Source: an uncultured Leptospiraceae bacterium (GTDB taxonomy: Bacteria; Spirochaetota; Leptospiria; Leptospirales; Leptonemataceae). From it: 24,000 nucleotides of DNA. The translations under genes and the position numbers were made by a program. This document shows, in pieces, positions 1 to 24,000 of the stretch. The notes under the pieces were generated by a model. The model saw nothing but the letters and a program-made list of their open reading frames with translations, was not told the origin of the DNA and searched no databases. Within the stretch, counting starts at the first letter, position 1. The number at the start of each line of letters is the position of its first letter. Where the stretch lies: NCBI GenBank assembly GCA_964619535.1, contig CAZUEX010000006.1, positions 6,548-30,547 of the forward strand, in the 5' to 3' direction.

Positions 1-1286
1 TGCTCGGTGTGTCCACAACTCCACGCATCTTCAAGGCCGATGAAATGCTTCGCGATACGGCAACAGAGATGGGATTTGGCCATACCTTCAAATCCACGCC
101 TGCTGCCGTTTACTTCGGTACCCCTGACGAAAAGCATCCCGATCCTTATTTCGGCGGTGAGGGACCCGAACGTGTGGGCTGCAATTACTGTGGCGGCTGC
201 ATGGTGGGATGCCGCAACAATTCGAAAAACACCCTCGATAAGAACTACCTGTACTTTGCAGAGCGCCTTGGCGTGGAGATCTTTCCTGAAACCAAGGTCG
301 TTGATATTATTCCGGCCGGCGAAGATGGATCAGAAGGCTATACAATCCGCACAAAATCGTCGACAGGCTCTTCTTCAGCCAGGACCTTTGAAACCCAGGG
401 CATTGTCCTTTCGGCCGGCGTCCTGGGAACCATGAAGCTTCTGTGGACAATGAAACAGAAGGGACGCCTGCCACGCATATCCGATCGGCTCGGACATATG
501 GTGCGAACCAACTCTGAATCGATCATCGGCGTAACCGCTCGTGATAAAAAAACCGACTTCAGCCATGGCATCGCCATTACGTCGAGCGTTTTCCCCGACC
601 CCGACACCCATATTGAGCCCGTGCGTTATCCAGAAGGCTCCGATGCCATGAACGGCCTGGCAGCGCCCGTAATGGTGGACGGCGGCGGGCGTATACCGCG
701 TCAGCTGCGATTCTTCTTAGCCCTGCTTATGCATCCCATCCGGGCGCTTCGCCTTACCTGGCCCGTTGGCTTTGCCAGAAGATCGATCATCCTGCTGGTC
801 ATGCAAAGCGTTGATAACTACATCAGCATCAAGAATAAACGAACCCTGTTCTGGCCTTTTACAAAGGTCCTTACAACGGATACCGGCAAGGGAGGCCGAC
901 TGCCTTCGTATATTCCGATTGCCAACCAGTTTGCACGAGCCCTGGCGCGCCGCATGAACGGCTATGCGCGTAGCTCTATCAACGAAGTACTGCTCGACAT
1001 TCCAACAACGGCACACATCCTCGGTGGGGCCTGCATCGGCGAAACACCTGAAGAAGGTGTTGTTGATCTGAAAAACAGGCTTTTCGGCTATAAAAACTTC
1101 CTTGTATGCGATGGTTCTGTAGTACCGGCAAACCTTGGCGTTAACCCAAGCCTTACCATTACAGCGTTATCCGAACGAGCCATGTCTCTGGTGCCGCCTA
1201 AAACCCAGACGAAACACTTCAAATTTGAAGAAAGCTGGGAGGTAACGTCCCTTCTGGACGGTGCAGCCAGAATCCAGACAACATAA
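1..1286 (+). CDS. GMC-family flavin oxidoreductase (cholesterol-oxidase-like), C-terminal ~425 aa; 5' end lies outside the window
   Basis: The reading frame is open to the window edge (codons in phase with nt 3); the M at nt 9 in the ORF track is an internal GTG. Motifs [21 protein letters not shown] and the C-terminal [11 protein letters not shown]...[27 protein letters not shown] are typical of cholesterol-oxidase-like GMC enzymes. Confidence 0.85.
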
Positions 1287-1297
1287 AGATTCTTACA

Positions 1298-1321
1298 GGG
1301 CCTCCTCAGCGAGGCCCTTTT
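1298..1321 (+). terminator. Rho-independent terminator after the GMC oxidoreductase gene
   Basis: GGGCCTC (1298-1304) / loop CTCAGC / GAGGCCC (1311-1317) followed by TTTT (1318-1321), starting 12 nt after the TAA stop at 1284-1286. Confidence 0.6.
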
Positions 1322-1385
1322 GCATGCGTTGACCGTACGGCAAAAAGTACCTGCCGAAGGCGGCCATCAGCCTTACCTTTTCTGC

Positions 1386-2141
1386 ATGATGCCCGTTTTG
1401 TTCGTCGGCCATGGCAGCCCAACCAATGCCCTTGGCGACAGTGACTTTTCCCGTATCTGGAAACGCCTTGGCCAGACGATCCCGCGTCCCGCTGCTATAG
1501 TGGCCATCTCTGCCCACTGGCTGCGCCGCGGCACAGCCGTTACGGCCATGTCCCGGCCTCCTACGATTCATGACTTCTACGGTTTTCCAGACGAGCTTTT
1601 CGCGCTTCAGTATCCGGCCCCGGGAAATCCAGAGCTGGCCCGTCGTCTTGCAGGCCTGACACCCTCGAGCCTTGATAATGAATGGGGGCTTGATCACGGT
1701 ACCTGGAGCGTGCTGATCCATATGTTCCCGGATGCCAGCATACCGGTTGTGCAGCTCAGCCTCGACATAGACAAAACGGCAGATGAGCATTTTCAACTTG
1801 GCCGTATGCTGCATCCCCTTCGCGAAGAAGGCATCCTCATTCTTGGCAGCGGGAATATTGTACACAATCTTGCTTTAATGGACTGGAGGCGAAAAGAAGG
1901 ATTCGCATGGGCCGAACGGGTGAACGATCAGATAAAAGCATGGATCCGGTCCGGCGATTATGCCTCTGTGCTGCAATGCGAAAAGGCTGGAGGCGACTTC
2001 AAACAGGCCATTCCCACGCCAGAACATTTCTGGCCTTTACTGTATGTCCTGGGAGCTTCAAAGCCAGACGAGCCGCTCGAATTCTTTACAGACGCCATCC
2101 CCTTTGGTGCCGTCGCGATGACCGGGCTTAAGGTGGGCTGA
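1386..2141 (+). CDS. ygiD: 4,5-DOPA dioxygenase extradiol-like protein (LigB / class III extradiol dioxygenase, YgiD family)
   Basis: N-terminus MMPVLFVGHGSPTNALGD, then ISAHW and LGSGNIVHNL, fit the YgiD family. I moved the start from 1320 to ATG 1386 because the 1320 start overlaps the upstream terminator hairpin and family members begin near MPxLFxGHGSP. Confidence 0.85.
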   Translation: MMPVLFVGHGSPTNALGDSDFSRIWKRLGQTIPRPAAIVAISAHWLRRGTAVTAMSRPPTIHDFYGFPDELFALQYPAPGNPELARRLAGLTPSSLDNEWGLDHGTWSVLIHMFPDASIPVVQLSLDIDKTADEHFQLGRMLHPLREEGILILGSGNIVHNLALMDWRRKEGFAWAERVNDQIKAWIRSGDYASVLQCEKAGGDFKQAIPTPEHFWPLLYVLGASKPDEPLEFFTDAIPFGAVAMTGLKVG

Positions 2142-2174
2142 AATGCCCTGAAGCGGTTGCAGGTTGCTTCTGCC

Positions 2175-2669
2175 TCAGCTTCGCAGGTCCATCAGCAGCC
2201 CCCGGATCTCGTCCAGGTTTCGCAGAATCTGAAAGCCGGTATTGGATTTCGACTGCAGGGCCATCATCATGCGATGGAGCCTGTCATCAATGATCTGCAA
2301 TACGTTCAGCTCCACATCATTGCCGCGCACACGTCGCTTGAGCCGGGCCACCTTCATGTTACTGTTCAGGATTTCCTGGGCAATGCCCTTTACGAGTTCG
2401 CGATAATTGCGCAGATTCTCTGGAGACGGATTCTCAATCAGCAGACGCTCTGCAGCGGGCAGCTCGGACCACATCTTATGGAGATCACGGGTCTCTTCTT
2501 CATGGACGGGCAGAACGGTATCCAGGATCTCCTGAAAGCCAGAGCCTTCGCTTTGCACGGCCGAAGTGCCGCTGTTCCCTTCCGGACGAAGCTTCCGATC
2601 CCTGCGCCACCTTACGTCTGTATCCGTTGTTGTGCGGATCTGCATACATTCCGTATCGGCAAAATTCAA
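2175..2669 (-). CDS. DUF327 (YaaR-like) family protein
   Basis: 164-aa ORF with the YaaR/DUF327-like C-terminal helical region (NLRNYRELVKGIAQEIL...VELNVLQIIDDRLHRMMMALQSK). The overlapping + strand ORF 2157-2726 has no recognisable features. Confidence 0.7.
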   Translation of the reverse strand: MNFADTECMQIRTTTDTDVRWRRDRKLRPEGNSGTSAVQSEGSGFQEILDTVLPVHEEETRDLHKMWSELPAAERLLIENPSPENLRNYRELVKGIAQEILNSNMKVARLKRRVRGNDVELNVLQIIDDRLHRMMMALQSKSNTGFQILRNLDEIRGLLMDLRS

Positions 2670-2770
2670 AACAGGTCAAGCAGTTCTCCAGGGGAGCAAA
2701 TGGATATCCAGATACATCTTTTATAGAAGATTATTGACAGCGATTTTCCCGGGGATTGTTCTGAAAACTG

Positions 2771-4936
2771 ATGCAATCCTCTTCTTATATTTTGGACAGC
2801 AGCCACGGACAGGTTTCCATTCAACGGCAGGACGATGGCTTTCCGCTGATCCAGGCTGAAAGCAGGGCCGGCGCCCTTTACGGGCTTGGGTTTATCCATG
2901 CCGTAGACCGCCAGATGCAGATGTGGATGCTGAAAACGATATGTATGGGTAGGGCATCGCAGTGGCTGGCTGCCGACCCCGAGCTCATTGCCCTTGACCG
3001 TCTGGTCCGCTGGATCGACTTCTACGGCGATGCAGGCAGGGAGTTCAAAAGGCTGAGCCCCGAAACCAGAAGGCTGCTCGAAACCTACTGCCATGGTGTG
3101 CAGGAAGGTGTACGCAGGGCGGGCATCCCATTTGAAATGAAGCTTGTGCGCCATCCCTGCCCTGCATGGGAGCCACGAGACATCATGGCGCTGGTAAAGA
3201 TGATCGGCTTTCTCGGGCTCACGCAAACACAGGGCGACTCAGAGAAGTTCATCATTCATCTGCTGCGCGAAGGCATTCCCGTTGATCTGGTCAGAGAACT
3301 GTTTCCGGCAATAAAGGACAAGGTCACACCTGACTACCTGAAGCTTCTGCAATCTCTTCGGTCTTTTACGCCTCCTGCAGGACTGAGCGGACCGGCCTCC
3401 CTGTTTTCCATTCGAGCCAGCAACAACTGGGCCATTGCTCCATCGCGAACAGAAACATCACATGCCATCCTCTGTGGCGATCCGCACCTGTCCCTGTCCT
3501 TGCCATCGGTATGGTACCCTGTAAACATTCACTACGGTAACGACTACTTCATGGGAGCCACCATGGCCGGCGCTCCCCTTCCCGTCTTCGGGCGCACCGC
3601 CAACCTCTCCTGGGCCGTCACGTATGGAACAGCCGATACCGTGGATTATTCGATCGAAGAAATCCGTCAGGGGCGCTATCGTCGCGGAAACCGGTGGCTG
3701 CCACTGAAGCCGCGCGAAGACCTGCTAAAGCCGAAGGGGCAGCAACCACAGAAACTCCGTTTTTATGAAACCGATGCAGGCTTGATCGAAGGGGAGGTAA
3801 CCGAAGACGGCCATTACCTGTGCTATGCCTGGACGGGTCGCCAGCACGTTTCTGCAGAATCCGTCGAATCCTTTATGAAGCTGTATACGGTACGGGATGT
3901 AAAGACCGCCCAGAAAACGTTTGCCTCAATGCCCTTTGCAGCCTTCCACTGGGTATGTGCAGATCGCCACGGCAATATTGGCTACCAGATGAGCGGACTC
4001 GTTCCGCGCAGGCAACGAGGAGTATCCGGCCTGCTTCCCTTTCCGATGTGGAACAAAAAGCGTCCCTGGACGGGCATGGTGCCACCGGAACAGATGCCAC
4101 AGGCCTATAACCCAGCAGAAGGCTACATCGTAACGGCCAACAATGACCTCAGCCATCTGGCAAAGGCAGACATCTTTACTCTGCCCATGCCTTCGTATCG
4201 ATCCGATCGTATTACCCGGGCCTTGAAACAAAACCGGCACTGCACGGTAGAGCAGATGCAGGCATTGCAGTATGACCTGTATTCTATACAGGCTGAGAAG
4301 TTCATGGCGGTGATAAGGCCCTTGCTTCCCGATACTCGAAAAGGAAGGATCCTTGCCGAATGGGACCTTCGCTATGATGCCAGCAGTGAAGGGGCAACGC
4401 TGTTTGAGGCAATCTATCGCGAATTGATTTACGAAGTGTTCGGAAGAGTTCTTGGCCAGGAACAGATGAAATTGATCTTCGAGCAAACAGGACTGTTTGC
4501 CATGTTACATGGCTTCTTCGATCGGATCCTTCTGAAAAAACGTTCGCGGTGGTTTGGCGAACGACATCGCGATGACCTCTACCGTGCAGCCATTGAGCGC
4601 GGCCTTGCAGTGCCAGAACGACGCTACGGACAGCATACCTTCTATATTGAAAACCTGTTTTTTGGAGGACGCCTGCCTCGCTTTTTGGGATTCGATGCCG
4701 GTCCTCTGCCATTGCCCGGTGGCAGGGCAACGATCCCACAGGCACAGGTCTTTCAATGGCTGGGCCGTCAGGCATCCTTTGCTCCAAGCATGCGTTTTAT
4801 TACCGAGATGGGATCCGACGAAGCCCTGATCAACAATCCAGGAGGCCCCTCTGACCGTCGCTTTTCAAAGCTGTATACCAGAGGACTTGCAGACTGGCTG
4901 GAAGGACGCTACCATCGGTACCGCCGGCCAGACTAA
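2771..4936 (+). CDS. Penicillin acylase family protein (Ntn hydrolase; possible N-acyl-amide / acyl-homoserine-lactone acylase)
   Basis: 721 aa. The beta-subunit nucleophile motif RA-SNNWAIAPSRTETSHAILCGDPHL places the catalytic Ser at residue 217 (AGC 3419-3421). Family-typical GLGFIHAVDRQMQM lies near the N-terminus. Confidence 0.9.
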   Translation: MQSSSYILDSSHGQVSIQRQDDGFPLIQAESRAGALYGLGFIHAVDRQMQMWMLKTICMGRASQWLAADPELIALDRLVRWIDFYGDAGREFKRLSPETRRLLETYCHGVQEGVRRAGIPFEMKLVRHPCPAWEPRDIMALVKMIGFLGLTQTQGDSEKFIIHLLREGIPVDLVRELFPAIKDKVTPDYLKLLQSLRSFTPPAGLSGPASLFSIRASNNWAIAPSRTETSHAILCGDPHLSLSLPSVWYPVNIHYGNDYFMGATMAGAPLPVFGRTANLSWAVTYGTADTVDYSIEEIRQGRYRRGNRWLPLKPREDLLKPKGQQPQKLRFYETDAGLIEGEVTEDGHYLCYAWTGRQHVSAESVESFMKLYTVRDVKTAQKTFASMPFAAFHWVCADRHGNIGYQMSGLVPRRQRGVSGLLPFPMWNKKRPWTGMVPPEQMPQAYNPAEGYIVTANNDLSHLAKADIFTLPMPSYRSDRITRALKQNRHCTVEQMQALQYDLYSIQAEKFMAVIRPLLPDTRKGRILAEWDLRYDASSEGATLFEAIYRELIYEVFGRVLGQEQMKLIFEQTGLFAMLHGFFDRILLKKRSRWFGERHRDDLYRAAIERGLAVPERRYGQHTFYIENLFFGGRLPRFLGFDAGPLPLPGGRATIPQAQVFQWLGRQASFAPSMRFITEMGSDEALINNPGGPSDRRFSKLYTRGLADWLEGRYHRYRRPD

Positions 4937-4948
4937 CCTCTTCGATCA

Positions 4949-6220
4949 TCAGTCAATCGAGCTGCCAAGTCGAATAAAGGAAAACGGTGACCGGGCCGCC
5001 TTCTTCAGATTCACGCATTCCGTTTTCCCCACTGGCCTGCGCAGCTGTTTCACGTAGATCTGAATATCAGATGGCCACTTCTCGCTATCCATGCCCCATC
5101 CGTCCGGTCCGGGATCGGTTGCATAAGCCAGTTCATTGAACGACAGAAGAAGCCTTTGATCCCTGTTCACAAAAAAATCGTCCTGCCTTGCAAACCGTCT
5201 CTCGTAAATGACGGCTCCACGGGACTTTCCGTCCTCATCAAGAACCGTCCATCGTACCACCACCTCTGGCAGCGTATGTCTCTGGCCATCGGATAACTCT
5301 TCGGTTGTAAAGCTGCCAGTCCTGATACAGCCTTCGCGGCGCAAAAGAATGCGTTCTTCGCCGAAGCGTATCTCATCGCCCTTTGAACAACCAATCAGGT
5401 ATTCCCAGCCTTCTGAGTAGTACTTTTTCTGGGATGGCAGCATCGGATCGATAATACGAATCCGGTAGACTCCGGCCTTAATCAGATGATAGAAGTCCGT
5501 CCCTCCTGCAATGTAGACGATTTCACGGCCGCGTGCTGACTCCCGGTGCAATGCCGTAAGCACATCCTTATGCCAGATTCGCCAGCCATTGCCCGAAAGC
5601 CGATACCAGATGTTCGCATAAAAGAGTCGCGCCAGCGGATAACTACCAGGATCATATAAGAACCGCCGAAACTGTTCGCCATGCTCGGCTCCAAAGGCAT
5701 ACTCAAACATACGATTTGCCAGGCCAAACAGTCGTTCTTCACTGCCCTGACCGGCCGCCGCAAGAGGAACAACAAGGACCCTGCGATAGATACCTCCCAG
5801 CCTGGAGGCCCCGGCCGCCTCTTCTGCGGTATTGATCTCTTCTGAGGTAAACCCATGTTGTCTGAGCCGGTTTACAAAGGCCGGAAGGTCATCGCTCAAT
5901 TCCGGGACAATCCCTTTCATGGCCGATGTAAAACGCTTTTTCGCATCTGAAGAAGATAAAGAAGAACGAAAGTCCGATGCCGTCAGGCCCAGAAACCCAG
6001 CCCTTTCATACATCTCGGACGGGAACTCCTCGAAGAGCATATCCATGGATTGGTCTGTAACCTCTACCCTGCCCGGCAACTGGTCGCCATACACATACTG
6101 CCAGGACTTCCATTTTCGAAAAACGTCATCGGCGGATCGACGCTGTGGAGCGGCAGAAAGCTCCGGCGCAGCAAGGGAAAGCAGCAAAGCAAGCACAAGA
6201 CCGCCAGCCGGATTACCCAT
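4949..6220 (-). CDS. Hypothetical exported protein (423 aa), no recognisable domain
   Basis: Long ORF with protein-like composition. From ATG 6220 the N-terminus MGNPAGGLVLALLLSLAAPELSAAPQ looks like a signal peptide. The track start at 6289 would overlap the upstream gene by 55 nt. Confidence 0.6.
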   Translation of the reverse strand: MGNPAGGLVLALLLSLAAPELSAAPQRRSADDVFRKWKSWQYVYGDQLPGRVEVTDQSMDMLFEEFPSEMYERAGFLGLTASDFRSSLSSSDAKKRFTSAMKGIVPELSDDLPAFVNRLRQHGFTSEEINTAEEAAGASRLGGIYRRVLVVPLAAAGQGSEERLFGLANRMFEYAFGAEHGEQFRRFLYDPGSYPLARLFYANIWYRLSGNGWRIWHKDVLTALHRESARGREIVYIAGGTDFYHLIKAGVYRIRIIDPMLPSQKKYYSEGWEYLIGCSKGDEIRFGEERILLRREGCIRTGSFTTEELSDGQRHTLPEVVVRWTVLDEDGKSRGAVIYERRFARQDDFFVNRDQRLLLSFNELAYATDPGPDGWGMDSEKWPSDIQIYVKQLRRPVGKTECVNLKKAARSPFSFIRLGSSID

Positions 6221-6234
6221 ATAAAACAGGCCTT

Positions 6235-6885
6235 TCACGTCTGGCCTTCCTCTTCGCCTGATCTGCCCACAACGTCTGCATACGACCATGAGGCCTGTTC
6301 TGCATGCTCATGGATAAGCCTCAACATGGCCTCGGCCGTAGCCCTGGCATTGGTATCCTGTACAAAATGGACCGAGGCATGGGATAGCTCCTTGCCAAGC
6401 GCCTGTGCAAAACCGCGCAGCCCTTCCGTAGACATGGCTGTAGCACATGACAGGCCCGTTAAAGGAGGACAGAGAAGGATGAAAGGCCTGGGTGCCAGAA
6501 CGGGCAGCATGGCATGTACCAGGGCAGCGGGTGCAAACAGATTACGCCGCAGATGTGTTTTCAGTTGATGATGGGAAAGCCTTTCGATAGAGGTTGCTCC
6601 TTCGAAGTCAGCAATACTGATCAAGCCATCCACAGTGGACCAGCGATCTCGAATGGAGCGTGCAATCAGCTTCAACCAGCTGGCACGCGATGGATCCATT
6701 CTAAAGTAGAGTAAACGCTCTTTCATCTCGCTCTTTGACAGCCCGATGGCCGCTTCCAGATTTCGATGCCGGGAAAGCAAAACGAGACGAGCGTCTCCTG
6801 CAAGCAGGGTCTTTACAAGCTGACGCCCTGCGGCAGTACCTGCATCAGAGATAACGAAGACGGGCATGTGGCTGACTGTAGACAT
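6235..6885 (-). CDS. SDR-fold (Rossmann) protein with degenerate cofactor and catalytic motifs
   Basis: Layout matches short-chain dehydrogenases: beta1-Gly-loop region PVFVISDAGTAAGRQLVKTLLAGDARLVLLSR, NNAG-position SIAD, and the YxxxK position reading TAMST. The start could also be ATG 6867. Confidence 0.55.
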   Translation of the reverse strand: MSTVSHMPVFVISDAGTAAGRQLVKTLLAGDARLVLLSRHRNLEAAIGLSKSEMKERLLYFRMDPSRASWLKLIARSIRDRWSTVDGLISIADFEGATSIERLSHHQLKTHLRRNLFAPAALVHAMLPVLAPRPFILLCPPLTGLSCATAMSTEGLRGFAQALGKELSHASVHFVQDTNARATAEAMLRLIHEHAEQASWSYADVVGRSGEEEGQT

Positions 6886-6967
6886 CGACCATCAAAGAAG
6901 GGCTTCCAATTGCCCCTGCAAGCCTTTTCCAGGCCTCCGATCGATCTCTGGCATGCAACATGCCAGC

Positions 6968-7000
6968 AAAAAAAAAGCGCCCCGAAGGACGCTTTTCTTT
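6968..7000 (-). terminator. Rho-independent terminator downstream of the OmpA-like gene (A-tract/T-tract on both sides, potentially bidirectional)
   Basis: The minus strand reads GCGTCCTTCGGGGCGC followed by T9. The stem is 6977-6982 / 6987-6992 with one mismatch, and the loop is 6983-6986. It lies 34 nt after the stop at 7034. Confidence 0.65.
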
Positions 7001-7033
7001 AGTTTTTCGAACTTTCAAACCGCTGTAGAGAGC

Positions 7034-7573
7034 TTACTGTTGTTTAGGAACAATTTTGAATGTAACTCGACGATTCAGTCGGTCTTTCGGGCTTACGCCG
7101 GGAAGCGGTTCGTCGTCAGCAACGCCTTTCACCACCATTTTGTCTGTGGGAATGCCAGCGTTACGAAGGGCTGCAAGCACCTGCTTAGCACGTTCCGTGG
7201 AATAGTAGATGTTACCGGGACGTCCGTCGGGCTGACGCTCACGAGGCCCAATGGAGCATGTATGCCCGGTGACCTGAAGGACATAGTCGCTATCAATCTG
7301 CGAAAGTGCGTTTTCAATGACTTCTTTATACTCCGTTGCCCATTTCTGGAAATCGGCAGCCGGAACGGCGGTTGCTTTGTAGTCCCATCCTTTGTTGTTC
7401 GGAGAATAAGATGCCCCGGCAAGCCCCTGATTAATCAGGTCAATACCAGCGTTGCGGCTTGTAGTGCTGTCGCCAGAGCCGTCCGTGGAATCAGTGGTCT
7501 GGGCGCTCTGGCATGCAGCCATACCGAGTCCAAGCATCATAACTACAACGGATAGGAATAGTTTTTTCGTCAT
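7034..7573 (-). CDS. OmpA-family peptidoglycan-binding lipoprotein
   Basis: From ATG 7573: MTKKLFLSVVVMMLGLGMAAC has a lipobox (LGMAA-C). The C-terminus VTGHTCSIGP...YYSTERAKQVLAALRNAGIP...NRRVTFKIV is an OmpA C-terminal-like domain. A GAGG lies upstream. Confidence 0.85.
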   Translation of the reverse strand: MTKKLFLSVVVMMLGLGMAACQSAQTTDSTDGSGDSTTSRNAGIDLINQGLAGASYSPNNKGWDYKATAVPAADFQKWATEYKEVIENALSQIDSDYVLQVTGHTCSIGPRERQPDGRPGNIYYSTERAKQVLAALRNAGIPTDKMVVKGVADDEPLPGVSPKDRLNRRVTFKIVPKQQ

Positions 7574-7620
7574 ATCAGTTATTACCTCGATCATAGAGTG
7601 CGAACACCATAGCGTCGCCT

Positions 7621-8475
7621 TCAGGCCGTAGCCTGCGGGCTAATATTATCCCTGGATCGCAAAAATGCAAGCGAATTTTCTCGAATTTTCCTCGCAACCT
7701 TATCTCGATCCTCACCCAGCTTCTCGGCTCGCAAACCCGTAAGAAATGACAGGGTCGATGCCACATAGGCAGGCACATTCCCCTTACCACGATAGGGAAC
7801 GGGAGCCAGATAAGGGGCATCGGTTTCTACCATGATGCATTCCAGTGGCAGCCTGACGGCTGCTTCCTGCAAAACATGGGAGTTTTTGAATGTAAGGATG
7901 CCGCTGAACGATACCTTCCAGCCCAGGTCAACAAAGGGCATGGCCTCTTCGTAGCTGTAAGTAAAACAATGAAGCACACCTGTTAACCCCGGACGCTGCC
8001 GCACCATCTTCAGGATGTCCAGCAGAGCCTGACAGCTGCCCTTCACATACTGTCGGTCATCCCTGGCATGAATCACAACAGGCAGATTCAGTTCCTCGGC
8101 CAGGTTCAGATGCTGAACCAGAGATTCCTTTTGAAGATCGGCCGACTGCGGGGAGTGAAAATAATCGAGGCCCGTTTCGCCGATTCCCACCAGATCGTCG
8201 CGCTGCCGGTTCTCTCGGAGGATCTCGAAAATGCCTGGCAAGAGGTCATGCCGCTCTCCGTTTTCAGGGTGGAGTCCTGCCGTCCAGTACAGGCGCGGTT
8301 TGTTTTGCCCGGCATTCCAGGAGGCAGCAAGAGAGGCATTGTAGCGGCTTGATTCCAGGTCCGTGGCGATCTGCACAACGGCCTCCAGCCCTGCCTGCTC
8401 TGCATCGCGAAGACATTCTTCTACGGAGGGCCCTTCACGGGCAATCAGGTCAAGATGGCAATGTGTATCGATCAC
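7621..8475 (-). CDS. tatD: TatD-family metal-dependent hydrolase / DNase
   Basis: (V)IDTHCHLDL...GLHP...IGETGLDY...VVIHARD...GVLHCFT...ETDAPYLAPVPYRGK are the TatD motifs. I placed the start at GTG 8475, giving MIDTHCHL, which is the usual family N-terminus. The rest of the 589-aa track ORF is antisense to lpxA. ATG 8580 or 8586 are less likely alternatives. Confidence 0.85.
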   Translation of the reverse strand: MIDTHCHLDLIAREGPSVEECLRDAEQAGLEAVVQIATDLESSRYNASLAASWNAGQNKPRLYWTAGLHPENGERHDLLPGIFEILRENRQRDDLVGIGETGLDYFHSPQSADLQKESLVQHLNLAEELNLPVVIHARDDRQYVKGSCQALLDILKMVRQRPGLTGVLHCFTYSYEEAMPFVDLGWKVSFSGILTFKNSHVLQEAAVRLPLECIMVETDAPYLAPVPYRGKGNVPAYVASTLSFLTGLRAEKLGEDRDKVARKIRENSLAFLRSRDNISPQATA

Positions 8476-8580
8476 CGGTCCAGATAAATAAATCCATGCT
8501 GGGTCGCATCCGAAAAAAAGGCGCCCTGTCCTTCCTTTTATCCTACTTGCCGCACAGCCCCCTGTGCAGAAATCCAGCAT

Positions 8581-9360
8581 ATGCATCACCCTACAGCCAT
8601 CATCCACCCCGGCGCGAAGATTGCTGACAACGTGCAGATTGGCGCCTACACGATCATTGCCGACGATGTAGAAATCGGCGAAGGAACAGAAATCGGAAGC
8701 CATGTGAACATCCACAGCGGCGTCCGTCTGGGTAAAGGGAACCGCATATCTGCAGGCGTCCATCTGGGTGGAGATCCACAGGATCTTGGCTTCGATCGCA
8801 GCCAGCGTACGCTGACCATTATCGGCGACAACAACACCTTTCGCGAAAACTCCAACATCCACCGTGGCTCCCTGCCGGATCGCCCCACCCGCATAGGCAA
8901 TGGCAATTACTTTATGGGCTCGGTCCACCTCGGACATGACTGTGTGGTCGGTAACGACAACATCTTTGCGCAGGGCTGCGTGCTTGCAGGACACGTTCAC
9001 GTTGGCAACAAGGCCTTCATCTCCGGACTCGTCGCCATCCACCAGTTCTGCCAGGTAGGCGATTATGCCATTATCGGTGGCTGCTCCAAGGTCGTGAAAG
9101 ATATCATCCCCTACTCGATGGCCGATGGCAATCCGTCTGTTATCACGGGCCTCAATGCCGTAGGACTGCGCAGAGCCGGCTTTTCTGAAGAGCAGAAACG
9201 TGCCATCAAGAATGCCTACAAAACCCTTTTCCTGCGCGGGCTCAGCCTGCCGAAGGCCCTGGAACAGCTGAAAGAGCTTCCTCCCACCGACGAGGTTAAA
9301 AACATCATCCAGTTTATCGAGCGCAGCAAGCGTGGCATTCTGACGAATCGATCGGAATAA
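8581..9360 (+). CDS. lpxA: Acyl-ACP--UDP-N-acetylglucosamine O-acyltransferase
   Basis: IHPGAKIADNVQIGAYTII followed by hexapeptide repeats, then HLGHDCVVGN...AGHVHVG...IHQFCQVG...GLNAVGLRRAGFS..., which is the canonical LpxA layout in 259 aa. Confidence 0.93.
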   Translation: MHHPTAIIHPGAKIADNVQIGAYTIIADDVEIGEGTEIGSHVNIHSGVRLGKGNRISAGVHLGGDPQDLGFDRSQRTLTIIGDNNTFRENSNIHRGSLPDRPTRIGNGNYFMGSVHLGHDCVVGNDNIFAQGCVLAGHVHVGNKAFISGLVAIHQFCQVGDYAIIGGCSKVVKDIIPYSMADGNPSVITGLNAVGLRRAGFSEEQKRAIKNAYKTLFLRGLSLPKALEQLKELPPTDEVKNIIQFIERSKRGILTNRSE

Positions 9361-9398
9361 CGGCCGTCTGTGTTCGAACTCTGGCGGCAACTTTTGTC

Positions 9399-9427
9399 TT
9401 GACAGGCCCTGCTAACGGCAGTAGACT
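9399..9427 (+). promoter_or_regulatory. Sigma-70-type promoter for the elaB/yqjD-like operon
   Basis: TTGACA (9399-9404), an exact 17-nt spacer, then TAGACT (9422-9427). This predicts a leader of roughly 130 nt. Confidence 0.5.
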
Positions 9428-9527
9428 CAAGATGCGTTGCAGCCTTTACAGGGAAGGCCCTGGGCCGTTCCACCGGACAGGGCTCCGTAATTTCGCAATT
9501 CGCAATCAAGTGAAGTCTAATACAGCT

Positions 9528-9557
9528 AGTAATAGCAAGTAGTAGCAAGTAATGGAG
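9528..9557 (+). repeat. Three imperfect 10-nt tandem units (AGTAATAGCA / AGTAGTAGCA / AGTAATGGAG) running into the Shine-Dalgarno sequence
   Basis: Read directly from the sequence. The units carry TAG/TAA stops, and the third contains the GGAG SD. A second tandem duplication, TTCGCAA x2, lies at 9492-9505. Confidence 0.6.
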
Positions 9558-9563
9558 AACAAC

Positions 9564-9818
9564 ATGGCTGAAGAAACAATGCAAGATTCTGCAGGTGGAC
9601 GTTTAAAAGAAAAGGTCCAGCAGGCCCGACAGAAAGCCGGCGAAGAGTGGGAACATGTTCGTGACCGTCTTTCCGTTTACGGAGAAGGGGCTGATGAGTT
9701 CATCGACTCCGTAGGGCGCTATATCAAAGAGAACCCGCAGCGATCTGCTATGATTGCCGCTGCTGCCGGTGTCGGTTTTGGTCTGATCCTTGGCCTGCTT
9801 GTCCGTGGACGCCGCTGA
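9564..9818 (+). CDS. DUF883 / ElaB-YqjD-family C-tail-anchored (ribosome-associated) membrane protein
   Basis: The C-terminus ENPQRSAMIAAAAGVGFGLILGLLVRGRR matches the ElaB/YqjD tail-anchor signature, and the N-terminus is charged and helical. I chose ATG 9564 because GGAG at 9554-9557 lies 6 nt upstream. ATG 9552 is the alternative. Confidence 0.8.
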   Translation: MAEETMQDSAGGRLKEKVQQARQKAGEEWEHVRDRLSVYGEGADEFIDSVGRYIKENPQRSAMIAAAAGVGFGLILGLLVRGRR

Positions 9819-9821
9819 TCT

Positions 9822-10196
9822 ATGAGTCGCTCTATCCGGACAACCGACCACTACGAACGCAACCGGAAGAAGTACAGAACAATCCTTGAAAACCTGGCCG
9901 CTTTGATCCTTGATCCGGCCGGGTATACGGCAGCCTTTCGCTCTTTCCTCAGTGAAGAGGCTCGACGCCGCCTCAGCTCTGCCATGACCGCTACATTGCT
10001 TTTTGTGGCAGCGGCTGTGCTGCTGGTGGCTGTCATCGTTTTCTTCCTGGCCTCCGCCTTTCTCTTTCTTGACGACATCGTCCGAAACCCTGCACTTACG
10101 GCCCTGGTCCTGGCCTGGACATCCGTTCTTCTGTTTTTTCTGCTCATTCGGCTGTCCATGCGGCGCTACCAGGATGTCATCGGCAGACAGCGCTAA
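9822..10196 (+). CDS. Two-TM inner-membrane protein, YqjE / holin-X-like (by topology and synteny)
   Basis: 124 aa with two long hydrophobic helices separated by a short loop (LLFVAAAVLLVAVIVFFLASAFLFL ... LTALVLAWTSVLLFFLLIRL). It starts 3 nt after the elaB-like stop, mirroring the E. coli yqjD-yqjE arrangement. Confidence 0.5.
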   Translation: MSRSIRTTDHYERNRKKYRTILENLAALILDPAGYTAAFRSFLSEEARRRLSSAMTATLLFVAAAVLLVAVIVFFLASAFLFLDDIVRNPALTALVLAWTSVLLFFLLIRLSMRRYQDVIGRQR

Positions 10197-10251
10197 TTCC
10201 TGCTCTGCCTGTAAATTTGCGGTCCGTCAGGCCCGATGATCAAAGCAGAGT

Positions 10252-10881
10252 ATGCAAACCGAGCAGATGAATGACCTGGAAAAATACTGTTCGATTCTCG
10301 GAGTACAGGCCGGAGATTCAGCCGAGATTGTAAAAGAAGCGTTTCGGCTTCGCATCAAAGAGGTGCATCCGGACCGCAGAAACGGGGACTCCGAAGAAGC
10401 CCGGTTACTCATCGAAGCATACAGAGAGCTCAAGAATGGCGTGCCGCGCCTTCAGAAAAAGACCACCGTACCACGCACCTACAGGCAGGCTGATGAAATC
10501 AGTCGCCAGGCCTACGAATCCCTGTATCAACATGGCATCCAGGCCGATGCCCATATCTATAACATCATAACCAGGGCCACGCGCTCGCCGCAGAATATCT
10601 TTGACCGTCTTATGGAACCCCTGGGACCGCTTCCCCCTTCCAGAGGAGCGGACTTCCTGACCCGGGCCGAGCAGGCACTGCAGGGTATTCTGCACCGCTA
10701 TCGCACATCCAGACGACCCGGTAGAAGGCGCGCTGCCGATCTCATACGGGATCTAAATCAGGTCAAAATCCTCTACCGGGATGTGGGGAACCGCCACCCA
10801 TCCCTGCTTTCCCGATGCCGTTACAGACTATCGCAGATCGATGAACTGATGACCCATGCCCGCTCAGACCTGCATGCATGA
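10252..10881 (+). CDS. J-domain (DnaJ-like) protein
   Basis: N-terminal YCSILGVQAGDSAEIVKEAFRLRIKEVHPDRR...ARLLIEAYRELK carries the HPD motif. The rest is unrecognised. ATG 10267 is a possible alternative start. Confidence 0.8.
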   Translation: MQTEQMNDLEKYCSILGVQAGDSAEIVKEAFRLRIKEVHPDRRNGDSEEARLLIEAYRELKNGVPRLQKKTTVPRTYRQADEISRQAYESLYQHGIQADAHIYNIITRATRSPQNIFDRLMEPLGPLPPSRGADFLTRAEQALQGILHRYRTSRRPGRRRAADLIRDLNQVKILYRDVGNRHPSLLSRCRYRLSQIDELMTHARSDLHA

Positions 10882-10890
10882 CTGCTTGAC

Positions 10891-10902
10891 TTGCATATGC
10901 AA
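10891..10902. promoter_or_regulatory. Perfect 12-bp palindrome TTGCATATGCAA directly after a TTGAC -35-like element, 19 nt upstream of czcD; candidate operator
   Basis: The palindrome was read directly. TTGACT lies at 10886-10891, and a further palindrome TGCATGCA lies at 10871-10878. I could not identify a convincing -10 element. Confidence 0.3.
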
Positions 10903-10920
10903 TAGGTTTTTGTAGGCGAG

Positions 10921-11844
10921 ATGCATCATCATGGCGAGATATCGGCCAGGCGCCTGCTATGGGTCACACTGATCAACCTGCTCATTACGGTGGCCGAGAT
11001 CACAGGGGGCCTCGTTACGGGCAGCATAGCGTTGCTTTCGGATGCAGCACATAATTTCAGCGATACCATCTCCATTGTTCTCAGCTACGTTGCCCTTCGC
11101 ATTTCGACACGTACCTCCACGCCCAGGCGCTCCTACGGATATCAACGAGCAGAGATTCTCGCTGCCTTCCTGAACTCCTTACTGCTGCTTGCCATTTCGG
11201 CCTATTTGATCTTTGAGGCCATCCAGCGCTTTTACCAACCCGAAACGGTCCATGGGCATGGCATGTTCATCATTGCCGTGGTTGGTCTTGTGGGCAACCT
11301 GCTCTGCGTCATGCTTCTGCATCAGCATGCCCATCACAGCCTGAACATTCGGTCGGGCTATCTGCACCTGCTGGCCGATACGCTTTCGTCGGTCGGTGTT
11401 GTGGCCGGCGCTGTGCTGCTGATTTTCTTTCCGGCTCTTACCTGGATTGATCCGGTGGTCTCTCTTTTGATATCAGTGTATATCATCAAAGAATCCAAAG
11501 ACATCTTTCTGCGTACCGTCGACATTCTGATGCAATCATCTGCCGAACTCGACTACGAAGAAATGAAACGTTCTGTAGAAGCGATCGAAGGAGTGCAGAA
11601 CATACACCATGTGCATACATGGCTTGCAAACGAAAAGACCATTCACCTGGAAGCGCATGTAGAACTCGACGACATGCTACTTTCACAGACCACGTCCATC
11701 CGGGAACGCATACAGACCCTGTTGCATGAACGATTCGGAGTAAGCCATATTACGTTGCAGTTTGAATGCAAAAGCTGCAAACATCGGACGATGTATGTGC
11801 CCGAGCCTGCACCGACTCCCGGCCACCATCACGGGCATGGATAA
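10921..11844 (+). CDS. czcD: Cation diffusion facilitator family divalent-metal (Zn/Co/Cd) exporter
   Basis: GSIALLSDAAHNFSD (TM2 metal site), HLLADTLSSVGV (TM5 metal site), SYGYQRAEIL, six TM segments, and His-rich termini (MHHHGE..., ...PGHHHGHG). Confidence 0.92.
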   Translation: MHHHGEISARRLLWVTLINLLITVAEITGGLVTGSIALLSDAAHNFSDTISIVLSYVALRISTRTSTPRRSYGYQRAEILAAFLNSLLLLAISAYLIFEAIQRFYQPETVHGHGMFIIAVVGLVGNLLCVMLLHQHAHHSLNIRSGYLHLLADTLSSVGVVAGAVLLIFFPALTWIDPVVSLLISVYIIKESKDIFLRTVDILMQSSAELDYEEMKRSVEAIEGVQNIHHVHTWLANEKTIHLEAHVELDDMLLSQTTSIRERIQTLLHERFGVSHITLQFECKSCKHRTMYVPEPAPTPGHHHGHG

Positions 11845-12038
11845 CCACAAACGCTTATTTTTGCCCCCGGAAGCAATCTTTTGCAAAAAACAAGTTGACA
11901 TAATGTTCTACCAGAAGACGCTCGGGCATCCAGTATAATGCCTGAGAACTACCTGCCACCGCACATTCTGTTGCATAAAGTTTCAACGCCGATGGACCTG
12001 AGAAATGCACAGGGAGCATCGGTTACAGGAGTCCAATC

Positions 12039-13130
12039 ATGACTGCAACATTTCTTGAGCCTCGTATCGGCTCCAGGAAAGGACTGTTTGATTCACGGGA
12101 TGCCTCTATGGTGAGCAAATTACGCTCCGTCATGGAGAAGTTTGAGACGATATCATACACCTGTGTCCTTGATCAGAGAATGCAGATCGTCCGGGCCAAT
12201 GAACGATGGGCCGCCTTGATGGACAGCCCCGAACCAGTTGCCGGTAACAGCATCCTTCCCCTTCTGGAAAAAGCAGGGCTCTTACGCATGGCCATTCACA
12301 TTGCCAGGGCCATGAACAGGCACAGAACCTTCCGACAGGAGTTTGTTCTCTCAGATAACGTATCTCCCCGGTGGTTCGATCTACATGTAACCCCCTACCA
12401 TGACGAAAACGGGAATACGGCCGGTGCTGTGGTCATATTGCTCGATATTACGGAACGCAGGCAGGTAGAGGATGCAATGGCCTTCTACGCCTACCACGAC
12501 ACGCTGACCGGCCTGCCAAACCGACGCCGCTTCGATGACAGAATGCAACAAACCAGGCTTCGTGCAGACCGGTTAAACGAGAAGTTTGCACTGTTCTTTG
12601 TCGACCTGGACCGCTTCAAACAGGTCAATGATACCTACGGTCATCGAGTGGGGGATGCCGTTCTCATCGAAGTGGCCACCCGCATTCAAAAGGTTCTGCG
12701 ACGAGACGATACCGTCTGCCGTCAGGGGGGCGATGAGTTTATCGTTTTACTGCCAGGCATCCACCATGCCGATGATGCAGCTGCCGTGGCCAAAAAGCTC
12801 ATTGCTGTACTGTCCGAGCCCATCTACGTCGGCGAAACAGGCTGTAACGTAGGCGCCACCGTCGGCATTGCCATCTATCCTGACCACGGCAGGTCCCCGG
12901 ACCAGCTAATACAGCATGCTGACAGTGCGCTTTACAGGGCGAAGGCCCTGGGGCGGGGCCGCTTCGCCTTTTTCGAAGACAGGCATAGCGGCATTCCGAT
13001 CCCCCTCCGACAGGAGGAGCGTACCGAGGTGTTGAAAATCCCCGAAAACTGCCAGAAATGTTTGAAACGGATTGCCGTCGGTGCCGGCCTGTCGCCACAG
13101 GATCTGTCGCTTCTGGCCAGCAACCGATAG
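12039..13130 (+). CDS. PAS-domain diguanylate cyclase (GGDEF) with intact I-site
   Basis: A PAS-like region ends in LLDITERRQVE. It is followed by YHDTLTGLPNRR...FFVDLDRFKQVNDTYGH..GD and RRDDTVCRQGGDEF, i.e. RxxD five residues before GGDEF. Confidence 0.92.
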   Translation: MTATFLEPRIGSRKGLFDSRDASMVSKLRSVMEKFETISYTCVLDQRMQIVRANERWAALMDSPEPVAGNSILPLLEKAGLLRMAIHIARAMNRHRTFRQEFVLSDNVSPRWFDLHVTPYHDENGNTAGAVVILLDITERRQVEDAMAFYAYHDTLTGLPNRRRFDDRMQQTRLRADRLNEKFALFFVDLDRFKQVNDTYGHRVGDAVLIEVATRIQKVLRRDDTVCRQGGDEFIVLLPGIHHADDAAAVAKKLIAVLSEPIYVGETGCNVGATVGIAIYPDHGRSPDQLIQHADSALYRAKALGRGRFAFFEDRHSGIPIPLRQEERTEVLKIPENCQKCLKRIAVGAGLSPQDLSLLASNR

Positions 13131-13132
13131 AG

Positions 13133-13564
13133 CTACCGCCTTACGGCTGCATCGATCTTCCTGCGGTTCTTTTCAAAGGCCGTGTCGGCATCCTCTGAAA
13201 ACCAGGAATCAAAGAAAAACAGGTTGGCGCTTCCCGATTCAAGACGCTGCACCACCTTTCCCGAATCTCTGTCGATCAAAAGGGCAAAGCCCGTCCCCTG
13301 GCTATGCGCATCAAAGGCATCGAGGATTCCAAGCTCCCTGGCCTTTTCGCGTGCCCGGGCTGCCGTTGCATCGCCGGTAAGATCAAAAACGACGACCTCA
13401 ATGCCCTTCGATTGAGCATACTGGCTCAGCTCGGCAAACCCTGGATGCACCTGGTCCCAGCGCTTACACGATGGACACCAGTCCGCATGAAATTTTGCCA
13501 GTACGAGGCTTTCGGCAGCCAGTGGCGATACGAACAGAAGCCCCAGCAGTATCCATCTTCTCAT
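13133..13564 (-). CDS. Exported thioredoxin-fold protein (WCPSC active site)
   Basis: Signal-peptide-like MRRWILLGLLFVSPLAAE followed by LAKFHADWCPSCKRW. Its ATG overlaps the upstream cyclase stop (ATGA at 13561-13564). Confidence 0.8.
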   Translation of the reverse strand: MRRWILLGLLFVSPLAAESLVLAKFHADWCPSCKRWDQVHPGFAELSQYAQSKGIEVVVFDLTGDATAARAREKARELGILDAFDAHSQGTGFALLIDRDSGKVVQRLESGSANLFFFDSWFSEDADTAFEKNRRKIDAAVRR

Positions 13565-14841
13565 TGTTTTCCTCCGTCTTTCAGCATGGCATATCGACGC
13601 TTGAATTCCTCGTTTGGATGGTTCGGACTCTTTTCCAGTTCAGGCCGGATGCCCCGAACAAGAAACATCTCCATCTCTCCCTTACCCTTTACGGGCAACT
13701 GGCCGCGACTTTCACAGACGAAGAAATCCTTCACCTGATCATAGAGATCTTTTGAAATGTTCACCTGGCCGGGAACTCCTGACGATTCCATACGGCTGGC
13801 AGTGTTTACCGTATCACCCCATACATCGTAGACGAACTTGTCGGTTCCAACGACGCCTGTAATCACTGGACCGCAGTGCAATCCGATTCGTAAACTCCAG
13901 CCTCTGGCTGCCTCACTCGATGCTGCATGTCGTTTCATCAGCCTGTGAAAGCGAAGAGCACAGAGAACGGCATCGACGGGATGTGTATGGTTTTCTTCGG
14001 GGATGCCACCGGCTGCCATGTAGGCATCGCCAATCGTTTTGATCTTCTCAAGGCCTGTGGCTCGAACAGCGCCATCGAAGGCTGCAAAGATCTGATCCAG
14101 CTCCTGAATCAGGTCTGCAGGCTTCATATTGGCGCTTGCACGTGTAAAGCCTGTCATATCAGCAAAAAGAACGGTAGCATAGGCATAGCCGCGAGGCGTG
14201 ACCCGGTCTCGCATCTTCAGCTCTTCGGCTACAACGTCGGGAAGAATGTTGCGCAACAATCGATCCGACTTCAGTCGCTCAAACTCAAGGTTCCTGGACA
14301 GGATAAAGATCAGAATGCCGGTCAGCAGCTGTACAAAGAGGTAGTTGCTGCCTGCATCCATCACCCGCTCTTCCCGCGACGGATACATCGTAATGTACTC
14401 AGGATGAAAATACTCTGTCAGGAAAAGAGCGGCGACCGTTGCCAGCGAAACAGAGTAGATCAGGTAGGGCTTGCGGCCATCAAGCAGGATCGTTGCAATG
14501 ACCAGGGCCGGTATAAAGTAGTAATGCGCCCCTCCAACAGAGCCTCCATTCCAGAACCAGTTGAACGACAGAAAGGCAAGCAGCGAAATATTGAAAACCC
14601 AGAACAGAGATTGATGACGGGATCGGAACCGCGATATGTAATAGTAGACCAGAAACAAACTGCCCGATATAAAATGCAGAAGGAACAGGCGCAGTGGATC
14701 AGGCAGGGTCAGGGCAGCAAAGGCACCGAACAGGTTCAGGACGCCATTGACAAGGCTGACCGAGTTAAAGAGCCGTGCAGAAAGAGGATCCAGCCTGGGA
14801 TCCCCCACAAGAGCGATCAGAAAGCGTTGCAGGGCTTTCAT
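13561..14841 (-). CDS. Membrane-bound class III adenylate cyclase (N-terminal ~6-TM domain + CHD catalytic domain)
   Basis: ATVLFADMTGFT, KIKTIGDAYMAAGG and FVYDVWGDTVNTASRMES carry both metal Asp residues and the adenine-type Lys/Asp pair. Roughly the first 190 aa are hydrophobic helices. Confidence 0.9.
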   Translation of the reverse strand: MKALQRFLIALVGDPRLDPLSARLFNSVSLVNGVLNLFGAFAALTLPDPLRLFLLHFISGSLFLVYYYISRFRSRHQSLFWVFNISLLAFLSFNWFWNGGSVGGAHYYFIPALVIATILLDGRKPYLIYSVSLATVAALFLTEYFHPEYITMYPSREERVMDAGSNYLFVQLLTGILIFILSRNLEFERLKSDRLLRNILPDVVAEELKMRDRVTPRGYAYATVLFADMTGFTRASANMKPADLIQELDQIFAAFDGAVRATGLEKIKTIGDAYMAAGGIPEENHTHPVDAVLCALRFHRLMKRHAASSEAARGWSLRIGLHCGPVITGVVGTDKFVYDVWGDTVNTASRMESSGVPGQVNISKDLYDQVKDFFVCESRGQLPVKGKGEMEMFLVRGIRPELEKSPNHPNEEFKRRYAMLKDGGKQ

Positions 14842-15218
14842 GCCTGCCTCCTGCTCTGCAAGCGATCCAGCAAAAGGATGGCTGAAGCTGCTGCAAGGAT
14901 CAGGCAGGCCATGCCAAACAGCAGTCCTGAATCGTTCTGTACCTCGATACCCAGTACCGTCAGGTGAAGAACGATCGCAGGCCCGATAATCAGAATCGAC
15001 AGAAGTGCACCCTTTCTGTAATGAGCAGGCCAGATCAGCAGGACGGCAGCCAGCAATTCGCCAAGTGCCGTCAGATAGCGGCCAGCAGGTTCCATCCCCA
15101 CGGTTTCGAAGATATGCACGGATTCAGGCGAACCGCTGAACTTAAAGAACAGTGTCTGCAAAAAAATTATTGCCACAATCCATCTCAGGATCACAATCAT
15201 ACTTCTCCGGGCCTGCAT
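14838..15218 (-). CDS. DoxX-family integral membrane protein
   Basis: 126 aa and four TM segments, with a DoxX-like pattern (RWIVAIIFLQTLFFKFSG...ALGELLAAVLLIWP...). Its stop overlaps the cyclase ATG (ATGA at 14838-14841). Confidence 0.7.
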   Translation of the reverse strand: MQARRSMIVILRWIVAIIFLQTLFFKFSGSPESVHIFETVGMEPAGRYLTALGELLAAVLLIWPAHYRKGALLSILIIGPAIVLHLTVLGIEVQNDSGLLFGMACLILAAASAILLLDRLQSRRQA

Positions 15219-15357
15219 ACAGGCTTATTCGCAACGGTCTGCGTCGGGTTGCACACGGAAACAAAGCTCTGCCAGAAAAGATTTCGAAAATCCGATCCCC
15301 GGAAAAGACTCATGTACACACTAAAAGGAAAGAATCAAAGAAAAAGAAGGCCTTTCG

Positions 15358-15891
15358 ATGAAACCCACTGCTCCGAACTACGAAAATCGTGAGATGAACT
15401 CTACACAGAAAACATCTCCGGTCGCTTCTTTACAGGAACTCCTGAAACAGACTCGCAACCTGCTGCAACAGATCACGGACGAACAATATACACTGAGCGT
15501 TACCGACAATGCCTCCGGTGTCGGCGCTCATATTCGCCACACATTGGATCATATTCGCGCACTTCTGAACAGTCGTCAGGGCTCGGTGGTGGACTATGAT
15601 ACCAGAGAGCGTAACACCGTAATCGAGCGATCGCGTTCCTCTGCCATACAGGCCATCGACGAGATCATTAGCGAGCTTAACGATATCTCGGATAGAGATC
15701 TGCACATTACCGTAGAACTGCAGCTCCTTGTTGCTCCTTTTCAGCCGCGCTACACCACAACCTCAACGATCGGTCGCGAGCTGGCCTTTGTTCTGCACCA
15801 TGCCATACACCATAATGCCATGATCGCTTCCATTTTTCCAGCCTTGGCATTGACGTTCCTGCCTTTTTTGGCTTTGCGCCGGCAACTATAG
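15358..15891 (+). CDS. DinB-fold (DinB_2-like) metal-binding protein; C-terminus apparently frameshifted (conserved tail continues in another frame to 15905)
   Basis: GAHIRHTLDHI...VDYDTRERN...STIGRELAFVLHHAIHHNAMI is a His-triad DinB_2 pattern. The family-typical tail SLGIDVPAFFGFAPATIEVLS is encoded in the -1 frame from about 15838 to the TGA at 15903-15905. Confidence 0.75.
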   Translation: MKPTAPNYENREMNSTQKTSPVASLQELLKQTRNLLQQITDEQYTLSVTDNASGVGAHIRHTLDHIRALLNSRQGSVVDYDTRERNTVIERSRSSAIQAIDEIISELNDISDRDLHITVELQLLVAPFQPRYTTTSTIGRELAFVLHHAIHHNAMIASIFPALALTFLPFLALRRQL

Positions 15892-15913
15892 AAGTTCTAT
15901 CTTGAGGAAGACC

Positions 15914-16642
15914 ATGTGCACCCTTACGATACTACCGAGAACCGATGACGGCTTGCTATTCTCGGCCATGATCAATCGTGATGAGCTGCGCAGCAGAAAA
16001 AAGGCCACACCTCCGGCCTGGCAGGACGGTATCTTTGCTCCACGCGACACCGATGCCGGTGGAACCTGGACGGCCATCAACCGGGCAGGCCTGATCGGCT
16101 TCGTGCTGAATCGATCCGAAAAGGACAACCATTATAACGATGGCTCCATAAGCCGGGGCAGTCTTTTGCCGATACTTCTCAGGGCTTCTTCGGTAAACTC
16201 GGCGGTGAACGCCTTTGGCTACATCCCTCTGGAGAAAATGCGCCCTTTCTATTGTCTTCTTCGCGACACCGCCAGTCAGATCCTTTTCACGTATAACGGC
16301 AGATCTCTTACCAGAACTACAGTGCCACTCGATCAGCCCTTTCTACTTGCAACGTCAGGGCTGGGGGATGGGCTGGTGCGTCCGTATCGCGAAGCACGCT
16401 TTCTTAAGCTACTCCAAAGCGGCAGAAACCGGGAAGCACAGAAGAGCTTCCATCACACCTTCGATCCTGAATACCCTGTACAGAGCGTTCTGATGCAGAG
16501 AGATGAAGCCAGAACCGTTAGCATCACCTCCTATGCCATCGAAGAGAACGCTGCTACGATAGAGTACCGGGACATAGACTCCACAGAAAGTGTTCAAACT
16601 CGCATCGCCCTGCAGGCAGAGGAAAGCTACCGTGCCCCTTGA
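15914..16642 (+). CDS. NRDE-family (TANGO2-like) protein
   Basis: It starts MCTLTILP (Cys2) and has the eponymous NRDE motif at residues 21-24 (AMINRDELR). GAGGAAG lies 4-5 nt upstream of ATG 15914. The TTG at 15902 in the ORF track is unlikely to be the start. Confidence 0.85.
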   Translation: MCTLTILPRTDDGLLFSAMINRDELRSRKKATPPAWQDGIFAPRDTDAGGTWTAINRAGLIGFVLNRSEKDNHYNDGSISRGSLLPILLRASSVNSAVNAFGYIPLEKMRPFYCLLRDTASQILFTYNGRSLTRTTVPLDQPFLLATSGLGDGLVRPYREARFLKLLQSGRNREAQKSFHHTFDPEYPVQSVLMQRDEARTVSITSYAIEENAATIEYRDIDSTESVQTRIALQAEESYRAP

Positions 16643-16643
16643 C

Positions 16644-18197
16644 ATGTCTTCAGAATGGGCCTTTGCCCTCTCCGTGATCCTGGCCACCTTCATTGCAGAA
16701 GATGCCACACTGATTGCCGTTGGCCTGGCCATCGGTGCCGGCATGGTCTCGCCCCTGACAGGACTGGCCTCTGCCTTCAGCGGCGTGCTTCTGGGAGATG
16801 CAGGGCTGTGGGTTGTCGGTGCCCTTTTACAGAAAACAGGGCTAAAACGCTGGCACAGAATCCGCGTTGCTGCCGAGAAAGGCAGCCAGTTTCTAAGGCA
16901 GCATACGGGTAAGCTTGTCATCTCTGCCCGGTTCATTCCCGGACTGCGCCTTCCGGTCTATCTTGCAGCAGGGTTTACGCATCGCCGCTTTTCGTCGTTC
17001 TTGCTCTATGCTGCCCTGGCCGTCTTCCTGTGGACGCCCCTGCTGGTAGGCCTCTCCGCTATGCTTGGAAGAGCCGCCGCAGAAACGCTGCAGACATACA
17101 GCTACCTCATGTTTCTTCCTCTTCTGTCGATGTTTGCAGGCCCCATCATGCGTCTTGGCGGCCGACGGTTTCCGCGTTTGCGGCGATATGAATTCTGGCC
17201 TGCCTGGATCTTCTACGCCCCTCTTATTCCGTATATTCTCTATCAGAGCCTTCGCTCAGGCGGATTTGGGACCATTGCAGCGGCCAATCCTGCCATCCCT
17301 GGCGGTGGCATTGTCGGCGAATCGAAGTTTCAAATACTGTCCCTGCTTCCGCCTCTGCATTCGTTACGAACCGATCTGATCCCCGGGGATGGGGATCGTT
17401 CCAGCCGTCTTGATGATGTTCTTGCTTCGCGTAGGAACCGCTTCCCTGTCATTATGAAGCCCGATGCTTCACAGCGCGGTGCATCGGTTCGAGTTTTACA
17501 CAGCCGTCAGCAGATGCAGGCCTATCTGGAACAGACCCCGGGGGATGTTCTTGTTCAGGACTATCACCCTGGCCCGGCTGAGGTAGGAATCTTCTATGTC
17601 AGGGATCCCGATTGGCACAGGGGGCAGATCTTTTCGATAACGGGCAAAAGGTTTCCCGCTGTTCGTGGTGATGGAGTGCATACGCTAAAGCAGCTCATCG
17701 AATCGCATGACAGGTATCGCTTTCAAAAGAACGTTTTCTTTCGTCGCTTCAAGGATCAGCTGCACATCGTTCCCGAAGAAGGGAAGACCGTTTCCCTTGG
17801 CAAAGTGGGTAACCACTGCCAGGGCACTTCGTTCTACGATCGCAGCGATCTCATCACCGAGGAGCTTACGCGAGCCATCGATGAAATGGCACAGGCCATG
17901 AACGGCTTTTACTTTGGACGGTTTGACATTCGCTTTGAATCCGAAGAGGCCTTAAAGCAGGGACGGGACTTCTACGTGGTAGAAGCCAATGGCGTTACCT
18001 CAGAATCCACCAACCTGTATGATCCTTCTTTTTCATTACTGCAGGCCTATTCGATCCTGTTTCTGCAATGGAAGACACTTTTTGTCATTGCTCGCAAGAA
18101 CCGACGGCGTGGCATCCCGGGCAGCAACCTGTTCCGGATCGCAAGAGAAACCGTCGAGTATTACCAGAAAAGAGAATTCCCCGCAGATTCTGACTGA
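16644..18197 (+). CDS. Fusion protein: N-terminal DedA/VTT membrane domain + C-terminal ATP-grasp ligase domain
   Basis: DedA motifs are present: FIAEDATLIAVGLAIG, GVLLGDAGLWVVG and ARFIPGLRLPVYLAAGF. After about residue 200, ATP-grasp-like strands follow: FPVIMKPDASQRGASVRVL, VLVQDYHPGPAEVGIFY, GNHCQG and FGRFDIRFES...FYVVEANGVTSEST. ATG 16644 lies 1 nt after the NRDE stop, and GTG 16632 is an alternative start. Confidence 0.8.
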   Translation: MSSEWAFALSVILATFIAEDATLIAVGLAIGAGMVSPLTGLASAFSGVLLGDAGLWVVGALLQKTGLKRWHRIRVAAEKGSQFLRQHTGKLVISARFIPGLRLPVYLAAGFTHRRFSSFLLYAALAVFLWTPLLVGLSAMLGRAAAETLQTYSYLMFLPLLSMFAGPIMRLGGRRFPRLRRYEFWPAWIFYAPLIPYILYQSLRSGGFGTIAAANPAIPGGGIVGESKFQILSLLPPLHSLRTDLIPGDGDRSSRLDDVLASRRNRFPVIMKPDASQRGASVRVLHSRQQMQAYLEQTPGDVLVQDYHPGPAEVGIFYVRDPDWHRGQIFSITGKRFPAVRGDGVHTLKQLIESHDRYRFQKNVFFRRFKDQLHIVPEEGKTVSLGKVGNHCQGTSFYDRSDLITEELTRAIDEMAQAMNGFYFGRFDIRFESEEALKQGRDFYVVEANGVTSESTNLYDPSFSLLQAYSILFLQWKTLFVIARKNRRRGIPGSNLFRIARETVEYYQKREFPADSD

Positions 18198-18214
18198 TTC
18201 AGGAGAGGTTCATT

Positions 18215-18961
18215 ATGAAAACCGAGTTGAAACAGGCCTTTATTGCAAGGACCCCTGCAGAACGAGAGGCTGCATTGCGATTAAGACATGAGGTCTTCTC
18301 GATAGAGCAGGGGCACGGAACAAGCGGGGCAGAGGATGGCATCGACCGGGATCCCTTTGATGATTACTGCGAGCATCTGATCGTCCTTCATCCAACCCGG
18401 TCAGAGACCGTAATCGGAACCTACAGAATCCTGCTATCAGATGTAGCGGAAACAGGTCCGGGCTATTACTCTGAAACAGAATTTGATCTAAGCGGAATCC
18501 GGAAGCTGCCCATGCGCAAGGCCGAAATTGGACGAAGCTGCGTTCATCCAGATTTTCGTGATGGCAGCGTCATCCGGCTTCTATGGGCAGGCCTGGTAAG
18601 ATTCATGCAAGAGTCCGGTGCAGGCTGCTTTATGGGATGTGGCTCCCTGCCTGGCAGCGACGTAAAGCTGGCCGAGATCACCTATGCCTGTTTCCGTGAA
18701 GCAGGCAGGGTTTTGCCGCAGCACGTCGTGCAGCCGGTTCCTGAAGCACGGTTACCCGAATTCCAAACGGACATCATACTGGAAGACAGAAAACAGGGCA
18801 ATCGAATGATGCCTCCTCTGATGAAGGGCTATATGCGTGCCGGTGCATGTATTGCGGGCCCCCCTGTCTGTGATAGCCGCTTTGGAAGTATCGACTTCTT
18901 TCTTATCTTCTTTCCTGAATCAGGGAATACCGAATATAAGCGGCATTTTGGTTTAGAGTGA
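18215..18961 (+). CDS. OlsB-type GNAT N-acyltransferase (Acetyltransf_5 / 'putative hemolysin' family; acyl-ACP-dependent amino-acid N-acyltransferase)
   Basis: AALRLRHEVFSIEQG...DRDPFDDYCEHLIVLH...VIGTYRIL...YYSETEFDL...AEIGRSCVHPDFR...LLWAGL...GCGSL matches the OlsB / lyso-ornithine-lipid synthase family pattern. AGGAGAGG lies 7 nt upstream of the ATG. Confidence 0.85.
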   Translation: MKTELKQAFIARTPAEREAALRLRHEVFSIEQGHGTSGAEDGIDRDPFDDYCEHLIVLHPTRSETVIGTYRILLSDVAETGPGYYSETEFDLSGIRKLPMRKAEIGRSCVHPDFRDGSVIRLLWAGLVRFMQESGAGCFMGCGSLPGSDVKLAEITYACFREAGRVLPQHVVQPVPEARLPEFQTDIILEDRKQGNRMMPPLMKGYMRAGACIAGPPVCDSRFGSIDFFLIFFPESGNTEYKRHFGLE

Positions 18962-18971
18962 AACCAGCCCC

Positions 18972-19015
18972 CTCCATTTGCGAATGATACACAGTCCGAT
19001 CATACACAAATGGAG
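18972..19015 (+). promoter_or_regulatory. Extended hairpin whose 3' arm contains the Shine-Dalgarno of the peroxiredoxin-like gene
   Basis: CTCCATTTG (18972-18980) pairs perfectly with CAAATGGAG (19007-19015). An inner ATGAT (18984-18988) / ATCAT (18999-19003) stem sits across a symmetric 3x3 internal loop. The GGAG at 19012-19015 is the SD for ATG 19022. No U-tract follows. Confidence 0.35.
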
Positions 19016-19021
19016 AGTAAC

Positions 19022-19589
19022 ATGGCAGAGAATATCGCCACTACGGCAGAAAAGATTCAGCCCCTGTCGGTGGGTTCCAGAGTACCTGATGTCACACTGA
19101 AGCTGGTAGACGGGAAGACCTGCTCCCTGAAAGAACAGCTTGGCGGAAAGCCTTCCCTCATCATCTTAATATAGAGGTGGATGGTGCCCTTACTGCAACA
19201 AACAGCTGGCCAACCTGAGGCTCATCGAACAGGATATTCTCAAGGCTGGCGTACAGATTGTTGCCCTCTGTGCGGACAGGCCCGAAAAGGTAGCTGAAAC
19301 GCTGGAGCAACACAAGCCAGTGTACACGATCCTTTCCGATAATGACCTGGCAGCAGCTTCAGCCTTTGGCATCACCTTTCGCGTCGATGACCAGATGCTT
19401 GCAATGCTAAAAGAGCATAACCTTGATATCGAAGATGCATCAGGAAAGACACACCACCTTCTGCCGGTGCCGGCAGTGTTTGCTGTGGATGCAGGTGGAA
19501 CGATACAGTTCAGCCATGCCAATCCAGACTACACGGTGCGCATGTCCAATGCAGAGGTGATGGAGGTGGTCAAGCAAATGACGAAATAG
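19022..19589 (+). pseudogene. Peroxiredoxin-like (AhpC/TSA-redoxin fold) protein with WCPYC active site, interrupted by a +1 frameshift at ~19169
   Basis: Frame 1 reads MAENIATTAEKIQPLSVGSRVPDVTLKLVDGKTCSLKEQLGGKPSLIILI and then hits a stop (TAG 19172-19174). The next frame, from 19170, continues YRGGWCPYCNKQLANLRLIEQDILKAGVQIVALCADRPEKVAE...YTILSDNDLAAASAFGITFRV... to 19589. Together the two parts form one canonical family member. Confidence 0.85.
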
Positions 19590-19627
19590 ACCATTCGTCG
19601 TGCTGTTCTGCATTCGTCTATTTCCTG

Positions 19628-19656
19628 TCGACAGCAAGAAGGCAGGCAGTTAGACT
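19628..19656 (+). promoter_or_regulatory. Sigma-70-type promoter positioned for a leaderless egtB transcript
   Basis: TCGACA (19628-19633), a 17-nt spacer, then TAGACT (19651-19656). The egtB ATG is at 19664, 7 nt after the -10 element, with no SD in between. The -10 hexamer is the same as in the elaB-like promoter. Confidence 0.45.
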
Positions 19657-19663
19657 GTATACA

Positions 19664-20809
19664 ATGCTGAAAGAACAGTACCATCACGTAAGGCAGGCCT
19701 CCACGGGCATGGTGCAACCTCTTGAAACAGAGGACTTTGTTCTACAGCCCGTGGAGTTTGTCAGCCCTCCACGATGGAATCTGGCCCATACGACGTGGTT
19801 CTTCGAAGAATTCGTCCTTGCACAGTTTACGGACGATTACAGGCGCTATCATCCACAGTATGCCTTTCTCTTTAACAGCTATTACAATGCAGTCGGTGAT
19901 CGCACCCCAAGGCCGCACAGAGGACATCTCAGCCGGCCGACGGTTCAGGAGATCATGGACTATCGTTCCTATGTAGATGAGCAGATGGATCGCTTCTTCG
20001 ACTCAGATCGATGCACAGCAGAAGCACAGGAGATGATCACCCTCGGACTGCATCATGAGCAACAACACCAGGAGCTTTTCTACACGGATCTGAAATACAC
20101 CTTTCACCTGAATCCCCTGTTTCCCGTTTACAAAGACGTCGGTTTCTGCGAACAATTGCCACAGGGGGACGATCGTTTCATACGTATTCCAGAAGGGATC
20201 TATCGCATCGGCTATGAAGGGGATGGCTTCTGCTTTGATAACGAACGCATGGCCCATAACGTCTTTCTACAGTCCTTTGAAATCCAGAACCGGCTGGTGA
20301 CCAATCGAGAATACATGGACTTCATCGAAGACGGGGGATATGAGTCCTTTTCGCTATGGCATGAAGAGGGCTGGAACACCATCGCAGCGAAAAAGGCTCC
20401 GCTGTACTGGATGCGCATCGACGGCATCTGGCATCATTATACGTTAGCAGGCCTTCGTCCTGTCAATCCGGATCATGTGCTCAGCCATGTAACGTATTTC
20501 GAAGCGGCTGCCTTTGCCCGCTGGATGGGCTGCCGCCTGCCAACGGAGTTTGAATGGGAGGTGGCATCGGATTCCTTTGCCTGGGGACAGCGCTGGGAAT
20601 GGACCGAAAGCGCCTACCTGCCCTATCCCGGATTTCAAACGGCCGACAATGCTGCCGGCGAATACAATGGTAAGTTCATGGTGAACCAGAAGGTACTGCG
20701 GGGCGCATCGGCAGCCACCCCCGCCGGACATGCCCGTAAAACATATCGCAATTTCTTTCATCCCCACATAGGCTACCAGTACAACGGAATCAGGCTGGCC
20801 AGAGATTGA
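19664..20809 (+). CDS. egtB: Ergothioneine biosynthesis sulfoxide synthase EgtB (short form: DinB_2 + FGE-sulfatase-like domains)
   Basis: SPPRWNLAHTTWFFEEFVL, LFNSYYNAVG, LGLHHEQQHQELFYTDLKY, and the C-terminal FGE-like WEWTESAYLPYPGF...VLRGASAATPAGHARKTYRNFF. Confidence 0.9.
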   Translation: MLKEQYHHVRQASTGMVQPLETEDFVLQPVEFVSPPRWNLAHTTWFFEEFVLAQFTDDYRRYHPQYAFLFNSYYNAVGDRTPRPHRGHLSRPTVQEIMDYRSYVDEQMDRFFDSDRCTAEAQEMITLGLHHEQQHQELFYTDLKYTFHLNPLFPVYKDVGFCEQLPQGDDRFIRIPEGIYRIGYEGDGFCFDNERMAHNVFLQSFEIQNRLVTNREYMDFIEDGGYESFSLWHEEGWNTIAAKKAPLYWMRIDGIWHHYTLAGLRPVNPDHVLSHVTYFEAAAFARWMGCRLPTEFEWEVASDSFAWGQRWEWTESAYLPYPGFQTADNAAGEYNGKFMVNQKVLRGASAATPAGHARKTYRNFFHPHIGYQYNGIRLARD

Positions 20810-20811
20810 TC

Positions 20812-21762
20812 ATGCAAACGTTAACACAATTCGCTTCGGATACGATTACAGGCCTGCAGGCGCATCCCAAATTCCTTTTGCCGCGACACTTCTACGATGA
20901 TCGCGGTTCTCTGCTCTTTCAGAAGATTACGGAATTACCCGAATACTATCTTTACAGGGCTGAAGAGGCTATCCTTTCTGCCGAGGCCGATAAGCTGCCT
21001 CAGATCATCGGAAAACGCCCCCTGCAGATCATCGAGCCTGGAGCAGGAGACGGACAGAAGGCACGCTACATTTTACAGGCCTTTGCAAAAAGCCAGAAGG
21101 AGTTTTGCTATATTCCCGTGGACATCAGCGTCGATACGAATGACAGACTGGCCACGTCCCTGAAGCAGGAGTTTCCCGGCCTTTCTGTAAATCCCCTGCA
21201 TGGCGACTACTTTACGGTCTTGAAGAATCTTCCTGCCACAGAAGACCATGAACGCCTCATCCTCTTTCTGGGCTCCAATATCGGCAACTACTCCGGCGAA
21301 GAAACGGATGCACTTCTTTCCATGCTTCACAGCCTGTTGAATGCCTCCGATCATCTGTTGATCGGTTTCGACCTGAAGAAATCCCCCGAGCGAATCCTGC
21401 GCGCCTACTCAGACGGAGCCGGCATTACGCGCGAATTTAACCTGAATCACCTTAGGCGGATCAACCGCGAACTCGAAGCAAACTTCGACGTAGATTCTTT
21501 CGAACATCATGCATCCTACGACCCCCTCAGCGGTGAGGTGAAAAGCTATCTCGTAAGCACGCGAAAACAAACCGTGCATCTAAAACGGCTCAATACGGAA
21601 ATCGTCTTCGATGCATGGGAGCCGATCTACATGGAGGTTTCGCGCAAATACGACATCCCGACGATTGAATCACTGGCACACCGGCATGGCTTTCAGTGTC
21701 AGCAACACTTCTTTGCCAGGGATCGCGATTTCGTTGATTCACTGTGGATCAAAGTGGGCTAA
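20812..21762 (+). CDS. egtD: L-histidine N-alpha-methyltransferase EgtD
   Basis: FYDDRGSLLFQKITELPEYYLYRAEEAIL, IIEPGAGDGQK, YIPVDIS, LFLGSNIGNY, GFDLKK...AYSDGAGITREFNLNHLRRINREL. ATG 20812 lies 2 nt after the egtB stop. The TTG at 20806 in the track is unlikely to be the start. Confidence 0.92.
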   Translation: MQTLTQFASDTITGLQAHPKFLLPRHFYDDRGSLLFQKITELPEYYLYRAEEAILSAEADKLPQIIGKRPLQIIEPGAGDGQKARYILQAFAKSQKEFCYIPVDISVDTNDRLATSLKQEFPGLSVNPLHGDYFTVLKNLPATEDHERLILFLGSNIGNYSGEETDALLSMLHSLLNASDHLLIGFDLKKSPERILRAYSDGAGITREFNLNHLRRINRELEANFDVDSFEHHASYDPLSGEVKSYLVSTRKQTVHLKRLNTEIVFDAWEPIYMEVSRKYDIPTIESLAHRHGFQCQQHFFARDRDFVDSLWIKVG

Positions 21763-21783
21763 GACTGCCACCACAGGCAGGGT

Positions 21784-23106
21784 TTATGTACCGGGTTCAT
21801 CCAATCGTAACCGGAAGGCCTGAACGGGCTTTTCATTGCCCTTTACGCGCATCGGTTCAAGGGCCTCAAAGTGCAATCCATAGGCGTTCACGGGATCGCC
21901 GCCGGTCAGAGAAAGCACCTTTTCAAACGTCGTCTGATCGCAGAGAATCGAATCCGATACCTGCATCAGCCTGGCAGCCAGATTCACAACGTTGCCATGC
22001 ATCGTATACTCACTGCGAATCTCATTGCCCATAGGACCGACAAAGACAACGCCCGTACCGATTCCTATAACAGCTCTGTGTCCCATGGCTCCAAGCTCTG
22101 TAACGATGTCACGTGCAGAAAAGATAGCCCGCATGGCATCGTCGTGGTGGTCCAGAGGCGGCAGACCAAAGGCAGCCAGAATCACCGTACCTTTTTCTTC
22201 GATGCCAAAACGGTTGATGGCCCCCTCATAGCGGTACAGGCCATCCTGCACCTTGCGCATTACCCTGTGCACCTCTTCAATAGGAAGCTCTGCCGTATGC
22301 CATTCCAGGATGCGAATAAAAAGGACGGTAACCGTTCGCACCTCGAAGGCCGTTGACCCACGCCCTTCTTCGATCAGATTGATGATACGCCGCGGAATAA
22401 AACAGCGCAGTGCTTTTTCGCAGTCGTCTTTCAGGACCGGAATGGGTAGCGGTCCTGGCGGTTCTGCATCCGATCGACGTTCGATAAATAGACGGTCCTC
22501 TTTGCGATGCCCCGCCTGGATCGAGCGGATCATGCGGGCTCCCTGAGGGGAGATGACCACCTGGCCGGGCTCGGCCCGCTTCTGGGCCCGACCGACCTGA
22601 TCCACGGCATCCCCTCCGATCAGGAACTCCCAGCGATCGTAGAGCCCGCCCACCATCTGCGCAAGAAGCGGACCGGCACCGACCCCAATCCGCAAACAGA
22701 GCTCCATACCCGATCCGATCTTGGTGCGATGCAGCTTATGCTGTAGTTCCAGCCCGCAGTGTGCAGCCCGCAGGGTCATACGCCCCAGTTCCTGCTCGGA
22801 TGCAGCAGGCCAGACGGCGATCAGGGCATCACCGGCAAATTTCAGGATGTCGCCACCGAAATCATCGATTATGTCGATCTGACGGCTTAGATACAGGTTC
22901 ACAATGTCTGCCAGCTCGATCAGGCCGTTGGAAGAAAGCTTCATGATCTGCTCTGTAAGCGTCGTGAAGCCGGCCATATCGGCAAACAATGCTGCCCCTA
23001 CAATACTCTCAGCTACGGGACGTTCCGGAGCTGCCGGATGCTCGACAAGGTGCTCGAGAACCAGACGAGGTGCATATTTATGTAGCTTACTCAGGAGTTC
23101 TGACAT
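21784..23106 (-). CDS. Tandem-domain (C1-C2) class III nucleotidyl cyclase resembling the soluble adenylyl cyclase (sAC/ADCY10) catalytic core
   Basis: C1: ALFADMAGFT ... FGGDILKFAGDALIAVW. C2: VTVLFIRILEW ... KGTVILAAFGLPP ... RSEYTMHGNVVNLAARLMQ. The start is uncertain: ATG 23106 gives MSELLSKLHKYAPRLV, while the TTG at 23157 from the track has no SD at useful spacing. Confidence 0.88.
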   Translation of the reverse strand: MSELLSKLHKYAPRLVLEHLVEHPAAPERPVAESIVGAALFADMAGFTTLTEQIMKLSSNGLIELADIVNLYLSRQIDIIDDFGGDILKFAGDALIAVWPAASEQELGRMTLRAAHCGLELQHKLHRTKIGSGMELCLRIGVGAGPLLAQMVGGLYDRWEFLIGGDAVDQVGRAQKRAEPGQVVISPQGARMIRSIQAGHRKEDRLFIERRSDAEPPGPLPIPVLKDDCEKALRCFIPRRIINLIEEGRGSTAFEVRTVTVLFIRILEWHTAELPIEEVHRVMRKVQDGLYRYEGAINRFGIEEKGTVILAAFGLPPLDHHDDAMRAIFSARDIVTELGAMGHRAVIGIGTGVVFVGPMGNEIRSEYTMHGNVVNLAARLMQVSDSILCDQTTFEKVLSLTGGDPVNAYGLHFEALEPMRVKGNEKPVQAFRLRLDEPGT

Positions 23107-23306
23107 CCGGTCCGCCTGGAATTGAGACAGGAAAACCTCCCTTTGCAGGTTTTGCAACCGTTATCGGCATTAAACTGCCCCTCCCTTCTTAAATCGCAAG
23201 AAAATTTCTGGCATATTCTTAGAGGAAGAATGCAAAATCACCTGTAGCAAAGTGCAAAACAGCCACCAGATGGCAGGTCCTGCCGATAGAGAGGGATGCA
23301 TTGAAG

Positions 23307-23945
23307 TTAGTCAACGTCACCGACAAAGGGATTGGACTGTCGTTCCTGTCCAAACGTCGACTGAGGCCCATGCCCCGGAACAAATACTATGTCATCTCCA
23401 AGCGGGAACAGGCGATTGCGTATTGAATCGATCAGGGTTTCGTAGCTGCCTCCAGGAAAATCGGTGCGTCCAATAGAGCCAGAAAACAGGACATCGCCAA
23501 CCTGGGCCCATCGCGACTCTTCATCAAAAAAGACAACATGGCCAGGGGTATGTCCCGGGCAATGAATCACTTTCAGCTCTTTTTCGCCAATCTTCACCGT
23601 TTCCTGATGTGCAAGCCAGCGGTCCGGCAAAAAGGAATCGACACGTGGAAAGCCAAACATGCGTGCCTGGCCCGCCAGGTTATCAAGCCAGTACTGATCG
23701 GCTTCATGCGGGCCTTCAATCTCCGCGCCGGTTTCTGCCTTCAGGGCAGCCACTCCGCCAATGTGATCTACATGCCCATGGGTGAGCCAGATCTTTTTTA
23801 CCTTTACGCCTTCTTCTCGTACGACCTGGGCAATGCGATCTACGTCTCCACCCGGGTCGATAACAGCCGCCTCACCTGTTCTGTCGCACCATACAAGTGT
23901 GCAGTTCTGGGCAAAGGAAGTGACCGGTATCACTCGGAAAGGCAT
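23307..23945 (-). CDS. gloC: MBL-fold hydroxyacylglutathione hydrolase, GloC/YcbL type
   Basis: Near-collinear resemblance to E. coli YcbL as I recall it: RVIPVTSFAQNCTLVWC...AAVIDPGGD...LTHGHVDHIGG...HCPGHTPGHVVFFD...GRTDFPGG...PLGDD..FVPGHGP.STFG.ER..NPF. Confidence 0.9.
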   Translation of the reverse strand: MPFRVIPVTSFAQNCTLVWCDRTGEAAVIDPGGDVDRIAQVVREEGVKVKKIWLTHGHVDHIGGVAALKAETGAEIEGPHEADQYWLDNLAGQARMFGFPRVDSFLPDRWLAHQETVKIGEKELKVIHCPGHTPGHVVFFDEESRWAQVGDVLFSGSIGRTDFPGGSYETLIDSIRNRLFPLGDDIVFVPGHGPQSTFGQERQSNPFVGDVD

Positions 23946-24000
23946 GGTTCACTATACGAATACCGAATGCTGGATCAAGCGGAAAGCAATCGCTCCTGTA

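Follow-up and report, generated by a model that had tools for sequence, protein, structure and literature searches.

A widespread DinB, NRDE and DedA::ATP-grasp gene module linked to aminolipid synthase genes and possibly acting on envelope lipids

Bacterial aminolipids are synthesized by OlsB/OlsA or by the bifunctional OlsF; PF13444 is the domain defining aminolipid N-acyltransferases, and GNATs of the OlsB type produce N-acyl amino acids, i.e., lyso-aminolipids. Modification of a lipid head group is known from MprF, an aminoacyl-phosphatidylglycerol synthase fused to a flippase, and MprF and other lipid-modifying synthases often have a dedicated hydrolase as partner, e.g., of the PA0919 or AcvB type. 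ATP-grasp ligases such as the G domain of cyanophycin synthetase (CphA), GshF/GshB, Ddl and RimK couple amines to carboxylates of amino acids or of peptide ends, and others, e.g., the D-aspartate ligase of Enterococcus, act on peptidoglycan precursors. Aminolipids with peptide head groups exist, and cerilipin formation in Gluconacetobacter cerinus represents an ATP-dependent taurine transfer onto the ornithine-lipid carboxyl, for which no gene is known (PMC12971839). [quoted passage not shown] Bacterial TANGO2 homologues were reported as haem-trafficking proteins (PMC10470608). DinB, NRDE and DedA::ATP-grasp proteins appear in none of the ornithine-lipid pathways covered by the 2024 and 2026 reviews (PMC11631085, PMC12971839). 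The first-pass annotation did not recognize its four-gene combination as a described system, and the literature search returned no paper describing it.

Within the window, i.e., the whole 24,000-nucleotide stretch of Leptospiraceae DNA analyzed, positions 15358–18961 carry four genes of the same direction encoding a DinB protein, an NRDE/TANGO2 protein, a DedA::ATP-grasp fusion and an OlsB-like GNAT. The open reading frames and junctions were found as annotated before, with spacers of 22, 1 and 17 nt in this order. The DinB frame as read (15358–15891) ends with TAG, and the NRDE gene starts with ATG at 15914, with GAGGAAG located 4 nt upstream. Its stop at 16642 is followed by the ATG of the fusion gene at 16644; the public gene call for the latter starts at GTG 16632 instead, resulting in an 11-nt overlap with the NRDE gene. 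The fusion gene stops at 18195–18197, and the spacer to the GNAT start codon (ATG 18215) includes AGGAGAGG. Interpretation of the genes as one operon-like unit is supported by this tight spacing, by a 4-nt overlap of the NRDE and ligase genes in other phyla and by domain fusions.

The DinB, NRDE, DedA and GNAT assignments agree with Pfam matches above the respective cut-offs. The DinB/YfiT-fold putative metalloenzyme (15358–15905, + strand) matched the DinB_2 and DinB models (DinB_2: 31.4 bits, cut-off 24.8), and its AlphaFold2 model (pLDDT 90) retrieved DinB/YfiT proteins as top PDB matches, with mycothiol and bacillithiol S-transferases lower in the list. HxxxDH, HxxHH and a C-terminal FG(Y/F)AP(A/S)T motif are conserved among its homologues. 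The previously suspected frameshift is real: one nucleotide is deleted near position 15838 (CATTTTTC-CAGC in the window versus CATTGTTCGCAGC in the sister strain, locus L083), and the repaired frame ends with TGA at 15903–15905. In the sister strain, the gene is intact, encodes 182 amino acids and stops 8 nt before the NRDE gene; the C-terminus of its product (...FGFAPATIEVLS) fits the family motif. Since DinB is frameshifted in the window strain, the module may be impaired there.

The NRDE protein (15914–16642, + strand; PF05742, 50.9 bits, cut-off 22.6) may be an amidase or acyltransferase with an N-terminal Cys as nucleophile. In 56 of 58 homologues linked to the module, Cys occupies the aligned position, and in 54 the preceding residue is Met; the N, R, D and E of the motif are each conserved to at least 91%, so that the residues assigned to the putative TANGO2 active site recur in the module. 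In contrast to the haem-trafficking homologues, these proteins are located among lipid enzymes, and no haem or cytochrome-maturation genes were seen among the module neighbours identified. A further difference to TANGO2 and HtpA is their fusion to the hydrolase-DedA-ATP-grasp chain in some genomes.

In the fusion protein, the DedA/VTT membrane domain (16644–17189, + strand; PF09335, 51.3 bits, cut-off 33.9) features E19/D20 and R96-F-x-P-G-x-R102 motifs, which 20 homologues share without exception. Its matches to the equivalog models of UptA and DedA are weak (28 and 27 bits) and nowhere near the respective cut-offs. For the remainder of the protein (17190–18197, + strand), none of the Pfam ATP-grasp models reached its threshold (TTL and RimK: E about 0.01). 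However, a profile search against the PDB matched the cyanophycin synthetase G domain (E 0.003), and the AlphaFold2 model (pLDDT 79.7) was assigned by Foldseek to GshF, CphA1 and Ddl with E-values of 1e-9 to 1e-7, the top match being the ATP-grasp domain of a bifunctional glutathione synthetase. The earlier ATP-grasp assignment is thus confirmed by structure prediction and the PDB profile search, and the domain represents a carboxylate-amine ligase of a family outside Pfam coverage. The fold, the ATP-binding Lys and the D/E/N Mg-ligand motifs are common to the CphA G domain, GshF/GshB, Ddl, RimK and the module protein, whose invariant residues include K272-P-D274, R426-x-D428 and E447-x-N449. 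Unlike these ligases, to which it is less than 21% identical, it possesses its own invariant motif (G389-N-H-C-Q-G394) and a DedA membrane domain in place of their usual N-terminal domain.

The fourth gene (18215–18961, + strand) encodes an OlsB-like N-acyltransferase with the Acetyltransf_5 domain (PF13444; 105.7 bits, cut-off 22.4), a lineage-specific aminolipid-synthase neighbour of the module. It scored 128.9 and 127.9 bits against the OlsB equivalog models, whose cut-offs of 350 and 320 bits were not reached, and its closest named relatives are GNATs of Leptospiraceae and Leptospirales (42–46% identity). In the nearest related locus (L082, 72% identity) the gene occupies the same position. 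Among the flanking genes, a DoxX-family membrane protein (14838–15218, − strand; PF07681, 28.1 bits) is encoded divergently from the module and represents a frequent accessory. Downstream, a peroxiredoxin-like Trx-fold gene with a WCPYC motif (19022–19589, + strand), recognized by reading the sequence and possibly an accessory redoxin, is split by a frameshift near 19150–19167 (...SLIILI*, followed by YRGGWCPYCN in the +1 frame). It is called as fragments of 50 and 89 amino acids in two other assemblies and is probably a pseudogene in all three. A small thioredoxin-like protein with WCPSC and a hydrophobic N-terminal leader (13133–13564, − strand; PF00085, 23.8 bits) is mentioned solely in view of the redoxins recurring around the module; no homologue of it was found in 80 loci, and its membership is uncertain. 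Neither an OlsA-type O-acyltransferase nor the module's alpha/beta hydrolase is encoded in the window. A hydrolase encoded nearby on the same contig was considered and rejected as not orthologous (12.6 bits versus 300–450 bits).

The ligase family comprises more than 1400 proteins; a 50%-identity library contains 1144 representatives scoring at E <1e-30. At least 519 relatives were confirmed among GTDB species genomes, and the family occurs in more than 500 of these, mainly of Planctomycetota, Acidobacteriota and Leptospirales. Of 66 related loci for which 3 kb or more of upstream sequence was available, 60 encode DinB and 50 encode NRDE ahead of the ligase and always on its strand, an arrangement far beyond chance. 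The neighbourhood is therefore kept in related genomes, and the set of four genes proposed initially holds for DinB, NRDE and DedA::ATP-grasp, which form the conserved core. The GNAT is a facultative neighbour, and an alpha/beta hydrolase, usually fused, and DoxX often join the core. The hydrolase domain was detected in 34 of the 66 loci, and the hydrolase::DedA::ATP-grasp fusion in approximately half of the loci. One protein (P0262) even combines NRDE::TM::hydrolase::DedA::ATP-grasp in a single chain with the N-terminus MCTV; another (P0307) shows the order ATP-grasp::TM::hydrolase. DoxX homologues are found next to the module in 23 of 66 sufficiently flanked loci. In Planctomycetota they are encoded immediately upstream and in the direction of the module; in Acidobacteriota and Leptospiraceae they are located downstream. 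Moreover, unrelated CxxC redoxins, i.e., Trx-fold proteins carrying glutaredoxin-like CPYC or CPLC, adjoin the module at differing positions in about 23 other loci.

The module is flanked by aminolipid synthase genes in three independent gene orders, making the amide-lipid link suggested by the first-pass annotation much stronger than could be seen from the sequence alone. OlsB- and OlsA-like genes are located upstream in 17 loci, an OlsF-like bifunctional gene (600 amino acids; 402 bits, cut-off 620) downstream in 17, and an OlsB-like gene alone lies downstream in the window. A synthase is encoded in 24 of the 47 loci whose flanks extend over 4.5 kb or more in both directions (13 OlsF-like, 11 OlsB+OlsA). 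About half of the fully flanked loci lack one within 8 kb. In one Leptospiraceae genome, the module and an OlsB-like gene are both present on separate contigs (L010, L088). The statement that the locus is not a classical ornithine-lipid locus, made because OlsA is missing, holds for the window's lineage but not elsewhere; since complete synthases adjoin the module in other genomes, it appears to be accessory to, and not a substitute for, the classical aminolipid pathway.

Our tentative explanation, held with less than even confidence, is that these genes form a widespread, undescribed envelope-lipid module acting on products of OlsB/OlsA- or OlsF-type aminolipid synthases. From the observed domain identities, module conservation, fusions and synthase linkage, we infer substrates, reaction direction and topology as follows. 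The GNAT would provide the lyso-aminolipid. Tethered to the membrane by DedA, the cytoplasmic ATP-grasp domain would activate a carboxylate as acyl-phosphate and form an amide, yielding a head group longer by an amino acid or amine. Its most likely target would be the free alpha-carboxyl in the head group of the aminolipid, favoured because it resembles the peptide C-terminus activated by the nearest structural relatives; in all of the nearest solved structures, the enzyme couples an amine to an alpha-carboxylate, either that of an amino acid or that at the end of a peptide. The initial proposal that the ligase would extend the head group is plausible. By analogy with the flippase domain of MprF, DedA may present or flip the lipid across the inner membrane. 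The cytoplasmic Cys-Ntn NRDE protein would trim, reverse or recycle aminolipid amide or ester bonds, and so would the probably periplasmic hydrolase where present. That amidation, lipid handling and trimming are divided in this manner is possible, and it is given the same short-of-even confidence. DinB and DoxX may add a metal- or thiol-dependent step; the head-group ligase model itself does not account for DinB, DoxX and the recurrent CxxC redoxins. Further observations against it are the synthase-free loci and the missing OlsA-type and hydrolase genes of the window. Like MprF, the module fusion would combine a lipid-translocating membrane domain and a cytoplasmic head-group-modifying enzyme on one polypeptide, with an associated hydrolase. 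However, the folds are unrelated, the module would use an ATP-derived acyl-phosphate instead of aminoacyl-tRNA, and its probable substrate is an aminolipid instead of phosphatidylglycerol.

An unlikely alternative is an ACP-independent aminolipid synthase, in which the ATP-grasp domain would activate a free fatty acid as acyl-phosphate to N-acylate an amino acid and the fused hydrolase would O-acylate the product like OlsI of the OlsH/OlsI pathway; if true, it would constitute a further aminolipid route sited beside the classical one. ATP-grasp enzymes can produce N-acyl amino acids via acyl-phosphates, e.g., Legionella acyl-histidines (review PMC11631085), and the alpha/beta hydrolase OlsI is a proven aminolipid O-acyltransferase, OlsH being ATP-dependent (PMC12493201). 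Hydrolase and ATP-grasp domains are furthermore fused in two different orders, and many planctomycete loci lack OlsB or OlsF nearby. However, the nearest structural relatives use amino-acid or peptide carboxylates and not fatty acids, and such a synthase would be redundant in the 34 loci directly adjoined by a complete one. The single hydrophobic helix between the cytoplasmic domains and the hydrolase would place the latter in the periplasm, where cytoplasmic acyl donors are out of reach, and NRDE and DinB are both left without explanation.

We consider aminolipid turnover or remodelling equally unlikely: here the hydrolase would remove the ester-linked fatty acid, the NRDE amidase would cleave the amide-linked 3-hydroxy fatty acid, DedA would move substrates across the membrane and the ATP-grasp would re-ligate or salvage the head group. 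The likeness of TANGO2 to lipid amidases, the frequency of the hydrolase domain and the hydrolases accompanying synthases such as MprF are in line with this scheme, but a purely degradative system needs no ATP-dependent ligase as its most conserved component, and about half of the loci, the window included, lack the hydrolase.

A thiol/redox pathway is improbable. In this scheme a GshF-like ATP-grasp would make a thiol-containing amide, either soluble and of low molecular weight or anchored on an aminolipid, with DinB as S-transferase and CxxC redoxins and DoxX as redox partners. The glutathione synthetase match, the DinB fold of mycothiol and bacillithiol S-transferases, the redoxins including the window's WCPYC pseudogene and the frequency of DoxX would fit. 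The ergothioneine-linked conjugate considered in the first-pass annotation because of the adjacent egtBD and CPYC peroxiredoxin-like genes is rejected: egtBD is absent from the nearest related locus, and egtB and egtD queries had no match in any of the 80 loci. Redoxins occur in a minority of loci only, that of the window is broken in all three assemblies and probably a pseudogene, no sequence feature points to cysteine as substrate, and the DedA fusion and OlsB/OlsF linkage argue against a soluble thiol. A looser thiol/redox connection survives because CxxC redoxins and DoxX recur.

Very improbable is the modification of polyprenyl-phosphate cell-wall precursors, with DedA handling undecaprenyl-phosphate intermediates, the ATP-grasp extending a lipid-linked precursor of peptidoglycan or of a glycan by an amino acid and the aminolipid linkage reflecting incidental clustering of envelope genes: Ddl-type ligases are among the closest structures, ATP-grasp ligases modifying peptidoglycan precursors exist, and the lipid handled by DedA could be a polyprenyl carrier since its best equivalog matches are UptA undecaprenyl-phosphate transporters, but the UptA match reaches 28 bits against a cut-off of 250, the recurrent neighbours identified include aminolipid synthases and no cell-wall genes, and the lipid-amidase-like NRDE is part of the same fused protein.

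For the head-group ligase reading, cerilipin formation provides a matching chemistry, namely an ATP-requiring amide formation on the alpha-carboxyl of an aminolipid head group, as would be expected of an ATP-grasp encoded beside an OlsB gene. It differs in that cerilipin is formed in Acetobacteraceae, outside the main range of the module family. The missing gene for ATP-dependent taurine transfer to ornithine lipid represents a gap in the literature that the module may fit. With NRDE, the module includes a bacterial relative of TANGO2, a human disease protein.

Four genes on the forward strand were confirmed in the window, with positions and junctions as called in the first-pass annotation. 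The series starts with a DinB-fold gene (15358-15891), which is separated by a 22-nt gap from an NRDE/TANGO2 gene (15914-16642) whose ATG is preceded by GAGGAAG. After a 1-nt gap follows the gene for a DedA::ATP-grasp fusion protein (16644-18197; "::" denotes fused domains), here termed the ligase, for which the public gene call uses a GTG at 16632, giving an 11-nt overlap with the NRDE gene. A 17-nt gap containing AGGAGAGG leads to the last of the four genes, encoding an OlsB-like PF13444 N-acyltransferase (GNAT; 18215-18961). Apart from ATP-grasp, the domains originally assigned to these proteins were recovered by Pfam, with 31.4 bits for DinB_2, 50.9 for TANGO2, 51.3 for VTT/DedA and 105.7 for Acetyltransf_5. 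Scanning of 14700-19800 for promoters and terminators yielded only weak and uninformative consensus matches, and no riboswitch or other known RNA was found in the window at Rfam gathering thresholds. An anti-phage defence system was ruled out, since none of the five proteins searched matched a family among the PADLOC models.

The frameshift previously suspected in the DinB gene is real. Compared with the locus of a sister strain (L083), which has one extra base, the window carries a 1-nt deletion within 15830-15845, near 15838. This deletion exchanges the conserved C-terminal 20 residues of DinB, with the conserved SLGI(D/E)VPAFFGFAPATIEVLS among them, for unrelated ones, and the reading frame in the window is not intact. 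The intact L083 protein comprises 182 aa with the C-terminal motif FGFAPAT, conserved in the family, and its stop lies 8 nt 5' of the NRDE start. Contigs from two sequencing runs were found to match the window. The identical deletion is carried by an independent assembly of run SRR7082968, and an intact DinB is present in SRR29457795 and other samples (homologous protein P0397). Judged from conservation and fold prediction, the window's DinB is a DinB/YfiT-like putative metalloenzyme. Its AlphaFold2 model (pLDDT 90.3), a four-helix bundle, has DinB/YfiT proteins as best PDB matches and thiol S-transferases among its structural relatives. Among 30 homologues, there is no variation at the candidate His ligands H61, H148, H151 and H152, and conservation reaches at least 90% at D64 and H65.

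The second protein of the series scores 50.9 bits against PF05742 (cut-off 22.6), begins with MCTLT and contains INRDE. Based on residue roles described in PMC13044924, it is assigned by sequence to the NRDE/TANGO2 family as a putative Cys-Ntn hydrolase. The Cys is aligned in 56 of the 58 NRDE homologues linked to the module, which consists of DinB, NRDE and the ligase, and in 54 of them Met stands just before it.

By its sequence features, the N-terminal domain of the fusion belongs to the DedA/VTT family, since it exceeds the PF09335 cut-off of 33.9 bits and possesses the acidic/Arg motif, with E19, D20, R96 and R102 invariant; matches to the UptA/DedA equivalog models were weak (27-28 bits vs cut-offs of 236-250). 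For the C-terminal 335 residues, the best Pfam matches were TTL and RimK (15.2 bits, below the cut-offs of 20-21), and the NCBIfam cyanophycin synthetase model gave 20.7 bits vs 850. Since no curated ATP-grasp model of Pfam or NCBIfam reaches its cut-off, this part represents a distinct family without a curated model. The initial ATP-grasp assignment was upheld by a profile of 20 homologues, which matched the G domain of the cyanophycin synthetase CphA1 in the PDB (E 0.003), by an AlphaFold2 model (pLDDT 79.7), and by Foldseek searches with this model, which retrieved GshF, CphA1 and Ddl (E 1e-9 to 1e-7, probability 1.00). Moreover, K272, D274, R426, D428, E447 and N449 are invariant among the 20 homologues (41-73% identity), and the KPD segment aligns with the VIKP strand of CphA1. 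The conserved residues presumably correspond to K144, D257, E270 and N272 of Ddl. With this predicted fold and the putative ATP-binding Lys and Mg ligands, the C-terminal part is assigned to the ATP-grasp superfamily of carboxylate-amine ligases. The ATP-grasp family also shares the motif G-N-H-C-Q-G, located in the fusion at residues 389-394 (nt about 17808-17825), in which the His-Cys pair never varies; a conserved Cys at this position is unusual among ATP-grasp ligases.

The DedA::ATP-grasp family is widespread, with more than 1400 matches in a 90%-identity protein collection, 1144 representatives at E < 1e-30 in a 50%-identity library and at least 519 confirmed loci in GTDB species genomes. 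The majority of these genomes are Planctomycetota, in addition to Acidobacteriota, Leptospirales and single genomes of Gemmatimonadales, Rhodothermaceae and Kiritimatiellia. Gene neighbourhoods were compared by screening 80 fetched loci with the window proteins and profile models made from them, and components were counted in those 66 whose upstream flank spans at least 3 kb. This comparison, proposed in the first-pass annotation, revealed a conserved neighbourhood: DinB is encoded upstream of the ligase on the same strand in 60/66 loci and NRDE in 50/66, always accompanied by DinB. An alpha/beta hydrolase is present in 34 of the 66 loci, nearly always fused N-terminally to the DedA domain, and DoxX adjoins the module in 23. 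In two annotated loci of other phyla, the NRDE and ligase genes overlap by 4 nt. The protein P0262 (1121 aa, starting with MCTV) joins NRDE, one hydrophobic helix, hydrolase, DedA and ATP-grasp in this order, and P0307 consists of ATP-grasp, one hydrophobic helix and hydrolase. These fusions show that NRDE, hydrolase, DedA and ligase work together, and chance adjacency is ruled out by the fusions and the neighbourhood conservation. Since NRDE needs a free N-terminal Cys and ATP-grasp needs ATP, both domains should be cytoplasmic, and the single helix between the hydrolase and each of them places the hydrolase probably on the periplasmic side. An alpha/beta hydrolase gene about 9 kb downstream on the window's contig (L081, 20299-21390) was rejected as the missing component, with 12.6 bits vs 300-450 for true orthologues. 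All parts of the module belong to known superfamilies; for their combination, no description was found in the literature, in agreement with the earlier remark that the four-gene combination was not recognised as a described system.

The GNAT matched PF13444 over its full length (105.7 bits, profile positions 1-102 of 102). Against the nearest NCBIfam models, the OlsB equivalogs, it reached 128.9 and 127.9 bits, below the cut-offs of 350 and 320 that would mark ornithine specificity. Among named proteins, those closest to it come from Leptospiraceae and Leptospirales (42-46% identity). An OlsA/PlsC-type O-acyltransferase had been reported as missing, and indeed the PlsC profile matched no ORF of the window. 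Among the fetched loci, aminolipid synthase genes accompany the module in three gene orders. In 17 loci of other phyla, labelled Acidobacteriota, Gemmatimonadales, Rhodothermaceae and in one case Planctomycetota, several bearing other and possibly unreliable labels, DinB is immediately preceded on its strand by an OlsB-like gene and an OlsA-like PlsC acyltransferase gene (E 1e-31 to 1e-41 to OlsA equivalog models), the latter placed between OlsB and DinB. In another 17, mostly Planctomycetota, a convergent gene just downstream encodes a protein of about 600 aa with an acyltransferase domain at its N-terminus and PF13444 at its C-terminus, matching the OlsF model with E 1e-120 and 402 bits, below its cut-off of 620. 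In the window and its nearest relative locus (L082, 72% identity), an OlsB-like gene stands alone 3' of the ligase. For 47 loci, each flank covers at least 4.5 kb, and 24 of these carry a synthase, as seen in fetched flanks of up to 8 kb each. The existence of three distinct gene orders speaks for functional coupling and against inherited synteny. Co-occurrence without linkage is seen in one Leptospiraceae genome, whose module (L010) and OlsB-like gene (L088) are located on separate contigs. At L088 (8001-9648), the OlsB-like GNAT gene overlaps a downstream FA_desaturase-family gene in place of one for an OlsA-type acyltransferase, which suggests different aminolipid tailoring in Leptospirales.

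Based on these results, the four-gene amide-lipid pathway proposed initially is partly supported and sharpened: a conserved, aminolipid-linked unit stands, and the GNAT as a core member and the link to egtBD do not. The aminolipid connection itself is strong, and the module probably acts on aminolipids of the OlsB/OlsF type. What the window contains is a single copy of a widespread, hitherto undescribed module of several components that is connected with aminolipid metabolism; in this copy, DinB is frameshifted.

The egtB-egtD pair at 19664-21762 (4-nt overlap) represents genuine ergothioneine-synthesis genes according to its profile matches (TIGR03440, 496 bits; TIGR03438, 295 bits). An ergothioneine-linked conjugate, raised as an alternative in the first-pass annotation, was ruled out because this adjacency is not conserved: tblastn searches with EgtB and EgtD gave no match in any of the 80 loci, and L082 encodes adenylate cyclase and PurT 3' of the GNAT, egtBD being absent. 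The peroxiredoxin-like gene at 19022-19589, with a glutaredoxin-type WCPYC motif, contains a frameshift near 19150-19167 and is split alike in all three assemblies, so that it is probably a genuine pseudogene. Other redox genes recur beside the module. An AhpC/TSA protein (304 aa, DCPYC motif, unassigned C-terminal extension) is encoded upstream of DoxX in 15 loci, and in about 16 loci a ferric-reductase-type TM domain fused to a Rieske domain and a 257-aa protein of unknown function join the block. These three genes lie 5' of DoxX-DinB-NRDE in L084 (3565-6462), L005, L008, L009, L011, L013, L015, L021, L069, L077 and others, with the ferric-reductase::Rieske and 257-aa genes directly upstream of OlsB in two of them (L069, L077). 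Eight loci have, close to the module, a second and unrelated redoxin, which carries the motif QCPLC and starts with a hydrophobic leader; its gene lies mostly just 3' of the ligase (L004, L024, L035, L036; elsewhere in L034, L059, L061, L074).

Further neighbours were recorded. A protein of about 245 aa that has a hydrophobic leader at its N-terminus and a zinc-protease-like HELGH motif is encoded immediately 3' of the ligase in L039, L046, L052, L058, L062, L063 and L080, loci labelled Acidobacteriota, Blastocatellia or Heliomicrobium. In the window, class III adenylate/guanylate cyclase genes flank the region on the reverse strand (13561-14841 and 21784-23157), and a PAS-GGDEF protein is encoded at 12039-13130. 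Homologues of the 13561-14841 cyclase (50-54% identity) adjoin the module in L062, L070, L073 and L080, the one in L070, a Leptospiraceae MAG, being 52% identical. Together with the relatives of the GNAT, this suggests, at low confidence, that the window comes from a deep-branching member of the Leptospirales. A penicillin-amidase-family Ntn hydrolase (2771-4936, forward strand; 455 bits) adds another type of N-acyl-amide hydrolase to the 24 kb.

Building on the observed domain identities, catalytic motifs, conservation, fusions and synthase linkage, head-group ligation is tentatively proposed as the specific mechanism, quite possible rather than probable. At the membrane surface, the ATP-grasp domain would turn a carboxylate into an acyl-phosphate and join it with an amine. 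Structurally, CphA1, GshF, Ddl and RimK are closest to it, and in each of them the activated group is the alpha-carboxylate of an amino acid or of a peptide end. In an N-acyl amino acid lipid, the obvious counterpart is its free alpha-carboxylate, so that an aminolipid with an extended head group would be the expected product. The DedA domain would hold the ligase close to its lipid substrate, with possible flipping of the product, which parallels the logic of MprF, where a synthase is joined with a flippase. NRDE and the hydrolase would cleave both amide and ester bonds in these lipids, serving to trim, reverse or recycle them. Recent reviews describe three routes of ornithine-lipid synthesis (OlsBA, OlsF, OlsHI) and five modifications (PMC12971839, PMC11631085). 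Aminolipids with the peptide head groups Ser-Gly and Orn-Ser-Gly exist, and ATP-dependent taurine transfer onto the ornithine-lipid carboxyl has been without an assigned gene since the 1970s (PMC12971839).

Other readings were weighed against head-group ligation. The module could represent an ACP-independent aminolipid synthase, modelled on OlsH/OlsI (PMC12493201), which appears unlikely; the synthase genes beside it are of the OlsB/OlsA and OlsF types. The cleavage envisaged for NRDE and the hydrolase would also have a place in an aminolipid turnover system, a reading considered just as unlikely. A simple ligase model explains neither the redoxin and ferric-reductase neighbours nor DinB, which has thiol S-transferases among its relatives; a thiol pathway is regarded as quite improbable, and its ergothioneine form failed at the level of gene adjacency. 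In a combined and highly improbable version, the module would make a membrane-anchored thiol: the GshF-like ATP-grasp domain would attach Cys, or another thiol amine related to it, to an OlsB/OlsF-made aminolipid at the free carboxylate, DedA would flip the product to the periplasmic leaflet, exported CPYC/CPLC redoxins and DoxX would use it as redox buffer or electron shuttle, DinB would act as S-transferase and NRDE would recycle it. If true, glutathione, mycothiol and bacillithiol would have a lipid-linked counterpart, and the TANGO2 family its first defined biochemical context. Polyprenyl-linked cell-wall chemistry was also considered and is highly improbable.

Human TANGO2 is a cause of severe metabolic disease, and there is dispute over what it does biochemically. 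Structurally, it is a Cys-Ntn hydrolase whose pocket is the size of a fatty acid (PMC13044924), and bacterial homologues were reported as haem-trafficking proteins (PMC10470608). The context of NRDE in the module points towards lipids, not haem. It provides a conserved bacterial setting of lipid-amide enzymes, some of them physically fused to NRDE, and suggests N-acyl amino acids and aminolipids as candidate substrates. It also supports what was recently proposed from the structure, namely that TANGO2 is a Cys-Ntn enzyme with fatty-acyl derivatives as substrates. Furthermore, the module offers a connection, rare in the DedA family, between one of its members and a defined class of lipids. Enzymes extending the head group represent a gap in the aminolipid field, and a membrane-tethered ATP-grasp ligase recurring beside OlsB/OlsA and OlsF-like genes is a clonable candidate for this missing enzyme class. 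For Leptospirales, in which OlsB homologues are known and an aminolipid is not reported (PMC12971839), the module points to uncharacterised membrane lipids.

Follow-up and report, generated by a model that had tools for sequence, protein, structure and literature searches.

Does a single gene truly join a VTT/DedA membrane domain to an ATP-grasp ligase and, if so, on what would such a protein act? The question arises from a gene in a 24,000-nucleotide stretch of DNA from an uncultured Leptospiraceae bacterium (hereafter, the window). Proteins of this kind carry only the label 'VTT domain-containing' in databases, and their ligase half has no family placement in Pfam or NCBIfam. A search for papers that pair DedA or TANGO2 with ATP-grasp, TANGO2 with DinB, or DedA with OlsF gave no relevant result, and no paper on the DedA–ATP-grasp fusion family was found. 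Here we establish that the fusion is real, describe its parts and its relatives, and use the genes that accompany it to propose a function.

One polypeptide with two domains

The gene and its parts, in window coordinates, are listed with the evidence for each:

16644-18197, + strand: VTT/DedA–ATP-grasp fusion gene (translation, list of open reading frames, identical 521-amino-acid database protein P0002)
16644-17159, + strand: VTT/DedA membrane domain, residues 1-172 (Pfam PF09335, invariant residues, AlphaFold2 helices, hydropathy and K/R counts)
17160-17195, + strand: Arg-rich cytoplasmic linker, residues 173-184 (pLDDT, K/R count, variable alignment columns)
17196-17255, + strand: aromatic interfacial helix, residues 185-204, WPAWIFYAPLIPYILYQSLR (invariant residues, hydropathy, stand-alone ligases)
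17256-18113, + strand: ATP-grasp ligase domain, residues 205-490 (Foldseek, HMM alignment to the CphA1 G domain, invariant columns, weak RimK, TTL and cyanophycin synthetase matches)
18114-18197, + strand: C-terminal amphipathic helices and stop codon (AlphaFold2 helices 465-488 and 496-508)

Translation of the gene is free of stops and yields 517 amino acids, in agreement with the single uninterrupted frame reported in the initial annotation. All of the motifs quoted there are present: AEDATL (residues 18-23), GVLLGDAGLW (47-56) and RFIPGLR (96-102) in the membrane half, and VIMKPD (269-274), VQDYHPGPAEVGIFY (304-318), FGRFDIRF (424-431) and VVEANG (445-450) in the ATP-grasp half. The longest open reading frame containing the gene spans 16590-18197; the database copy of the protein starts at a GTG codon at 16632, which gives 521 amino acids and an overlap with the stop codon of the upstream TANGO2 gene.

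The family has more than 1,400 full-length homologues, forms 1,152 clusters at 50% identity (E ≤ 1e-30) and is carried by 384 species genomes of Planctomycetota, Leptospirales and Vicinamibacteria. Orthologues are overwhelmingly fused, with no stop codon at the junction. In an alignment of 60 homologues, at least 80 columns are invariant across both halves and the junction, which is itself spanned by invariant residues of the stretch R178-W188. We rejected as vanishingly improbable an artefact in which two genes were merged by an indel or the loss of a stop codon in an error-prone assembly: a frameshift of a single base does occur at least once in the assembly, in the DinB gene 800 bases upstream, but the fused frame is conserved across hundreds of species and runs without a stop through residues 1-517 in a genome of the same genus, at 73% identity. 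That frameshift, of which the initial annotation had warned, is real (one base near 15830, detected by tblastn with the same-genus orthologue) and leaves the fusion gene unaffected. The protein is a genuine fusion of a VTT/DedA domain and an ATP-grasp ligase domain, as first claimed, with neither split orthologues nor a different C-terminal fold speaking against it; it was also called unusual, and although it is undescribed it is in fact common.

Membrane domain, helix and ligase

The Pfam VTT domain (PF09335) matches residues 27-138 (E = 1.9e-13; 51.4 bits against a cut-off of 33.9) over positions 5-121 of the 123 in the model, that is, as a whole domain. In the AlphaFold2 model of the protein (mean pLDDT of 86), it comprises three membrane helices and two re-entrant loops, one around E19/D20 and one formed by R96-P99-G100-R102. 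E19, D20, D52, R96, P99, G100 and R102 are invariant among the 60 homologues, and the loops thus keep the acidic and basic residues that are typical of the DedA family. They are the presumed counterparts of E39, D51, R130 and R136, which are essential in Escherichia coli YqjA. A complete VTT domain with such loop residues is shared with the DedA transporters (the undecaprenyl-phosphate transporter UptA, YqjA/YghB and the eukaryotic TMEM41B/VMP1 scramblases), the substrates of which are still being worked out; the fusion protein differs from them by its attached enzyme and, in this genus, by the absence of the usual N-terminal helix. UptA and DedA are the best NCBIfam matches of the VTT half, but the protein is not an UptA equivalog (NF052604/NF052605; 28.1 bits against 250, and 19.4 against 300).

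The DedA domain is evolutionarily dispensable, having been lost or decayed repeatedly within the family. Leptospira-like genomes have no VTT domain, only the core of helix and ATP-grasp domain, and the VTT domain is degenerate in around one quarter of family clusters; the non-VTT membrane domain found in about a quarter of the family, considered at first to be a different fold, is probably a truncated VTT domain without the second re-entrant loop (hhalign probability of 93%). Because the domain is absent or degenerate in so many members, flipping is not essential to the job of the ligase.

Between the two domains lies a linker of variable length among homologues, with five K/R residues in 171-188 and the lowest confidence of the model (pLDDT of less than 50 at residues 173-175). 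It leads into the additional hydrophobic stretch pointed out at the start (YEFWPAWIFYAPLIPYILY, residues 182-200), which is present but is part of the ligase module, not of DedA. E183, W185, W188 and P193 are invariant in this region among the 60 homologues; the helix has a mean hydropathy of 0.60, under transmembrane level, and is flanked on both sides by basic residues. It looks interfacial, not transmembrane, and probably anchors the ligase module to the membrane. The invariant core of the family is the ATP-grasp domain together with this helix (WEFWPxW…). Proteins that consist of helix and ATP-grasp domain occur in all 10 of the 10 genomes of a sister genus, and 18 of 148 family representatives are stand-alone ligases that have the interfacial helix at their N terminus and no predicted transmembrane segment. 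The ligase module is therefore predicted to be membrane-bound in its own right, with the helix conserved even where DedA is missing.

Other lineages carry further fusions with an alpha/beta-hydrolase (ABH) domain, in the arrangements ABH–VTT–grasp, TANGO2–ABH–VTT–grasp and grasp–ABH; TANGO2 is part of the same polypeptide in P0136 and P0138. The triple fusions begin with a basic stretch followed by a transmembrane helix, which would put the hydrolase outside and the ATP-grasp domain inside. On hydropathy and the positive-inside rule only, the ATP-grasp domain is thus probably cytoplasmic and the hydrolase periplasmic. The idea that the fused hydrolase is OlsI was rejected, as it has no match to the OlsI model.

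Foldseek matched the AlphaFold2 model to solved ATP-grasp enzymes with a probability of 1.00 and E values down to 3e-10, and 374 PDB chains match at E ≤ 0.001, GshF, CphA1/2 and Ddl among them. The closest folds of the C-terminal 300 residues are the G domain of cyanophycin synthetase, GshF and Ddl. The top matches are GshF ATP-grasp modules, but the scores of GshF, CphA and Ddl are nearly equal at around 17% identity, so these matches name the fold and not the substrate. In an HMM alignment to the CphA1 G domain, K272 (17457-17459), the Gly-rich loop R278-G279, D428 (17925-17927), and E447 and N449 (17982-17990) align with the IKP, GxxGxG, D and EVN motifs of cyanophycin synthetase; K272-P273, R278-G279, D428, E447 and N449 are invariant among the 60 homologues. 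As modelled, the C-terminal half adopts the ATP-grasp fold and retains the catalytic residues, which bears out the original assignment.

Sequence matches of the ligase domain to TTL, RimK and cyanophycin synthetase are weak, and the specific-family cut-offs are not reached (RimK, 14.2 against 21; cyanophycin synthetase, 20.8 against 850). The domain has in common with the CphA G domain, GshF, RimK and Ddl the fold and the ATP- and Mg-binding motifs, and with CphA1 also the VGDGxSTxxxLI lid motif. It differs from them in its predicted membrane attachment, in scores that are far under every family cut-off, and in having the interfacial helix and the family-specific invariant motif NPxIPxGGxVGESK in place of the usual N-terminal substrate domain. 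GNHCQG is a further invariant motif specific to the family.

A conserved locus and its aminolipid synthases

The genes around the fusion gene are as follows:

13561-14841, − strand: class III adenylate cyclase with six transmembrane segments (Pfam PF00211)
15358-15905, + strand: DinB_2-family gene, first of the module (Pfam PF12867, conserved upstream position)
15902-16642, + strand: TANGO2/NRDE-family gene (Pfam PF05742, E = 3.2e-13; translation, synteny)
18215-18961, + strand: OlsB-type N-acyltransferase, 17 nucleotides downstream of the fusion gene (Pfam PF13444, E = 2.4e-30)

Neighbours were clustered across loci using non-overlapping open reading frames and strict coverage. The order DinB_2, TANGO2, fusion gene is kept in most of 80 loci; Leptospira-type loci lack TANGO2 and retain DinB and the ligase. 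TANGO2 lies directly upstream of the fusion gene, with a gap of 1 nucleotide or an overlap, and its true start is likely to be the ATG at 15914, which would give an N-terminal Met-Cys. Among 17 Leptospirales loci, 12 have an orthologue of the adenylate cyclase (47-80% identity) next to the ligase gene. NCBIfam holds no model for DinB_2, TANGO2 or the 278-amino-acid upstream protein, and a promoter and terminator scan of 14800-19300 gave nothing useful above shuffled expectation. Thiol-redox genes also recur nearby (DoxX and redoxin/AhpC), with EgtB and EgtD in the window.

Three non-homologous aminolipid synthases adjoin the ligase gene, depending on the lineage. The OlsB-type gene, the second of two copies in this genome, matches the NCBIfam OlsB model NF052554 over its full length (E = 2.8e-37), under the equivalog cut-off; it follows the fusion gene at the same distance in the same-genus genome and lies upstream in another genus. 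An OlsF-like gene is a convergent neighbour in 17 of the 80 loci, including all 3 from Vicinamibacteria, and OlsH/OlsI are neighbours in 5 (OlsH in L011 scores 678 bits against a cut-off of 620). No aminolipid synthase occurs within 6 kb in 58 of the 80 loci, and in OlsH-type carriers the OlsH and ligase genes are more than 100 kb apart.

An aminolipid role predicts that the genes co-occur in genomes, and this prediction was tested. In 151 evenly drawn Planctomycetota genomes, an aminolipid synthase (PF13444 or OlsH-like) is present in 19 of 19 carriers of the ligase gene versus 33 of 132 non-carriers, and the 6 carriers without PF13444 all have an OlsH-like gene; the sampled genomes are related rather than independent, so a Fisher P value overstates the association. 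In a review of aminolipids, ornithine lipids are not reported from Leptospirales (PMC12971839). DedA is mentioned neither in that review (PMC12971839) nor in the OlsH paper, which also makes no mention of VTT or ATP-grasp. The ligase gene shows the genomic linkage to aminolipid synthase genes that is expected of an aminolipid tailoring system.

Proposed function and alternatives

We propose, with a probability of around 0.5, that the protein couples a flippase to an ATP-dependent ligase acting on aminolipid head groups, with a logic like that of MprF. MprF combines a flippase and an aminoacyl-phosphatidylglycerol synthase in one polypeptide, and its partner is a periplasmic aminoacyl-phosphatidylglycerol hydrolase. 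The likeness is an analogy of design (a cytoplasmic lipid head-group enzyme, a polytopic translocating domain and an outer-face hydrolase); the MprF flippase and synthase domains have no Pfam or NCBIfam match in the fusion protein at E ≤ 1. MprF draws on aminoacyl-tRNA and modifies phosphatidylglycerol, whereas the fusion protein would use ATP via an acyl-phosphate, a DedA/VTT translocator and, likely, an aminolipid.

The mechanism that we infer, from lipid substrate and ligation chemistry to flipping and topology, would run as follows. The ATP-grasp half would sit at the cytoplasmic face of the membrane, held by the aromatic helix. In its CphA G-domain and GshF relatives, an N-acylated amino acid, namely the residue at the C terminus of a peptide, is phosphorylated on its free alpha-carboxylate, to which an amine is then joined. 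The most likely carboxylate here would be the head group of an ornithine-lipid-type acyl-amino-acid lipid made by the adjacent OlsB-type acyltransferase, and the product a lipid whose head group is extended, dipeptide-like or amidated. The DedA/VTT half, with its conserved acidic and basic residues kept, may carry substrate or product between leaflets; the alpha/beta-hydrolase domain of relatives would act on the periplasmic side, and DinB_2 and TANGO2 (N-terminal-Cys hydrolase-like) would be cytoplasmic partners. The early suggestion that substrate or product is membrane-embedded gains strength, short of proof, from the helix of the ligase itself and from the aminolipid synthase linkage.

The ligase gene adjoins or co-occurs with all three types of synthase of the ornithine-lipid pathways (OlsB/OlsA, OlsF and OlsH/OlsI), and none of the known tailoring enzymes (OlsC/D/E, OlsG) is an ATP-grasp enzyme or has a DedA domain, unlike the fusion protein. 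We know of no precedent for an ATP-grasp enzyme that acts on lipids. More tentatively, and with somewhat less confidence than the general reading, the protein could be the first: a ligase that extends the carboxyl head groups of acyl-amino-acid lipids, the missing class for cerilipin-type or lipo-dipeptide aminolipids, with a DedA flippase, a periplasmic hydrolase and an obligate bacterial TANGO2 partner. Transfer of taurine to the carboxyl group of ornithine lipid (cerilipin) is ATP-dependent, with the gene unknown (PMC12971839); such an amidation fits ATP-grasp chemistry. Counting against an aminolipid role are the many loci with no synthase nearby, the lack of reported ornithine lipids in Leptospirales and the family members without an intact VTT domain; the roles of DinB_2 and TANGO2 are unaccounted for, and DoxX, redoxins and EgtB/D recur nearby.

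These neighbours would find a place in a low-molecular-weight thiol or redox pathway, in which the ATP-grasp domain makes a small peptide-like thiol or conjugate in the manner of a GshF module, DinB_2 serves as thiol transferase and DedA transports a soluble product using the proton gradient. We consider this unlikely. The GshF modules that head the Foldseek matches agree with it at the level of fold only, the DinB-fold proteins are indeed the most constant partners, but the adjacency of EgtB/D is restricted to this genus, and the pathway does not account for the fusions to a periplasmic hydrolase, for the interfacial helix that the ligase itself carries or for the co-occurrence with aminolipid synthases in every sampled carrier. 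Somewhat less probable still is a role with polyprenyl phosphates, in which DedA would handle undecaprenyl phosphate like UptA and a Ddl-like ligase would modify a lipid-linked intermediate, of peptidoglycan or of a glycan, by attaching an amino acid. The model does resemble many Ddl structures and UptA is among the best matches of the VTT half, but UptA scores of 28-41 bits compare with cut-offs of 250-300, peptidoglycan- or glycan-assembly genes do not recur across the 80 loci, and presence of the gene tracks aminolipid synthases instead.

Bacterial TANGO2 homologues have been reported as haem-trafficking proteins, such as Shewanella HtpA (PMC10470608), and in 15 of the 80 loci an upstream gene encodes a Rieske domain fused to a haem-b membrane domain of the ferric-reductase type. 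It is nevertheless highly improbable that TANGO2 serves here as a haem chaperone and the fusion protein aids delivery of cofactor to nearby membrane redox proteins: the ferric-reductase–Rieske gene is absent from the window and from most loci, Leptospira-type loci dispense with TANGO2 while keeping DinB and the ligase, and haem delivery offers no obvious task for an amide ligase.

Thousands of database proteins known only as 'VTT domain-containing' conceal an intact ligase, absent from both Pfam and the literature. If the protein is an aminolipid head-group ligase, it would be a candidate for a reaction described as early as the 1970s but still without a gene, in which ornithine lipid is amidated on its carboxyl group at the expense of ATP; the DedA domain would gain a defined cargo, and undescribed membrane lipids would be predicted in Planctomycetota, Acidobacteriota and Leptospirales. 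By operon as well as by gene fusion, the module connects a TANGO2 homologue of bacteria with a VTT-domain protein and with a lipid pathway, and through it the contested function of human TANGO2 becomes testable in bacteria. Were the aminolipid reading true, this disputed human disease protein would gain a defined lipid-amide substrate context.

Reading frame and recurrence of the fusion

The initial annotation described a single uninterrupted frame of 517 codons at 16644–18197 (+), in which a DedA/VTT membrane domain precedes an ATP-grasp ligase. On translation this frame contains no stop and all of the motifs originally quoted, and residues 27–138, numbered from ATG 16644, form a complete VTT/DedA domain (PF09335; E = 1.9e-13; 51.4 bits against a Pfam cut-off of 33.9). 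A longer open frame from 16590 encloses the gene. An identical database protein of 521 amino acids starts at GTG 16632. This start follows AGGAAAG at a distance of 5 nt and overlaps the stop codon of the gene before it; the ATG start leaves a gap of 1 nt. Public annotation names family members ‘VTT domain-containing protein’ or ‘membrane protein DedA’.

The suspicion of a lost stop codon is answered by more than 1,400 homologues that span 93–100% of the protein at 40–73% identity, and by a same-genus genome in which the gene aligns across residues 1–517 (73% identity) without a stop. Across 60 aligned homologues, invariant residues occur throughout both halves and the junction (R178, R181, W182, E183, W185, W188 and P193). 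These sequence comparisons show the fusion to be genuine. Back-translated motif scans located relatives in 384 species-level genomes; most of these belong to Planctomycetota and some to Leptospirales and Vicinamibacteria. A full HMMER scan with residues 176–517 returned 2,785 clusters (defined at 50% identity) at E ≤ 0.001 and 1,152 at E ≤ 1e-30.

Ligase core, optional DedA domain and topology

An AlphaFold2 model built on the homologue alignment (mean pLDDT of 86) bears out the proposal that the C-terminal half is an ATP-grasp fold, as it matches solved ATP-grasp enzymes with a probability of 1.00. The GshF ligase module, CphA2 and the G domains of cyanophycin synthetase rank highest, with many Ddl structures behind them; matches of this half to RimK, TTL and cyanophycin synthetase were sub-threshold only.

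Family profile segments and the aligned segments of the cyanophycin synthetase CphA1
PlilKPDagqRGagV: PIVIKPLDGNHGRGI
VGdGestveeLi: VGNGKSTIAELI
GRfDvRy: GIDVVT
iveLN: IVEVN

As the family profile aligns with CphA1, K272, the Gly-rich loop, D428 and E447-x-N449 can be placed; all are invariant in the 60 homologues. Profile and model together suggest a working-looking ATP-grasp domain with intact catalytic residues. Relatives in this branch (CphA, GshF and RimK) join an amine to an N-acylated residue after activating its alpha-carboxylate.

Elements of the AlphaFold2 model, from the N terminus
around E19/D20: two short helices
containing D52: long helix
residues 68–95: amphipathic helices
residues 96–112: RFxPGxR loop
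between this loop and the linker: two further membrane helices
between the membrane helices and helix 187–204: Arg-rich linker, low confidence
residues 187–204: helix ahead of the ligase

We infer that the N terminus lies outside, that re-entrant loop 1 enters from outside and loop 2 from inside, and that the ligase is inside; the K/R counts fit (9 in loop 61–101, 5 in 171–188, and 0 in both 32–36 and 150–154). Helix 185–204 is aromatic, with a mean hydropathy of 0.6 and basic residues at both ends, and looks interfacial rather than transmembrane. Relatives with an alpha/beta-hydrolase (ABH) ahead of VTT and ligase begin with a basic stretch and one transmembrane helix, which would place the hydrolase outside; where TANGO2 is also present, the order is TANGO2, one transmembrane helix, hydrolase. 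The predicted N-terminal organisation of these longer relatives agrees with the proposed topology. Two family representatives, P0136 and P0138 (1,121–1,130 amino acids), carry TANGO2, ABH, VTT and ATP-grasp on one chain, and a third, P0184, has the ligase and a C-terminal ABH without VTT.

In a sister family of the same order, the match in 10 out of 10 genomes from one genus covers residues ~172–510 only, in open reading frames (ORFs) of ~370–390 amino acids; one stand-alone protein reads ...MRPEFWPAWLFYIPLIPYIIYLTIRHRG... and then ligase.

Architectures among the best 148 clusters of the HMMER scan with residues 176–517
with VTT domain: 92/148
with a membrane domain aligning weakly to VTT, without the second re-entrant loop: 38/148
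stand-alone, no predicted transmembrane segment: 18/148 (some short entries may be fragments)

Stand-alone forms are scattered over the ligase-part tree, in which well-supported branches require at least 9 changes, some short entries being possible fragments. This distribution points to ligase plus helix as the family core, with the DedA domain optional.

Gene neighbourhood and aminolipid synthases

The fusion gene is part of a tight run:
from 15358: DinB_2 gene, first in the run
from 15902/15914: TANGO2 gene
16644–18197 (+): fusion gene
from 18215: OlsB-type acyltransferase gene

Neighbours are 1–17 nt apart or overlap, and across 80 loci the usual order is DinB_2, TANGO2, fusion gene. Leptospirales loci differ: TANGO2 is often missing and DinB kept, and the regular neighbours of the ligase gene are a 6-TM adenylate cyclase and an alpha/beta-hydrolase gene. 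The window encodes such a class III cyclase at 13561–14841 (−). Of 17 Leptospirales loci, 12 have an orthologue of this cyclase (47–80% identity) beside the ligase gene, a conserved association in which the orientation varies. A 346-codon ORF antisense to the window's cyclase gene (13927–14967 (+)) has only a sub-threshold poxvirus-family match and is probably not a gene.

The DinB_2 gene, 800 bases upstream of the fusion gene, carries a one-base frameshift in the assembly (region 15816–15905) that leaves the fusion gene unaffected. Beyond ...HHNAMIA, the tail encoded in the annotated frame is hydrophobic and atypical; the frameshift was called because the conserved tail FSSLGIDVPAFFGFAPATIEVLS, which shares 70% identity with the same-genus orthologue, sits in a different frame (15834–15902). 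Either an indel introduced in assembly or a genuine lesion could account for it. Although TTG 15902 opens the TANGO2-family ORF, ATG 15914 is the likelier start, as it yields Met-Cys-Thr, and an N-terminal Cys is typical of this Ntn-hydrolase-like family.

Downstream, 19664–21762 (+) encodes an ergothioneine-type pair with a 4-nt overlap, EgtB-like (DinB_2 and FGE-sulfatase domains) and EgtD-like histidine methyltransferase, with no match in the other loci searched (a set of 84 and one of 17 from Leptospirales), the same-genus locus included. Upstream of DinB_2, many Planctomycetota loci encode a ferric-reductase-type membrane domain fused to Rieske and a ~278-amino-acid protein without a family match, often also redoxin-YHS and DoxX_2 (extended set noted at L009, L014, L020–L022, L034, L048, L064, L074 and L079).

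Three unrelated types of aminolipid synthase adjoin the ligase gene. OlsB-like genes (PF13444) do so in the window and the same-genus genome, and another genus has the order GNAT, DinB, ligase. The OlsB-like neighbour is always a second copy besides the housekeeping one (window, same-genus genome and the other genus); in the window's genome, an OlsB-type gene elsewhere (G000:C4:27027-27770) scores 174.6 bits on NF052554 versus 128.2 for the neighbour, which is thus the extra paralogue. Of 80 loci, 17, all 3 Vicinamibacteria among them, have a gene for an OlsF-like bifunctional synthase convergent with the ligase gene; a glyoxalase-fold gene follows the OlsF-like gene in 8 loci. OlsI and OlsH genes, from a GH3-type pathway described in 2025 (PMC12493201), lie nearby in 5 loci, with OlsH above the equivalog cut-off in L011.

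A ligase that needs an aminolipid should occur in genomes that also encode a synthase. In an even sample of 151 Planctomycetota genomes, the ligase module (helix plus ATP-grasp domain) is present in 19; a PF13444 gene occurs in 13 of these, no more than 5 kb from the ligase in 8, and the remaining 6 all have an OlsH-like gene. A synthase of either type is thus present in 19/19 carriers versus 33/132 non-carriers (Fisher 1.2e-10, indicative only because related genomes are not independent). More weight attaches to the complementary pattern over non-homologous synthases. For Leptospirales the comparison is uninformative, as all 31 genomes have PF13444.

Proposed function

The probable role of the protein is ATP-dependent ligation at the cytoplasmic surface of the membrane, with the free carboxylate (or amine) of an acyl-amino-acid lipid as its target. 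Three rival readings, namely a thiol metabolite pathway, haem handling and a polyprenyl-linked precursor, would each explain part of the neighbourhood, but all of them leave the interfacial helix, the co-occurrence with synthases and the periplasmic hydrolase unexplained. With an acyl-amino-acid lipid as substrate, the ligase half would modify the head group on the cytoplasmic side, the DedA half would transfer the lipid across the bilayer, and the periplasmic hydrolase of relatives would act on the far side. The design resembles that of MprF, without homology to it. Our literature search found no paper linking DedA/VTT with ATP-grasp, or TANGO2 with either; the fusion is a new combination of known kinds of domain.

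Taurine transfer to the carboxyl group of ornithine lipid is ATP-dependent and its enzyme is unidentified (PMC12971839), which provides a biochemical precedent without a gene for the proposed ligation. For Leptospirales, OlsB homologues have been noted and no ornithine lipid reported (PMC12971839), an absence that marks a gap and also serves as a prediction.
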